NCBI GenBank assembly: GCA_963708295.1
Contig: CAVPSJ010000005.1
Coordinates: 96,001-160,000 of the forward strand
Reading direction: 5' to 3'
Length of the DNA stretch: 64,000 bases
Source of the DNA: an uncultured delta proteobacterium
Lineage (GTDB): Bacteria; Desulfobacterota; BSN033; UBA1163
Below are positions 1 through 64,000 of this stretch, piece after piece. The notes under the pieces are model-generated. The model was not told where the DNA came from, ran no database searches, and saw only the letters and a list, made by a program, of their open reading frames with translations. Position 1 is the first letter of the stretch, and every line of letters starts with the position of its first letter. The position numbers were made by a program, and so were the translations under genes.

Positions 1-1
1 C

Positions 2-826
2 AGGTTTTATCCCGGCGGGATATTAGGCGATGAGATGGATATGCTCCGAAAATTGAAGATTGGTCAAATTCAAGGCGTCGCTCTCACTTCTGCCGGACTC
101 TCCACACTCTTTAAGGAGATGGACGCCCTCCAGGTCCCCTTCCTTTTTCAAAACTATGAAGAAGTCGATGCGGTTTTGAAGAAAATGGATTCTTTTTTCC
201 GAAAGGGGCTTGATGACAACGGATATGTGCTCCTCGGGTGGTCCGAAGCGGGGTTTGTCTACCTGATGTCTACGGTCCCCGTGGCAGGTCTGGCCGACCT
301 TAAAAAGGCAAAGGTCTGGATCTGGGAAGATTCGCCCATGTCCAAAGCCATTTTTGATGAGGCTGGGGTAAAGGCCATTCCCCTCACGGTCCCCGATGTC
401 CTGGTTGGGCTCCAGACCGGACTGGTGGAGGTGGTCTATGCCCCTCCGACAGCCGCCATCTCCCTCCAGTGGTTCACGAAGGTCAAATATATCACTGATG
501 TCCCGTTGATTTATTTGGCAGCGGGTGTCATCGTCAAAAAAGATATATTTAGACAAATCCCCCAAACCTCCCAGAATTTCATTTTGGAAAGTTTTCAACA
601 ACAGCTAGATCAATTGAAGGTCGTCATTCGAAACGAAAATCGGGATGCCCTGAAGGTGATGGTTAAAAACGGGGTCAAGATCGTCACCTCGTCCAAGGAT
701 CAAATCGATGAATATAAGAGGCTGTCGAATAAAGCAATGGGCCATGTCAGTGGACAGACCTTCTCTAAAAAAGTCTTGGAGGAAGTCACTTCTCTTTTGG
801 AAAGTTATCGAAGGGGAGGAAAATAG
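2..826 (+). CDS. dctP: TRAP transporter substrate-binding protein (5'-partial)
   Basis: Frame open from the window edge (FYPGGILGDEMDMLRKLKIGQIQG); DctP-type motifs; followed by small and large permease genes. Confidence 0.85.
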   Translation, partial: RFYPGGILGDEMDMLRKLKIGQIQGVALTSAGLSTLFKEMDALQVPFLFQNYEEVDAVLKKMDSFFRKGLDDNGYVLLGWSEAGFVYLMSTVPVAGLADLKKAKVWIWEDSPMSKAIFDEAGVKAIPLTVPDVLVGLQTGLVEVVYAPPTAAISLQWFTKVKYITDVPLIYLAAGVIVKKDIFRQIPQTSQNFILESFQQQLDQLKVVIRNENRDALKVMVKNGVKIVTSSKDQIDEYKRLSNKAMGHVSGQTFSKKVLEEVTSLLESYRRGGK

Positions 827-1420
827 TGAACCCCGTTAGAAATTCTAGCCGCCGCGACTCGGAGCCCGCCCCCTCTACGGAGCGGGGCATCATTTCTAAC
901 GGGGTAAACCGATGGGAGCGGGTCGATGAGGCTCATTGCCAGGGTGGAACAGACCCTCCTCGTCACCTTCTTGAGCTTCATGATCCTCACCGCCTTCTTG
1001 CAGATCGTCCTCCGGAATTTTTTCAGCACAGGCATGGATTGGGCGGACTCCCTCATCAGGAACCTGGTCCTTTGGACCGGTTTCATTGGGGCTACCCTTG
1101 CTACAAAAGAAGGGAAACACATCAACATCGATATCGTTTCGAGATGGTTACCCTCTCTGGGTAAGAATATCGTCACGCTCATCATTCATCTTTTTTCCTT
1201 TGGGATAGGCTGCCTTTTGACCTATGCCGCATTGAAATTTATTAAGAACGAAGTCCAGATGGAAAGGATGACTTTTCTGAGTATTCCTGCCTGGATCCCG
1301 GAGATGATCCTTCCGATGACATTCGGGTTGATGACCTTTCGATTTGGCCTCCGTTCTTTTAAGAATCTTTATGAGATGGGAGGCATGAATCCGATTCATG
1401 AAAGAGAGAAAGAGATATGA
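826..1420 (+). CDS. dctQ: TRAP small permease, with an in-frame 78-bp palindromic insert and a +1 frameshift near 930
   Basis: GTG at 826 overlaps the dctP stop. N-terminus NRWERVDE joins LIARVEQTLL... (ORF 926-1420); four hydrophobic segments; GKHINID motif. Confidence 0.8.
830..905. mobile_element. Small palindromic insertion (ACCCCGTTAGAAA family), copy 1
   Basis: Perfect 14-bp inverted ends ACCCCGTTAGAAAT (830-843) / ATTTCTAACGGGGT (892-905). Confidence 0.75.
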
Positions 1421-2676
1421 CCCTCCTGTTGATCCTGATCGCTCTCTTTTTCATGTTTCTCGGTGCACCCTTATTCACTGTTTTCTCCGGCCTGACCCTT
1501 CTTCTTTTATTCTTTGCCCAGATCGACTCCTCAGCCATGATCATAGAAATGTATCGAATTGCCACCACTCCCATCCTGGTCGCCATCCCACTCTTCACCT
1601 TTGCCGGATATCTCCTCTCTGAAAGTAACGCGCCCAGAAGGTTGATCGGGTTGACAGACGCCTTCCTGGGCTGGTTGCCGGGAGGGCTATCCATCATCGC
1701 GCTCATCACCTGTTCCGCCTTCACGGCCCTGACAGGTGCCACCGGTCTCACCATCATTGCCCTGGGAGGCATCCTCCTTCCTGCCCTGCTGCAAGGAAAA
1801 TATCCGGAAAAATTTTCTCTCGGGTTGGTAACCAATTCAGGAACGTTAGGCGTTCTCTTGCCACCGAGCCTGCCCATTATCATTTATGCGATTGTGTCTA
1901 AGGTGCAGATTACTCAACTTTTTCTTGCAGGTCTTTTGCCCGGAATCCTGATGGTCGTCCTGCTCTCCGTTTTCAGTGTACAGAAGGCAATTGCTGCTGA
2001 GGTCCCTAGAACCAAGTTCAATACGTCTCGGATGTTTAAAGCAATAAGAGAAGCGATGTGGGAGCTTCCCCTCCCCCTTGTTGTGCTAGGGGGTATTTAC
2101 AGCGGATACTTTGCGGTGAGCGAGGCGGCTGCGATTACGGCCGTTTATGTTTTCCTCGTCGAAGTGATCATTTACCGGGACATCAAATGGCGGGAACTTC
2201 CCCAGGTCATGCGAAAAAGCATGGTGCTCGTGGGTGGAATCTTGATCATACTGGGTGCAGCCCTGGGTTTCACGAATTACCTGATCGACGCAGAAGTTCC
2301 GATGAAGCTGTTTAATTTAATCAGGGCTTACACCGATAGCCCTTTCATCTTTCTGGTCCTCCTGAACCTTTTTCTCCTGGTGGTGGGCTGTCTGCTGGAC
2401 ATCTTCTCAGCTCTGATCGTTGTCGTACCTCTGATCACTCCGGTCGCCACTGCCTACGGGATCAATCCAATTCACCTTGGCATCATCTTCCTTGCCAACC
2501 TCCAGATCGGGGCCCTGACCCCTCCTGTTGGAATGAGCCTTTTCATCTCAAGCCTCCGCTTTGAGAAACCGATGTCCAAGATTATCATGGCTTCTCTCCC
2601 CTTTATCGTTGTCCTCTTATTTGTATTAGCCATCATTACCTACGTCCCCTGGCTGAGCCTGGCGCTCGTGAAGTAA
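1417..2676 (+). CDS. dctM: TRAP large permease
   Basis: 419-aa polytopic membrane protein; GTLGVLLPPSLP and TPPVGMSLF motifs. Confidence 0.92.
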   Translation: MTLLLILIALFFMFLGAPLFTVFSGLTLLLLFFAQIDSSAMIIEMYRIATTPILVAIPLFTFAGYLLSESNAPRRLIGLTDAFLGWLPGGLSIIALITCSAFTALTGATGLTIIALGGILLPALLQGKYPEKFSLGLVTNSGTLGVLLPPSLPIIIYAIVSKVQITQLFLAGLLPGILMVVLLSVFSVQKAIAAEVPRTKFNTSRMFKAIREAMWELPLPLVVLGGIYSGYFAVSEAAAITAVYVFLVEVIIYRDIKWRELPQVMRKSMVLVGGILIILGAALGFTNYLIDAEVPMKLFNLIRAYTDSPFIFLVLLNLFLLVVGCLLDIFSALIVVVPLITPVATAYGINPIHLGIIFLANLQIGALTPPVGMSLFISSLRFEKPMSKIIMASLPFIVVLLFVLAIITYVPWLSLALVK

Positions 2677-2914
2677 AAACGCATAGGGCATAGCGCGTAG
2701 CGCAAGGGGGATTGACCACCCATGAGGAAAAGTAAGAGCCACCTCTATATAGAACTAATGATCAGGCTATTGGCTTCTTCCTGAAATGTTGATTGTTCAT
2801 TTTAGTTCCATAATACAAGATTTCAAACGGCAATTGGTAATGTGCTAATAACATTCCTTTCTTCCCAAGTTATTTTACCCCAAAAGACTCCCCACAAAAC
2901 TCCCAAAACACTCC

Positions 2915-2966
2915 TTGACAACTTAATAATAATGAAGTATCTTGCATGAGATTGATTTCATGAAAT
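2915..2966 (+). promoter_or_regulatory. sigma70-type promoter with a downstream palindromic operator
   Basis: TTGACA (2915-2920), 17-nt spacer, TATCTT (2938-2943); perfect palindrome ATTTCATGAAAT at 2955-2966. Confidence 0.55.
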
Positions 2967-3017
2967 AAAGTTTACTAGTGCATGCTGCAAACCTCATAAG
3001 GGAGAAAGGAGTTGATT

Positions 3018-3361
3018 GTGAAACATCTATCTAAATTACTTCGTATTTCACTCTTGATTGCTCTATTGGCTTTGCCAATAACCGCTTGTATGGAAGGTTC
3101 GATGTTCTAATTTTGACGGTTGAGACACCTCAGGATAAGGCGACTGTTAGTACGCCTACGGTCACGGTAAGTGGCACAGTCACTAAGACGGCTGAGGTGA
3201 AGATTAATGACGTGGTAGTGCCGTCTAAAGGTAGCAAGTTCTCCACCGATATCAAGTTGACCGAAGGCAGCAATGTCATTAATGTTGTCGCTAAATCGGG
3301 TAAGGACACGGAAACGAAGACACTGACTATTACCTACAATCCAAGTAAGCAGTCTGGCTAA
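3018..3361 (+). CDS. Small Ig-like-domain lipoprotein (frameshift near 3095)
   Basis: RBS AAAGGAG then GTG; signal peptide with lipobox ITAC; Thr/Val-rich beta domain with TVSG and LTEGSNVINVVA. Confidence 0.6.
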
Positions 3362-3510
3362 GAACAGGAATCAAATTCCGAAACTGGGAGTAATTGACGG
3401 AGGAGAAGACTTAAAATTGCCTACAATAAATTTGTTTACTTAGATTATTAGGCACTACAGGGTCCAGAGATATATAAATATTTCTGGAGGTTAAAAACCT
3501 TGATAGTCGG

Positions 3511-3545
3511 GCCGCTATCTGAACGTGGAGGATAGCGGCTTTTTT
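3511..3545 (+). terminator. Rho-independent terminator
   Basis: GCCGCTATC / GATAGCGGC stem followed by a T6 run. Confidence 0.7.
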
Positions 3546-3604
3546 ATGCAATGAACTAGAGCGGTCTTTCAAAACTTCGATTCAGAATTAAGGGAGGAAT
3601 CAAC

Positions 3605-3931
3605 ATGGCAACATGGACATTTCTTACGAATCATGCAATTGTACTTTTCTTTCTGGCAAAACATCCATTAATCACTGGACGAGAGTTGTCAGGATTAATA
3701 GGGATTACGGAAAGGTCAGTAAGAAATATTATTTCTGATCTCGAATCAGAGGGGTATATCCAAAAGTCCAAAGAGGGAAGGCAAGTAAGGTATAAAACCA
3801 ATCCGCATTTACCTCTTCGGCACCACACTCAGAAGGATAAGGCAATAAGAATTCTCCTCGAAGCATTAGACTGCGAACAAATACGAAAAGGAGCCAAGAA
3901 ACGGGAAGCATCGTCGAAGGCAGTTCTATAA
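3605..3931 (+). CDS. Winged-helix (MarR/ArsR-like) transcriptional regulator
   Basis: WTFLTNHA start, GITERSVRNIISDLESEGYI HTH, KEGR wing; strong RBS GGAGG. Confidence 0.8.
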   Translation: MATWTFLTNHAIVLFFLAKHPLITGRELSGLIGITERSVRNIISDLESEGYIQKSKEGRQVRYKTNPHLPLRHHTQKDKAIRILLEALDCEQIRKGAKKREASSKAVL

Positions 3932-4160
3932 AAAAAGGGACTCCAACTTTCTGTGTCTCCTGTTTCATCGCCTCCGTCGATGTATTCAGGTCAAGTAACG
4001 ATCTACCCCCTTGTTTCAATATTTCAAACGATAATCTTCATTACTCAGTATGAGCCACCATTGCGGCTTTGTAGGTGCTATACGTAACATAATCTGCTTT
4101 TTCTTGTGATATTAGTTAGTTAAGGGCTGTTTTCCATTATCACTTTTTTCTCTATCCCTG

Positions 4161-5096
4161 TCAAGATAATTCGTTTTCAGCGCCTCCGAGTAACTCCATG
4201 CTCTCCTGTTCGTCGTCATCCTCTTGTTGCGCCTGCGTTCTTTGCAGAACCACCTGCATGGCCTTGTAGTAGTCTCGTTGGACCTTGAGGTTGGCTACGC
4301 GGCAGTAGCGCTGCGTGGTGGTAATCTGGCCATGCCCCAGGAGGTCCTGGATAGTCGCAAGGTCAGCATCGGCATTAAGAAGCTGTGTGGCCATGGTGTG
4401 GCGAAGACGATGACATGAGACGTTGAGTCCACTTTGTCGCCCATAGTATTCGATCCTCTTCTGAATGCCTCGGACCGATATCGGTTTGCCTCTCATCGGT
4501 CCCTTCTGCACCAGAAACAATCCTCTGGCTTTCGAGGATCGTTTCGCCAGATACACCGAAAGAGCGGATTGGGCATCTTCACTCATGTAGACGACCCGAT
4601 CCTTAGCCCCTTTTCCATGGAAGACAAAGATCTGTCTTCTCCCGTACTCTACCGCATCAACCGTCAGCTCAGCCACCTCCTGGACCCGAAGGCCGCAGCG
4701 GAGCATCAACATGAACATGGCCCGGTCTCTCAGATCCGTGATGCCATCAAAGAGGCCCCTGACCTGGTCATCCTTCAGGTGCCGGGGCAGTGGCTTGGGC
4801 AGACGGAGCGAGATCCGGGTGACAGGGTTGATGATCGATCTGCCTTCCTCATTTGTGAGATAGTCGAAGAACAGACGGATCGTTTGCAGGTAGCACGTGA
4901 TCGTCTTGGGTGTTCGTCGCTTTCGGAGGAGATGATCGACATAGGCTCCGATCTCTGTACGAGTCACATCAGGGAGAGGCACGGTAAGCCATCTGATGAA
5001 CTGATCGAGGATGTTGACATAGCTTTTGACCGTGTGGGCTGAGTAGTTTTTTCTCTTCAAGGCTCTCCGGTACCCGATCAGCTCAGTAGGTTCCAT
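4161..5096 (-). CDS. Tyrosine recombinase (XerC/D-like), second gene of the pair
   Basis: Catalytic motifs GLRVQE, GKGAKDR, HRLRH, LGH, TQRY. Confidence 0.92.
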   Translation of the reverse strand: MEPTELIGYRRALKRKNYSAHTVKSYVNILDQFIRWLTVPLPDVTRTEIGAYVDHLLRKRRTPKTITCYLQTIRLFFDYLTNEEGRSIINPVTRISLRLPKPLPRHLKDDQVRGLFDGITDLRDRAMFMLMLRCGLRVQEVAELTVDAVEYGRRQIFVFHGKGAKDRVVYMSEDAQSALSVYLAKRSSKARGLFLVQKGPMRGKPISVRGIQKRIEYYGRQSGLNVSCHRLRHTMATQLLNADADLATIQDLLGHGQITTTQRYCRVANLKVQRDYYKAMQVVLQRTQAQQEDDDEQESMELLGGAENELS

Positions 5097-6096
5097 CGAT
5101 CCCTCCTTTCTCGATAATGGCCATGGCCCGGAAGTACTCTTGTTCGCGGGTGGTGTCAGTGAGCCGGGCGTATCGGCGGGTTACCTCGATGTCCTGGTGA
5201 CCCAGTAACTGCTGGAGACATTCCAGGCGCATCCCCGCGTTGAGAAGCTCGGAGGCAAACGTGTGACGCAGACAATGGACCGTGTAGCCCTTCTGATTGA
5301 GGCCTGCTTTGTTGAGATATTTTACGAAAAGGCCTCTGCCGGTACTGTAACAGAGATGCCCATTGCTCTGGCCGTAAAAGACGAATTCCTTGTTCTTGTC
5401 CCTTCGCCTCAGCCAAAGCTTGATGGCAAACAGCGCATCATCACTCAGATACACCACCCTCCCCATGCTGTTCTTCTCTCCCTCGTACAGGTCAACCTTT
5501 CTACCTTTGATGTCCAGATCGTTTAACCTCAGTCCCAAGGCCTCGCCGATTCGTATCCCTGTCCGTAAAAGGAGAAGAAATAGGGCCCGGTCCCGGATGT
5601 CGTCCATCACACCCAGAAGTTTTCTCACATCGGAGGGGTTCATGGCCCGAGGTAGGGTCTCTGGCAGCTTCAGCTTGATGCCCCGCTTAAGAACGGACCC
5701 AGGGATGATATCTTGCTCCATCAGAAAATGCACAAATGCAATGATGCAAGCCACCCTCGTCCGCACCGTGGAGATTCGTAATCCCCGATCCTGCTCCTGC
5801 TCGATGAAGCCTTCCAGGTCCCTCCGTTCGAGTTTCTCGATTTCTCTCTTGCCTAACTTCCCATAAAAGTCCAGGAAGAGCCTGACGGACGTAAAAGAAC
5901 TGGCGAGGGTCTTCGGCTTGTGATTCAGGCGCCGCTTGTGGCGCATGTAGCACTCGAACTGTTCCTTGGCGGGAATCTCCAGGCAAGAGAGCTTCTGGAG
6001 GATGCGGTCGATTGGGGTGAGTGAAAGAAGCTGTTCACATACTACTTCATTTCCACTTTTGACGGACTCATTGGTGATCGGCTGTCCCTGGGTCAT
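5083..6096 (-). CDS. Tyrosine recombinase (XerC/D-like), first gene of the pair
   Basis: Catalytic motifs GIRIGE, GEKNSMGR, HCLRH, LGH, TRRY. Confidence 0.92.
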   Translation of the reverse strand: MTQGQPITNESVKSGNEVVCEQLLSLTPIDRILQKLSCLEIPAKEQFECYMRHKRRLNHKPKTLASSFTSVRLFLDFYGKLGKREIEKLERRDLEGFIEQEQDRGLRISTVRTRVACIIAFVHFLMEQDIIPGSVLKRGIKLKLPETLPRAMNPSDVRKLLGVMDDIRDRALFLLLLRTGIRIGEALGLRLNDLDIKGRKVDLYEGEKNSMGRVVYLSDDALFAIKLWLRRRDKNKEFVFYGQSNGHLCYSTGRGLFVKYLNKAGLNQKGYTVHCLRHTFASELLNAGMRLECLQQLLGHQDIEVTRRYARLTDTTREQEYFRAMAIIEKGGIDGTY

Positions 6097-6273
6097 TTCT
6101 CCTCCTCCTTTTCTTTTTCAAGAAAAAGCAGAATAGATCATGACCCTTAGCCGTTCTAACGGTCAATCCATTTTGTTACGTATAGGTAGGTGAAGTCAAC
6201 GGTTTTTGCCTGATGCTTCTGCCAGCTAATGTTCTTATTCCTACGCTATGCGCTATGCCCTCTGCCCTATGCG

Positions 6274-7200
6274 TTATTCACTTAGGAAGTCAAGGATAGC
6301 CCGATTGACTTCCTCCGGGGTTTCCCACATGGGGATGTGGCCGCTTTTCTCGATCTTCCGAAATTTCGAACCCGCGATGGCCCGATGGAGGTTCTCTCCC
6401 AATGGGGAAGGAAAGACGAGGTCCCTTTCTCCCCAGAGGAATAAGGTAGGCTTGCAAATAGCGGAGAACCGATCCTTGAGCTTCAAGGCCTCCTTGGCAT
6501 GTTTGAAGGTGGAGTAGAGAGCCCAGGTCGTCCCTTTGATCCTGGAAAGTTGATACTGCCGGTTCACGACTTCCGGAGTGACAAGTTTGATATCCGAGAT
6601 ACATTCCAGAAGGATCTGCCTGATCGAATTCTCGTTCCGGACTGCCATGACCAGATAAGGGAGGAATGGAATATTTTTGATCGCCGCCAACATTCGGAAG
6701 GATTCATTTTTGACCTCGTGGAGAATATCCGGAGGAACACAATCAATCAATATGAGCCGATCGACCCGTTCGGGAAAGAGGATCGCCATAGCCCAGGCAA
6801 CCCCTCCGCCCATCGAATTTCCGATCAGCGTCGCCTTCTCAATCCCCGCCCTGTCCATGAAATCCTTTAAACAATCGATGTAGGTCTCCGGGGTGTAAGG
6901 AATCTTGGGCCGGTCTGAGAAACCGTGACCGATCAGATCGAGGGCATAAACCCTATAGCCTTGCGAAAGGACTTCGATCTGCCTTTCCCAAACCCAGATC
7001 GCGGCGCCATAGCCATGAATCAACACGAGAGGGCGGCCTACTCCTTTCACAACATAAAAAATCGTATGGCCATTGATCTGAATCGTCTGCGGAGAGAGTG
7101 AAGGGTTCCAGTCGAACCGGGTGGGCCTGACCAGAGGAATGCTTCGTTCTCTTAAGAAAGGGGTCAATAAGACTGAGAGAATCCATAGAGGGTGAGACAT
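6274..7200 (-). CDS. Alpha/beta fold hydrolase
   Basis: LIHG, DLIGHGFS, GNSMGG nucleophile elbow, WGERD, SGH. Confidence 0.9.
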   Translation of the reverse strand: MSHPLWILSVLLTPFLRERSIPLVRPTRFDWNPSLSPQTIQINGHTIFYVVKGVGRPLVLIHGYGAAIWVWERQIEVLSQGYRVYALDLIGHGFSDRPKIPYTPETYIDCLKDFMDRAGIEKATLIGNSMGGGVAWAMAILFPERVDRLILIDCVPPDILHEVKNESFRMLAAIKNIPFLPYLVMAVRNENSIRQILLECISDIKLVTPEVVNRQYQLSRIKGTTWALYSTFKHAKEALKLKDRFSAICKPTLFLWGERDLVFPSPLGENLHRAIAGSKFRKIEKSGHIPMWETPEEVNRAILDFLSE

Positions 7201-7435
7201 AGAATCTCACTTCTTTGTGAATCACTCCGATAAATATAAATTCCAATCACCAATTACTGAAAGAAGAATTATTGAGGAGTCGAAAATTGCGAAGACATAT
7301 TGTCATAAAATCTCCCCTCACCCCTCTTTACCAAAGAGGGAGAATTCCTCCCTTTTGCAAAGCCTGCCTGCCGGTAGGCAGGGGAGGGAAGTTCCATTAC
7401 TCCAGTACTCCAGTATTCCGGATTTTTGAAAAGAC

Positions 7436-8568
7436 TCATCTCTTTTTTTCTTTCTTTTTCTTGAACAGCCTCTCCATCGATTTCAGCTCCTCGGCGAGTC
7501 CCTTTTCCCCTCCCAACGTTCCCTGAAGAACCTCTTCGCCGATCACCTGAATCGGAATCCCCAGGGCCTGCGCGAGAGAGATGGCGATTTGAGTCAAGAA
7601 GGTTTCTTGAAGGCTGAACCGGGGATTGTCCACATTTCCTTTCAGGCGGAATTTGGCTTTTAACTGATGCCCCTTCTTCTCCAACAAAGAGACCAGGGTC
7701 TTCGCCGGGATCCAGAGCACGGTCCCTTCCCCATCTTTGATATGAAGGTTGATGAGATTCAGTTCCCCGGGTGCATCCACCCTCTTCTCCTTCACCGCAA
7801 TTCTGGTCTCCAGATCGAGGGTGCCCGACTCAATTTCTGCAGAAACCCTCTTCCGATAATACGGCTCAAAGGTCGTTACATCCACTCCACGAATCTCCAG
7901 GGACGTTTCCATGTCGATCGTTTTCACATCAACCCACCCATGGATGCGGATGCTTCCTCCTTGCGTTCTTCCTTCGATGTTGCCGTTCATCTCAACGGGA
8001 GAATGCGAAGAGGCCAGAGGATATCCGATATCCTTTATCTCAAAATCCAGCGCCTTCAATCTTATCTGGGAGGGTGGGTCGCCCGTTTTTCTGTCCTCGA
8101 AATCGACGGAGCCGTTTCGGACTCTGAATCCGATCGATCTGAACCTCGACAGACTCTCTTTCCTTCTTCACTTCCCCCGTCGCGAACTTCTTTGCCTTCG
8201 CTCTTCTTTTCCAGGGTCATCCAGGGACCGACCATGCGCCCCTCACGAGATCGATAGAAGAAGAAAGAAGGCTGGAGGAAGGTCAATTTTTTGATGTGCA
8301 ACGATTTTTCAAAAAGAGAGAAAAGGGAAGGATAGACGCGTATTTCCTCGGCCTGAAAGAATCTTTGTTTTGAACCGGGGTCTTCATAGTGAATTCCCCT
8401 CGCAGAAAGATAGGTGGCCTTGAGCCCGATTTCGTCCAGGGTGAATCCAGGCCCCATCGCCGCCTGGAGGCGCGGTTGAACCAATTTCACCGCGTAAAAA
8501 GTAAGGACAAAATAGCCTGCGATGACGAGGGCCCCAAGAATTCCGGCCCCGATCAACCACTTCTTCAT
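7436..8568 (-). CDS. DUF748/AsmA-like membrane-anchored protein (split by a frameshift near 8150)
   Basis: ORF 8062-8568 (N-terminal TM helix) and ORF 7436-8059 (beta-rich, GNVDNPRFS) are contiguous. Confidence 0.55.
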
Positions 8569-9245
8569 CCTTTCACCTCCTCTTCCACCACTTCCCGGTA
8601 ACCTGAAGGAGTGATGATGGCAAAAAAGAAGGGTGGCCCAACTTCCTCCCCTTCTCCAGACCTTTTCTTGAGAAAGGATTTGGACAGGGCGAGAAGCAGG
8701 TCGAGGGGTGATCCCGTCTGACGCTGAGCCTCCAACTTTTTCTCCATCGATAGAGACCGAGGAACAACGATCGTGTGCGAAGTGGGGAGAGCCTTTATGG
8801 ACGTCCCCTCTCCTTCGCTGCTAAAGAGGTGAAGAGGATAAGGCCGAGCGCGATCTCTGAAAGAATATCCGGCCAGAATAAGATAAACTTCATTTAAAGG
8901 AAGCTCCTCTTCCGAGGTCTCATCGGTGGCCAGAGGAGAGGAAGCATGGGGTCTCTCTCTGGAGCTTAACCATTTTCCATACCGATCGGTAAAAAAGAAG
9001 AGCGCCAGATGGGCCACCTCCTCGATCGCCTCCGTCCCTCGCCTCTGTAGAAAGTCCTGGAAAGCCAGGCTCATCTCCACTCCTATTCCCGCCCCGGCGC
9101 TCAAGAGAGCGCAGTGAGAGGTCAAACGGAGAAGTTTCTTCAGGCTGAAATGCTTCCTCTCTCCTTTTTCACCGAACCAGGTCGCCCGGCTGTCGGTGGC
9201 AAGCATAATTCCCTCAGGAGTGGAGCAGGCGATGATTTGAGTCAT
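8565..9245 (-). CDS. Hypothetical protein, possible Ntn-hydrolase/proteasome-like fold
   Basis: MTQIIAC...GIMLATDSRAT start resembles Ntn-fold N-termini (Thr after Met); overlaps the downstream gene. Confidence 0.45.
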   Translation of the reverse strand: MTQIIACSTPEGIMLATDSRATWFGEKGERKHFSLKKLLRLTSHCALLSAGAGIGVEMSLAFQDFLQRRGTEAIEEVAHLALFFFTDRYGKWLSSRERPHASSPLATDETSEEELPLNEVYLILAGYSFRDRARPYPLHLFSSEGEGTSIKALPTSHTIVVPRSLSMEKKLEAQRQTGSPLDLLLALSKSFLKKRSGEGEEVGPPFFFAIITPSGYREVVEEEVKG

Positions 9246-9319
9246 GTCAAATTCGGATTTCAGGATGTTTCCTCTCACTCTCCCCCTCTCCCCGCCGGGG
9301 AGAGGGTGGGGGTGAGGGG

Positions 9320-10461
9320 TTATGGTTTTACAATCAACGAGACTTCCTTCGACTTCTTCTCTTTGGCTTCCGTCAAAAGGCTGACGATCGACTTCACCAC
9401 CAACTGATAGAGGAAGGGGTTGGGCCGTAGCGGATGGAGAGGTTTCTCCAGATCAATGGCCACGGACAAGGAAATCTTCGCCTCTTCTTCTCTTCCCAGT
9501 TTGAAAAGAACGTAGGCCGTCTCTTCCAACCTTCGCCGATAAAGAAGCTTCCGCTCTCCGGAGAAGAGTTCGGACAAGGCCTTCTGATAGATCCCTTGAA
9601 ACCGCACCTCTTTCTGGGCCGGGTTGAGGACAATCTTCGACTCCTCGGCCTCCGAGATTTCATCCGCAAAAGGCCGGATGCCCTCCTCCTCAATCCTCCA
9701 GCTGGAAAGGAGATCTACTTTAAGAAGGTCCCCTCCTTTTGCCAAAAGACGATCGTCTCCGGCGATGTCTGCCGCTTGAAGATAGGAATAGATCAACGGC
9801 TGGTTATAGTCTTTTCTGACCCTTTCTATTTCCCCTTTCGCCTGGACATAGCCCTGAGGCACGACCCCTTTCCTTGCAAGATTTAATTCATAAGCCCGTG
9901 CGAAGAGGCCGGCCACATAGGAAGGCTCGACTGGAACGATTGGAAACGGGCCTTTTTCTTCAACGCTTTTATAGAAACTCTTGAACTCCTTCCGCGTCAT
10001 CTCCCCATGGGAGAAATCGACGATCCCCAGCTGATCGCTCACGATTCCGTAGGTGACCGTCAGACCCCGGCCCGGATGAGGGATGACAAGCCAGAGAATC
10101 CGGTGGCCGAGAAAATCAATTCCACTCGCGTACCCTTCCCCGGTCTCTTCCCGCACGGGACGAAGGACAGGGGGCTCTTTGCCGGATGAAACCTCCTCAA
10201 CCACAATCCCCTTGCTCTTCAGCCGGTAAAGAGATCGCTTGATCATTTTTCGGACCTTCTTATCCGGGATCGCTTCGGACATCCGGTGGAGAATCTTGAC
10301 CGTCAACGGGTCGGAAGGGTGACCAAAGACTCAGCCAGCTGACCGCCGGTTTGGGGGTCTTTTTCTAACCACGGGAGAAGATATTGAAATATCTCCTCAT
10401 CGGTTTTCCCGCCTGCCATGTCCGTCTTTATTCGGTCCATCAGGGTTTCAATATGATCCAT
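9320..10461 (-). CDS. Conserved hypothetical helical protein (frameshift near 10315)
   Basis: 328-aa ORF (KRSLYRLKSKG) plus an upstream open stretch from ATG 10461. Confidence 0.55.
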
Positions 10462-10525
10462 GATCTCCTCTCTCTCCACAGATAAACAAAAAACCCCTAT
10501 TTCCTTCTCATCCCCACACCCATGA

Positions 10526-10775
10526 GAGACTGTATCATCATTAGCGAAAAAACACTCCTCTTCAAGATGGGATCCGGCTAGGCGGGATCAGGTGACAAGG
10601 CTTTAGAGCGGAAACCTTTTATCGGTCAACTACCGGGCTGCAAGCCCTTGAAACGACACCATTGAGGGAACAAGCTCGATTACCGATCACCCTGGATAAT
10701 CGCATTCTAAAGCCAAGGAGCCTGATTGCCTGTCCCGCCCATATCTCCCCTCCATCATGATGGCGATACAGTCTC
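10526..10775. mobile_element. Non-coding MITE-like element (GAGACTGT ends), copy 1
   Basis: Perfect IR TGAGAGACTGTATC (10523-10536) / GATACAGTCTCTCA (10765-10778); internal motifs shared with 25639-25866. Confidence 0.7.
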
Positions 10776-11711
10776 TCAGGAGGGAGGCGTTAAAGGGGGG
10801 CTGATGATCGTCTGCTGGATCGTCAAAAGCATGGTCATGGAAAGATTCACAAAAAGAGTATTGCGGGACAGAAGTTCCAGTTTTCTGTGGTCGTGATAAT
10901 TCCCCCCCCAGACCTGAATCAGATTCCACAGGACAAGAAAGCATGGGATCCCCGAGAGGAGCAGCAGCCAGTAGGGACAGTCTTTCCACCACATCATTTT
11001 GATAAAGGAAAACCCGGTCAAGACCGACAGTCCGACGTAAAGATCTCCCATCCTTTCCTTTCCGAACCGTACAACCAGGTTCCTTCTTCCAACGGTGTAA
11101 TCCGCCTCTCGATCGGGGAACTCGTTAATCAAGATCACATTAAAAACGGAAAGACCCACGGGGATGGAGAGCAGTAAGATCTGTGGGCTGAAGAAGCCCG
11201 TGAGGAGAAAAAAGCCCGTGGCAATGGGCAGCCATCCATAACAGAACCCGATCAGAATTTCTCCCAGGCCACGATGAGACCATCGAAAGGGTTTGCTCGA
11301 ATAAAAAAATCCAAAAAAGAGTCCCAGTCCCCCGAGCAGGAGGGTTCGAAGATCGGTCTGGTATCGGAGATAGATATAAGATCCGACGAGAATCGCCGCG
11401 GCCAAGCATCCGTATCCCAGGAATAGCGAAACCCAGGGCGGGAGGACTTCTCCGACCAAGACTCTTGACCCGCCTGAAAAACGGTTAAAGTCCCGATTGA
11501 TTCGATCCCCTTCCAGATCGTTCCAGTCTCCTACATAGTAAGTCATCCACATAATGAGGATGACCGCCGTTGTAGAAAGGACATAAAGTCCCGGAGGGCC
11601 TTTGTATCCCCCCCGCCACGCCAGGATAAATCCTAAAATCAAAGGAAGAATTCCCACGAATAGAAAAGGAACTCGTGAGAGCCTCCATAAGGCAATAAAA
11701 TAGCGTTTCAT
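10776..11711 (-). CDS. menA: UbiA-family prenyltransferase (MenA-like)
   Basis: DWNDLEGD and NEFPDREAD Asp-rich motifs, FSGGSRVL, multiple TM helices. Confidence 0.7.
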   Translation of the reverse strand: MKRYFIALWRLSRVPFLFVGILPLILGFILAWRGGYKGPPGLYVLSTTAVILIMWMTYYVGDWNDLEGDRINRDFNRFSGGSRVLVGEVLPPWVSLFLGYGCLAAAILVGSYIYLRYQTDLRTLLLGGLGLFFGFFYSSKPFRWSHRGLGEILIGFCYGWLPIATGFFLLTGFFSPQILLLSIPVGLSVFNVILINEFPDREADYTVGRRNLVVRFGKERMGDLYVGLSVLTGFSFIKMMWWKDCPYWLLLLSGIPCFLVLWNLIQVWGGNYHDHRKLELLSRNTLFVNLSMTMLLTIQQTIISPPLTPPS

Positions 11712-12041
11712 CGACCCATGCTCCAGGTAACTCAACAGCCCTTCGCGAACGCTTGATAACTCCGCGTCTTCCGGACCGAATCTTTAAAGACGACGACCCG
11801 ACACTCCACTTTAAAGCGGACTTTGATGATGAGTCCTCACGCTTTGGTTGAGATCACGGGTTATCCGTCGAGTTCGCTCCCTCACTTCTTCCCTCTGTCA
11901 TAGGCAGCCTGTTTGCAACGGCGATGATCAAACTTCTCCTCTGGGTAGCCGTCGGAGCAGGCGTACCGGCGTTCGCATCTCCCGGAAAAGGGCGTTTGCC
12001 CCCCCACGCCACTCAAGAATTGCCATCCTGTGCCTCCGTTT

Positions 12042-15000
12042 TCATACTTCACCGGATCTTGCGATAGAGCGTGACATTCTTATAGTCGACGGCGACATCC
12101 ACAGGGTGCGTAATGCCGGAAGGTAGGGGCTGTGAGGGGCCTTCTCACCGTTGATCGTCTCGATCGATACCCGCTTCACCGGCTGAAACTTTCGCGTCAG
12201 CAGATGGCGCAAGAACAACCACGTACTCGGGCATCCTTGGATCGTCAGGCGCTGCCTGGACGACAAGGTCCTTGCCGTTTCGCTTTGACACCACGATCAA
12301 CCTGTTTCCCCGGTAGACAAGGTGTGTCGTCGGCACCCGTGCGGGCAGCATCCCCCGAATCGAGTCCAGCTGAATTCCGCACAGGGAAGCCGGGTCGGTC
12401 GCATTGATCCAGTAAATCGACGTCTTCCGGCAACTTCCGCTGCAAACGCCGGAAGGCCCGGTGAGAGATGAACTGTGGCCCGGGAATCCCGTGGAAGAAG
12501 ATGCCTGCCATCACCTCTCCCGACAGCTCCATGATCCGCAAGGCACGAAAGACATTCGACCAGCGAAGGGCAGGCCATTCCCTCTGAAGCAGTTCCCGAA
12601 ACAGGATCCCGTACCGGTCCAACAAGAGCCGGACCCGGTCCTTTCTGCGCTCTTCTGTTTCGAGGAGATCATCCGGAAGCTCAGGCCTTGGAACCAGGTG
12701 CCAGTTTCCCGGAAAAAATGAGCCTTCTTTCCTTTCAACCAGGCTGAGACGCCGCAACCGGCTTCCCCTCCGGTCGATCTTCCTTGAGTCCTCCGAAGCC
12801 CTCTCCGGAATTCTGAATCGATTCATCAGAGCCCGACGAAGGGTGATAAACGTGTCGTTCGTTACCCTTCCCTTCCACACTTCGTCCCAGAGTCGTTTGG
12901 CGAGTTCTGCGCTTCCGCTTTTGGATAAGCGAAGCAAGGTTGAAAAATCGTAGCGGCCTGCTGAGTCCGGAAAGAGATCAAGAGGCCGCGCAGTCCCCGG
13001 CCTGAGAAATCGACCCGACCGGTGGCTCTCCTCCGAAACGAATTCGGATTCTCCGGATTCTTCCTGAAGCAGATCGAGATCCGATTCAAAACAAAAAGTC
13101 ACCCGATGCCCTTCACTGCCGACCCAGAGAAGTCCTCCCTCCTGCATCAGGGTATCGAGCCAGGAGGGATCATAGGGATGCAACCGTGCGGGAAAGATCT
13201 CTGACTCCCAGGTTCCCGCCTCTGCGGGGTAGCAGAGCAGTTGTTCCACGGAACGGAAGAGCCGGTCGATCCCATCGATCCGATCCGGGGGTCTTGTGAT
13301 CCCCTGGTAATCAGCGAGAAACAGGGGCAGCCACTCGATTCCAAGCGGTTCGAAGGCCGGCGCGGCTTCGATCCTGACCAGTCGCAGCAGCATTTCAAAA
13401 TTCTCGCTGTCGCAGACCTCTTCGGCTCGCCCCCCGGTCACCAGCTGCCCCTGGACAACCTTTTGCGAATCGATCAGGTCTTCTAGGATCAACTGCAACC
13501 GTTCCGCTTCGATCCCAAAGGTTTCACGGATGAATTCGACGGTCACCGGCCCGTAAAACTGAAGCCACTGCCCAAGAAGATCATCGAGACCCTCTCCGCC
13601 TTCTGTCTCTTCCTCGGAAGCCCTGTCTTCCTCTGGCAATGGGACTCCGGCCAGCGATTCGGACACGGACTGATTTTCTTTCTCGGGGCCATAAAGGGAC
13701 CGGATCATCCTGGGAAGCATCTCCCTGGCAACGATCAGTGGCTTCCCTCGGCTCCGGGGGATGGAATTGAATGAGTCTGTCTTCCAGCTCGGGAAACGAC
13801 TCCGGATCGACCCCGTGATCCCTTCGCATGGCCTCCAGGAGATCTTCCCACTCTCCTTTCGGAATGGCCACCCGCTCCATCACCCAGTCGAGAAGCTCTC
13901 GGGATGTCTGCGGCGAATAACCGGGGCTCAGCCTCTTTCGTTTCAATTCAAACTGTTCGACCAGTCTGCGAGAAACGGTCGGCCGAAGACCGGGAGTGAA
14001 GACAACCTCCCGGAGGAGGCTGCCGCGCAGCTTCGATATCTTATCCGACCTCGGGCTGATCGTCCATGTACATGTACTGATTGACCTGTCGCCACCCATC
14101 GCTCTGGGCAAATGGGCTGGGGAGCGCCGTATGCACTTCTGTCCAGGAAATGGACCCGGACTCCAATTCCGTCAAGACCTGCTTCAGGCTTTCAAGATCG
14201 AACTCGTCCTGGATGCAGGTTCGCCACGTCTCCAGCAGGATCGGAAAATCTTCATAATGCAGGACCGCCTCCAGCAGTTTCTGGGACCGCAACCGGCTCA
14301 GCCAGAGAGGCATCCGCTCGTTGAACTTGGACCGCGGCAAAAGCAGGGCCCGGCCGGCGCACTCCCTGAACCTGGCTCCAAAGAAGCCGGAGCCTTCGAG
14401 CCGGGTCCTGAGAAGGGATTCGACCCTTGTGCTTTCCACCAGGGACAGCAGTTCTTCGCCGCCGATCTCGTGGGGAAGTTGAAGAACAATACAGTCATTG
14501 CTGACATAGAGCTCGAGCCGGTAACCGAATCTGGCCTGCCAGGCTGCATCCAGGGCCATGGCCAGCGGCCGGTTGACGCGGCCTCCCCACATCGTGTGAA
14601 TGACCGCCTGAGGAGTTCCGCCCGGTCCTGCGGCGACGAACTCCACCACCAGATGGTGCCGGTGCGGCAAGGGGCATCCGGTCGCCTCCTTCTGTTTTTT
14701 CAGAAATCGATCAGCTCCGCGGCTGCCTCGGGCTCCATGCGGTTTCTCCTCTGGAGAGACTGCGCAAAATCGGGGTCCTCCAGCCGGCCATCCGCTTCTT
14801 CGAGGAACTGCCCGATCCGTTCCGAAAAATGAAAGTCCCGGCCATTCTCTTCGGCCTTCCAGAAGGGAGCCGCTCGCTTTCTTTGGATTCCCCGGAAGCA
14901 CAAAGACGTCATTATGGGTGATTCGCTGAATCTGCCAGTTCTGTGTGCCGAGGCTGAAGGTATCCCCCACCGATGCCTCCCAGACAAACTCTTCGTCGAG

Positions 15001-16581
15001 CTCACCGATCCGGGCATTGGTCTCCTGATGGCGAAGATGGAAATATCCACGGTCCGGTATGACACCGCCGGAAAGATAGAGGGTCTGCAGCGCTCCTCTC
15101 CGGGCGCTCACCGTGTTGTCGAGCCGGTCGATGGAGACGAGGGGTTTCAGTTCCCGGATCCGGCTCTCCGCATAGCGGCCGGCAAGCATATTCAGGACCA
15201 GGTCGAACTGCTCACGGCTCAGGTGTCGATAGGGATAGGTGGCCTTCAGATTCGCAAAGAGAGCGTCACTATCCCAGGTCTCAACCCCGACCATGGAGAC
15301 GATGACCTGGGCCAGCACGTCGAGGGGACAGAGGATCGTCCTCGAGGATTCGATATCCTGATTCAGAATTGCAGGAGCAAGAGCAGCGGCCTCCAGAAGA
15401 TCTTTCGGATGGGTGGGAAAGAGGATCCCCGGCTGACCTGATTCACCTGGTGCCCGGAGCGTCCCACCCGCTGAATGGCGGAAGAAATCGAAAAGGGGGA
15501 CTGGACCAAGACGACTTCGTCCAGGGCGCCGATGTCGATCCCCAGTTCCAGGGAGTGGGTCGCCACGATGGCCCGCAACGCCCCGGCCTTGAGCCTCCGT
15601 TCTACCTCGGAGCGGATCTCCAGGGAAAGAGAGCCATGATGGGCATAGGCCATCGGCTCTTCTTCATTCTGGTTGATCATGAGCGTCAGCATTTCGCAGA
15701 GGCGCCTGCTGTTGACGAAGATCAGGGTCGAGCGGTTTCTCCGCGATGATCTTCTTCAATTCCTCAACCAGGGGATCCCATACGGAACCCGTCCCTCCCT
15801 GCTCTCCCGCGTCTTGCACGAAGCGAACACGAAGGTCGTACTGTTTTCTGGCATCGGAACAGACGATGGAAACAGGCCGCGGCGCATAACGAGGATCGCC
15901 CGGTTCTCCGGCCAATCTGAATCCGCCCACAAACTCTGCCACCTTCTCCAGCGGTTGAATCGTTGCGGAAAGGGCGATCCGCTGGAATTCCCCGGAGAGC
16001 CGCACCAGCCGGTCTACCGCCGTCATCAGGTAGACGCCCCGCTTCGTACCGAGAACCGCATGGATCTCGTCCAGGATCACCATGGAGAGGTTCGTCAGGA
16101 TCGATCGGCCTCCTCTGGAGCTGAGAAGCAGATTGAGACTTTCCGGAGTGGTGATGAGGATTTCCGGCGGGTGGCGAAGCATCTGCCGACGATCGGACTG
16201 CGGGGTATCGCCGCTTCGGGTGAGAACACGGATTTCGGGAAAATCTTCTCCCCGCTTCCTTGAAGATCCTGCCTCAAGTTCGTCCAGAGGACCGAGCAGG
16301 TTGCGCTGGATGTCGTAGTTGAGCGCCCTCAGGGGCGACACATAGAGGACGCTGGTTTGTCCGGTAGGCCATTGTCCGGTGATCAATTGATTGAGGGCCC
16401 AGAGAAACGCGGCCAGGGTCTTTCCGGTTCCCGTGGGCGCCGTGATGAGCAGATGTTCTCGCGCTGCGATCCTAGGCCAGGCCTGTTCCTGCACCTCTGT
16501 AGGCTGGCCGACTCGCTCCTCGAACCATCGTGCGACCAACGGATGAAATCGGGTCAGGACTTCTGGGTTGGAGCTCATCAT
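12042..16581 (-). CDS. lhr: Lhr-family ATP-dependent helicase, broken by multiple frameshifts
   Basis: APTGTGKT, DEIH, SAT, SLELGIDIG, QRVGRSGH, GELDEEFVWE, LLDRYGI and GIPGPQF spread over consecutive ORFs. Confidence 0.85.
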
Positions 16582-16837
16582 TCCACTTTCACAAAGAACC
16601 TCAGCGGGATTCCATCGGAGCGGATGAGGAGTACGGCATGATGTTGAGAAACCCGAATACGATCACGGGTTGCATCATCGTTTTACAAATAGAACATATT
16701 GGTTTAGAATTCAACATCAAACTCTTCCTTTTTTCTACTTCTCTCCGGTGACCCCGCGTGGCCAAGCCAGACGGCAGGCGGTCACGAAGGGGCGAAGGAA
16801 GGGGTCGTCTCATTGTCATGATTAAAGGAGAACCGGG

Positions 16838-17398
16838 ATGAATGCGTTGTCTCGAATTCAACGGGAAGAAGCAGTGCTGGTCGTGGTCGATGTCCAGGAT
16901 GCTCTGATGAAGAAGATGAATCCAGGGGTAGGAGAAAAGGTGATCCGAAATATCCGGACCCTTCTCGCGTTTGCTCAACGTCTGGCCATCCCTGTTCTGA
17001 TCACGGAACAGTATCCCAAAGGGCTGGGGCCGACCGTCTCCGGAATCAAGATGGAGTTGGGGTCCATCCTTCCTATCGAAAAGGTCTCCTTCAGCTGTTG
17101 CGGGGTGGAGACGTTCAACGCGAAATTAAATCAAACCGGAAGGAACCAGGTCCTGTTGGTCGGGATCGAAACTCATGTGTGCATCCTCCAAACGGCCGAC
17201 GACCTCATCCGGGCGGACCGCGCGGTCTATGCCGTGGCCGATGCCATCTGTTCGCAGAGAAAATTGGACTGGGAAGTCGGCCTCCGATGGATGGAAAAAA
17301 GGGGGGCGATGATCTCGACCACCGAGATCATCGCCTTTCAACTGCTAAAGGAGGCTGGGACGGAGGAGTTCAGATCGTTGTCAAAATGGTTGAAATGA
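16838..17398 (+). CDS. Isochorismatase-family hydrolase
   Basis: VVDVQ, TEQYPKGLGPT, EKVSFSC, GIETHVC. Confidence 0.9.
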   Translation: MNALSRIQREEAVLVVVDVQDALMKKMNPGVGEKVIRNIRTLLAFAQRLAIPVLITEQYPKGLGPTVSGIKMELGSILPIEKVSFSCCGVETFNAKLNQTGRNQVLLVGIETHVCILQTADDLIRADRAVYAVADAICSQRKLDWEVGLRWMEKRGAMISTTEIIAFQLLKEAGTEEFRSLSKWLK

Positions 17399-17407
17399 AT
17401 AAGAACT

Positions 17408-17557
17408 CTAGAGGCATCGAAACAGTCTGGCAAAGAAATAGGAAACGAAGAAGGCATTCGTAAAAACCAAGGCTAAACGAACAACTCTCCAGAAACTGAT
17501 CTCAATTCTTCTCCCCTCTTCTGTTTCCTGAATCCCCAATAACTCTTTACCAGTCAT
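17408..17557 (-). CDS. Putative 49-aa membrane peptide
   Basis: GAGGG RBS before ATG 17557; C-terminal hydrophobic helix; lies downstream of a sigma54 site. Confidence 0.35.
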   Translation of the reverse strand: MTGKELLGIQETEEGRRIEISFWRVVRLALVFTNAFFVSYFFARLFRCL

Positions 17558-17800
17558 CTTTCCCTCGGTCGCCGACAAGTGCCCCCCGCATAGGCCGGGG
17601 CAAGCTTCACAATTTTGTAACAAGCAGCACAATTCCGTTGGAATCTCCGGGGCAATCTATTTATCTTTCAGTCGCCTCTTTACGATTTGTAAGAATACGA
17701 AACCTCCTAAAATAATAAGAAAATTATAAACAGATTGGAAATACAAATTCTCTGATGATCAGACTTACTCCCGACTTCTTTTAGTATGAATGATCTATAA

Positions 17801-17816
17801 AGCAAGTCTTATGCCA
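17801..17816 (-). promoter_or_regulatory. sigma54 -24/-12 promoter
   Basis: Minus strand reads TGGCATAAGACTTGCT (GG-N10-GC). Confidence 0.6.
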
Positions 17817-18202
17817 ACGGCTCGATACGGGGAAATTCGCTGAGACTAAGGAGAATCGATATTAAAAGGACTCAGGATAAAAGTCAGAGGAGCCCACAAC
17901 AGGTGAAGCCCATCGACAGATCTCGCGGCTCTGAGCCCTTCGATAGACTCAAGGCCTTGAACTTGTCGAAAGGCTTGTCGAAGACCTTCCCGGGCACATA
18001 GTGGCAAGCAGGATGCGAGCAAAGGAAATTTCGTTCCTAGGATGCCCCCCGTGGTCGGGTCTTATCGACTTGCCTCGCGGGGCACGTTCCGGTCACGTTT
18101 CTTTAGAATTCGAAGGGATATTCCTGATGCGCCTTGGCTGCAGCAGATTTCCATTGACCCTTGATGATTGCTAACAGATCCTTGAACGGCTGATCCGTCA
18201 TG

Positions 18203-19468
<1,266 letters not shown>

Positions 19469-19715
19469 CGTACCCCTCCTCATGACTCTTTCAGAAAAAA
19501 TCCTATCATTACCTCTTTTTTTTCTACCTCGTCTCCCCTCCTTTTACAAGGGGAATTTTGTGGCCTCATGAAATCGGCCCGATTCAATCATTCTCGACGG
19601 AGTTTCATATGAGGGGTGTCCCTCAAGGAGGAAATTCTTGTCGAACAGATCGCCAAGATTGTCGAAACCGATTGCGATCCAGGATCAGCTTCCCGTCGTG
19701 AGAGTGAAATGCATG

Positions 19716-19728
19716 CAACTCATTGATT
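19716..19728 (-). promoter_or_regulatory. Possible IHF site
   Basis: Minus strand AATCAATGAGTTG fits WATCAANNNNTTR; upstream of a sigma54 promoter. Confidence 0.45.
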
Positions 19729-19967
19729 TCCCGCCTTCGAATACGAGTCGACCTTCAATGTTGGGTTTTGAAATTTGGAATGGAGACCAACCTTCCTTAA
19801 ATCCACTCGACAAGTCTTTCCTACATGAAGTCTGATCTCCGGATGTTGATTTCTATCAGCGGCGATCTCTCTTCAGTGTGCCGATGAGAACGAACCTGTT
19901 GAAAACTTTGACGAAATCCATACTCTGAGACGGATTGCAAGATGTCATCTCGTTTTTGTAAATCAAT

Positions 19968-19983
19968 TGGCACGGTCATTGCT
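19968..19983 (+). promoter_or_regulatory. sigma54 -24/-12 promoter
   Basis: TGGCACGGTCATTGCT; upstream of the Spy/ZraP-like gene and near a sigma54 activator gene. Confidence 0.85.
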
Positions 19984-20032
19984 CTATGAACAAAGCAATG
20001 ATTAAATCATAATTGTGAAAGGAGCGAAAAAG

Positions 20033-20552
20033 ATGAAGAAAGAAAGTCGTTGTATTAGGATTGGTGGCAGTCATGGTTTTAGGTGTGGCCTATGCTTTTG
20101 CTCAAGGGCCAGGACCAGGGCAGGGGCCCGGTCCAGGACATAGACCGGGTTGGGGGCACGAGAAATGGTCTTCCTTGACCCCCGAACAACAGACCAAACT
20201 CCAAGAATTGCGTCAGAAGTTTAATGATGAGACGGCCCAGTTGAGGGGAACCATGCTCACCAAAAGGCTTGAGCTCCAATCTCTCTGGAGGAATCCCAAG
20301 GCTGATTCCAAGGCCATTCTGGAAAAGGAAAAAGAATTCAGAAGCCTTCAGAATCAGATGAAAGATAAGGCTGTCCAGCTCCAGCTGGAGGTCCGTACGA
20401 TCCTGACTCCCGAGCAGTTGTCCCAATTCGGACCGGGGTTGGGGATGGGTCGTGGTTTCGGCGGCGGCCACATGATGGGCGGCGGACATGGAATGGGCCG
20501 GGGTGGAATGGGTCCTGGTCGTGGGATGGGCCCCGGTGAAGGATGCTATTGA
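20033..20552 (+). CDS. Periplasmic Spy/CpxP/ZraP-like protein (frameshift in the first codons)
   Basis: Signal peptide, LTPEQ repeats, Gly/Met-rich tail. Confidence 0.8.
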
Positions 20553-20577
20553 TTGCCGGTTCTGAAAGCAAGTCCCG

Positions 20578-20606
20578 AAAGGGGAAGGCGAAGCCTTCCC
20601 CTTTTT
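20578..20606 (+). terminator. Rho-independent terminator
   Basis: AAAGGGGAAGGC-GAA-GCCTTCCCCTTTTT. Confidence 0.8.
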
Positions 20607-20690
20607 AATTTTGACATTTCAAAATCATTTCGATATGGTTTAGAGTAGATTGGAAAAACGGTGCTTCCGGGTGGTTGGGGTTGACTGCGG

Positions 20691-21182
20691 GTGAAAACGA
20701 TGAAATCAAAAATACCCGTGCTTATTTTCTTTTTTCTGTTGATCTTCGCAGCGTCTCTCTCTTTTTCCCAGCCCCCTGGGATGGGAATGAGAAAGGGAAG
20801 AGGAGAAAATCCTTGCTGGAGAGCAGCCGAACTTGATCTCTCACGGGAGCAGAGGAAAAACCTTGAAGGGATCCAACAGGCCTACTTCCGAGAATCCCAA
20901 CTTCTCCGGGCACAGCTTTTCACAAGGCGTTTGGAACTCCGCGAACTTTTTGTCAGCCCAACCGTCAAAATAGAATCGATCCGTTCCAAGAATTCGGAAA
21001 TCATCGAACTCGAATCGAAACAGGAGGAGAAGTCGATTGAATACCTGATCAAGGTAAGAAACCTTCTCACTCCCGAACAGCTGCAGAAATGGTGTCCTGA
21101 ACAAGAATTCCCCTCTTTTCGCCACATGATGTATGGAACCGGCCCCATGCATCCTAGAAAAACCTTCCCTCCTCCCGAGTAA
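20691..21182 (+). CDS. Second Spy/CpxP/ZraP-like periplasmic protein
   Basis: Signal peptide; LSREQ and LLTPEQ motifs. Confidence 0.75.
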   Translation: MKTMKSKIPVLIFFFLLIFAASLSFSQPPGMGMRKGRGENPCWRAAELDLSREQRKNLEGIQQAYFRESQLLRAQLFTRRLELRELFVSPTVKIESIRSKNSEIIELESKQEEKSIEYLIKVRNLLTPEQLQKWCPEQEFPSFRHMMYGTGPMHPRKTFPPPE

Positions 21183-22983
21183 CCCGGAGGGAAATCGGGA
21201 CGCGGCTATTTTGGACAAGGACAAGAGCAAGATAAAAAGAAGTTTTTCCCTCATCTATTTAGGAATCTTTTCCGGAATCCTCCTCGTCATTCTTATCATC
21301 AACGGACTCTTGGAAATCAATCGAACCCGGAACGGATTCTACCTCCTGTTGGAAAGGGAGGCAACCGTTCTCATTCAGCATTTCGAGAGAAATATCCAGG
21401 AAGTCCTCACCTCTCTGGAATGGATGGAAAGTGAGCCCGGGAAGGATCCCGTCAGCTCTCCCGTGTCGGGGCTCTCTTACGGCCTGGAAGATTCCGTTGC
21501 CGAATACCTTCTGGAAGTCCTCCACCGGGTGGATCAAATCGACAGAGAAAAACCTCTGAACCCCTCTGATCTCCGATATCTCATCGACCAGTACCGCATC
21601 ACTTCAATCGAAATCTACGACTCCAAAGGAAACTCCCTCCGCGGGTGGCCTTCCGGGTTTTCTCCCCCTGGAAAAAAACCGCTTCTTCAGGAACTGATTG
21701 GGAAGAAACAACCCGTGGCCATCGATCTCCTGGGCCGCTCCCTTTCCGAAGACCAATGGTTCTCGATGGCTGTCTGGAGGAGAACGACCCCGGAGATCAT
21801 CGCCCTGTACCTCAACGGAGACCAACTGAAAAGACTTCTCCGGCAATTCGCCGTCCAGAGGGCGATCTCCGATATCGGCCTGAGAGAGGGCATCCTCTAT
21901 ATCTCCGTCCAGGACACCTCTCTTCACGTGATTGCGAATACCGACTCCGCCCTGATTGGGAGAAGAGAGGAGGACCCTTTTCTAAAGAGCTCCCTTCAGG
22001 GGAAACGCGTCCTTTTCCGCCACTATCGGCCCTCGAAAGAGAAGGAGGTCTTCGAAGTGGTCAAGCCTTTCTCTCTCAAGGACAAAACCATGGGGCTCAT
22101 CCGAATTGGATACACGCCGGAGGAAATCCAGCCCGTCCTGAGCCAGATCAAGAAGAATGTTTTTCTCTCGGTCTTTTTCTTCCTTATTTTGGGGATTTCG
22201 GCGATCACTCTGATCTGGGTGAATCAGAATCGGCACTTCAAGAAAATGAAGGAGATGGAGGATCGGATCCAGCTGGCCGAAAGAATTTCATCCCTCGGCC
22301 ACCTCGCGGCAGGCGTTGCCCATGAGATTCGGAATCCACTCAATGCCATCGGGATGGGCCTCCAGAGGCTCAAAAGAGAGTTTCTCCCTCCCGATGAATC
22401 GAAAAGAGAAGAGTATATCTCTTTTGCGGAGTTGATCCTCAAAGAAATCAGGAGGGTCAACAACATCATCGAACAGTTTCTGACGCTCTCCAGACCCTTT
22501 CAACTGAACTTGAAGGAATCTTCCCTCCAGGACGTGTTACGCCATCTGGTCGCTCTCTTTCAGGAAGAGGCCTCTTCTCTGGGGATCCGCCTTCAGTCAG
22601 AGATCCCTTCGGACCTGCCCCTCCTCGCCATCGATCCGGAAAAGTTGACACAAGCCTTGATCAATATTATGAGAAATGGAATGCAGGCCATGGAGGAGGG
22701 AGGGCTTCTTCGTATCGAAGCGAAATCCCTGAAAGTGGGCGTGGAAGTCACGATCTCAGACTTGGGTTCTGGAATTCCTCCGGAACAGATGGAAAAGATC
22801 TTTAACTATTACTATACGACCAAAGAGAAAGGAGTGGGGTTGGGGCTCCCCATTGCCCATCGAATCATCGAAGCTCATGGGGGCCAATTGAAAATCGAAA
22901 GCCGGGTGGGGGTGGGGACGAAGGTCACCGTAACGCTGCCTGTTGAAAGAAAGAATGAAGCGGGCAGTAGCAAAAAACAGTAG
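21133..22983 (+). CDS. Sensor histidine kinase (ZraS/HydH-like); true start probably near 21211
   Basis: Two TM helices, AHEIRNPL H-box, N/G1/F/G2 boxes. Confidence 0.9.
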   Translation: MEPAPCILEKPSLLPSNPEGNRDAAILDKDKSKIKRSFSLIYLGIFSGILLVILIINGLLEINRTRNGFYLLLEREATVLIQHFERNIQEVLTSLEWMESEPGKDPVSSPVSGLSYGLEDSVAEYLLEVLHRVDQIDREKPLNPSDLRYLIDQYRITSIEIYDSKGNSLRGWPSGFSPPGKKPLLQELIGKKQPVAIDLLGRSLSEDQWFSMAVWRRTTPEIIALYLNGDQLKRLLRQFAVQRAISDIGLREGILYISVQDTSLHVIANTDSALIGRREEDPFLKSSLQGKRVLFRHYRPSKEKEVFEVVKPFSLKDKTMGLIRIGYTPEEIQPVLSQIKKNVFLSVFFFLILGISAITLIWVNQNRHFKKMKEMEDRIQLAERISSLGHLAAGVAHEIRNPLNAIGMGLQRLKREFLPPDESKREEYISFAELILKEIRRVNNIIEQFLTLSRPFQLNLKESSLQDVLRHLVALFQEEASSLGIRLQSEIPSDLPLLAIDPEKLTQALINIMRNGMQAMEEGGLLRIEAKSLKVGVEVTISDLGSGIPPEQMEKIFNYYYTTKEKGVGLGLPIAHRIIEAHGGQLKIESRVGVGTKVTVTLPVERKNEAGSSKKQ

Positions 22984-23109
22984 GCAGTAGGCAGTAAGCA
23001 GTGGGCAATACAATACACAGTAAATCGTTATGCGCGTAAATAGCGCAAACATTATGGGCTGTGCATTTTTCGCTATGCCTATTTTGAATCACGGACACGG
23101 GGCACGTTT

Positions 23110-24498
23110 TTGATGATGGAAAAAGCGAAGATACTGATTGCCGAGGATGAAAAAACCCAGAGGGAGCTCCTGGAAGGATTCTTGAAAAAAGAAGGCTTCT
23201 TGGTTGAGGCCGTAGCCAACGGCAGGGAAGTTCTCAGGGAGCTCCAAGGAAATTTTTTCGATCTGGCCTTGATCGACTACAAGATGCCCGAACTCGACGG
23301 CATTCAAACCCTGCGGGAAATTCGAAAACTCTATCCAGACCTCCCTGTCGTGATGATGACGGCCTACGGAACCGTAGAAACAGCCGTGGCCTCGATGAAA
23401 GAAGGGGCCCTGGACTATCTGACCAAACCGATCGATCTGGATGAACTCCTTCTCATGCTTCAAAAGGTGATCGAAAGATCCACCCTCATCAGAGAGAATA
23501 TAGAATTAAAAGCCCAGCTTCAGGAGCGTTATCGATTTGCCCAGATCGTGTACGGAAGTCCGAAGATGGAAGAAGTCATGGGGCTGGTGGCTCGGGTGGC
23601 ACCCAGCCAAACCACTGTCCTCATCCGGGGGGAGAGCGGGACGGGGAAAGAATTAATCGCCAATGCCATCCATTATGCAAGCCCTCGATCCGAAAACCCC
23701 TGGGTGAAGGTCAGCTGCGCAGCGATTCCCGAAACCCTCCTGGAGAGCGAACTCTTCGGCCATGAGAGAGGAGCTTTCACAGGGGCGACCCACCGAAGAA
23801 TAGGCCGATTTGAAGAAGCCAACGGCGGATCCATCTTTCTCGACGAGATTGGAGACCTCTCCCCCAGCACTCAGGTGAAACTTTTGAGAATTCTGCAGGA
23901 CAGGGAATTCCAGCGTCTGGGATCCAACCAAAGCCTCAAGACCGACGTCAGGGTGATCACCGCCACCCATCGGAATTTGGAAGAGGCGATTCCAAAGGGA
24001 CTTTTTAGAGAGGACCTGTACTATCGGCTAAACGTCATCTCGATCACCCTTCCCTCTTTGCGGGAGAGGAGAGAAGACATTCCTCTTTTGACCGACCATT
24101 TCTTAAAAAAATATTCCGAGAAAAACCAGAAATCGATCTCCAATATTTCTAAAGAAGCAACGGCCCTCCTTCTCCGGTACGATTATCCCGGAAATGTCAG
24201 AGAACTGGAGAATCTCATCGAACGGGCGGTGGTGCTCTGCCGTGGCGAAATCATCACGACCCAGGATCTTCCTTTTCACCTCAAGGAGGAGAAATCCGAG
24301 AGGCTCTGGGAACCTTCCAAGAAAGAAAAGAGTCTCCCTGAGTCTTTGGAGGAAATTGAGAAAAGCTCCATCCTCAACGCCCTCCATCAACATCAGGGAG
24401 TTCAGACAAGGGCTGCCGAGAGCCTCGGCATCAGCGAGAGGGTGCTTCGATACAAAATGAAAAAGTATGGAATTCGTTTTGAAGAAACAAAAGAATAG
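23110..24498 (+). CDS. sigma54-dependent response regulator (ZraR/AtoC/NtrC family)
   Basis: Receiver domain, [14 protein letters not shown], Fis-type HTH. Confidence 0.93.
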
Positions 24499-24855
24499 GA
24501 TATGATAGGAAACGATGACTTCGATCTTTTTCCCAACGAGGCCGCATACCGGACAAAAAACATCGATGGAAGACCGAGGTCAAACAAAACAAGAGAGCGA
24601 GCAGGAGAAGTACTTCACCCACCCCCACCCTGTCCCTCCCCCTGAAAGGGAGGGAAATCATTATCCTCCTCCCCGTGAAGGGAAGGGAAATCATCAGCTC
24701 CTCACCCTTCAAGAGGGAAGGAAGAAGGGGAAGGATAAGCTATTTGTTACGTCCACGCCTCTGGATTCTTGGAATTGAGACGGGAAGATTTGGCCTTCGG
24801 ATTTCGTTGCTGTTTGAACTTTGAGGTTTGAAATTTGGGTTCCGAGGAGTTCCGT

Positions 24856-25539
24856 ATGACCTATTACCGCTACCGTTTTTCGTATGGTCAGGGTTTGACA
24901 CCTGCCATCAAGAATCTGATGATCGCGATGGGAGCAGTCTTTCTGGTCCAGCAACTGCTCCGCATGACCAGCATCGACCTGTACGTCTATTATTTCCTCA
25001 ACACCTTCGCACTCGACCCTGAAAAGGTTTGGAACGAATATTATATCTGGCAACTGTTCACCTATATTTTTCTGCATGGAGACTTCTTCCACATTCTTTT
25101 CAACCTTTTTTCACTCTGGATGTTCGGGGGGGAATTGGAAAGCTATTGGGGATCGAGAAGGTTTCTTTTCTACTTCTTCTTCTGCGGCATCGGCGCGGGA
25201 ATTTTCACCGTTTTACTTTCTCCTTATCCTGTCATCGGAGCCTCCGGGGCAATTTATGGCATCCTTCTCGCATTTGGCTGGCTCTTCCCCGATCGCCCCA
25301 TTTACATCTATTTCCTCTTCCCCCTCCCTGCGAAATATATGGTGATTATTTTCGGCCTCATTGAATTCTTTTCATCCGGTTCGGCAGCGGGCGGCGTCGC
25401 TCACCTGACCCATCTGGGAGGTCTCGTTTTCGGGTTCTTTTTTATGGCCTACCCGACGATCCGGCAAAAACTTCGCCGTGAATATTACAAGCGGAAGTGG
25501 CCCCCGAAGGGCCCCGGCGGCAAAAACTATTATCATTAA
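24856..25539 (+). CDS. Rhomboid family intramembrane serine protease
   Basis: HILFN, GASG, AHLTHLGG. Confidence 0.9.
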   Translation: MTYYRYRFSYGQGLTPAIKNLMIAMGAVFLVQQLLRMTSIDLYVYYFLNTFALDPEKVWNEYYIWQLFTYIFLHGDFFHILFNLFSLWMFGGELESYWGSRRFLFYFFFCGIGAGIFTVLLSPYPVIGASGAIYGILLAFGWLFPDRPIYIYFLFPLPAKYMVIIFGLIEFFSSGSAAGGVAHLTHLGGLVFGFFFMAYPTIRQKLRREYYKRKWPPKGPGGKNYYH

Positions 25540-25638
25540 AAGCAACCTCTTCGACTCCCCGGTCTGAAACCCGGGGTATGTTCTGGGTTGATGCTGAGCG
25601 TTCCTTTTTACCCCCTCTCCCCATCCCTCTCCCCAGTG

Positions 25639-25866
25639 GAGGCTGTGTCGCAATATGGAAATACGGCTTTTCGCAAAAGGGGAGAGGCGGTCGGGTGGAA
25701 AAGATTTAGAGCGGCAACCTTTAACCGTTTGGATTCAGGGTCGCCAACCATATGAAGACATTCGATTTTGAGCCAATGATCCTTTCCCATACCTAAAAGA
25801 CCCGCATTCTAAAACTTTGGAACCCGACTACCTCTCCCCTCGGACGTTCCATTGCGACACAGTCTC
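25639..25866. mobile_element. MITE-like element, copy 2, inserted into a REP-like hairpin
   Basis: TIR GAGGCTGTGTCGCAAT / ATTGCGACACAGTCTC (15/16 match); GTG duplicated at 25636-25638 and 25867-25869. Confidence 0.8.
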
Positions 25867-25891
25867 GTGGGGAGAGGGGAAGGGTGAGGGG

Positions 25892-26647
25892 ATGGTCTTC
25901 ATCGGGACGAGCGGTTACAATTATCCCCATTGGTGGAACGGGACCTTCTATCCTTCTGATCTTCCGCAGAAAAGGTGGCTTGAGTTTTACGCCGAATACT
26001 TCAACACGGTAGAGCTCAATGTTTCCTTTTATCGCCTTCCCAGGAAAGAAGTTTTTCAAGGCTGGTATAAACGAACGCCGAAAGAATTTGTCTTTTCTCT
26101 GAAAGGAAGCCGGTTCATCACCCACCTCAAGCGACTAAAGGATTGCAGGGAACCGGTTTCTCTTTTCTTCGACCATGCATCGCCCTTAAAAGAGAAATTG
26201 GGTACGGTCCTCTGGCAGCTTCCCCCACGGTTCAAGTTTCAGAAGGAGAGACTGGAGGAATTCTGTGTCCTTCTGACCACCCTCCCCCGTTCCAAACACC
26301 ATCGCCATGCCTTCGAGTTCAGGGATGAATCCTGGTTCTGCCCCGAGGCCTTTCGGGTGCTGGATGACTTTCATTTTGCCTTTTGCCTGGCCCATGGGTC
26401 AGGCCTCCCTTCCATAAAAAGAGCAACCTCTGATTTCATTTATGTCCGCCTCCACGGCGGGGAGGTGCTCTACGGCTCCAATTATTCGGACAGGGAATTG
26501 AAACAGTGGGCAGGAAAAATCCAGGCGTGGAGAAAAAAGGATAAGACCGCGTTTGTCTATTTCAACAATGATGCCTATGGTTTTGCCGTCAAGAACGCCC
26601 TGGCCCTGAAAAAGTGGATGTCCCGGGATCGAATCATCCCGTATTGA
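25892..26647 (+). CDS. DUF72 family protein
   Basis: IGTSG, VELNVSFY, LWQLPP, EFR, YVRLHG, YFNN. Confidence 0.9.
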   Translation: MVFIGTSGYNYPHWWNGTFYPSDLPQKRWLEFYAEYFNTVELNVSFYRLPRKEVFQGWYKRTPKEFVFSLKGSRFITHLKRLKDCREPVSLFFDHASPLKEKLGTVLWQLPPRFKFQKERLEEFCVLLTTLPRSKHHRHAFEFRDESWFCPEAFRVLDDFHFAFCLAHGSGLPSIKRATSDFIYVRLHGGEVLYGSNYSDRELKQWAGKIQAWRKKDKTAFVYFNNDAYGFAVKNALALKKWMSRDRIIPY

Positions 26648-26741
26648 AGCTCTCCGCCCTAAAAGGCGGACTTTCGGGGCACGTTCCGGCCACGCCTCCT
26701 CGGTTTTCCATGGCCGATTTGCAGCCCCTCTCCCCGGTCGC

Positions 26742-27473
26742 TCAGGCAGGATAGAGTTTCTCTGCTAATTGCCTTCCGGTGACGGTCCGAAACACCTTCC
26801 CGATCACTCCCCCGACTTTTTCCCGGTCTTTTGAAATCCCTTCTTCTTCCATATTGACCAGTCCATCCGCCTCATACAGAATCTGAAAGTTCAATGTCTC
26901 TTCTTCCCTTGGGCTGTGATGATGGCCGATGATATCGCAAATTTCGTCAATCATTTCTTTCTGGACATTCAGTCTTCCCAAAATCTCCCTGGCCACGGCA
27001 GGTCCCTCGAGTTCCTGGTAATGGCCTGAGGAGCTCCCGTGTTTTCTCTCCGCCTCATGGATCCCAATATCATGAAGATAGGCGGCCCCCATCACGACCA
27101 GAGGGTTTCCCCCCTCCATCTTTAAGATCTGTTCCGCAAACCGGGCAACTTTGATGGCGTGATGGACCCGTTTGAAATCCGTTCCGAAATATTTTTTCAT
27201 TTCGAGTGCAATTCTTTCTCTTAATGAATCCCTCTGTTCCGCTTTTTGTCTTTCCTTCGCCTCTTCGGGTACGGCACCCACACATTGTTCGGCATAAGGG
27301 CACCACTGGGCACAACCAAAATCCAATCGGGGATTGACGATTTCGTGCCCGCAGCGGCACTTACGCCTCACCTCGTCTCTGAAGAACTCCACCGTTCCCC
27401 CGCATTTGGGACATGGGGTATCAAAAATGTCCCCCGGTTTCCAAAACCTCATATCCTGCCCTGGACACTTCAT
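26742..27473 (-). CDS. HD-domain phosphohydrolase with a Cys-rich N-terminus
   Basis: CPGQD, CPKCG, CAQWC, LHDIG, HHH, EAD. Confidence 0.85.
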   Translation of the reverse strand: MKCPGQDMRFWKPGDIFDTPCPKCGGTVEFFRDEVRRKCRCGHEIVNPRLDFGCAQWCPYAEQCVGAVPEEAKERQKAEQRDSLRERIALEMKKYFGTDFKRVHHAIKVARFAEQILKMEGGNPLVVMGAAYLHDIGIHEAERKHGSSSGHYQELEGPAVAREILGRLNVQKEMIDEICDIIGHHHSPREEETLNFQILYEADGLVNMEEEGISKDREKVGGVIGKVFRTVTGRQLAEKLYPA

Positions 27474-27830
27474 GTTTTTTCTCCTCCTAACCCTATTATT
27501 CCACCCCATATTAGAGATTTCATTGACTTATGTCAAAACGCTAAGATTCTCCATGTCGGAAGAGGAAATCGTTTTTAAACTGAAAAGGATCACTTAACAT
27601 TATGATATTACTTATGAAAATAATGAGTTCCGGTTGCAAGGGTGGACTTTAAGACCCGAATTCTAAGAGTGATACCGAGATCCAGAAACAAGTTTGGGAT
27701 GGCAAAAGGAAGAGGATCGATCCATCATGAGTTTTTCTCTTGCAAATTGCCAAATCATATGTTAACTGAATTTAATTGGCCTATTTCTGTGTCCTAAAGG
27801 AGGAAAAATGCAAGAGAAGGGGAGGAATCG

Positions 27831-28628
27831 ATGTCTTCGGTAACGATGAAAGAGCTTCTGGAGGCCGGGGTTCATTTCGGCCACGAGACGAAACGGTGGG
27901 ATCCCAAAATGAAACCTTATATTTTTGGGGCGAGGAATGGAATTTATATCATTGACCTTCAGAAGACGGTCCAGCTCTTCAAGGAAGCTTATCAATTCGT
28001 CCGGGATATCGCGGCCAAAGGAGAATACATCCTTTTTGTCGGGACAAAAAAGCAGGCCCAGGAAACGATCTCCGACCAGGCCACGCGTTCCGGAATGTTT
28101 TATGTGAATCACCGCTGGCTGGGAGGGATGCTGACGAATTTCCAGACCATTAAACGATCCATTGACCGATTGAATAAGCTGGAAGCGATGAAGAATGAAG
28201 AAATTTACACCCTCCTCCCGAAAAAAGAGGTCCTGGAACTGGAAAAAGAGAGAAGTAAGCTGGAAAGATCCCTGGGAGGCATCAAGAATATGGATCGCCT
28301 CCCCGGAACCATCTTCATCGTCGATCCCAAGAAAGAAAAGATTGCCGTGAGGGAAGCCCGGAAAATTGGCATCCCCTCCATCGGCATCGTCGATACCAAT
28401 TGTAATCCCGAAGAACTGGATTACATCATCCCCGGAAATGACGATGCCATCCGCGCCATCCAACTTTTTGCGACGAAAATTGCGGATGCGGCCATTGAGG
28501 GAAAACAGCTTTACGAAAAAGAACTCCAGAGGGAGAGCGCCAAAGAAGAAAAAGAGAGAGCAGAAAAAATCGAGCCTCCCAAAGAAATACAGCTGGAAGA
28601 AGCGGCCGTAGAAACAGAGGAGGGATAG
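27831..28628 (+). CDS. rpsB: 30S ribosomal protein S2
   Basis: [25 protein letters not shown]. Confidence 0.98.
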
Positions 28629-28634
28629 AATCGG

Positions 28635-30112
<1,478 letters not shown>

Positions 30113-30115
30113 ACC

Positions 30116-30676
30116 ATGGATGAGAAGACCTATACCGAAGCCGTCTCCAGGATGGAAAAAACCCTTTCTTCCCTCAAGACCGATTTAAATAAGATCCGGA
30201 CGGGAAGAGCTTCCCTGGCCCTCTTCGACGATATCCGCCTGGATTACTACGGGACACCGACCCCGCTGAACCAGATGGCAACCTTGTCCGTCCCTGAACC
30301 CAGGCTGATCACCATCCAACCCTGGGATACCACCGTCATCGGTGGAATTGAAAAGGCCATTCTCAAGTCGGAGCTCGGGGTCACGCCGGTGAGCGACGGG
30401 AAAATCATCCGCATCAACATCCCGCGACTGACGGAAGAACGACGGAAGGAACTGGTCAAGGTGGTCAGAAAGATGGCCGAGGGAGCAAAAGTGGCGGTCC
30501 GAAACATCCGGAGAGAGGCAAATGACCAGTTGAAGGGGTTGGAGAAGAATAAGAAGATTTCTCAGGACGAGCTTCACCAATCGATGGATAGGGTGCAAAA
30601 ATCGACGGATCAGTTCATCGAAAAAGTCGACAGTGTTCTTGCCGCGAAGGAAAAAGAAATCTTGGAAATTTCTTGA
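30116..30676 (+). CDS. frr: Ribosome recycling factor
   Basis: [23 protein letters not shown]. Confidence 0.97.
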
Positions 30677-30684
30677 TACGCTAA

Positions 30685-30839
30685 ACCCCGTTAGAAAGTC
30701 TTCTACTTTTTAACGGGAAGGCTCACACGGGGCGTCAAACCCTGTGTCCGCCCCGCTTAGAGATAAATCTCTAATGGGGTTCGCTGAAAAAGGAGTGGTT
30801 TTGACCCCCGCTGCAAGCAGCGGGGCTTTCTAACAGGGT
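30685..30839. mobile_element. Palindromic insertion (ACCCCGTTAGAAA family), copy 2
   Basis: ACCCCGTTAGAAAG ... CTTTCTAACAGGGT ends matching 830-905; internal hairpins (CCCCGCTGCAAGCAGCGGGG). Confidence 0.7.
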
Positions 30840-30855
30840 AAAGGGGGTGATGCCA

Positions 30856-31023
30856 GTGGCTTATGTCATTACGGAAGAATGTGTGGCTTGCGGGACCTGT
30901 GCAGAGGAATGTCCTGCGGAAGCCATTGAAGAAGGGGAGCCTTATGTGATCAACGACGAGAAATGTACCGAATGCGGAAGTTGCTTTGAGGCATGCCCTG
31001 TCGAAGCGATCGTTGAAAAATGA
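30856..31023 (+). CDS. 2[4Fe-4S] ferredoxin, 55 aa (not in the ORF track)
   Basis: [55 protein letters not shown], with two CxxCxxCxxxCP motifs. Confidence 0.93.
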
Positions 31024-31212
31024 CACCGAAGGGGGAGAGGGCTCTCTCGGGGCCTCTTCCCTTCCTTCCTGAAATCTTCTCTTTCGACCCATCGTTCTCC
31101 CCGAATCTTGGATTGAAAATGAATATCTAATATGCTAACTTTAAAAAAGTTATTGACCCAGGAATACTTCTTCAAGAAAATTCTTGTTTCGGCCCGGAAG
31201 GGCTTGTAAACC

Positions 31213-31956
31213 ATGGAAGAGATCGATCGAGAAAACCTGCCCCATCATATCGCGATCATCATGGACGGGAATGGTCGCTGGGCCAAGAAAAAGCTTCTCA
31301 ACCGGATCAGCGGCCACATCAAAGGAGTCAATCCCGTCCGGGAGGTCGTCACGGCTTGCCGGGAACTGGGGATCAAGGTGCTCACCCTCTATGCCTTCTC
31401 CATCGAGAATTGGAAAAGGCCCGCAGAGGAAGTGCACGCCCTGATGGAATTGCTGAAGGAATATCTTCAGAAAGAATGCACGGAAATGGTCCAGAACAAT
31501 ATCCGGCTCAACGCCATCGGTCGCATCGAGGATCTCCCTCCGGATGTCCAGAGGGTCCTGCACGAGACGAAGAGAAAGACCCAACATTGTGACGGGATGA
31601 TTCTCAATTTAGCTTTGAGTTACGGCGGCCGTTCCGAGATTCTCCACGCGGTCCAGGGAGTGGTCTCGGATCTCCAGCAGGGGAAGGTCAAACCGGAGGA
31701 GATCACGATTCAACGTTTCTCTCAATATCTCTGGACCCGCGGGATACCCGACCCGGACCTTCTCATCCGGACCAGCGGCGAATTTCGTATTTCGAACTTC
31801 CTCCTTTGGCAAATTGCCTACACTGAATTGTACGTCACCGACACCCTATGGCCGGATTTTGACCGAGAAGAGCTCTTAAAGGCCATCAGGGATTATCAAT
31901 CCAGAGAAAGAAGATTCGGTCTGACCAGCGAACAATTGAACGGAAAAGAAGAATAA
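31213..31956 (+). CDS. uppS: Undecaprenyl diphosphate synthase
   Basis: IMDGNGRWA, FSIENWKRP, RTSGEFRISNF. Confidence 0.97.
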   Translation: MEEIDRENLPHHIAIIMDGNGRWAKKKLLNRISGHIKGVNPVREVVTACRELGIKVLTLYAFSIENWKRPAEEVHALMELLKEYLQKECTEMVQNNIRLNAIGRIEDLPPDVQRVLHETKRKTQHCDGMILNLALSYGGRSEILHAVQGVVSDLQQGKVKPEEITIQRFSQYLWTRGIPDPDLLIRTSGEFRISNFLLWQIAYTELYVTDTLWPDFDREELLKAIRDYQSRERRFGLTSEQLNGKEE

Positions 31957-32118
31957 TTGAATTGCAGATCGCAGATTTCAAATCGCAAATTGGAAGAGGC
32001 ATTGAGAATCGGAGACTGCAAACTTAGAGTGATTTGAGCCTCTTTTTCAGTCTGAAATCTGAGATATCTTTTTCAATCTGAAATCTTAAATCTGAAATTT
32101 GAAATTTGACGAGGGGGT

Positions 32119-32937
32119 ATGGGCAAAATAGAAAAGAGGAAGGTATGGGTGGGATTAGGCATGATTCCTCCGATCATCTTTCTGATCGCCGTGGGACCTC
32201 CCGCAGTGCTCCACCTCATGGTGCTTCTGGCCACTTTCCTCGGACTCCGAGAGTATTACCACCTTGCTCTTCCTCACTCCAAATGGTTTGAACGGGCGGT
32301 GGGAATAGGACTGGGATTGATTCTTTCCCTCCTCCTCTCCTCCGGAGGCATAAAAGAAATCTCTCCATTCTTGGTCATCATCCTTCTTGTCCTTGCCGTC
32401 TTTTTCATGGCTAACGCGCAGGACCTTTCATCGACCATCTCAAAAATGGGGATCGCTCTCTTCGGAATTCTCTTCATCGGGTTTCTTCTTGCCTATGTCT
32501 CGCTCGTTCGAAACATGCCCCATGGAAGGGTATGGGTTCTCTTTCTCATCATTACGGTCTGGGCGGGGGACATCTTTGCCCTGTTCAGCGGCTCCTTCCT
32601 CGGGAGGCACAAGCTCTATCCGAGGATCAGCCCGAACAAAACTTTTGAAGGCCTGGCAGGAGCGATGGTCGGATCGATCATCGTGGCGCTCGTTTTCTCC
32701 TGGTTCTTCATCCCAAATTTGGGAACGGGACCTTGCGCTCTTTTCGCCATCGGCCTGGCGATTTTTGGTCAACTGGGAGATTTTACGGAGTCGATGCTGA
32801 AACGGAGCGCCCAGGTCAAGGATTCAGGGACCCTGTTTCCAGGCCACGGAGGCATGCTGGATCGGCTGGACAGTTTCCTCTTTTCTGCCCCTTTCCTTCA
32901 CTACAGTCTCCTCTATCTTCTGAAGGAGACCCCATGA
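32119..32937 (+). CDS. cdsA: Phosphatidate cytidylyltransferase
   Basis: SPNKTFEG, KDSG...PGHGGMLDRLD. Confidence 0.95.
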   Translation: MGKIEKRKVWVGLGMIPPIIFLIAVGPPAVLHLMVLLATFLGLREYYHLALPHSKWFERAVGIGLGLILSLLLSSGGIKEISPFLVIILLVLAVFFMANAQDLSSTISKMGIALFGILFIGFLLAYVSLVRNMPHGRVWVLFLIITVWAGDIFALFSGSFLGRHKLYPRISPNKTFEGLAGAMVGSIIVALVFSWFFIPNLGTGPCALFAIGLAIFGQLGDFTESMLKRSAQVKDSGTLFPGHGGMLDRLDSFLFSAPFLHYSLLYLLKETP

Positions 32938-34097
32938 AGCGTTTGTCCATCCTGGGCTCAACTGGCTCTATCGGTGTCAACACGCTCCATATCGTCAGTC
33001 AATTCCCCGAACGATTTGAGGTGATCAGCTTATCCGCCGGCCGCAATTCCAAGCTTCTGAAACAGCAAATCCTTCAGTTTCGACCGAAGATCGTCTCAGT
33101 TCTCAATAAAGAATTATCAGAGACCCTCCGAAGTGAACTCTCTCACGTCCCGGTTGAAATCGTCCATGGGGTAGAGGGACTGATTCAGGTCGCCACCCAT
33201 CCGGAGGTAGATCAGGTCGTTTCGGCCATTGTCGGCGCCGTCGGCCTCATCCCTACCCTCGCCGCGATCAAGACTGGAAAACCCATTGCTCTGGCCAACA
33301 AAGAGACCCTGGTCATGGCAGGGAAAATTGTCATGGAAGAGGCGAAACAGAATCGTGTTCAAATTCTTCCCGTGGACAGCGAACACAGTGCTATCTTCCA
33401 GGCGTTGCTTGGCCACCGGAAAGAGGATATCCACCGGCTCATCCTGACGGCCTCGGGGGGGCCTTTCCTCAACCTCCCTCCCTCCCGGCTTCAGGAAGTC
33501 ACGGTAAAAGAGGCGCTCCATCATCCCCGGTGGGAAATGGGGAAAAAGATCACCATTGACTCGGCCTCGCTGATGAACAAGGGGTTGGAGGTCATCGAGG
33601 CTCATTGGCTTTTTGACATCCCGATTGAAAGGATCGGTATTCTCATCCACCCCCAGAGCGTCGTTCACTCCATGGTCGAATATGTCGATGGTTCCATGGT
33701 CGCCCAAATGGGGATACCCGACATGAGAATTCCGATCTCTTACGCCCTTTCCTTTCCCGAACGACTTCCTCTGGACTTACCCCGTCTCGATCTCTCAAGA
33801 AACGGAGCTCTCAACTTCTCCGAACCTGACCTGGAAAGATTCCCCTGCCTCAAATTGGCCTACCAGGCCCTCCGGACCGGTGAAACCATGCCCGCTGTCC
33901 TGAATGCAGCCAACGAGATAGCGGTGAATGCATTCCTGGAGGGATCGCTCAAATTTACGGAAATCCCTCTGTGTCTTCAGAGGGTGATGGGGGAACACGA
34001 GGTGAAAACGGTTCACACCGTCGAAGATATACTGAAAGCAGACCACTGGGCCAGAGAGAGGTCGAAGGCCATTTTAGAAAGGGGTAGAGCGTGTTAA
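32934..34097 (+). CDS. dxr: 1-deoxy-D-xylulose-5-phosphate reductoisomerase
   Basis: LGSTGSIG, LANKE, PVDSEH, NKGLE. Confidence 0.97.
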   Translation: MKRLSILGSTGSIGVNTLHIVSQFPERFEVISLSAGRNSKLLKQQILQFRPKIVSVLNKELSETLRSELSHVPVEIVHGVEGLIQVATHPEVDQVVSAIVGAVGLIPTLAAIKTGKPIALANKETLVMAGKIVMEEAKQNRVQILPVDSEHSAIFQALLGHRKEDIHRLILTASGGPFLNLPPSRLQEVTVKEALHHPRWEMGKKITIDSASLMNKGLEVIEAHWLFDIPIERIGILIHPQSVVHSMVEYVDGSMVAQMGIPDMRIPISYALSFPERLPLDLPRLDLSRNGALNFSEPDLERFPCLKLAYQALRTGETMPAVLNAANEIAVNAFLEGSLKFTEIPLCLQRVMGEHEVKTVHTVEDILKADHWARERSKAILERGRAC

Positions 34098-35185
34098 TAA
34101 CCATCGTTTCAACCGTGATCGTGTTAGGAATTCTGATATTTGTCCACGAATTGGGCCACTTTCTCTTAGCCAAGAAAATGGGCGTAAAAGTGTTAAAGTT
34201 CTCGTTGGGCTTTGGACCCAAACTGATTGGGAAAAAGGTAGGTGAAACAGAATATCAAATTGCAGTTTTCCCGTTGGGCGGATTTGTCAAACCCTTGGGA
34301 GAGGATCCCAATGAGGACGTGAAGGCGGAAGAGTATCCCCGCTCTTTTTGGGCGCAGCGGGTCTGGAAACGTGCCCTCATCATCGCGGCAGGTCCCTTCT
34401 TTAATTTTTTTCTTGCCACCGTCCTCTTCTCCAGTGTCAACCTCATTGCGGGCATTCCCTCCCTTCCTTCAGTCCCACCTCGGGTCGAAGAAGTGAGCCC
34501 CGGCTACCCGGCGGAAGAAGCCGGTCTCAAAAAAGGGGACCTCATTCTTTCCATCGATGGGAAAGAGATCTCATCCTGGGAGGAATTACAGCAGATCGTC
34601 ACCAATAGTCATGGGAAAGAGCTCTCCTTGAAGGTGAAGCGTAACGAAGAGACCGTTCCGATCAACGTCATCCCCAAACCCTTTACAGAAAAAAACCTTT
34701 TCGGAGAAGAAACCCGGACCTTCAAAATAGGGGTAACCCATGCTCCTGTCAACGTCGTCTACAAAAGAGTAGGCCCCTTGGTCGCTTTGGGAAACGGGTT
34801 TGCTCAAACCTGGGAGGTCATCGAATTAACGGTCACCGGAATTATAAAGCTGATCCAGAGGGTCATTCCGGCGAAGGAAATCGGCAGCCCTATTATGATC
34901 GCCAAATTGGCCGGAGAGCAGGCCCGGAGGGGGCTCTTGAGCCTGGCCGTCTTTACGGCCATCATCAGCATCAACCTCGGAGTGATCAACCTTTTTCCCA
35001 TTCCCATCCTCGACGGAGGCCATCTCTTCTTTCTCGTATTAGAAGCCATTTTACGAAAGCCTGTGAGTCTACGGAAGATGGAGATCGCCCAGCAGATCGG
35101 CCTCATCTTCATCATCCTCTTGATGCTCTTTGCCATCCGGAATGATCTGGTTCGTTATTTCTTCCCGGGAGGGTTTAAATTCTGA
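34091..35185 (+). CDS. rseP: RIP metalloprotease RseP
   Basis: HELGH, PDZ domain, NLFPIPILDGG. Confidence 0.95.
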   Translation: MLITIVSTVIVLGILIFVHELGHFLLAKKMGVKVLKFSLGFGPKLIGKKVGETEYQIAVFPLGGFVKPLGEDPNEDVKAEEYPRSFWAQRVWKRALIIAAGPFFNFFLATVLFSSVNLIAGIPSLPSVPPRVEEVSPGYPAEEAGLKKGDLILSIDGKEISSWEELQQIVTNSHGKELSLKVKRNEETVPINVIPKPFTEKNLFGEETRTFKIGVTHAPVNVVYKRVGPLVALGNGFAQTWEVIELTVTGIIKLIQRVIPAKEIGSPIMIAKLAGEQARRGLLSLAVFTAIISINLGVINLFPIPILDGGHLFFLVLEAILRKPVSLRKMEIAQQIGLIFIILLMLFAIRNDLVRYFFPGGFKF

Positions 35186-35880
35186 AAGTCCTTGGGATCG
35201 ATACCTCGACATCGTGCGGGGCTGTGGGATTGATTGATGATGGAGAAGTCCTCTCCGATACCCTTCTCCATATTCCGGTCACTCATTCTGAAACGCTCCT
35301 TGGCGCAATTGAGTTTGTCCTCAGGGAAGCTCGTTGCTCTATCGACGACGTCGATGGATGGGCCCTCTCTCTCGGCCCGGGCTCCTTTACGGGATTGAGA
35401 ATCGGCGTGAGCACCGTGAAGGGCCTGGCCTTTGCTACCGGAAAACCTGTCGCGGGCGTGGCCACCCTTGACGTCTTGGCTTCTCAAGTTTCACCCACCT
35501 CTTACCTCATCTGCCCGATCCTCGACGCCAGAAGAAAGGAGGTCTACTCCGCTTTCTATCGTTATAAGGACAGAAGTTTTCTGGAACGACAAACCGATGA
35601 TCAAGCCCTTCGACCCGAAGACCTCGCCAGGAAGATCACGGAACAGACGATTCTCATCGGTGACGGAGTGAAAACTTACAAAGACTTCCTCCTTCGCTCT
35701 CTCCCCTCTCTGGCCATCTTCCCGGCTGCTCCCCTCCATTTCCCTCATGGCTCCGTAGTGGCAACATTGGGGTTCGAACTCCTTAAAAAGGGGGAGCATC
35801 TGGATGTTTCAGCGTTCTCCCCTATTTATATCCGGCCCTCAGAAGCTGAAGTGAAATGGCGGGAAACCCATCCGGATTGA
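35182..35880 (+). CDS. tsaB: tRNA threonylcarbamoyladenosine biosynthesis protein TsaB (apparent CTG start)
   Basis: KVLGIDTST N-terminus, GPGSFTGLRIG, DARRKEVY. Confidence 0.93.
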   Translation: MKVLGIDTSTSCGAVGLIDDGEVLSDTLLHIPVTHSETLLGAIEFVLREARCSIDDVDGWALSLGPGSFTGLRIGVSTVKGLAFATGKPVAGVATLDVLASQVSPTSYLICPILDARRKEVYSAFYRYKDRSFLERQTDDQALRPEDLARKITEQTILIGDGVKTYKDFLLRSLPSLAIFPAAPLHFPHGSVVATLGFELLKKGEHLDVSAFSPIYIRPSEAEVKWRETHPD

Positions 35881-36222
35881 CCCATTCGGCGACGCCGAGT
35901 CCCCCAGCAAATCCGTAACCCCCCTTCCATCCCCCCTTATATTAAGGGGGGAATAGAGGGGGGTTATGTTTTGGAATTGGTTGATCAGATTGACCGGATT
36001 CCTGAAAAAAGGTCCTGCCATCGCTCAGGACACCGAGGGCCGAACACCCTGCAACCCCCAATCATGGCCGCATTCTAAAGGCCCTCTGTGTCGATAACCA
36101 TTCTGTCTACTGAAGAAAAACTGAGGGTAGGCAAGGAGGATCAGGACAGTTGACAAAAAGAGTGGATTATATTAACTTTTTTTGTTAAATTATCTTATAT
36201 TACAATTATATTGGGGACGGAT

Positions 36223-36441
36223 ATGGCGACAAGAGAAGAAGAACTGGTTGAAAGGCTGATGAGGGAGAATGAAGAGTTTTCAAAAACCAAACAGGCCCAC
36301 AGCCAGCTGGCAAAACAGCTGGACGAATTGGAAAAAAAACCTTTCCTCAGTCCCCAGGATGAGATGGAGATAAAAATCCTTAAGAAGAAAAAACTGGCAT
36401 TGAAAGACCAGATGGAAAAGATTCTGGTGAAATGCCGCTGA
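36223..36441 (+). CDS. DUF465/YdcH-like coiled-coil protein
   Basis: LKKKKLALKDQM motif; upstream of ilvB. Confidence 0.75.
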   Translation: MATREEELVERLMRENEEFSKTKQAHSQLAKQLDELEKKPFLSPQDEMEIKILKKKKLALKDQMEKILVKCR

Positions 36442-36589
36442 TGCCGGAGTGTTGGAATGATGGAGTAATGGAGTGATGGACAAAAGAAACCGGAAAAATA
36501 ATTGAATTTTTCTTCCCAACTAAATACGGTACTCCAATACTCCAGTACTCCAATACTCCGGTATTCCGATAATCCAATCATTGACGAAG

Positions 36590-38280
36590 ATGAAAAAAAC
36601 CGGTTCTCAAATCATTGTTGAGTGTTTAAAAAAAGAAGGGGTGGATATTGTTTTCAATTACCCCGGCGGCGCCGTCCTTCCGCTCTTCGATGAGTTTCAA
36701 GGCGCCCCGTTCCGGCAGGTCCTGGTCCGCCACGAGCAGGCTGCGGTCCATGCGGCCGACGGGTATGCCAGGGCAACGGGAAAAGTGGGGGTGGTATTGG
36801 TCACCTCCGGACCGGGGGCGACGAACACCGTAACAGGAATTGCCACAGCCTTCATGGACTCTATCCCTATTGTGATCATGACCGGCCAGGTCCCTACTCT
36901 TCTGATCGGAAACGACGCCTTCCAAGAAGCGGATATCATTGGTATTACAAGACCGTGCACCAAACATAACTACCTGGTCAAGGATGTCAAAGATCTGGCA
37001 CGAATCTTGAAACAAGCTTTCTATGTGGCGCGAAGCGGAAGACCCGGACCCGTCCTTGTTGACCTTCCCAAAGACATCCTGGTCGATTCGACAGAATTCA
37101 AGTATCCCGAGAAGGTCTTTATCCGCGGCTATCAGCCTACTTACGAGGGCCACCTCGGCCAGATTCAGAGGGCGATAAAACTGATCTTGAAGTCCCGTAA
37201 GCCTGTTCTCTACGTCGGTGGCGGGATCATTTCTTCAAACGCATCGAAGGAACTCACCCTTTTAGCGGAGAAGCTGGGTATTCCTGTGACCATGACCCTG
37301 ATGGGGTTGGGCAGCATTCCCGGGCAATCATCCGCTCTCGCTGGGCATGCTGGGGATGCATGGGACCTACTGGGCCAACATGGCGGTCATGGAGGCCGAC
37401 CTTCTCATCGCCATCGGGTCTCGATTTGATGACCGGGTCACCGGCAAGATCGAAGCCTTCGCCCCTCAGGCAAAAATCATTCATATCGACATCGATCCCA
37501 CCTCCATCAGCAAAAATGTGAGAGTCGATCTTCCCATCGTCGGGGATTGTAAACACATCGTTTCCAAAATTCTTTCCCTCCTCGAAAAGGAAGAGATCGA
37601 CTCCTTCAAAACAGGAATGGGAAAATGGCATCATCAGATCGATAAATTCAAAGCCATCCATAGCATGAATTACGACCAGAAGGGAATGATCAAGCCCCAG
37701 TACGTGATCGAGTCCATTTATGAGCTGACCAAGGGGGAGGCGATCATCTCCACCGAGGTGGGACAAAACCAGATGTGGACGGCTCAGTATTTCCCGTTCG
37801 TCAAGCCGAGGACGCTGCTCACTTCAGGGGGGCTTGGGAACAATGGGCTACGGATTTCCAGCGGCCATGGGCGCGCAGGCGGCCTTCCCGAACAAGCTGG
37901 TGATTGATATTTCAGGCGATGGAAGTTTTCAGATGAACTCTCAGGAACTGGCGACCATCGTCCAGTACCGTCTGCCGGTCAAAGTGGTCATCCTGAACAA
38001 CGGCTACCTTGGAATGATCAGACAATGGCAGGAGTTCTTCTACGGGAAACGATACGCCTCCTCTTCTCTGGAAGGGTTTTCTCCGGACTTCGTCAAATTG
38101 GCAGAGGCTTACGGAGCGGTGGGTTTGAGAACGAACAAGCCCGAGGAGGTGGTCCCTCTCCTGAAGAAGGCCTTCTCCATCCCCGAGCCTGTCATCATCG
38201 ATTTTGAGGTCGATCCGGAAGAGAATGTCTATCCGATGGTGCCTGCGGGAGAAGCGCTGAATCAGATGAGACTGATATAA
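36590..38280 (+). CDS. ilvB: Acetolactate synthase large subunit (two frameshifts)
   Basis: [35 protein letters not shown]...NN across three ORFs. Confidence 0.93.
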
Positions 38281-38399
38281 TGAAGAATGGAATGATGGAG
38301 CAATGGAGTAGTGAGAAAAAGAAATCACAATATTCTATATCCTTTGTACCCATTACTCCAAAACTCCATTACTCCACGATTCCAGCCTTTGAGGCTTAA

Positions 38400-38897
38400 A
38401 TGCGTCATGTGATCACTCTTTTGGTTGAAAATGAATTTGGCGTTCTGACCCGGATTGCGGGACTCTTCAGCGGCAGGGGGTTCAACATCGAGAGCCTGTG
38501 TGTGGCCGAGACCCTCGACCCCACCGTCTCGACGATGACCCTGGTCACCCGGGGAGACGACCAGATCCTCGAGCAGGTGCTCAAGCAGCTGAATAAATTG
38601 ATCCCCGTCATCAAAGTGGTGGATCTCATCGAGAAGGACTTTGTCGAGCGGGAAATGATACTGGTTAAAGTGACGGCGACTTCCGGGACGAGAGAGGAAA
38701 TTCTCAGAGTGGTCGACATCTTCAGGGGGAAGGTGATCGATGTGGGAGCCAAAACCTACACGATCGAGGTCACGGGGGATGAAAAGAAGATCAATGCCCT
38801 CCTCGCCCTCCTGAAGCCTCTCGGCATCAAGGAATTGGTCCGGACAGGTCGTGTGGCCATGATCCGGGGGAGTAAACTCACGACAGAACCTTCCTAA
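38400..38897 (+). CDS. ilvN: Acetolactate synthase small subunit
   Basis: ENEFGVLTRIAGLFSGRGFNIESL. Confidence 0.95.
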   Translation: MRHVITLLVENEFGVLTRIAGLFSGRGFNIESLCVAETLDPTVSTMTLVTRGDDQILEQVLKQLNKLIPVIKVVDLIEKDFVEREMILVKVTATSGTREEILRVVDIFRGKVIDVGAKTYTIEVTGDEKKINALLALLKPLGIKELVRTGRVAMIRGSKLTTEPS

Positions 38898-38982
38898 TGC
38901 ATCCATCCTCTTCCGGTGATTTCCCGGACGGAAGGGCGACGAAGAAGAAGCGCAAGAAGAAGGGACTGCCGGAGAAGAAAAA

Positions 38983-39630
38983 ATGAGTGAACAGAATCGA
39001 TGACCGATTGCCAGAGAAGGATTCCCTTTCCTGATCCCCGCGGTCCTTTTAACGGTGGTTCTCGGGATCCTGGGTTGGAAGGTCTGGATGTCTCTGGGAA
39101 TCCTTGTCTCTCTATTCATCGCCTATTTTTTCAGGAACCCCAGGAGAGAAATTCCAGACCTTCAGAACATCATCCTTTCTCCGGCCGACGGCAGGATCGT
39201 GCATGTCGGGGAATGTCAGGAAGACCGTTTTTTAAAAGAAAAAACGTTGAAGGTAAGCATCTTTATGTCCCTGTTCGATGTCCATCTCAATCGGGCGCCT
39301 GTCTCCGGAAAGGTTCTGCAAAGAAATTACCTTCCGGGCCGATTTCTGGTGGCCCATGTAGAGAAGTCGTCCCTTCTCAACGAGCAAAACGCCGTGATCC
39401 TGGAAACGGAGGATCGGCTCAAAATCCTTCTGGTCCAGATTGCGGGTTTCGTCGCAAGGAGGATCGTCTGTTATGCCAAGACGGGCGATCTCTTGAGGAA
39501 GGGAGAAATCTTTGGCTTGATCCGATTCGGATCGAGGGTCGATCTCTACCTGCCCCCTGAAGTGAAACCGATTGTCAGGGTGGGACAGCATGTGAAGGGA
39601 GGGGAGTCGATCATCGGGTATCGAGCATGA
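38983..39630 (+). CDS. psd: Phosphatidylserine decarboxylase proenzyme (in-frame TGA at codon 7)
   Basis: PIAREG, FFRNP, SPADG, FGSRVD; ATG 38983 is in frame with ORF 39055-39630 apart from TGA 39001-39003. Confidence 0.88.
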
Positions 39631-39654
39631 AAAAGAGAAAAGCCCCCAGTCAAA

Positions 39655-40408
39655 ATGAGAAAAGGGATTTACATCCTTCCCAATCTTCTCACCACAGGGA
39701 ATCTTCTGTGCGGATTCTGGGCGATTATCTCCGTGTTTCAGGAACAATATTACTATGCGGCCGTCGCCATTCTTCTGGCGGCGGTTTTCGATGCCTTTGA
39801 CGGAAAAGTGGCCAAGCTCTCAGGGGCCACCTCCAAATTCGGAGTGCAGTATGATTCACTGGCCGACCTTGTTTCCTTCGGAGTCGCCCCGGCACTGCTC
39901 GCCTTCAGTTGGGCGTTGCGGCCCTACGGAAAATTCGGTTGGCTGGCCGCATTCACTCTTCGTGGCCTGTGGGGCCATCCGGCTGGCCAGATACAACGTG
40001 CTGGCCTCTACCGGAGAGACAAAATATTTCAAAGGCGTCCCCATCCCTGTGGCAGCTGCGATGATCGCCCTGACCATCCTTCTCTACCTCCGATTGGTCG
40101 AAACGGGGTGGATCAAGGACATCGTCATTCTCGTTATGATCTATGTCCTGGCCTTTCTCATGGTATCGAACATTCGGTACTACAGCTTCAAGGAACTTGG
40201 CCTCGCAAAACGAAAGCCCATCAGCAGTTTTGTCTTCGTCGTCCTTTCGCTGATTGTGATCGTCATGGAACCGGTCGTCGTCCTCTCTGCCTTCGTCCTC
40301 TTGTATGTCTGTTCCGGGCCGGTCAGCATGATCTGGGCCTGGCACAGGAAGAGAGTACTGAGAAAGACGGAGCCCATTCCCGAGGAGGACCTGGTGATCC
40401 GTGGCTGA
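39655..40408 (+). CDS. pssA: CDP-diacylglycerol--serine O-phosphatidyltransferase (frameshift near 39960)
   Basis: LPNLLT, DAFDGKVA, DSLADLVSFGVAP, RLARYN. Confidence 0.92.
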
Positions 40409-40461
40409 AACATTTTTAGATTGCCATCTGGGGTATTTTCATGTAAGTTGTTAGTTTATAT

Positions 40462-40527
40462 TCCTCGGTCCTGCAAGCAGGCAATCGGCAGAGTCCCGCC
40501 AAAGGTGGGATTAACCACTAGGTTGCA
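40462..40527 (+). pseudogene. Degenerate 5' copy of tRNA-Asn with two palindromic substitutions
   Basis: TCCTCGGT, CAATCGGCAGAG and TTAACCACTAGGTTGCA are identical to the downstream tRNA; the segments between them are replaced by hairpins. Confidence 0.75.
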
Positions 40528-40557
40528 AAGGAAAAGAAAGAATCAAGTGTTTTATGT

Positions 40558-40633
40558 TCCTCGGTAGCTCAATCGGCAGAGCGGGTGGCTGTTAACCACT
40601 AGGTTGCAGGTTCGAGTCCTGCCCGGGGAGCCA
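40558..40633 (+). tRNA. tRNA-Asn (GTT)
   Basis: 76-nt cloverleaf; acceptor TCCTCGG/CCGGGGA; anticodon GTT at 40591-40593; GGTTCGAGTCC T-arm; encoded CCA. Confidence 0.97.
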
Positions 40634-40873
40634 GATTAAAAAAGGGGGCCCGGTTATGGTCCCCTTTTTTTAATCTGATTCTTGGTCCAGGGAGAACCTT
40701 TGTGAGCTTGCCCTGAGTGAAACGAAGGGAGTCCTGCCCGGGATTTTTGATTTTCTTCTGATTCTTGGCTCAGGCGAGAACCTTTGTGAGCTTGCCCTCC
40801 TTCACCTTGCTCTGGACAAGCTCCCTTTGCGAGGGAAGTCCTGCCTCTCGTGAGTTTTTTCTCTGGAGGTCTC

Positions 40874-41098
40874 ATGGACAACTGGTGGGTCTACATCGTT
40901 GAGAAAAAGACAGGGCTATATGTTGGTATCACAACCGATTTGGAAAACAGAATGAGGCAACACGGACAGCGGATCCCCTTGTACTATGAAGGGCCTGTTT
41001 CAAAAAGTGACGCGCTCAAGCGAGAGAGAACGCTCAAAGGTTGGAGTAGACGGAAGAAACTCGAGCTGATTGCCACCGCCTTCACAAATGGCAGGTGA
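40874..41098 (+). CDS. Small GIY-YIG nuclease (UPF0213/YhbQ-like)
   Basis: WVYIV...LYVGITTDLENRMRQH, ALKRERTLKGWSRRKK. Confidence 0.85.
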   Translation: MDNWWVYIVEKKTGLYVGITTDLENRMRQHGQRIPLYYEGPVSKSDALKRERTLKGWSRRKKLELIATAFTNGR

Positions 41099-41136
41099 GT
41101 AGTTTCGACCCTAGTGACCGATTTATCCTGAGCTTG

Positions 41137-41263
41137 AAGCAGCTTGATATCCGGAAATATCTTTTCGACATCAACGAGGCCTGTGAATTACTGCTTCAAT
41201 TTACCGCTGGAAAAACCTTTTCAGATTATTCTACTGACGCTATGCTACGTTCCGCTGTCGAAC
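41137..41263 (+). pseudogene. N-terminal fragment of a DUF86/HepT-like toxin
   Basis: LDIRKYLFDINEACELLLQFTAGKTFSDY..DAMLRSAVER, then unrelated sequence. Confidence 0.6.
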
Positions 41264-41353
41264 GGCCAACCTCTCTACCCTCCAAAAACAGGTGGCTGCT
41301 AGTCTGCCCCGGGATGTTCTTTTATCTCCGTACCCCATCTGCTCTTCCGTCCC

Positions 41354-41620
41354 TTACTCGTAATGAGTCCACATTCGAATGACCTTGACGGTTCTTATGT
41401 CTTCCAAGACCTGGTAGACGAGACGGTGCTGGATATTGATTCGACGCGAATAGGCTCCGGAGAGGTCTCCGACGAGCTTTTCAAACGGCGGAGGGGTTTG
41501 AAAAGGATTCTTGGACAGGATTTGGAGCAACTTCTCGGCTTTGGGCTTCAGGCCCGCACTCGCGATCTTCTTTGCATCTTTCTGGGCTTGCCTGGTATAG
41601 ACAACCCTCCACGTTACCAT
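41354..41620 (-). CDS. yoeB: Txe/YoeB family toxin
   Basis: PPFEKLVGDLSGAYSRRINIQHRLVY...WTHYE. Confidence 0.9.
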   Translation of the reverse strand: MVTWRVVYTRQAQKDAKKIASAGLKPKAEKLLQILSKNPFQTPPPFEKLVGDLSGAYSRRINIQHRLVYQVLEDIRTVKVIRMWTHYE

Positions 41621-41856
41621 CCAGGTTTCTCGCTACACTTCTTAACGGGCGTCTTAAGACCCTTCCGAATGGATTCTCTCATTCCCGGAATCGATAAGAG
41701 ATAGAGTGTTTCTTGAATGGATCGCCAGTCCTCTTCGGAGATCAAGATAGCGTTTGCCCTCTTTCCCGTGATCTGGATGGGCTCGTGGGATTCTCCGGCC
41801 TGGTCGAGCAATTTATAAAGGTTTGCCCTCGCTTCCGTGGCCTTAATGGTTGTCAT
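41614..41856 (-). CDS. yefM: Phd/YefM family antitoxin
   Basis: ATEARANLYKLLD, EDWRSIQETLYLLS; overlaps the toxin gene. Confidence 0.9.
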   Translation of the reverse strand: MTTIKATEARANLYKLLDQAGESHEPIQITGKRANAILISEEDWRSIQETLYLLSIPGMRESIRKGLKTPVKKCSEKPGW

Positions 41857-42031
41857 AGCAGTCACCTCAATTGTTAACGTACATTAAAACGTACGCAATG
41901 TCAAGCGTTTTCTGGCTGGCGCAGAATCCCAACCTTTCAGTTTGACCCTAATTTCCCGTCTGCACCAACAGATTCCGGTCATTCTTCTGAAGTGGAGGAA
42001 GTTTCCCTCATGAATAGGTGTCAGGTCTACA

Positions 42032-42797
42032 CTATTCACTTAATATTCTCTTGAGCTTATCAACCTTCTCTGATAGCTTCGCATCCCCTTTTAATCTCTC
42101 TTCGAGCCTTCGCGTATTCTGGCTCACCGCAGAAGGGCCGATCCCTCCGAAATGCCTTCCAATCTCGCCTAAGGACTCCCCGCTCAGACGATGGGAGAGA
42201 TACAGGGCAACCCTTCTCGATTCAGCTGCTTCATTTCCCAATAGACTCTCTGCTTCTTTCCGTATAGACGACAATTCAGGCCACTTGGAAACCTGCCGTA
42301 ATGAAGGGATGTCCCGATGATGAGCCCTTTTCCCAACGCAGTTCTCTCTCACCCAATCGACAAATTCTTCAGATCCTAATATCGCCGAACTGACCACCTG
42401 TTCCAGCGGATCTTTTGTCGCTCTTCCGCTAACCTCCCCTACGAACTTCCGATATCCCTTACGTGCCCTCTTCTCGTTTCTGCTGATTTGACCCAGTATC
42501 CATTCGGTCTTTACCCAATGCCGCCCTTTTCTGTCCGCCGCATAGTCCATATAGCTGCTCCAAGGGTACAATCGAGGGTCCTTCACCCTATGAGCCCTCA
42601 CAGAATTAAGATGGATGTATCGCGATAACTCCATCGCATACTGATCCTTATCCACCAGGATCGCTCGATATCTGCCCTGAAACAGATGGCCTGCTCTCCC
42701 CGTCTTCGCATTGAAATAGTTGGTATAGCCGGTATTTAGGTGATGCAAGATCTGGCGGAGATTCCCCCTTGGAGTCTCCAGAAGTAGATGGTAGTGG
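42032..42797 (-). pseudogene. 5'-truncated Y1 HUH (RAYT-type) transposase copy
   Basis: Nearly identical to 53287-54228 from HYHLL onward; similarity ends abruptly at 42797. Confidence 0.85.
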
Positions 42798-43094
42798 CAT
42801 TGACGAGAGGCCCCAGGAAAATGATAGTAGTAAATAAGAGAGTTAGCTGGCTCATGCTCTCTGAAAATAGGATTCGTTTAAAGAGCTCTTACCAACCTTC
42901 CAACTTGACTTAAAAATTAAGTCAGAAGTGACACCCTTGCTCGGAGGTTAGTGACTCAATACCCAATGAACCCGACAACCCAATAGACCCAATAACCCAA
43001 CAAACCCAATGAACTCAATAACTCAATAACTAATTAATTGGGCCAACTTTTTTATGGATGACTATGGAGATTAGTATTCAAAAACTCGGCTTGT

Positions 43095-43923
43095 GTAGGG
43101 TCAAGGAATGGCGAGTTACGTTAGGTATCCCCTTGGCCGTATCCGCCGTTTCCGGCTTCGTGCCCGTTTAGGCTCTCCCTAGCACTTCTCCATCCCCTGC
43201 CACCTCAAACCGTACGTGAGGTTTTCCCTCATACGGCTTTCCTGTTCTCTTCGCAACAAAGCTTATACACCTATCGGCTTGGAGCTGCTTTTGGAAAAGG
43301 ATAGCGTAGATATCTTTCCTACTCCACCACTTCCAGCCGAATCAGTCTTCGCTTTGCTGTATATCTTTCGCCTCAGTCCATGCAGACTCACGGAAGCTTT
43401 TATCATTCTCCCCTGCCTCTCCTCCGTCGAAAGATCCAAGGTACAGCAGAGCCCCTTCGCTCCGGTAAGGTTATGTTGTCCTTACCCTCTTCGCTACTAC
43501 GGGCTCATCCGCCACCCTCTCGCCTCTCGGTTCACTTCGTCTTCCGACTTATAGAACCTACCTGCTCCTGTCGTTTCCGTCAGGGACGAGGAGGGCTTCC
43601 CCAGTTGATAGCACACCTCTCTGTCCGTGTCGCCGCTGCTACCCCGCCACCGCCCTTCTACTTCTCAGCCAGTGTCAGTAGAAGAGTTCTGCCTTCGCCC
43701 ACATTCAAGAGGCTCGGCCAGTGGGAACTCGTCTCTTACGAGGCTACATCTACGTTCACGTAAGTTACGACCCGGATCGTTGCTCATCCCGCCTTGCGGA
43801 ACTTTGTCGATGGGCTTCAGGAGGAAGCGTTTCCCCTTCCTCCTGCCATCCAAGCTACGTGGCTCTGGCTTTTACCACGACGGGTCTTTCACCCGCTAGT
43901 ATGCGCTACCCTTCGCTGGGCAC
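43095..43923 (-). ncRNA. Group II intron with an internally deleted RT ORF
   Basis: 5' GTGCCCAGCG; domain V GAAAGCCGTATGAGGGAAAACCTCACGTACGGTTTG; 3' end CCTTGACCCTAC; RT remnants MIKASVSLHGLRRKIYSKAK and FGWKWWSR. Confidence 0.85.
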
Positions 43924-44181
43924 GCTGATAATGAAAGCCCTGACCCCGCTGGCCTAGCCTACAGCCATGCCATTGCTCGGAGAGTCGAGTGTTTATCGAT
44001 TCCACCGAATCTGTAGGGTCACCTGGAAAGCTGTCGCAAGGAAGGGATGTCCCGATGAGAGGCCCCCTTCCCGACCCCTGTTCGGCTCTCAACGACATGA
44101 CGACAGGAGCAAACCACAAAAGGAGGATTACAAAAGTGGGAAAGGTATATCTTCAGAAGAGGAAAAGACCTCATATCCGCA

Positions 44182-45222
44182 TCATCGATATTGAACCGTC
44201 ACGGCACGGAGCAATCGTTCATTGTCCAATACCATTCCGGCACCTAAAACAATAGACGAAAGGGGATCGTCTGCGATCGTAATGGGAAGGCTGGTCACTT
44301 CCCGGAGTAAAACATCGAGGTTCTTCAAAAGAGCCCCTCCGCCCACCAAAACAATCCCTTTGTCCACAATATCTGCTGCCAGCTCAGGGGGGGTTCCTTC
44401 CAAAGTGATCCGAACGGTATCGATGATGGTATTGATCGATTCAGCCAAGGCCTCTCGCACTTCCTCACTGTTGATTTCAAGGGTTTTAGGAATGCCCGTT
44501 ACCAAGTCTCTTCCTTTTACTTCGACCGTTTGAGGATTCTCATCGGGATAGGCGGTCCCCACATTAATCTTGATCAATTCGGCCGTTCGTTCGCCGATCA
44601 GAAGGTTGTACTTTCTTTTGACGTACTGGACAATCGCCTCATCCATCTTATCACCGGCGACCCGGATGGACTGACTGGTTACAATCCCCGACAGGGAGAT
44701 GACCGCCACTTCCGTGGTCCCCCCGCCGATATCCACTACCATATTCCCAGAGGCTTCGGTGACCGGAAGCCCCGCTCCAATGGCAGCGGCCATGGGCTCC
44801 TCGATTAAATAAATTTCTCTTGCACCAGCGGACTGGGCCGATTCCCGGACCGCACGTTTTTCTACAGGCGTGATGCCAGAGGGGACCGAGATGACTACCC
44901 GGGGCCGGAGCAGAGTTTTTCGATTATGAGCTTTAGCAATGAAATAACGAAGCATCTCACCGGTGATTTCGAAATCGGCAATGACCCCATCCTTTATCGG
45001 CCGGATAGCGAAAATGTTGCCTGGCGTTCGACCCAACATCTCTTTAGCTGCACGGCCCACGGCCAGGACGCTTTTTCCTCCTTTCGAATCCCTTTGAATG
45101 GCCACCACAGAGGGCTCGGAAAAAAGGATCCCCTTTCCCTTTACATAGACGAGGGTATTCGCCGTTCCCAAATCAATGGCCAGGTCCGTTGAAAACAGAC
45201 CCAAGAATGCATCAAATACCAT
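44182..45222 (-). CDS. mreB: Rod shape-determining protein MreB
   Basis: [30 protein letters not shown]. Confidence 0.96.
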
Positions 45223-45368
45223 TCCTTTGTTTTCTCCAGTTTTTTATGAGACGACACCATCTTAACAAACAGTTCACCTTGATTCAAGAAACTCCATCCT
45301 ATTTATTAGGAATAGCATATTATAGTTTACATTAGCCCAAGTAGGTCGTGCGACTTCATGGGTGACAC

Positions 45369-46760
45369 CTATGCTTTTTTTTCAGCAGGAAGTCTTATCC
45401 GGATCTCCAATCCTTCAGGCGAATTGAACGACTCGATTTTTCCACCATGTCTCTCAATGATCTTCTTGGTGATGGCCAGGCCCAATCCTGATCCAGGGAG
45501 CTTGGATCGCCCTGCCCGATGGAAGGGGTCGAAGATCCTGGTCAGATCCTCTTCTGCCAGTTTCTCGAAGGAGTTTGTTACGCTTATCTCCAGAAAACCC
45601 TGTTTAGAATACATCTTAACGATAATATCACCATTTTGGGGTGTAAACTTGGCGGCATTGTCAAGGATGTTTAATAATGCTAAACGAAGAGCCTCCCTGT
45701 CGCCCATTAATGGAGAATCGCTGGATAGGTCTGTTCTAACGCGTAGATCCTTCCGGTCCATCACCGGCTTAAGCCGTTCCAGAAGATCGTTTATAAGATC
45801 CGATGGGTTGAGTATTTCGAATTTTAATGGCGATTCATGAATATCCAGCCTTGATAATTCAAGGATTCGGCCTGTGAGACGATCCAGTTCACTGATATCT
45901 TCACGTATGTCATCCAGGTGTCTCTCATATTCTTTGAGGTTCCCATTTTCAAACTTTTCTCTGAGGAGTTCCTCTGCAATCCTGATTCTCGTCAGGGGTG
46001 TCCGCAGTTCATGGGAGACGTTGGCGGTGAGCTCTTTACTGCTCGTAATCATTCTTTCCAGTTTATCCGTCATGTGATTAAAGGCTTGGGCCAGTTCGCC
46101 TATTTCATCCTTCCCCTTCACAGCGGCCCTGTGGGAGAGGTCTCCTTCAGCAATACGAAGGGCAGATTGTCTCAGTTGTTTGACCCGATCGGTGATGAGC
46201 CTTGAAACGGGAATGATCAACAAGGCAACGATCAGACCGATAATGGCAAGGCCTAAGGCAAATCCACCTTCAGGATGGGGTGGTCCCTGACGACCAAACA
46301 ATATATGGATACTGCCTCTCTCTCCCTTCGGAAATGCGATGGGAATCACAGCATAAAAATGAGAATATCTTCGGCGGTACAATTTAAAACTCCTATAGTC
46401 TCTTGATCTCTTTTCTTTGAATTGTTCAACCATCACCGGGACTCCACCTTCAAAAGACTTCACGGACAAGGTCCCATCACTGCTTTGTAGCCAGACCTTC
46501 GCCCCCAGGATATCCCCAAAATCAGAGATAAATTCTCTTAAGGGTTCATTTTCTGACAATTCCGTGGTGGGTGCCGATCGAATCTTATCTTCAACGATCT
46601 CCTTTACAAGGAGGATCTTTCCTTTGGTGTAATGTTCTAATTGCGCGCGGAAGTCTTTACCGGGAATCATCACAAAGAGTCCGAAAATGGAGATCTCCGT
46701 GATAAAAAGAATGGCCAGAAAAGACAGAAAAATCTTTAGGTACAGCTTGCCAGGTTTCAT
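45369..46760 (-). CDS. HAMP-domain sensor histidine kinase (CpxA-like)
   Basis: Two TM helices, DEIGELA HAMP, SHELRTPL, GSGLGL. Confidence 0.9.
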   Translation of the reverse strand: MKPGKLYLKIFLSFLAILFITEISIFGLFVMIPGKDFRAQLEHYTKGKILLVKEIVEDKIRSAPTTELSENEPLREFISDFGDILGAKVWLQSSDGTLSVKSFEGGVPVMVEQFKEKRSRDYRSFKLYRRRYSHFYAVIPIAFPKGERGSIHILFGRQGPPHPEGGFALGLAIIGLIVALLIIPVSRLITDRVKQLRQSALRIAEGDLSHRAAVKGKDEIGELAQAFNHMTDKLERMITSSKELTANVSHELRTPLTRIRIAEELLREKFENGNLKEYERHLDDIREDISELDRLTGRILELSRLDIHESPLKFEILNPSDLINDLLERLKPVMDRKDLRVRTDLSSDSPLMGDREALRLALLNILDNAAKFTPQNGDIIVKMYSKQGFLEISVTNSFEKLAEEDLTRIFDPFHRAGRSKLPGSGLGLAITKKIIERHGGKIESFNSPEGLEIRIRLPAEKKA

Positions 46761-47461
46761 GGGGTATCGATGAACATGTAACCGGCTCCCCATACCGTCT
46801 TGATTCGCATGGGGGAACGGGGATCCGGTTCCAGTTTAGCTCTTAATTTACTGATGTGGACGTCGATGCTCCTATCAAATGCCATAAAGTCTCTTCCCCG
46901 GGCAAGGTTCATGAGCTGATCTCGACTGAAGACCACATTAGGATGCCGCATCAGCACCTCAAGAATCTTATATTCGGTCGAGGAGAGTTCCAATTCTTTA
47001 TCTTCGATCAATAGGGTTTGCTTCGCCTTGTTCAGTGTCACACCGCCTGCCTTTAACAAGGTGTCTTCCTTTTTTCTGACTTTATCCCTATCCTCGGGAA
47101 CCGACCTTCTCAATACCGCTTTCATCCTGGCCAGCAACTCCCTTGGATTGAATGGCTTGGGCAGGTAGTCGTCTGCTCCCAGCTCAAGTCCCACAATGCG
47201 GTCCGTCTGGTCTCCTTTGGCGGTCAGCATGATCACGGGTAGGGTATCGTCCATTCTGATCTCTTTCAGCACCTCCAGCCCGTCCTTTCCTGGCAGCATG
47301 ATGTCAAGAATGACAATCTCGGGTGATTCCTTCCGTAAGGTTTTCTTGACATCGGAACCGTCCGCAAGGGTCAGGACCTTGAACCCATTCCCCTCAAGAT
47401 ATTCCTTGAGAAGCTTACGGAGCTTTTCATCGTCATCTATGATTAAAACTTTATTTCCCAT
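46757..47461 (-). CDS. OmpR-family response regulator (CpxR-like)
   Basis: Receiver domain; RSIDVHISKLR...KTVWGAGY. Confidence 0.92.
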   Translation of the reverse strand: MGNKVLIIDDDEKLRKLLKEYLEGNGFKVLTLADGSDVKKTLRKESPEIVILDIMLPGKDGLEVLKEIRMDDTLPVIMLTAKGDQTDRIVGLELGADDYLPKPFNPRELLARMKAVLRRSVPEDRDKVRKKEDTLLKAGGVTLNKAKQTLLIEDKELELSSTEYKILEVLMRHPNVVFSRDQLMNLARGRDFMAFDRSIDVHISKLRAKLEPDPRSPMRIKTVWGAGYMFIDTP

Positions 47462-47475
47462 GGATGTCACCTTTT

Positions 47476-47511
47476 TTTACCTCATTTTACGTATTTTTTA
47501 CATTTTTTTAC
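47476..47511. promoter_or_regulatory. Tandem CpxR/OmpR-type boxes
   Basis: Four TTTAC (GTAAA on the minus strand) at 47476, 47486, 47497 and 47507, forming two GTAAA-N5-GTAAA boxes between divergent genes. Confidence 0.65.
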
Positions 47512-47597
47512 ATATTCAAAAAACATTCTTCACAAGTTTGGATTATCCTCTCATCAATTAGAGAATGCAACCTAAAACAAAGAAAGGAGAGAAAATC

Positions 47598-48089
47598 ATG
47601 GGAAAAAGAAAAAAATATTTCATCGTCGGTAGCATTGTCCTTCTGATCGTGTTGTTCACGGGGTTTGGACTGGTTGCGGCACGGGGACCTTGCAGGGGTT
47701 TTCACAGAGGCTTTCATCCAGGATTTCACCACAAGGATGTTTCGGAGTTCATCCTCTGGCGGTTGGACAAAGGAGTAGAGGGATTGAACCTTTCGGAGGC
47801 TCAGAAAGGAAAATACGAGGAGATGAAGGGGAAACTGGAGGGACGGTTCAAAGAGCACAGGGATGACAGAAAGAGATGGATGGAGGAGCTTCAAACGGCA
47901 ATGAAAAAAGAAGGTCCTGATGTAAAGGTTCTATCTGAATCTATCAAGAAACGAATCGAACGTTTTTCAGGCTTCATGGAAGGAAATCTGGATCTCTTTG
48001 TTGAATTCTACGAAACCCTCGATCAAGAGCAGAAAGAGAAGATAATGGCCACGATCCGTAAGAAGATGAAAAGATGCCGGATAGAATGA
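47598..48089 (+). CDS. Spy/CpxP-like periplasmic helical protein
   Basis: Signal/TM segment; LNLSEAQ and LDQEQKEK motifs; divergent from the two-component pair. Confidence 0.65.
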   Translation: MGKRKKYFIVGSIVLLIVLFTGFGLVAARGPCRGFHRGFHPGFHHKDVSEFILWRLDKGVEGLNLSEAQKGKYEEMKGKLEGRFKEHRDDRKRWMEELQTAMKKEGPDVKVLSESIKKRIERFSGFMEGNLDLFVEFYETLDQEQKEKIMATIRKKMKRCRIE

Positions 48090-48122
48090 TCTCGAAATTG
48101 CACATCTAAATAAAGGAGGGGC

Positions 48123-48836
48123 ATGATGAAAAGCGCAACACGAAGAGAGTTTATGGTTGGCGGTTCAATGCTGATCGGAGGAGCGATCGGAGGCTTAACC
48201 CTGGGGAGCGAATTCTTCTTTCCGCAAAACGTCCAGGCAGCTAAGGTGGAATTTCCGGAATCAAGCTGTGGTCTTGAAAAGAAAACCGGCAAGAAGGTCC
48301 TGGTCGCCTATGCCAGTTATTGTGGAACAACGGGCGGTGTGGCCGAGGCCATTGGAAAGGTCCTGTGCGACAGGGGCGCCGTTGTGGATGTGCGTCCTGT
48401 CAAAAACGTAGGTGACTTAAGTTCATACCAGGCGGCCGTGATAGGTAGCGCCACTCGCACCGCGTCGTGGTGGCCCGAAGCGATAAGCTTTGTGGCGGGG
48501 CACAAAAAAACGTTAAGCCGGATACCTGTCGCCTATTTCTTGACCTGCCTGGCCTTGGTCAAGGATACCGAAGAAAGCCGCCGAACGGCAAGGAGCTTTA
48601 TGGAACCGGTGCTGAAGGCCGTACCTGAGGTGAAACCCATTGACATGGGGCTTTTCCCAGGGGCGCTGGACTACAGCAAGCTTAATCTGATGTACCGCAC
48701 CGTGATGAAATACAAGATGGGGAAAAAAGGTGTCCGGGAAGGTGATTTCCGAGACTGGACCGCAATCCGCACCTGGGCGGAGGGTCTGGGTTCGCCGTTG
48801 TTAGCCTTGGGAGGAAAAAGGTATGCTGCCCGATAG
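48123..48836 (+). CDS. Tat-exported flavodoxin-domain protein (HemG-like fold)
   Basis: TRREF Tat motif; VAYASYCGTT; GDFRDW. Confidence 0.8.
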   Translation: MMKSATRREFMVGGSMLIGGAIGGLTLGSEFFFPQNVQAAKVEFPESSCGLEKKTGKKVLVAYASYCGTTGGVAEAIGKVLCDRGAVVDVRPVKNVGDLSSYQAAVIGSATRTASWWPEAISFVAGHKKTLSRIPVAYFLTCLALVKDTEESRRTARSFMEPVLKAVPEVKPIDMGLFPGALDYSKLNLMYRTVMKYKMGKKGVREGDFRDWTAIRTWAEGLGSPLLALGGKRYAAR

Positions 48837-49398
48837 AAAAGACAGAAACAATCATGTATGCCCTGTTGAAAGAGCAGGCATCCTCGATCATAGAATTCGA
48901 AGATGGTTACAAGACCCTCACAAAATACTGAGGCCCTATATTGAAGAAGGGATGACAGTCCTGGATATAGGTTGTGGTCCGGGCTTTTTTTCTATTGACA
49001 TGGCTCAAATGGTGGGTCGATCCGGTCGAGTGATTGCTTCTGATTTGCAGGAAGGGATGCTTCAGAAACTAAGAGACAAGATTCAAGGAACAGAACTTGA
49101 GGAACGGTTCACACTCCATCAGTGCCAAGAGAACAAAGTCGGCGTGTCCGTGAGTGTGGATTTTGTTTTGGTGTTCTACGTGGTTCACGAAGTACCGAAC
49201 CCCAAGGAGTTTTTTAAAGAGATCAAATCCATATTAAAATCGAAGGGTCAAGTGCTCCTCGTGGAACCCCCTTTCCGTGTCTCAAAGAAGGCGTTTGAAG
49301 AAACGATCAGAAAAGCCCGGGATGCCGGATTGAAACCCGTTGAAGGGCCGAAAGTGCTTCTTAGCAAGACAGTGATTTTAAAAAAAGGCAAAGAATAA
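48823..49398 (+). CDS. Class I SAM-dependent methyltransferase
   Basis: VLDIGCGPGFFS. Confidence 0.88.
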   Translation: MLPDRKDRNNHVCPVERAGILDHRIRRWLQDPHKILRPYIEEGMTVLDIGCGPGFFSIDMAQMVGRSGRVIASDLQEGMLQKLRDKIQGTELEERFTLHQCQENKVGVSVSVDFVLVFYVVHEVPNPKEFFKEIKSILKSKGQVLLVEPPFRVSKKAFEETIRKARDAGLKPVEGPKVLLSKTVILKKGKE

Positions 49399-49529
49399 AA
49401 TGCTCCTCGCATCACTCTTGTGTCTAATAGGATTCTCAACGCAGAGACGCAAAGGACGCAGAGAAGTCGATAGAAAAATCTCCCTCTGCGATCTTGGCGT
49501 CTCCGCGGTAAACCTGATTACAGCACAGT

Positions 49530-49735
49530 GTTTCTTGACCGTGGGAATAGACTAAGCGACCAAAATCCTTGTCTCCAGTCAATAAAATTCTTTCACCGTG
49601 GAGAGCAAGTCCAATAACCTCCGAGTCCTCGGCTCTTGGACTACTCTCTGAAATACAAAGGACGTCAAATCCGGCTCTCCTGAGGGCACGGACCACAGCG
49701 AAGTCTCAGCTTTCATCAGCGAGGAAACGCATCAT
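49530..49735 (-). pseudogene. DUF5615 (PIN-like) toxin pseudogene
   Basis: MRFLADES*DFAVVRALR...LTGDKDFG; in-frame TGA at 49706-49708; 3' end runs into a repeat. Confidence 0.7.
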
Positions 49736-49986
49736 CATCTCCTGGCTGCTCTTCTAGGCGGGGGCAAGATGACCGTGTCCTCATGAGCCAATGCATCAGC
49801 CGCATATCGGATGGCAGCCTGGATATCTTCTTTGGTGAGCCGGGGATAGGCTTCTAAAAGCTCTCTTTCTTTCGCACCTTCACTCAGCTTTCTGAGAATA
49901 AGTTCAACCGGAATTCGGGTCCCCCGGATGACAGGTTTACCCAGCATCACCTTCGGATTAATCTCAATTCGGTCAGTAATGGTCAT
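49735..49986 (-). CDS. DUF433 family antitoxin-like protein
   Basis: INPKVMLGKPVIRGTRIPV...YPRLTKEDIQAAIRYA. Confidence 0.9.
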   Translation of the reverse strand: MTITDRIEINPKVMLGKPVIRGTRIPVELILRKLSEGAKERELLEAYPRLTKEDIQAAIRYAADALAHEDTVILPPPRRAARR

Positions 49987-50831
49987 GACAAACCTCCCCT
50001 TTCTCTCCAAGTAACAACGAAAAGGTCCTTCCAGTAAAACTATGATACAAAAGAGAAAGGGAATTGGCAAGCTTTAAGCGCTCGGCCGGGCACCTTGCCG
50101 GCCAGCAAGAGGAGTTGAACCTGTTGACTTAAAGATTAAGCCAGAAATGACTGCCTTGCTTTGAGCTTTGCCTGCCCGCCGAAGCTTCAGCATAGGCGGG
50201 AGCCTTTCAGCTTTGAGCATTCTCCAAATTCCACATTCCGAATTCCGAGCTCCGCATTTGAATCCGCCAACTTTTTTGTGGATGACAGCGGAGATTGGTA
50301 TTTAAAAACTCAGCTTGTGTAGGACCTGACACCCAATTTCTTCTCACGCCCCGATTGGATCAGAAGAAGAATCTCTCTCTGCGATCTCCGCGCCTCAGCG
50401 GTGAAACCTGGGTTCGAAAACGACGAAGGTTAATCCAAAAAACCAATGAAAGCAGGGTCGCCCACAAGAGATTCCCCTTAATTTGGAAAGCAGTGGATTT
50501 CAGCGAGGCATCTGATAGTTTGATTCACCTAATAACCTCTTGAAAAACTAGAGTTTGAACGGGACTAACTTTCTTATGGCCGACAGCCATTTTTATTCTC
50601 TGTTGATTTTACCTTTTTCCTTTTGGTTTCCCCCTCCAACCTTTATCCTTTTGCCTTCCCCACATTGACGGCGCCACAGAATAAGCTTATGATACAGAGC
50701 AAGTAATGAAGGTGTGATCAAAAGCCGCGTTAGAGAGTTATTCAGAAGTTCGTCCAAAACGTTCCCTGTAACACGATAACCTTCGATCATATTTGCTTCA
50801 GCTACTAATTCTTCTTCATAAAGAAGGTACT

Positions 50832-52162
50832 ATGAGTTTCAGTTCGTTTAAGCTTCATCCGAAAATAGCGGCCAATGTCAATGCGCTCGGCTACAAGATC
50901 CCAACTCCTATCCAGGTACAGGCGATCCCGCCGGTCCTCGCAGGTAAAGACGTGATGGGCCTTGCTCAGACCGGGACGGGCAAAACGGCGGCTTTCGTGC
51001 TGCCCATTCTGGAGCGTCTGCTTCCGGGTCCGCGCGGCAAGGTCCGCGCCCTGATTATCGCGCCCACACGCGAACTGGCAGAACAGATCCACGTATCGAT
51101 CGGAGAACTGGGACGCAACACAGACCTGAAGAGCTGCACCATCTACGGCGGCGTGGGCGTGAACCCGCAGATCCAGAAACTGCGCGCCGGCGTCGATATC
51201 GTCGTCGCCTGTCCCGGCCGTCTACTCGATCACCTGAACCAGAAGACGATCAACCTTGCGAACCTGGAGGTCCTTGTCCTTGACGAGGCGGACCGGATGT
51301 TCGACATGGGCTTCCTGCCCGATGTCCGGCGTATCGTCAAACAATTGCCGCTAAAGCGCCAGACGCTGATGTTCTCTGCCACCATGCCCGATGAGTATCC
51401 GAAAACTGACGGACGAAGTGCTGCATGATCCGGTCACGGTAAAGGTCGGCCATACGGCTCCGGCAAACACCGTCTCCCATGCCCTCTATCCGGTCGAGCA
51501 GCATCTGAAGACCGGACTCCTCATGGAACTCTTGAAGCAGACCGATACGGAATCGATCCTGATCTTTACACGCACCAAGCACCGGGCCAAACGCATCGGA
51601 CAACAGCTTGAGAAGGCAGGGTACAAGGCTGCCTCGCTCCAGGGAAACCTCTCGCAGAACAAGCGCCAGGATGCCCTTGACGGCTTCCGCAACGGCTCCT
51701 ACCAGATTCTGGTGGCCACCGATATCGCGGCCCGCGGCATCGATGTCCTGAGCATATCCCACGTCATCAACTATGACATTCCGGATACGACGGATGCCTA
51801 CACACACCGCATCGGCCGTACCGGCCGCGCCGCAAAGACCGGCGACGCCTTCACCTTCGTCAGCCCGTGAGGACGAACCCCTGGTCAAGAGCATCGAGCG
51901 TGTGCTCGGCGAGAAGATCGAGCGCCGCATACTGAAGGATTTCGATTACAAGAAGTCGGCGCCGGCACGGGATGCCGAATTTGCGCGCCCGCCGCGCGAG
52001 CCGCAACACCGCCGGACACAGCCGAAACCGGCGCAAACCGGCGCCCAGCCCAAGACACTCCGTAGACAGCCGTCACGCGGGGCCACTCCCGGAACAAGAA
52101 CGACAGCGTCGCATTCCCGAAGAAGGCGACGAGACCGGTATACCGTTAGTCGTAAACCGTAA
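50832..52162 (+). CDS. DEAD-box RNA helicase (RhlE-like), two frameshifts
   Basis: Q motif, AQTGTGKT, PTRELA, DEAD, SAT, HRIGRTGR. Confidence 0.9.
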
Positions 52163-52517
52163 GTGGCAAAGGGTTATAGGAAGTTTGAGGTTTGAGGAGC
52201 GCTTCGTCCAGACACCGAGATCCAGGCCTACCCGTTCCTGGGCATAACCGCTGACTGCCGTCACCCGAAGGTTAATCCAGGATGTCCCGGATCGAGAGAG
52301 AGATTCACCGATCTGGTGTCTGATGGAATAGGAAGAAACAAAGAGGAGTTTTTCTATTAAGGGTTTGCTTTTTATGATCTCAGCGAGGCATGTGATAGTT
52401 TGATTCACCTAATGACCTCTAGCAAGACCAGAGCTTGAGCGGGACCATCTTTTTTATGGATAACACCAAATCGCAATATCGCAAGCCTGTCCCCGGAGCC
52501 TGCTCCGCCCCTACAGG

Positions 52518-53195
52518 TTAGAACATGCGAACGGCGAGCCAGATGATGTGTCGGCCTCCCCCTCCGGGACCGCGTGCCCGCACACAGACCTGGGTCACCT
52601 CGAAGCCGACCCGGCACAGGCGTTTGGCGAAGGCTCGATCCGGACTGGCCGACCATACGGCTAACACGCCCGCAGCCCTCAGTGCCGCATAGGCTGCGTC
52701 CAGTCCGGCCCGGGCATATAGCCAGTCGTTGCCCTTCCGGGTCAGACCCGCGGGGCCATTGTCCACGTCCAGCAAGACGGCGTCGTACGCCTGCTGCTCC
52801 GCCAGGAGAATTCGGGCGACATCGGCCTCTCGAACAGCGACTCGGGCATCCTGGAGGGGATGACCGGCCAGGTCCGCGAGGGGTCCCCGGTTCCACGCCA
52901 CCACCGCCGGCACCAGTTCGGCAACCACCACCTGCCCATCGGCTCCGAGTCGGTGTAGCACCGCAGCAGTAGTGTACCCCATTCCCAATCCCCCGATCAG
53001 GACCCGGGGACGGGGGCGGTGACCGATTCTGGCGCACGCGAGCTCGGCCAGAGCACCCTCAGATCCATGGGCACGACTGTTCATGAGTTCACGACCGTCC
53101 ACCCGGATCGAGAACTCCCCGCCCCGCTGATACAAACGAAGCTCTTCGCCGCTTTCGGGCACCTGCGCACTGTCGAGGAGCTCCCAGGGTATCAT
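52518..53195 (-). CDS. Spermidine-synthase-like SAM-binding protein
   Basis: ELMNSRAHGSE, LIGGLGMG, LLDVDNGP. Confidence 0.8.
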   Translation of the reverse strand: MIPWELLDSAQVPESGEELRLYQRGGEFSIRVDGRELMNSRAHGSEGALAELACARIGHRPRPRVLIGGLGMGYTTAAVLHRLGADGQVVVAELVPAVVAWNRGPLADLAGHPLQDARVAVREADVARILLAEQQAYDAVLLDVDNGPAGLTRKGNDWLYARAGLDAAYAALRAAGVLAVWSASPDRAFAKRLCRVGFEVTQVCVRARGPGGGGRHIIWLAVRMF

Positions 53196-53286
53196 TGTCG
53201 TTTCTCCGGAAAATTGATCCTTTTCGACATCAGGGCGACTTCACTCCCCTTCATGGAGGTCTGTTTTCAGCTTTGCCCAGTCCATA

Positions 53287-54228
53287 CTATTCACTCAATA
53301 TTCTCTTCAGCTGATTAACCTTCTCTGATAGCTTCGCATTCTCTTTTAATCTCTCTTCGAGCCTTCGCGTATTCTGACTCACCGCAGAAGGGCCGATCCC
53401 CCCGAAATGCCTTCCAATCTCGCCTAAGGACTCCCCGCTCAGACGATGGGAGAGATACAGGGCAACCCTTCTCGAATCTTCTGCTCTCCTTCCAAATAGA
53501 CTCTCTGCTTCTTTCCGTATAGACGACAATTCAGGCCATTTCGAAAGCTGCCGCAATGAAGGGATGTCTCGATGATAGGCCCTTTTTCCAACGCAGTTCT
53601 CTCTCACCCAATCGACAAATTCTTCAGATCCTAATATCGCCGAGCTGACCACCTGCTCTAGCAGATCTTTTGTCGCTCTTCCGCTAACCTCCCCTACGAA
53701 CTTCCGATACCCCTTACGTGCCCTCTTCTCGTTTCTGCTGATTTGACCCAGTATCCATTCGGTCTTTACCCAATCCCGCCCTTTTCTGTCCGCCGCATAG
53801 TCCATATAACTGCTCCAAGGGTACAATCGAGGGTCCTTCACCATATGAGCCCTCACAGGATTAAGATGGATGTATCGCGATAACTCCATCGCATAGTGAT
53901 CCTTATCCACGAGGATCGCCCGATACCTGCCCTGAAAGAGATGGCCTGCTCTCCCTGTCTTGACATTGAAATAGTTGGTATAACCCGTGTTTAGGTGATG
54001 CAATATCTGGCGGAGATTCCCCCTTGGGGTCTCCAGAAGGAGATGGTAATGGTTAGACATCAAACAAAAGCAGTGGATTTGCGCTCCATATCTCTCTGTT
54101 GCGGACTCCAAATAACCGATCATTCTTTCGTAATTCTTCTGAGTTAGAAATATATCTCTCCTTTCATTCCCACGGGAGGTAACATGATAGAAAGCTCCCG
54201 GATATTCTATCCTCAAAGGCCGTCCCAT
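53287..54228 (-). CDS. Y1 HUH transposase (RAYT/TnpA-REP-like) with a C-terminal DnaA-like HTH
   Basis: YHVTSRGN, MSNHYHLL (HUH), GHLFQGRY, YIHLNPVRA, YPWSSY; C-terminal SLGEIGRHFGG. Confidence 0.9.
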   Translation of the reverse strand: MGRPLRIEYPGAFYHVTSRGNERRDIFLTQKNYERMIGYLESATERYGAQIHCFCLMSNHYHLLLETPRGNLRQILHHLNTGYTNYFNVKTGRAGHLFQGRYRAILVDKDHYAMELSRYIHLNPVRAHMVKDPRLYPWSSYMDYAADRKGRDWVKTEWILGQISRNEKRARKGYRKFVGEVSGRATKDLLEQVVSSAILGSEEFVDWVRENCVGKRAYHRDIPSLRQLSKWPELSSIRKEAESLFGRRAEDSRRVALYLSHRLSGESLGEIGRHFGGIGPSAVSQNTRRLEERLKENAKLSEKVNQLKRILSE

Positions 54229-54288
54229 AACCCAGGACTACCATGATTTAAGATGGCTTGTCAAGAGTGTAGAGTGTAGACCTGACAC

Positions 54289-55026
54289 CTATGTCTTTTG
54301 CCCAACAGTGATCTGTTCTGACTTAATCACCCGATGCTTTTCGTCCAACAGTACGACATGAAATTCCTCTTGTTTGGCCTCCCTTGCTAACCTAATAAAA
54401 TGTTCCTTGCAATATGTCAGGGCATCAGAGGTGTTTCTGAGTTTGTGGCGAGGCAGTGATTCGGTCGTTCTTTGACTTGCCAACCTCTTACCCAGTTCCA
54501 GACCAGAAATAATTTGACAATAAGCAGTTTCACCAATGGCTCTACTAATCTGTTTCAGTTCCCCTCTCGCTTGGAGAGACAGTTTTTCAAGGTCATTTCC
54601 AAATAATGTGGCCAGTCTTTCACCGGCCTGCATTGCAGATTCACCTTGAAGACCAGATCGAATCAAGATAGCTAGAAGTTCCGAGATTTTGAGTTCTGAC
54701 GGCCCCAATCGGAGAAGACGTTCTCTGGGGCGATCTATTGATGGGGATCGCTTGATTGTGACAGTAAAAACGCGCTTATCAATCCACCTGCCTGCATTGA
54801 ACTCATCTCTCTTGGCCGACCAAGCATATTGCGATTTTGTTTTTGACCCTGAGTTGGTTAAATAACCATCCTTTACCAATTCGGAAATTATTCTGCCTAT
54901 AAATTGAGGTTTCTCGTTCTTTATCGCTTTGTAGATATCGGGCTTATTGAACGAATCACTTTCCATCAGGACGTTGACTATTGATTGATATCCTGCAAAG
55001 CGTTTTACGTCCGGCTGGGTTTTCAT
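54289..55026 (-). pseudogene. RadC/JAB-family protein with an N-terminal extension, 3'-truncated
   Basis: RPRERL..G, ELLAILIRSG, QEEFHVVLLD; ends before the JAB HNHPS motif, with its stop inside the transposase end repeat. Confidence 0.75.
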
Positions 55027-55326
55027 TTTCTATCCGCGAAAGATTCTTTCATTGTGGAACGCGATAAATTCAGACCCTGGGCGCAATCGTTTATCTGTAC
55101 TGCATTAAGGGGACGTTGGTTCTGAAACAACTTACGCCCGAAGACCGACCTCGAACTCTTGCCCCTATTTTGCCCTTCAGAAATCTCATCCACCCTCGCC
55201 CTTCATTGAAGCATAGCGTCTGTGTCCCCCTCAACTGACTGGCAACGAGGGGGACGTAGGTTCTAAAACAACTTACGCCTGGAGGCCTTGGTTGAATGTC
55301 CCTAATCATTTTTCTTTTTACAAACC

Positions 55327-55506
55327 TCATCCACCCCCACCCTTCAACTGTTCCGGAGTCCTCTCTCCCAGCCAAAGCTTGCAGACGTTCTTCCAACCGA
55401 TGCGACGCCATTTCTTAAAGGCAGCTTTCAACTCGTTCAGATCCTTGGCTTCCTGAAGATCTTGCTGGGCGGCTTTCAAATCTTCAAGAGATGCAATCGC
55501 TGGCAT
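55327..55506 (-). CDS. Unannotated 59-aa protein, copy A
   Basis: MPAIASLEDLKAAQQDLQEAKDLNELKAAFKKWRRIGWKNVCKLWLGERTPEQLKGGGG; GAGG RBS; paralog at 57017-57196. Confidence 0.75.
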   Translation of the reverse strand: MPAIASLEDLKAAQQDLQEAKDLNELKAAFKKWRRIGWKNVCKLWLGERTPEQLKGGGG

Positions 55507-55846
55507 GTCTCAACCTCAAACCAAGGCTGGGCCCAGGGGGACGTTGTTGAATTCTGTCACTTATTTTTCCTTTCAGAAATCTCATCCGCCATTCACCTTT
55601 CATTTAAAGATGGTGTCCCCCTCAACTCACTGGGGCCGAAGACGGAGTGTCGCGTGTCAGCAAACAAGCATAGAGCAAAGAGCATAGAGCATAGGGTAAA
55701 AATCTTTTAATCGTTAAACGTACTACGAAAGAACGTGTCCCTGCCTACCGGCCCCGGTCCCGACCGAGGGCGGGGCAGGCAGGCGTGATTCGTATCCGTG
55801 GCTAAATCATCTGAGACCTTACCAGAAAAAATGCCTATTCGCGTTT

Positions 55847-56285
55847 TTATAAAAGCTCCGGATGGTTTGAGCGAAGCCACTTCTCCACTTCGTCCCTTAG
55901 ATTTTTAGCCAGGGCAAACATCTCCTTTGCCTCTTGCTCGGATACCGCTCCCGCTCGTTCGTAGCTCCTAATGTTTCTCTTCTTTCGGAATTTATCTAAT
56001 TGAGGGATTAGAGCTTGGATCTGCTTTGATCGTGTAAGCAAGCGACTGGATCACCCGGTAGTGATGGGCGTCCCTCGCAGCCCGATAACCGGCAGCAGCC
56101 AGAGCTGCCGTTGCCGCTTGCAAGGCAGCGTTGTAGGCTATATTCAGTTGCCAGTCCGGACTGAGATGAGGCGTTCGGCATTGGGCCAGGTCACGATCCG
56201 CCATGCTTAGCAAGTCAGAAATCTCCTGGCGACTCGTTTGGTGCTCAATGAGCCAGCGGCTTTTTAGCCAGTCTTGCAAGCTCAC
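55847..56285 (-). CDS. HEPN-like protein (frameshift near 56010)
   Basis: IAYNAALQAA..AL..GYR..HH, then RKKRNIRSYE; overlaps the nucleotidyltransferase gene. Confidence 0.7.
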
Positions 56286-56924
56286 GTTTGTCTCCGATGA
56301 GGAATAACATGGGTTCTCTTAAGACAGTGTTGAGGAAATGGTGCCCTGCTGACACTTTTGATCGGAACTCCGCAGGAGGATAGACGGTTGGATTGATCTC
56401 CCGGTTAATGGTGCTCTGGGCCTCGGTGAAGGGCTGACACAATCTCGGCAAATGTCGCCTCACCCACGACCAAGAGGTCTACGTCGCTCCCTCTGTGTTC
56501 CTCGCTGCGAGCGATGGATCCATAGATAGCGGCAATGCGAATGCGATCGGCTAAAGGCGCCAGGGCAGCCTGTAACGATGCCTGCGATGCCAACCGTTTT
56601 CATCACCAGGGCCTTGAGTTCTGCAAATACAGGACACTGAGGATTTGCCTGGTAATAAACCTGCCGACCACGAACGATGCGCTGGATAATCCCGGCGTCT
56701 GAAAGCTGCTTTAATTCTCTCTGCACTGCACCCAGCCCGACTCCGGCGGCACGAACGATTTGGCGCAGATAAAAAGCATCGTCGACATGGCTGTAGAGTA
56801 AAGAGAGAACAGCCCGGCGGGTCTTACCAAACAGGGTCTTAGATAGGTTATCGCTGTCAGGCAATGTACTCATTGTGGGTACGATTGTACCTCTTTTAGG
56901 TACGATTTTCAAGGTTTTCCTCAT
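56245..56924 (-). CDS. HTH plus minimal nucleotidyltransferase (MNT) antitoxin-like protein, frameshifted
   Basis: LFGKTRRAVL/QRELKQL HTH; YGSIAR...SDVDLLVVG; REINPTVY. Confidence 0.8.
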
Positions 56925-57016
56925 CCACCCTTGCCGTTATTAAAAGCGTGGCCGTGACTCGTGCCACCTCTGGGCTGCCCTTGCATTTAAAAAAGAATGT
57001 GTCCAGGCACTCTTCA

Positions 57017-57196
57017 CTAATTCCCTTCACCCTTCAACTGTTCTGGCGTGCGTTCCTGTAACCACAGCTTGCAGATGTTTTTCCAACCGATGCGACGATA
57101 CTTTTTGAAAACTGCCTTCAACTCGTTCAGGTCCTTGGCTTCGTGAAGGTCCTTCTGGGCTGATTTCAAATCTTCAGGAGATGCAATCGCTGGCAT
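57017..57196 (-). CDS. Unannotated 59-aa protein, copy B
   Basis: MPAIASPEDLKSAQKDLHEAKDLNELKAVFKKYRRIGWKNICKLWLQERTPEQLKGEGN; 49/59 identical to copy A. Confidence 0.75.
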   Translation of the reverse strand: MPAIASPEDLKSAQKDLHEAKDLNELKAVFKKYRRIGWKNICKLWLQERTPEQLKGEGN

Positions 57197-57446
57197 GTTT
57201 TCTCAACCTCTCGCATAGCGCAGAGCGCATAGCGCATAGCGTAATTAAAATCGTGTCCCCCTCAACTGACTGGGGCCGAAGACGGAGTGTCCGTGGTAAA
57301 TAGATAACCCTGTCGAACTAAAAATATTATTACCCTCTTTCTTACCCTTTCTTAGAGGTCATACCCTTTCTTCGCCATGGGGCGCCAGCCGCAACTGGGT
57401 ATCAGGTCTACACTCTACACTACCGCCCACCTTTCAATTGAGTCTT

Positions 57447-58610
57447 TTATGAAAGGGCAGATAACAGCTTTTCTATCGACAATGCCTTTACGCCGGGGCG
57501 AAGCGCCGAGATGGACTCCTTTCCCTTCGAAGGCCGATAGATAAGAAATCGATCGACCTTATAATTGGATACCACTTTTGACAGACGACTAAGAGACTCC
57601 GCTGTCTCAGGCCAAACGGTCCGGGAGGCTTTGGCCTCAAGGAGGATAAGTTTATGGTCCCCCCCGGGAACCAAAAAATCCACCTCAAGGCCTTGCTGAT
57701 CCCTAAAATAATAGAGCTCTCTTGCTCTTCCCGAATTCATTTGTCGTTTGATGATTTCCGACGCAACGAATCCTTCAAAAATAGCCCCCAGAAACGTAGA
57801 GCGGTTCAACATCTTTTCAGACTCGATTCCCAGTAAGTGGCAAACAAGACCTGAATCGAAAAAATAGAGTTTTGGCGATTTGATAAGCCGTTTCCCAAAA
57901 TTTTCGTAGAAGGGAGGTACAAGAATGATTTGAGAGGTAATTTCAAGAATGTTCAACCATTCGGAAATCGTTGGTACCGTCACCCCGAGAGGAGCAGCTA
58001 AATCCGTGCGATTCAGGATTTGTCCACAGCGGCTCGCTAAGAGCGATAGAAAACGGCGAAATGTTGCCAGATCCCGTATGGAGCTGATGGCCCGAACATC
58101 TCTCTCCAAATAGGTCTGGATATATGACCGAAACCACGTCTGAGAGACCGAAGGATGAGCGAGGACTTCTGGGAATCCTCCACTCAAGAGAGAAACCTTG
58201 GGGGTCTCCAAAACAGAAAGTGTCAACAGATGAAACACAGCGGCTCGACCTGCCATCGATTCAGTGGCCCCTTTCATGAAGGGAGACTCCTGGGACCCCG
58301 TGAGCAACCATTGGCCCTTCTTATTCGGGAATCGGTCAATCTGAGTTCTTACATAGCTAAGGATTTCTGGAACATTCTGAATTTCGTCAAGAATGGCAGG
58401 AGGGCGAATTTCCTCAATAAAGGAATGAGGGTCTGCACGGAGGCGTGCAATGATGTCCGGATCTTCCAGCAAATAATACTGGGCTTTGGGGAAGAGCTTT
58501 CTGAGGAGGGTAGTTTTCCCTGCTCGTCGGGGACCTGTGAGAATCAGCCCCGAAAAATGTTTCGTAGCTAAAAGGAGTTCTGATTCAATCTGTCGGGGGA
58601 TGTATTTCAT
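57447..58610 (-). CDS. AAA_14 ATPase with a DUF4143 / PD-(D/E)xK-like C-terminus
   Basis: GPRRAGKT, LDEIQ, TGS, KSPKLYFFDSGL, EVDFL...EAK. Confidence 0.9.
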   Translation of the reverse strand: MKYIPRQIESELLLATKHFSGLILTGPRRAGKTTLLRKLFPKAQYYLLEDPDIIARLRADPHSFIEEIRPPAILDEIQNVPEILSYVRTQIDRFPNKKGQWLLTGSQESPFMKGATESMAGRAAVFHLLTLSVLETPKVSLLSGGFPEVLAHPSVSQTWFRSYIQTYLERDVRAISSIRDLATFRRFLSLLASRCGQILNRTDLAAPLGVTVPTISEWLNILEITSQIILVPPFYENFGKRLIKSPKLYFFDSGLVCHLLGIESEKMLNRSTFLGAIFEGFVASEIIKRQMNSGRARELYYFRDQQGLEVDFLVPGGDHKLILLEAKASRTVWPETAESLSRLSKVVSNYKVDRFLIYRPSKGKESISALRPGVKALSIEKLLSALS

Positions 58611-58813
58611 CTTGAGTATTTTAAACCGTTACTTTAAATGACTCAAACGAAAAGATAACCGGTTAAATCAACTCAGGAAGGCCTCTGGGACGTCGTTCAA
58701 CTGCAAAGGTGTCAGTCTTGAAATGTGAATTAGTATTCTAATCGCCTTCACCTTTCAATTGTTCTGGGATCCTTTCCCGCATTCTTTATTGTAAAGCGTA
58801 AGTCGTCGGTCGC

Positions 58814-58949
58814 AAAAAAAAAGCCCATTCTTTTTGGAGAATAGGCTGTACGCAATCCAGGATTTTTACGGAAAAGATGAGACAACTCCCACTCCTCTGT
58901 AAATCCCGCTAAGTTGCCTCACTATATCAGAAAAGCAACGCAATGACAA
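58814..58949 (-). ncRNA. Candidate small RNA or attenuator (promoter plus terminator, no ORF)
   Basis: TTGTCA-17-TATAGT (58949-58921); GCCTATTCT/AGAATGGGC stem plus U9 about 100 nt downstream. Confidence 0.4.
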
Positions 58950-59417
58950 TCACTCAACTTTTATTTTTCCGTCCTCCTGAACCCTCTGTTTAGCTTTTGA
59001 CTTGACACGGCTCAGCCTCCTGGTTGCTATGAGATATTCATCTTTTAAGGGTTTTCAACTCAGTTTGCTCGTTATTCATTTGTCACCCCCTTCTTTCTTG
59101 ACCCACCCGAACCCTCCGCATTGACTGCAAACTTTGGTTTCTTCATGCCCATCGGATGACTTACCCGTGCCCCTACAATATGGGCAACAGGTCATCTTGT
59201 ATTTCTCCGGATTAAAGCGACCGTAATGACCGATTTATCCTGAGCTTGTCGAAGGAGTCCTGCCCGGGGAGCCAGCAAACAAAAGGCCTTGCTTTATCCT
59301 GTAATTTTCTGTTCACTAATTATAGAAGAAGATGTATACTATAATTTCGAATGGATGATGGGATAGATTTTCCCTGTTCACCTTAGAACCCACATCTTAA
59401 ATCAGAAGGCCAAGATT

Positions 59418-59888
59418 ATGAAGGCAGTGAAGCATTTCGTCATGGGTGCTCTTCCCGTCCTCTGCGCCGCTCTTGTCGTTTTGGGTCATGTGGACGTGTA
59501 CGCAAATGATATGCTCGTTCCGGGCGAAGAGTTGAAAAGAGGAGACTCTCTCAAATCTGCCAACGGTCAATATAGACTCATCTTGCAACGGGATGGAAAT
59601 CTTGTTCTTTACGGTCCAAGAGACCGGCTGGTATGGGCAACGAATACGCAAGGTATCCCGGTCGTGAGATGCGTCATGCAGCCGGACGGCAACCTGGTGC
59701 TCTATATCCCCAACGACCAGTCGGTCTGGAATTCAGGTACACAGCAACGCCCAGGATCATTTTTATGGCTCCAGAATAACGGAAACTTGGTCATTTACCA
59801 GCCTGTTTGGGGTGTGGCCAATGAACAACAGCATCGCGGGGGAGATCACCGTGACCGAAGGGACCACGACAGGGAAGAAGACAAATAG
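59418..59888 (+). CDS. Secreted bulb-type (B) lectin domain protein
   Basis: Signal peptide; QRDGNLVLY, QPDGNLVLY and QNNGNLVIY (QxDxNxVxY-type motifs). Confidence 0.88.
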   Translation: MKAVKHFVMGALPVLCAALVVLGHVDVYANDMLVPGEELKRGDSLKSANGQYRLILQRDGNLVLYGPRDRLVWATNTQGIPVVRCVMQPDGNLVLYIPNDQSVWNSGTQQRPGSFLWLQNNGNLVIYQPVWGVANEQQHRGGDHRDRRDHDREEDK

Positions 59889-59992
59889 AGACGCTAGGAT
59901 CCACAATGAAATGAGTGGCGGTTGTCTTGCAACCGAAGACGGGTAGGTGCTGCAAAGTAGCATTTGCCCCCGGAAGGGAGGAGAGAATAGCG

Positions 59993-60550
59993 GTGGAAGT
60001 CAAGGGAACAGCGATCATCACCATCCCCCCCTTCATCAAGGAACGTTTTGGCGAGTCAGGATTAAAACAATGGACAGACACCCTGACGCCGGAGGCCCGT
60101 GAGGTTTATCCAGCCTCGGTCCTGGCGAGCTCCTGGTATCCCCTGAAAGAGTTCTTAATCCAACCGCTTCGCAGGATGTGCGACCTTTTTTACGCCGGAG
60201 ACCTGAAAGGTGCCCGGGAGTCGGGCCGATTCAGCGCCGATTACAGCCTCAAGGGAATATACAAGATATTCGTAAAGCTGGGTTCACCGGAGTTCATGCT
60301 GCGCCGGGCGGGCACCATCCTGCCGATCTATTACAATCCGAGCGAGATGAAGGTGGTGGAGTGCCGAAAAGGCCACGGCATCATGCAGATCACCAGGTTC
60401 CCGGATATGGATCACGTTCTGGAGATCCGCATCGCGGGCTGGATGGAACGCGCCATTGAGATCAGCGGAGGCAAACAGCCTCAGATAAAGATCACCCGGT
60501 CATTAACGACAGGAGACTCGCTGTCGGAGTTCCTCGCCACATGGAAGTAG
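59993..60550 (+). CDS. Conserved hypothetical protein (DUF2378-like)
   Basis: GGAGG upstream; VKGTAI start, SSWYP, GWMERAIE. Confidence 0.55.
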   Translation: MEVKGTAIITIPPFIKERFGESGLKQWTDTLTPEAREVYPASVLASSWYPLKEFLIQPLRRMCDLFYAGDLKGARESGRFSADYSLKGIYKIFVKLGSPEFMLRRAGTILPIYYNPSEMKVVECRKGHGIMQITRFPDMDHVLEIRIAGWMERAIEISGGKQPQIKITRSLTTGDSLSEFLATWK

Positions 60551-60576
60551 CCCCATGGCCTCGTTATCCGGAAAAC

Positions 60577-61344
60577 TCATGCGATCTCTCCACCATCCAC
60601 AACAATCGTATGCCCGGTAATATACGCGGATGCGTCAGAGGCCAGGAACAGAGCAGTCCCGACAAGATCAGACGTCTCAGCAAGTCTTCCAAGGGGTGTT
60701 GCAGCCTCCCGTTGAGTCCGAATATCGGGATCCATCCAATCGTTTCGGCTTAGATCTGTTTTAACAAGACCCGGGGCGATGGCATTCACCCGTATGCCAT
60801 CGTTTCCCAACTCCCGTGCCAATACACGGGCCAACATAACCACCCCGGCCTTGCTGACGCAGTAAACACCCATCCCCGAGGCCGCCTTGAACGCGTATTG
60901 AGAAGCGATGCAGACGATGACGCCCTTTTTTCGTTCAACCATCCCCTTTCCCACGGTCTGAGCGCAGAGATAGTAACCCTTGAGATTCACATTCATCACC
61001 CTATCCCATGCCTCGTCCGTCAATTCAAGAAGCGGGCCCGGAGCTGCGGTGCCGGCATTATTCAAAAGGATGTCAATCGTGCCAAATTCCCGCAACACCC
61101 GTCCGACCATTTTCTCTACATCACTTCTTTTGCTTGTATCGCCCTGGACCGCCAGAGAGCGCTTTCCCATTTTCTGAATTTCCTCGGCCACCCTCATGAG
61201 CTGGCCATCCTCTGTCGCAATATCGCAAACAGCGACATCCGCACCCGCCTGGGCAAAAGCCAAGGCAATCGCCTTTCCTATTCCTCGTCTGCCGCCGGTG
61301 ATCATCGCCACCTTCCCGGCCAAAGAATGATCAAGCGCATTCAT
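60577..61344 (-). CDS. SDR family oxidoreductase
   Basis: TGGRRGIG, NNAG, YCVSK, NAIAPG. Confidence 0.92.
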   Translation of the reverse strand: MNALDHSLAGKVAMITGGRRGIGKAIALAFAQAGADVAVCDIATEDGQLMRVAEEIQKMGKRSLAVQGDTSKRSDVEKMVGRVLREFGTIDILLNNAGTAAPGPLLELTDEAWDRVMNVNLKGYYLCAQTVGKGMVERKKGVIVCIASQYAFKAASGMGVYCVSKAGVVMLARVLARELGNDGIRVNAIAPGLVKTDLSRNDWMDPDIRTQREAATPLGRLAETSDLVGTALFLASDASAYITGHTIVVDGGEIA

Positions 61345-61359
61345 TTCCCGCCCTCCTAT

Positions 61360-61833
61360 TCACCCCTCCGGGGCCTCTTTTAGAATTTGGGTAAGCTCGT
61401 CAAGGAAGCCCGATTGCCCTTTTATTATTTTCTCCCTTGCGACCGGGATGGAGAACCAACCCGCTCGATCCACTTCCGGGAATTCCTGTTGTCTTTCGGA
61501 CCGCGGAGGCCATTCCATCAAGAAGGTATTACTCTTGATCGCTGAGGCATCGCCATCCCCCTCAAAAGCCCACGCGCTGATGATCTTGCCGCTCGGCTGC
61601 TTTCGGGGAGTCAGAGGGATGAATTCACCCGAGGCCTTAAAACTCGTCTCTTCCTGGAACTCGCGTTTGGCCGCCTCGAGCGGATCTTCCCCGGGCATAT
61701 ATTCTCCTTTGGGAATCGACCAGGAGCCCGCATCCTTCTTTTGCCAAAAGGGTCCACCCGGGTGAACCAGGAAAACTTCAAGGGCCCCGCGACGGCGTCG
61801 ATACATCAGCAATCCTGCACTCTTCTTAGGCAT
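61360..61833 (-). CDS. NUDIX hydrolase
   Basis: HPGGPFW, PKGE...AKREFQEET, FPEVDRAGWF. Confidence 0.88.
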   Translation of the reverse strand: MPKKSAGLLMYRRRRGALEVFLVHPGGPFWQKKDAGSWSIPKGEYMPGEDPLEAAKREFQEETSFKASGEFIPLTPRKQPSGKIISAWAFEGDGDASAIKSNTFLMEWPPRSERQQEFPEVDRAGWFSIPVAREKIIKGQSGFLDELTQILKEAPEG

Positions 61834-62104
61834 AGGAGCGGGTTTCTTAACTTAAAAATTAAGTCCTCCGGTCACCCTTATGGATCGACCACAAAGGGAA
61901 GCAAGGTATCCAGATATTCAGGATGCCCCCGCGTCGCGTGAACTCTCTTCCCCTTTCACCTATTCCTATACCATACCCGGCGGGTTTAAGGAAGATTGGA
62001 TAATCGTCGAGCGACGGGTGATAACCGGATGGTTGACCAGCCCGGAGCTTATGGTAAACTAGGTGAAGGGTACGAGACGGAGTGAGGGAGCGCCGGGAGA
62101 AACG

Positions 62105-63280
62105 ATGAAACAAAGCGCATCGACGCCTTTCGTCAAAACAATCATGACTGAATTTGCCCGCCTGACCGGTCTGTCACCCGCAAGCAGTGCACCGCGGCGC
62201 TACTTATGGACGGACGCATTTGCAGTCTGCAACTTCCTCGGCCTCTATCAAGAGACCGGGGACGAGGCGTTCAAGGGTCTGGCGCTGCAGCTCGTGGATC
62301 AGGTCCACCGCACACTGGGCCGCCACCGCGGAGACGACTCGCGGACCGGCTGGATCAGCGGCCTCGATGAGGAACAGGGGAGGAAACATCCTACCCGGGG
62401 CGGATTGAGAATAGGCAAACCGTTGCAGGAACGTGGACCCACCGATCCTTTCGACGAAAGTCTGGAATGGGACCGGGATGGGCAGTACTATCATTATCTG
62501 ACGAAGTGGATGCATGCCCTCAACCGCGTCAGCAGGGTCACCGGGGATATCCAGTACCATACGTGGGCGGTGGAGCTTGCGAAAACCGCCCATGCCGCAT
62601 TCGTCTACGCTTCCCGCCGGGGGGGTTCAAAAAAAATGTACTGGAAGATGAGCATCGACCTCTCCCGCTCTCTCGTGCCGTCCATGGGGCAACACGATCC
62701 TCTGGACGGATTCGTCACTTACAGCGAACTTCAGGCGACTGGAGCAAAAAAGGACGAAGAACTTAACGAAACGGATCTTCGCGCCGAGATTCTTGACATG
62801 GTTCCTATTTGTCAAGGAAGGAGCTGGGTCACCGAGGACCCGCTCGGCATCGGAGGCCTTCTGTTTGATGCCTTCAGAGTGGCCCAATTGATGGCCCGCG
62901 GAGATCTTGAACAGCCCGACCTGCTGGAGACTTTACTGGAGTCTTCTCTGATCGGCTTGGAATCCTTTGTGATGGAGAATTCTCTGAAGCTCCCCGCGGG
63001 TTACCGCCTTGCCTTTCGGGAATTGGGGCTGTCCATCGGACTGCGGGCCGTCGAAAAGATTCGAGGGCGGATTGAGCAAGAATCCACGCCTCTGAGGAAT
63101 AAAGAGTCGCTCCGTTCGCGGCTGGAGATCCTCGCCAGGTATGCAGGGCTGCGGGAAATCATCGAGAAGTTCTGGCTCGAGGGGGCGAACAGGGAAGCCG
63201 GCAGCTATGCAGCACATCATGACATCAATGAGGTGATGCTGGCAACAAGCCTGTCTCCGGATGGATTCTTAGAGCTCTAA
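62105..63280 (+). CDS. Conserved hypothetical protein (possible alpha/alpha-toroid fold)
   Basis: Long ORF with RYLWTDAFAV, DGQYYHYLTKW, GQHDPLDG and RLAFRELGL blocks. Confidence 0.65.
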   Translation: MKQSASTPFVKTIMTEFARLTGLSPASSAPRRYLWTDAFAVCNFLGLYQETGDEAFKGLALQLVDQVHRTLGRHRGDDSRTGWISGLDEEQGRKHPTRGGLRIGKPLQERGPTDPFDESLEWDRDGQYYHYLTKWMHALNRVSRVTGDIQYHTWAVELAKTAHAAFVYASRRGGSKKMYWKMSIDLSRSLVPSMGQHDPLDGFVTYSELQATGAKKDEELNETDLRAEILDMVPICQGRSWVTEDPLGIGGLLFDAFRVAQLMARGDLEQPDLLETLLESSLIGLESFVMENSLKLPAGYRLAFRELGLSIGLRAVEKIRGRIEQESTPLRNKESLRSRLEILARYAGLREIIEKFWLEGANREAGSYAAHHDINEVMLATSLSPDGFLEL

Positions 63281-63495
63281 ATCCCCCGGCGGCGAAGCGA
63301 GTCCTGTCTTACGGGCCGATTCTGTTTGACATCCGACCCCATTTTTCTTATATTCAATTCACCCGAAAGCAAATTCTTGCCAATAGTTCCAACACTTTTC
63401 AGGGGTAGTCGGTTCCACTGAAAGACCCAGAGTCTAATGCCCAAAATCAATCCCTTCGAAATTGGACCATCTCAGCTTCAAAAGAGGATAAGACC

Positions 63496-64000
63496 ATGTC
63501 AGAAGAAATATTTACCAATTGCACGGTGGGCGGCCCGATACTGGTCCATGTCAAGGATGGCAAAATCATACGTATCCGGCCTCTTGTCCTGAATGAAACG
63601 GATGCTCCTTCGTGGACCATCCGAGCCAGAGGGAAGCAGTTTACGCCACCGCGTAAAACGACCATTGCTCCATTTACTGTTGCTGAAAGGATGCGTGTCT
63701 ACTCTGAAAACAGGATCAAGTATCCCGATGAAGCGGATAGGCTTTGACCCCAAGGGAGACAGACATCCTGAAACCCGGGGTTCCGCAGGGTACGAACGGA
63801 TTTCTTGGGATCAAGCCTTAGATCTCGTTGCCGGCGAGATTCAAAGGATTCAACAGACCTACGGCAAAGAATCCATTACGGGAACACGATCATCCCATCA
63901 CAACTGGGGCAATCTTGGCTATCATTTTAGCGTCTACTTCAGATTCATGCATATGCTTGGTTTTACCTTCATAGAGAATAACCCTGACAGCTGGGAGGGA
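63496..64000 (+). CDS. DMSO-reductase-family molybdoenzyme, pyrogallol-transhydroxylase-like large subunit (3'-partial, frameshift near 63725)
   Basis: GGPILVHVKDGKIIRIRP, RIKYP, GYERISWDQAL, SSHHNWGNLGY. Confidence 0.75.

Follow-up and report, generated by a model that had tools for sequence, protein, structure and literature searches.

A probably autonomous, IS-sized element with two tyrosine recombinase genes, 12-bp inverted ends and a 7-bp spacer in an uncultured delta proteobacterium

The window, a stretch of 64,000 nucleotides from an uncultured delta proteobacterium, contains a 2108-bp unit (positions 4078–6185) which is adjoined at both ends by GTAGGTG and whose sole long open reading frames encode two tyrosine recombinases. 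We consider it likely that this unit is an autonomous IS-sized element that recombines through a 7-bp spacer and is driven by these two enzymes. The initial annotation had proposed a self-contained element of this size using a 7-bp core, and the proposal gains support from copies in different flanks, from conserved ends, from the behaviour of the spacer and from one junction contig.

Anatomy of the element and its two recombinases

The features of the element and its surroundings are listed in Table 1. The 2108-bp unit, its perfect 12-bp terminal inverted repeats with their extension to 15 of 16 positions, and the direct repetition of GTAGGTG outside both ends had been noticed at the outset and were confirmed, with exact 12-mers and a 94% match over 16 nt. 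A second, inner inverted repeat was likewise recovered; over 17 nt (4090–4106 / 6119–6135) its halves match at 94%, it is conserved in 18 of 18 aligned elements, and its family-wide conserved core is CCTGCTTTTTC / GAAAAAGCAGG. The copy at the P0002 side sits between a promoter-like site and the ribosome-binding site. This promoter-like site contains the conserved blocks GATTGA and GGTCATnAT, and the hexamers of the outward site at the other end look conserved by eye in the end alignment. The ends are not a product of chance, because the 12-mer occurs nine times in the 4.95-Mb genome against about 0.6 occurrences expected by arithmetic for both strands, and in five relatives 22 times against 0 for a reversed control. 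All nine genomic occurrences sit at a copy or remnant of the element.

Table 1. Coordinates of the element and of neighbouring features in the window.
Feature	Position	Strand	Remark
1.3-kb passenger cassette, outside the element	2776–4070	+	Left boundary CTTCCTG
Target module left of the element	4030–4070	+	GATAATCTTC start, 41 nt before the 7-mer
Target-module arm GCTTT, left of the element	within 4030–4070	+	Abuts the 7-mer
7-bp spacer GTAGGTG, P0001-side junction	4071–4077	+	Copy kept constant within a lineage
Terminal inverted repeat CTATACGTAACA, P0001 side	4078–4089	+	
Inner repeat, P0001 side, 4 nt from the end	4093–4106	+	Putative accessory binding site
Outward promoter-like site TTGACA-17-GATAAT (11/12)	4136–4164	-	Reads out of the P0001-side end
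P0001 (duoB), downstream tyrosine recombinase, 311 aa	4161–5096	-	
P0002 (duoA), upstream tyrosine recombinase, 337 aa	5083–6096	-	
Inner repeat, P0002 side, 41 nt inside the end	6119–6132	+	Putative operator or accessory site
Internal promoter-like site TTGACC-18-CATGAT, upstream of P0002	6137–6166	-	
Terminal inverted repeat TGTTACGTATAG, P0002 side	6174–6185	+	Exact reverse complement of CTATACGTAACA
7-bp GTAGGTG, P0002-side junction	6186–6192	+	Copy following the target in other lineages
Right target arm AAGTCAAC	6193–6202	+	Fits consensus WAnTC..YAA (position counts)

The two genes overlap by 14 nt. P0002 and P0001 both match Pfam Phage_integrase (PF00589; E 4e-36 and 9e-37) and N-terminal SAM-like domains, and P0002 carries an N-terminal extension of about 45 aa. 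The catalytic sets, R182, K208, H274, R277, H300 and Y309 in P0002 and R137, K165, H229, R232, H255 and Y264 in P0001, are invariant in family alignments; those of P0001 align to the XerD motifs GLRVSE, GKGNKER, HVLRH and LLGH..Y. Open reading frames, Pfam matches and family alignments thus bear out the early description of only two overlapping genes, each with a full R-K-H-R-H-Y set, and both proteins belong to the tyrosine recombinase superfamily by their catalytic domain with R-K-H-R-H/W-Y residues. No recombinase of about 600 aa, no TnpC-like gene and no third open reading frame was seen between the ends. The dN/dS values, 0.04–0.15 for P0001 and 0.11–0.25 for P0002, indicate purifying selection on both genes.

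The closest solved structures and profile models to both proteins are those of Xer. They are nevertheless not housekeeping XerC, XerD or XerA proteins, their scores lying under the NCBIfam equivalog cut-offs (best 192 against 220 for XerA and 190 against 335 for XerC) and their genes being multi-copy. The integron-integrase model TIGR02249, with a cut-off of 265 bits that mirrors the insertion peculiar to IntI, is similarly missed (112 and 78 bits). Pairwise scores are 42–74 bits against RitA/B/C of pHG1, 90–119 against host Xer and 116 between the two proteins. A phylogeny against Rit, Tn554 and Xer proteins had been suggested initially; in the resulting tree, a small one of 33 rows with long branches and two pHG1 trios as the Rit reference, duoA and duoB form sister clades (support 95/88) outside RitA, RitB, RitC, Tn554-like TnpA/TnpB and host Xer. 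The plasmid collection held no close relative (identity at most 33%), the best match of P0002 being a Tn554-like operon. Two inspected regions of that collection turned out to be IS91-associated integrases and not RIT.

Copies, spacer and target

Three full copies of the element and three remnants are present in the genome. Contigs C8 and C12 carry copies that agree at 2107 of 2107 positions and differ in their right flanks; the copies on C8 and on the window's contig, C5, are 94.4% identical. The left junction is seen independently only once, since the copies on C5 and C8 share their left flank and that on C12 starts at the contig end; its missing left flank is supplied by no contig end in the assembly. 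A degenerate copy on C17 has CATCCTG at the left junction. All five right ends read GTAGGTG, so that the expected copies with different 7-bp flanks were not met with in this genome; different 7-mers mark other lineages.

The distribution among relatives is patchy, with a match at E ≤ 1e-50 in 9 of 41 genomes. Four copies occur in G010 and three each in G003 and G019, in unrelated flanks and always with the gene of the second recombinase alongside. Scanning of species-representative genomes established 303 related loci, spread over several phyla; their hosts are uncultured Thermodesulfobacteriota, Nitrospirota and others, bacteria of sediment and soil. Ends and 7-mers were extracted from 80 kept loci of these 303. 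Of the 80, 63 have the exact 12-mer at the P0002-side end, 10 have it with 1–3 mismatches and 7 lack it; it is nearly invariant even at 54% protein identity, and most related elements that possess both ends have exact inverted repeats there. All script-found elements with both ends measure 2016–2503 bp, and two recombinase genes were present in all 16 elements inspected for genes (open reading frames listed or genes extracted). We infer that the unit is mobile.

Among 35 unique complete insertions, the 7-mers on the two sides agree in 24 and differ in 11. In the non-identical pairs the differences are confined to positions 1–4, positions 5–7 match in 11/11, and a polarity is seen in every pair, which may reflect the bases of the target at one junction and the spacer at the other. 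The P0001-side 7-mer is constant within a lineage, reading CAGGGTG in six loci, where its partners are CTTGGTG, CAGAGTG, TCAGGTG or GGAGGTG, and CGCGGTG in two. This constancy implies that the spacer would be retained and not renewed, and by its pattern we take the 7-bp flank to be a crossover spacer and not a target duplication. At the constant side the orientation of the spacer is fixed per genome (4/4 in G010, 3/3 in G003). Relative to the genes it differs between G003 on the one hand and this genome and G010 on the other, a difference between lineages that needs a spacer flip outside the model given below.

The target arms are palindromic; position −2 is T in 53 of 65 flanks, and position +2 is A in 53 of 56. 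In 6 of 61 unique flanks taken from other genomes the motif [GA]TAATC precedes the 7-mer by exactly 40 nt, and the layout GTAATCnTCAAC-N28-7-mer is found at about 20 sites in this genome. The notion of a 7-bp core stands insofar as the 7-mer behaves as a crossover spacer; the target itself is longer than 7 bp, a palindromic site often within a 47-nt module. The spacer met with most often in the related-locus sets is GTAGGTG/CACCTAC, CTTCCTG/CAGGAAG being frequent as well. All 34 tested insertions are intergenic, and removal of the element with one 7-mer kept restores an open reading frame across the junction in 0 of the 34 (0–1 of 34 for removal in general). As essentially none is restored, targeting is intergenic, and the length of a duplication is not fixed by this test.

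A circle-type junction of end, 7 bp and end had been anticipated and was found on one 2246-bp metagenome contig (locus L168), which, viewed beyond its first 689 bases, reads P0001<-P0002<-end-ACAGGAA-end and could be a circle or a head-to-tail tandem. The same end-N7-end pattern gave 0 matches in viral contigs. For the window's copy, neither a circle junction nor an empty site was found in the assembled contigs of four runs, each covering no more than about 0.2 of the sampled words; immediately past position 6192, contigs from other samples part from the window's sequence. The anticipated empty sites were recovered at the level of genes in six relatives. The flanking genes are 108–142 bp apart, between two alignment anchors, in G011, G015, G003, G013 and G012, and match coordinates put them side by side in G001. 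The exact site as predicted, to the nucleotide, was not found among the relatives, because their intergenic DNA is too diverged, and the searched flanks of 43 insertions from other genomes had no empty counterpart in this genome.

Alternative explanations and related systems

The target module left of the element is the 3' end of the neighbouring 1.3-kb cassette, whose open reading frames are a frameshifted lipoprotein-like one and a winged-helix one (3605–3931). This cassette is 97.8% identical to its copy on C8. The 3.4-kb stretch common to C5 and C8 (2775–6192) was considered as the true element and rejected, because cassette and element differ in identity (97.8% against 94.4%) and because the 12-bp ends define the unit in all other genomes.

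The two recombinases might also be the core of an integron-like system that moves passenger cassettes between like sites, a possibility which is compatible with the main explanation and which we hold to be rather unlikely. Cassettes would begin after CTTCCTG, end in a module of GTAATC, hairpin and 7-mer, and be strung together by an 85-bp spacer repeat; the recombinases would excise and insert them by the same 7-bp, partly homology-tolerant crossover that they use for the element itself. About 20 copies of such a repeat, with GTAGGTG at the start and CTTCCTG at the end, are present in the genome, and these boundaries recur among the common spacers given above. Eleven repeats on C17 (2–50 kb) separate mostly co-directional, unrelated genes, an arrangement which, together with the inferred strand bias, recalls integrons with their repeated site between genes. 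Two element right ends abut 85-bp repeats, one repeat has a truncated copy attached at the CTTCCTG end, and the 1.3-kb cassette recurs on C8 in different flanks. Other inserts occupy the same intergenic spot in G002, where the insert ends in GTAATCATCAA-N27-GTAGGTG, and in G008, where a similar motif is followed by GCAGGTG. Among the 41 related genomes, seven have repeat and element, three the repeat only and two the element only, a co-occurrence that is weak because related genomes are non-independent samples. The three genomes with repeats and without the element in fact speak against a cassette system, as do the four element copies alongside a single repeat in G010 and the cassette ends, which lack the 12-bp terminal repeat. 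In contrast to integrons, nothing in the genome passes the cut-off for an integron integrase, a stable, attC-like fold is absent from the 85-bp repeat (z −0.47), and the core sequences differ; the C17 array matched no Rfam family at gathering score. The element may simply parasitise repeat sites, as other repeat-targeting elements do.

The inverted ends and the direct repeat resemble the layout of an insertion sequence, and the 24 insertions with identical 7-mers are what would be expected of a cut-and-paste or replicative transposon whose staggered cleavage makes a 7-bp duplication with a strong preference for GTAGGTG. Fill-in duplication, however, cannot give non-identical 7-mers in 11 of 35 insertions with strict polarity and one side constant within a lineage. 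The fixed orientation of the spacer in each genome also argues against it, and no DDE, HUH or serine enzyme is encoded, only the two tyrosine recombinases. We therefore regard such a transposon as very improbable.

Descent from a known multi-recombinase family, as a RIT element minus one gene or a degenerate Tn554/SE-type element, is equally hard to reconcile with the data and appears highly unlikely. Like RIT elements, the unit is small and contains, between its terminal inverted repeats, nothing but tyrosine recombinase genes that adjoin and overlap. RIT elements carry a ritA-ritB-ritC trio and, according to PMC10214605, terminal inverted repeats quoted at 34 bp, against two genes and 12-bp ends here. 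They reside mainly in alpha- and beta-proteobacteria, whereas the present element occurs in uncultured Thermodesulfobacteriota, Nitrospirota and others. RIT mobility is likewise deduced from distribution (PMC3414803 and PMC10214605). Of the RIT hallmarks only the terminal inverted repeats are present; neither three genes nor RitA/B/C proteins are, the scores against the latter, from two pHG1 trios, being below those against host Xer and between the two proteins. With Tn554 and SE (strand-biased circularizing integrative) elements, as portrayed in PMC10214605, the element has in common two tyrosine recombinases, gene overlap, imperfect or perfect inverted end motifs that surround a 6–7-bp spacer once joined, target specificity, and perhaps the way in which insertion leaves the spacer 'footprint' at one particular junction; P0002, too, has its best plasmid match in an operon of this type. 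Those elements, however, combine an ordinary recombinase with a large one (about 600 aa or more; >600 aa in Tn554/SE), TnpC/Srap (and Tfp) and cargo, in place of only 311 + 337 aa here, and SE elements renew the spacer from the attL side at each jump, whereas here the P0001-side 7-mer is constant within lineages. No close sequence relation to Tn554/SE was found, and the tree position, the narrow length range and the two genes in the 16 inspected elements again stand against both families. Identity with a BIM (bipartite module), which comprises one recombinase and a conserved SMC-domain protein (PMC3414803), was rejected because both genes here encode recombinases.

The joined ends would form a symmetric 12-7-12 site reminiscent of XerC/XerD-dif and Cre-lox, with two paralogous recombinases as in XerC/D. 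Identical end arms leave the two proteins no way of sharing the site between them in the manner of XerC and XerD; the element further differs from Xer-dif in being multi-copy and inferably mobile, with Xer models under cut-off. A fixed chromosomal system, be it an invertible switch or a dimer-resolution module, deserves almost no credence and is already contradicted by the copy-number and synteny data (multiple copies in unrelated flanks, 9 of 41 relatives, absence from the orthologous spot in six) and by the sub-threshold NCBIfam Xer scores, despite the Xer-like proteins, the inverted sites flanking the segment and two inverted copies 4.2 kb apart in G010.

CTnDOT/NBU integrases use a 7-bp crossover region in which a match is needed only beside the first exchange site. 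They are single large integrases with arm-type sites and host factors, on large conjugative or mobilizable elements. In length, and in that a partial match would suffice, the present element's spacer resembles their crossover region.

Proposed mechanism and significance

For the preferred explanation, an autonomous element recombining through its 7-bp spacer, the data show the anatomy, the number of copies, their conservation, the statistics of the spacer, the consensus of the target and the phylogeny; movement, circularisation, the order of strand exchange, protein-DNA contacts and promoter function are proposed. A co-evolving pair of Xer-like recombinases would drive the element, which would circularise such that the 12-bp ends flank the spacer in a lox-like site, TGTTACGTATAG-N7-CTATACGTAACA. 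This site would recombine with an intergenic, imperfectly palindromic target, approximately TTRnnGAnTW-N7-WAnTCnnYAA. Crossover would take place within the 7 bp, with a match needed only at the three bases adjoining the P0002-side end and the other four free. After insertion, the element's own spacer would lie at the P0001-side junction and the 7-mer of the target at the P0002-side junction. This placement fits the exchange of one specific strand pair first, the rest presumably being settled by replication or by a homology-tolerant second exchange. The inner repeat (CCTGCTTTTTC) probably has an accessory or operator role. In the circle, transcription from the conserved outward promoter-like site at the P0001-side end would cross the junction, enter P0002 and so cover the recombinase genes.

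No description of a two-recombinase element was found in the searchable literature, and it seems undescribed so far, which is consistent with the initial suggestion of an under-described class. IS-sized elements driven by tyrosine recombinases alone have, to our knowledge, hardly been characterised; RIT elements have yet to be proven mobile, and the route that Tn554 and SE elements take is not settled. With two genes, 12-bp ends and a 7-bp spacer the present element is near-minimal, and it is abundant in uncultured anaerobic lineages. Dozens of natural insertions already suggest a rule for the spacer, a palindromic target between genes and a bias in strand; together with the small size, these informative insertions make the element a tractable model for tyrosine recombinase transposition, useful for asking why several paralogues are needed and whether spacer swaps retarget insertion. 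It is also relevant to annotation, because its genes at present carry the labels XerC/XerD or integrase. If the link to the cassette arrays were true, the element would represent a second, independent cassette-capture system, distinct from integrons, and the target module common to Nitrospirota and Thermodesulfobacteriota would mark a cross-phylum cassette pool.

Structure, copies and surroundings of the element

The 12-bp inverted ends, flanking 7-mers and two-gene layout described in the initial annotation were confirmed on the window sequence. The two tyrosine recombinase genes, duoA (P0002, upstream) and duoB (P0001, downstream), overlap by 14 nt and lie inside the ends on the same strand. 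Each protein combines a Phage_integrase domain with a SAM-like domain at the N terminus; the top curated models were XerA, XerC and XerD, every score being below cut-off. The catalytic residues of P0001 line up with the XerD motifs, and the six catalytic residues of both proteins are invariant in the family alignments. Since dN/dS ranges from 0.04 to 0.25 for duoA and duoB, purifying selection acts on both genes. The 12-mer end occurs 9 times in the 4.95-Mb genome versus ~0.6 expected by arithmetic, each time within a copy or a remnant of the element.

Features of the element, its surroundings and related loci (window positions unless a contig of the source genome is named)
Feature	Position	Strand	Details
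DctM transporter gene	1417-2676	+	
Passenger cassette	2776-4070		1.3 kb; bounded by CTTCCTG and GTAGGTG; second copy on C8, different flanks
Lipoprotein-like gene in cassette	signal peptide from about 3018; Glucodextran_B-type domain/fold 3086-3361		apparently frameshifted
Other repeat	3460-3547		~90 bp
Winged-helix ORF in cassette	3605-3931		
Flanking 7-mer GTAGGTG	4071-4077 and 6186-6192		read from sequence
Left end CTATACGTAACA	4078-4089		exact reverse complement at 6174-6185
Extended ends			16 nt, 94%; repeat finder
Inner inverted repeat	4090-4106 / 6119-6135		repeat finder
P0001 ORF	4161-5096	-	311 aa
P0002 ORF	5083-6096	-	337 aa
alpha/beta-Hydrolase gene	6274-7200	-	convergent with DctM gene
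Other repeat	7266-7391		~95 bp
Other repeat	9264-9326		~50 bp; matches both strands
Other repeat	10526-10787		~250 bp
Full copy	C8:163755-165861		
Full copy	C12:3-2109		
Remnant	C17:30886-31556		
Remnant	C11:217487-217672		
Remnant	C17:393510-393856		
85-bp repeat array	C17:2,000-50,000		loci L033-L035
Further 85-bp repeat sites	C4:1075403, C14:82732, C19:98630, C8:65197, C12:2110, C11:217493		

The source assembly comprises 20 contigs, the window being C5:96001-160000. The copies on C8 and C12 agree at 2107/2107 positions, have different right flanks and show 94.4% identity to the window copy. Other copies had been expected to carry different 7-bp flanks; in the source genome all five right ends read ...TGTTACGTATAG GTAGGTG, with divergent sequence beyond, so that the 7-mer is no variable target duplication there. 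The left junction is sampled thinly: the C5 and C8 copies have their left flank in common, the C12 copy begins at the contig end, and a degenerate C17 copy shows CATCCTG. The C5-C8 alignment spans window 2775 to 6192, and the DNA left of 2775 is unlike between both loci. The common flank is a neighbour outside the element. Because this 1.3-kb part is 97.8% identical and the element part only 94.4%, we read the two loci as independent insertions of two element variants at the same site, the end of two copies of the passenger cassette.

At C17:30886-31627 a truncated copy (right 671 bp) breaks off at a CCTCAG within the P0002 gene and continues into an 85-bp repeat at its CTTCCTG-type end, an arrangement resembling the product of secondary-site recombination. 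The four other short repeat families in the table have many copies genome-wide and are unrelated to the element.

The DctM and hydrolase genes neighbour the insert. In five related genomes (G011, G015, G003, G013, G012) the gap between two alignment anchors is 108-142 bp, and in G001 match coordinates likewise place the two genes side by side. The anticipated empty site was thus recovered at the gene level and not base-exactly, because the intergenic DNA of these relatives is too diverged. The same gap (window 2677-6273) is an insertion hot spot, with different inserts of ~3 kb each in G008 (L160) and G002 (L161). One ORF of the G002 insert is PIN-domain-like on visual inspection, and this insert terminates in GTAATCATCAA-N27-GTAGGTG; that of G008 has a similar terminal motif followed by GCAGGTG.

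Flanking 7-mers and joined ends

With every element oriented with P0002 left to right, the flanking 7-mers are identical in 24 of 35 unique complete insertions (CACCTAC 15, CATGTCG 4, GTAGGTG 2, and CAGGGTG, CAGGAAG and CTGCTCT once each). In the 11 non-identical pairs, positions 5-7 match without exception and mismatches are confined to positions 1-4. Within a lineage the downstream, P0001-side 7-mer is constant and the upstream one variable: CAGGGTG is partnered by CTTGGTG (twice), CAGAGTG, TCAGGTG and GGAGGTG, CGCGGTG by CCGAGTG and CACCGTG, and CAGGAAG by CCGAAAG. Fill-in target duplication cannot yield a constant P0001-side 7-mer with mismatches so limited. The pattern points instead to the 7-mer being a crossover spacer. 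In such a tyrosine-recombinase crossover the first exchange would test homology over ~3 bases beside one end, and the outcome would be decided by one strand pair alone, giving the one-sided pattern. PMC10214605 describes a similar one-sided spacer ‘footprint’ for SE (strand-biased circularizing integrative) and Tn554 elements, which renew the spacer at each jump, whereas the duo spacer is apparently kept.

The pattern end-N7-end matched three metagenome contigs. One, of 2246 bp, reads P0001<-P0002<-end-ACAGGAA-end, then 26 nt of the P0001-side end. This is either the circle junction foreseen in the initial annotation or a head-to-tail junction; in size the contig could correspond to one unit with an assembler overlap. 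The other two (L166, L167) are near-identical, with a lone end-CACCTGC-end between unrelated genes (positions 1090-1120 and 1501-1531) and only 11 nt of element-like sequence alongside; the 1-1.5 kb retrieved to the left and right of it lacks recombinase genes.

Target sites, internal signals and cassette arrays

Duo insertions are intergenic, and removal of the element and one 7-mer restored a spanning ORF in 0/34. The bases flanking the 7-mer are imperfectly palindromic: upstream, -5 to -1 reads G-A-n-T-W (T at -2 in 53/65 flanks) with TT(G/A) at -10 to -8, and downstream the mirror image W-A-n-T-C is found (A at +2 in 53/56). This palindrome weakly reproduces the joined ends of the element itself. 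A [GA]TAATC motif precedes the 7-mer by exactly 40 nt in 6 of 61 unique upstream flanks taken from other genomes (41 nt in 1, 51 nt in 2). The window's left flank shares this layout (GATAATCTTC at 4030-4039), and ~20 sites in the source genome have the form GTAATCnTCAAC-N28-GTAGGTG.

Alignment of 18 diverse elements revealed, on the P0002 side and in this order, the end, AAAT-nGATTGA, GGTCATnAT, CCTGCTTTTTC, a ribosome-binding site and ATGACC, and, 4 nt in from the P0001-side end, GAAAAAGCAGG. A consensus scan returned three promoter-like sites (1.4 +/- 0.9 in shuffles), among them TTGACC-18-CATGAT upstream of P0002 and an outward TTGACA-17-GATAAT (11/12) after P0001. The putative outward promoter would read across a circle junction into P0002; some insertion sequences have junction promoters, which it resembles. 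Another promoter-like sequence, TTGACT-18-CAAAAT (6170-6199, minus), straddles the junction, one half coming from the target arm (AAGTCAA) and the other from the element end; it may be a chance match, or integration beside arms of this kind might build a hybrid promoter into P0002.

The 85-bp repeat starts with GTAGGTG, contains AACCTGCTCC and finishes with CTTCCTG; it has ~20 copies in the source genome and is present in 10 of 41 related genomes. Eleven copies occupy intergenic gaps of the C17 array between unrelated, mostly co-directional genes, an integron-like arrangement, and each cassette upstream of a repeat terminates in GTAATCnTCAAC, a variable hairpin and GTAGGTG. The repeat has no significant or stable fold and no Rfam match, and the source genome contains no integron integrase. 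Both repeat ends are target-type sites: GTAGGTG/CACCTAC is the commonest duo-family spacer and CTTCCTG/CAGGAAG is also frequent. Two element ends adjoin 85-bp repeats; the duo might move the array cassettes or might only target cassette boundaries.

Distribution and relation to known families

Relatives of P0002 (E<=1e-50) were found in 9 of 41 related genomes, in multiple copies in G010 (4), G019 (3) and G003 (3), with the second recombinase gene always adjacent; five of these genomes together contain 22 occurrences of the 12-mer and 0 of its reversed control. On contig 2 of G010 (L021) two inverted copies, 4.2 kb apart (1516487-1518577 and 1522791-1524881), could flip the segment in between. 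When one genome per species was scanned, 303 loci were confirmed; 80 of them were kept. The P0002-side end matches the 12-mer exactly at 63 of the 80 and with 1-3 mismatches at 10; at the other 7 it was not found. Among these loci protein identity goes down to 54%, and complete elements measure 2016-2503 bp. The MAG labels of the 80 kept loci are delta proteobacteria, Thermodesulfobacteriota, Syntrophus, Nitrospirota, Thermodesulfovibrionales, Aminicenantes, Manganitrophaceae and one bin labelled Nitrososphaerales. No relative above 33% identity is encoded on PLSDB plasmids.

A BIM (bipartite module) identity was rejected, as these elements pair one recombinase with an SMC-like protein (PMC3414803). 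RIT (recombinase-in-trio) elements have three recombinases and 34-bp ends according to PMC10214605, in contrast to two and 12-bp ends here. Compared with two RIT trios from plasmid pHG1, two Tn554-like operons and host Xer, the duo proteins scored 42-74 bits against RitA/B/C, 46-103 against Tn554-like proteins and 90-119 against host Xer, P0001 and P0002 scoring 116 bits against each other. The proposed phylogeny, run as a 33-row maximum-likelihood tree with a small sample and long branches, separated duoA (support 100/100) and duoB (100/99) as sister clades (95/88) whose internal topologies broadly agree, and RitA, RitB, RitC, TnpA-like, TnpB-like and host Xer proteins all fell outside. Full-text searches of openly accessible articles returned no account of an element that pairs two recombinases with inverted ends.

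The finding is real: the duo family is compact, widespread and apparently undescribed so far, a variant within the multi-recombinase transposon kind. We infer mobility and mechanism from comparison of loci and not from observed events.

What the first reader, a model, noticed from the sequence alone, without database searches (positions are those of the whole stretch)
55100..58782. Repeated, unannotated 59-aa gene punctuating a string of defence-like cargo
Seen: two full copies (55327-55506, 57017-57196) fall just below the 60-aa ORF cutoff. They are 49/59 identical, with 15 synonymous versus 10 non-synonymous codon differences, and both have a GAGG RBS, so coding constraint is likely. A third, C-terminal remnant (RERIPEQLKGEGD*) sits at 58738-58782, and further 3'-end remnants at about 55185-55205, 55584-55602 and 56920-56930. 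On the minus strand the order is remnant > AAA-DUF4143 ATPase > copy B > MNT-HEPN > copy A > RadC-like. Inference: an accordion- or cassette-like locus in which the small basic helical protein (KKWRRIGWKNxCKLWL) or its 3' end marks cargo insertion points, or in which it acts as a regulator or antidote for the cargo.
Basis: partly seen in the sequence, partly recalled or inferred. Interest (0 to 1): 0.75.

Follow-up and report, generated by a model that had tools for sequence, protein, structure and literature searches.

The report
Microprotein-headed defence gene shuffling arrays
A tiny uncharacterised gene, usually joined to the end of a single-strand transposon, recurs between interchangeable anti-phage and toxin-antitoxin genes in anaerobic bacteria, and may mark a way of building defence gene strings without an integrase.

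Summary
In detail: two 59-aa genes, 49/59 identical, dN/dS about 0.1, plus remnants. The protein is a large unnamed family (1,196–2,246 clusters; no family or fold match) with two forms. The 63-aa form (mostly Spirochaetota) is nearly always single-copy among ordinary genes. The derived 59-aa form (mostly Desulfobacterota) sits in co-oriented strings of RM, Hma-like, TA, ORF6N, Fic and RadC genes (41 of 49 loci versus 5 of 30).

That tip follows 23 of 65 gene ends, versus 1 of 144 cargo-gene ends. Just beyond it the DNA switches, four times into mid-gene. An intact TIRYT gene lies 1 kb away; no integrase or attC was found.

Best reading: a promoter–microprotein–transposon-end head module is rejoined to new cargo by TIRYT and exchanged by crossovers in the conserved gene. 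A cognate antidote is unlikely (26 different downstream families). The protein's function is untested, and TIRYT ends being mere scars is not excluded.

The parts
58921..58949 (-). sigma-70 promoter (TTGTCA-17-TG-TATAGT) heading the array
   Evidence: 10/12 match, extended -10; same promoter motif 26 times on the array strand and 0 on the other in 49 short-form loci, 0 in 30 long-form loci; alignment
58813..58847 (-). intrinsic-terminator-like hairpin plus T run, recurring between cargo genes
   Evidence: 46 co-oriented versus 0 opposite, in 22 of 49 short-form loci, 0 of 30 long-form; 91.5% of cells paired but no two-sided change
58738..58782 (-). C-terminal remnant of the microprotein gene
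58687..58737 (-). TIRYT end segments (degenerate A-type at 58708-58717, B-type at 58687-58697) fused to the remnant
   Evidence: same junction in L023, L024, L056
57447..58610 (-). cargo: AAA_14-DUF4143 ATPase (PADLOC candidate PDC-S01)
57398..57440 (-). further gene 3'-end remnant fused to a TIRYT A-type end, 23/24 identical to the end of the element at 54266-54289
   Evidence: (I14)
57330..57386 (-). last ~16 codons of a Fic gene; the rest is missing and the joint lies about 11 nt outside the transposon end
   Evidence: Fic aa 338-353 of L009
57245..57295 (-). spacer repeat (also 55604-55656 and 55222-55242), shared with L008, L009, L021, L023, L043
   Evidence: (D8)
57017..57196 (-). microprotein copy B, 59 aa
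56919..56932 (-). 14-nt gene-end remnant at the upstream border of the MNT-HEPN segment (weak)
56245..56873 (-). cargo: HTH-nucleotidyltransferase (PDC-M05A), split by frameshifts
55847..56285 (-). cargo: HEPN-like partner (PDC-M05B), split in two ORFs; HEPN label recalled, PADLOC gives only the candidate name
55538..55605 (-). gene-end remnant plus B-type TIRYT end
   Evidence: (matches in 13 other loci)
55327..55506 (-). microprotein copy A, 59 aa
55251..55326 (-). tail of copy A ending in a B-type TIRYT end
55110..55205 (-). gene-end remnant plus B-type TIRYT end (second copy of the preceding tail)
54289..55026 (-). cargo: RadC/UPF0758 gene, truncated by the TIRYT left end
54266..54289 (-). 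left terminal inverted repeat of the TIRYT element
   Evidence: (I8, I14)
53287..54228 (-). intact TIRYT / group 1 RAYT transposase gene (Y1_Tnp plus Bac_DnaA_C-like HTH), candidate source of activity
   Evidence: class per PMC6006769

Best explanation
The repeated thing is a head module of a few hundred bases: promoter, terminator hairpin, short spacer repeats, the 59-aa gene, and the outer 24-90 nt of a TIRYT (HUH Y1) transposon end. Shown: composition, orientation, purifying selection, cargo variability, and joints just outside the transposon end. Inferred: (1) TIRYT transposase, acting in trans on these orphan ends, joins a head to new downstream DNA by one-ended insertion or adjacent deletion; (2) homologous crossovers between the roughly 80%-identical gene copies, the longest shared sequence, exchange, duplicate and delete head-plus-cargo segments within and between genomes, giving integrase-free accordion arrays of defence genes. 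For the protein itself my most likely role is a small helical regulator of its own promoter-terminator leader that sets read-through into the cargo (about 0.3); it is not cargo-specific.
For: TIRYT end within 130 nt after 23 of 65 short-form gene ends (one mismatch allowed; 35 of 65 with two), and 0 in the opposite orientation. Controls: 1 of 144 cargo-gene ends, 1 of 235 other gene ends, 0 of 30 long-form ends. The same ends terminate intact TIRYTs in the window, L023 and L035. At least five junction types with fixed spacing occur, the strict hits in 14 genomes (counted by hand). Four of 41 such ends abut mid-gene positions (SNF2 aa 1010, RecD-like aa 337, UvrD-like aa 1042, Fic aa 338), with homology starting about 8-12 nt outside the end, as at the radC break. 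Defence or TA cargo within 2.5 kb in 41 of 49 versus 5 of 30 loci; 136 of 139 co-oriented. 41 of 78 short-form copies are broken versus 2 of 32 long-form, yet intact ones have median dN/dS 0.07 over 317 unsaturated pairs of 666. In four pairs sharing the upstream flank, identity falls from 98% to 88% to 81% along the gene (alignments). Only the two L040 copies of 37 have their nearest neighbour in the same genome. No tyrosine recombinase hit in 79 loci and no attC-like site in the window array.
Against: No transposition or recombination was demonstrated. TIRYT ends also occur unlinked to the gene, many on the opposite strand, so they are common scars in these genomes. An intact TIRYT lies within 10 kb in only 3 of 49 loci. 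A PHI-type recombination test was not significant (p 0.58 and 0.80; sites are saturated). The four mosaic pairs involve only five loci in two groups. Loci are related, so Fisher P values overstate independence. Motifs and the cargo list were defined after seeing the data. Eight short-form loci have no listed cargo nearby. For the regulator role: no DNA- or RNA-binding family or fold match, pI varies widely, and the long form has neither the leader nor a shared upstream motif.
Confidence: 0.5

Rival explanations
1. Ordinary defence island with scars. The gene heads a defence operon with a strong promoter. TIRYTs insert in such regions and are later deleted, leaving ends; islands accrete and decay by routine horizontal transfer and recombination. 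The ends do no further work.
For: Unlinked TIRYT ends are frequent. A few ancestral junctions spread by descent could give the counts. No formal recombination signal. The window array lies in a variable block beside tRNA-Asn.
Against: The ends are tied to this gene's last codons rather than to cargo genes (23/65 versus 1/144), always in one polarity, in at least five forms. The sequence beyond a shared end differs almost every time and four times enters mid-gene.
Confidence: 0.3
2. Hairpin-gene-end is a non-autonomous TIRYT-mobilised mini-element carrying the microprotein as passenger, which inserts between defence genes.
For: Both the hairpin and the transposon end are frequent breakpoints. 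Several separate loci per genome (11 genomes). Short-form copies occur in bins of other phyla.
Against: No left inverted repeat upstream of the gene. 5' borders vary. Strict co-orientation with cargo. Same-genome copies are only about 81% identical versus 78% between genomes, unlike recent transposition.
Confidence: 0.1
3. The protein is an antidote, chaperone or cognate partner of the cargo.
For: Tight physical linkage to toxic cargo; the gene end sits within a few bases of the ORF6N start in L032 and L039.
Against: 26 unrelated downstream families. Cargo TA pairs carry their own partner gene. Many cargo genes follow broken copies. The long form lacks such cargo.
Confidence: 0.05
4. The array is an integron-type cassette array (CALIN) with the repeats as attC sites.
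For: Head promoter, co-oriented defence cargo and a repeated hairpin resemble integron arrays.
Against: No attC-like site in the window array and no tyrosine recombinase in 79 loci. The joints are TIRYT ends.
Confidence: 0.03

Closest known systems
TIRYT / TIRtron elements (RAYT group 1, TnpA-Y1 subclass 2.1.2; PMC3733652, PMC6006769, PMC5581495, passages read)
   Same: Y1 transposase with DnaA-like C-terminal HTH, bounded by terminal inverted repeats of GGGG[AT][CG]A[CG]-like type; free TIRs form repeat families.
   Different: Here orphan ends are fused to the last codons of one microprotein gene and face variable defence cargo. The passages read describe no such arrays, and the TIRYT mechanism is not established there.
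procA-TnpA(REP) association in marine picocyanobacteria (10.1101/2020.03.09.984088, whole main text read; supplements not seen)
   Same: Same transposase subclass; C-terminal fragments at a fixed distance from a small multicopy gene; gene expansion attributed to the transposase.
   Different: There the genes face each other, the small gene itself is diversified, no TIRs were found, and the authors' post-submission note says they found no strong evidence for or against causation. Here the small gene is conserved, the ends are co-oriented TIRs, and neighbouring cargo varies.
Complex class 1 integrons with ISCR1 (recalled, not read)
   Same: HUH one-ended mobilisation plus homologous recombination at a duplicated conserved segment builds tandem cargo strings.
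   Different: ISCR is a Y2 rolling-circle enzyme travelling with the cargo; here a Y1 enzyme is mostly absent from the locus, and no integron is present.
Sedentary chromosomal integrons as defence banks (10.1101/2024.07.02.601686, listing and start of abstract only)
   Same: Co-oriented arrays of small interchangeable defence genes.
   Different: No IntI or attC found here; cargo includes multi-gene RM and Hma-like operons.
Defence islands / RM operons with controller (C) proteins (recalled)
   Same: Small gene heading defence operons.
   Different: No HTH_3 match; repeated many times with a transposon end; cargo is not limited to RM.

Membership tests
TIRYT (RAYT group 1 / subclass 2.1.2) for the gene at 53287-54228 | Y1 HUH transposase domain | tested here: met
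   Y1_Tnp E 6.9e-12
TIRYT (RAYT group 1 / subclass 2.1.2) for the gene at 53287-54228 | C-terminal DnaA-like HTH | tested here: met
   Bac_DnaA_C E 7.1e-05, below the gathering cutoff; feature
TIRYT (RAYT group 1 / subclass 2.1.2) for the gene at 53287-54228 | terminal inverted repeats | tested here: met
   left end 54266-54289 is inverted to the right end of the sister copy at 42014-42040 (I8); this copy's own right end is truncated; L023 and L035 have both ends
TIRYT (RAYT group 1 / subclass 2.1.2) for the gene at 53287-54228 | phylogenetic placement in subclass 2.1 | not tested
   no reference set in session
Integron / CALIN | IntI tyrosine recombinase nearby | tested here: not met
   tblastn with two window tyrosine recombinases: no hit in 79 loci; moderate sensitivity, 10-kb flanks only
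Integron / CALIN | attC sites between cargo genes | tested here: not met
   simple core-site scan: none in the window array; three intergenic sites in 49 loci, 3.6-7 kb from the gene; no covariance model used
Non-autonomous TIR-bounded mini-element | paired left and right TIR around the passenger | tested here: not met
   no left-type end within 1.7 kb upstream of the gene
Non-autonomous TIR-bounded mini-element | empty-site alleles | not testable with these tools
   collection holds one genome per species
RM controller (C) protein / XRE HTH | HTH_3-type domain | tested here: not met
   no Pfam or NCBIfam match
RM controller (C) protein / XRE HTH | HTH fold | tested here: inconclusive
   59-aa model: three-helix DNA-binding domains at Z 3.9-4.1, rmsd 2.6-3.1, 48-56 aligned, tied with unrelated rows; not repeated with the 63-aa model
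Type II antitoxin | fixed cognate toxin neighbour | tested here: not met
   26 families among 38 downstream genes
ISCR-type rolling-circle capture | Y2 transposase with ori end at the joint | tested here: inconclusive
   none among 164 neighbours scanned with Pfam, which were a subset of all genes

The most novel reading that the evidence does not exclude
A dedicated, integrase-free cassette system for anti-phage genes: a promoter-attenuator-microprotein head capped by a TIRYT end acts as a reusable attachment site, a domesticated group 1 RAYT captures cargo at it, and the microprotein controls read-through or assists the transposase. This would give group 1 RAYTs a host function and define a new kind of defence-gene platform.
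Probability: 0.22. Interest if true: 0.88.

Novelty: new variant of a known kind. Interest (0 to 1): 0.64.

Why it matters
How defence genes are gathered and reshuffled outside integrons and named mobile elements is largely open, as is what TIRYT / group 1 RAYT transposases do. This locus gives defined DNA substrates (orphan ends with known joints) for a direct biochemical test. The microprotein is also a practical marker for finding defence genes: several downstream genes had no Pfam or PADLOC match (e.g. L011, L023, L054). At 59 aa it falls under common ORF cutoffs.

Tried and rejected
Family searches: Pfam gave only a sub-threshold Phage_int_SAM_6 hit for copy B (E 0.076); NCBIfam and PHROGs (60) gave nothing useful; ESM Atlas gave only hits under 0.9. 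The PDB sequence search gave one 34-residue match to LAS1 (E 4e-4), treated as chance because no fold search supported it. Fold searches of both models found no match: best Z 4.3 and 3.7, Foldseek E above 2. Plasmid and phage collections: no match for either form or for the leader. Longer fused forms: 29 hits; the 13 viewed look like miscalled starts or read-throughs, with no informative fusion. tRNA-linked integration is not general: no tRNA within 1 kb of the gene; 5 of 79 loci have one. Leader as structured RNA: the window leader folds well (z -3.9), but only promoter and terminator are conserved, with no two-sided change; no Rfam hit there. No shared upstream motif in the long form. PHI-type test not significant. 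The one-clade likelihood test did not finish. The PANGU paper (passages) concerns ~330-aa YejK proteins and is not relevant. Viral and metagenome contig collections were not searched.
Full report
Observation. Both copies, the codon counts, the ribosome-binding sites and the remnants are as reported; dN/dS between the two copies is 0.10. I found one further remnant at 57398-57440 and a Fic gene tail at 57330-57386. The cargo is an AAA-DUF4143 ATPase (PDC-S01), a frameshifted nucleotidyltransferase-HEPN pair (PDC-M05A/B) and a truncated radC. Other genes in the window are split as well, so the frameshifts may be sequencing errors.

The protein. A single-sequence search returned 1,196 clusters and a profile 2,246; the 50%-representative library gave 168 at E up to 0.001. 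No Pfam, NCBIfam, PHROGs or Atlas name applies. Both models are four-helix (pLDDT 79 and 87) with no fold match. The conserved core is RxxG(W/Y)KN-CK-E-TPE-LKG. One scan of species-representative genomes confirmed 154 relatives; the best 80 were kept as 79 loci, so 74 were not seen. I dropped L002 as a duplicate of L001 and added the window, giving 49 short-form and 30 long-form loci. In a 69-sequence tree the 39 short-form rows form one branch (100/99, length 1.1; midpoint root only, few columns). The short form is mostly Desulfobacterota-type deltaproteobacteria, which by nearest relatives probably includes this window (inference). The long form is mostly Spirochaetota.

Two lifestyles. Long-form genes are nearly all intact (30 of 32). 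A second partial copy occurs in 2 of 30 loci by protein profile and 1 of 30 by the short-form DNA profile. Their neighbours are mostly ordinary; 8 of 30 precede a DEDDh exonuclease motif. Short-form genes have defence or TA cargo within 2.5 kb in 41 of 49 loci versus 5 of 30, and 136 of 139 such genes are co-oriented (cargo list chosen by me after viewing). Cargo includes type I and III RM, Hma-like triplets, ORF6N, Fic, DUF433/DUF5615, PIN, AbiE, WYL, Schlafen, DUF1016 and RadC. 16 of 49 loci have several copies, and all 115 DNA-profile hits scoring 12 or more lie on one strand. 11 genomes contribute two or three separate loci. 41 of 78 copies are broken, while intact copies have median dN/dS 0.07 (317 of 666 pairs with pS under 0.7, none above 1).

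The larger unit. Upstream elements recur: a sigma-70 promoter (26 co-oriented, 0 opposite) and a terminator hairpin (46 versus 0, in 22 of 49 loci), both absent from long-form loci. The motifs were derived from short-form loci, so their absence elsewhere is partly expected, but the polarity is not. In the window they lie at 58921-58949 and 58813-58847. Downstream, the last codons of the gene run directly into the tip of a Y1 transposon. The same tips end the intact transposase elements in the window, L023 and L035. These are TIRYTs by domain content and inverted repeats (PMC6006769 and PMC3733652, passages). A tip follows 23 of 65 short-form ends, none in the opposite orientation, against 1 of 144 cargo ends, 1 of 235 other gene ends, 0 of 30 long-form ends and 26 of 1,960 random windows. 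At least five junction types exist, each with fixed spacing.

Evidence that joints are made at the tip. Beyond a shared tip the sequence nearly always differs. Of 41 gene-linked tips, four abut the middle of a gene known intact elsewhere. In each, homology starts about 8-12 nt outside the repeat, as at the radC break beside the intact element. Against this, unlinked tips are common in these loci, and only 3 of 49 loci have an intact transposase within range.

Evidence for exchange through the gene. The window array is a patchwork of segments shared with L012, L013, L021, L041, L043, L056 and L009 in different orders. L015 and L016 are identical upstream and in the first part of the gene but diverge in its 3' half; L030 and L031 part at the gene's end. 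Four pairs sharing the upstream flank fall from 98% to 81% identity along the gene, against 82% to 76% for all pairs. Same-genome copies average 81% identity versus 78% between genomes. A PHI-type test gave no support, so recombination is suggested, not shown.

Mechanism. I favour transposase-made joints at orphan ends plus homologous crossovers in the conserved gene (0.5) over an ordinary island with inert scars (0.3), a mobile mini-element (0.1), an antidote (0.05) or an integron (0.03). No tyrosine recombinase or array attC was found. The 26 different downstream families exclude a cognate antidote. A role as regulator of the promoter-terminator leader fits the gene's position but has no direct support.

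Comparison and novelty. The nearest published parallel is the procA-TnpA(REP) association (10.1101/2020.03.09.984088, whole main text; supplements not seen), with the same transposase subclass but different geometry and an unproven causal link. Group 1 RAYTs have the highest duplication rate among RAYTs proper and are not REP-associated (PMC5581495, passages). ISCR-driven complex integrons are a functional analogue (recalled). Eight literature searches, including the protein's motifs (0 papers), found no description of this family or architecture in the listings seen; the library lacks most subscription journals. I file it as a new variant of known kinds (defence hotspot plus TIRYT), with a new protein family and a real chance of being a distinct cassette system.

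Noticed in passing
window 40558-40633, 40729-40742, 59255-59275, and 41106-41136 / 59218-59248 (+): The tRNA-Asn 3' end is repeated 18.6 kb downstream, and a 31-nt direct repeat brackets an 18-kb block holding the array, two TIRYT copies, a group II intron remnant, TA remnants and mreB. No integrase was noticed inside.
   Followed up: partly
window 59076-59195 (-); L021 5903-6065: 39-aa ORF with two CxxCxGxG motifs just upstream of the array promoter, with 87% DNA identity to a segment inside the L021 cargo string.
   Followed up: partly
window 42014-42814 (-): Second TIRYT copy, about 93% identical, with an intact right end and a missing 5' part.
   Followed up: partly
window about 40864-41100 (+): Small ORF that looks GIY-YIG-like by eye, between tRNA 3'-end repeats; not scanned.
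   Followed up: no
window 4161-6096 (-): Tandem pair of tyrosine-recombinase-like genes unrelated to the array.
   Followed up: no
L037, L044, L056, L071 and protein hits such as P0172, P0387, P0393: Broken copies are interrupted at recurrent positions (after about codon 15 and after codon 41-42) by shared short inserts, suggesting insertion hotspots within the gene.
   Followed up: partly
P0211 (125 aa): Tandem two-domain version of the long form, hinting that the protein works as a dimer.
   Followed up: no
L033 4652-4764 and 6321-6380: Two attC-like sites 3.6-5.3 kb upstream of a short-form gene in an Aminicenantes chromosome; a separate cassette array.
   Followed up: no
L011 10303-, L023 10273-15348, L054 10249-, L017 10348-: Large genes directly after the head; the first 400 aa of the L011, L023 and L054 genes had no Pfam or PADLOC match, the L017 gene was not scanned; candidate new defence genes.
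   Followed up: no
L008 13603, L035 15239, L036 11514, L015 10423, L043 17380 (opposite strand): TIRYT ends facing back towards the gene, downstream of cargo, so some cargo lies between two outward-pointing ends.
   Followed up: no
window 59418-59888 (+): B-lectin (mannose-binding) domain protein with a likely signal peptide next to the block boundary.
   Followed up: no
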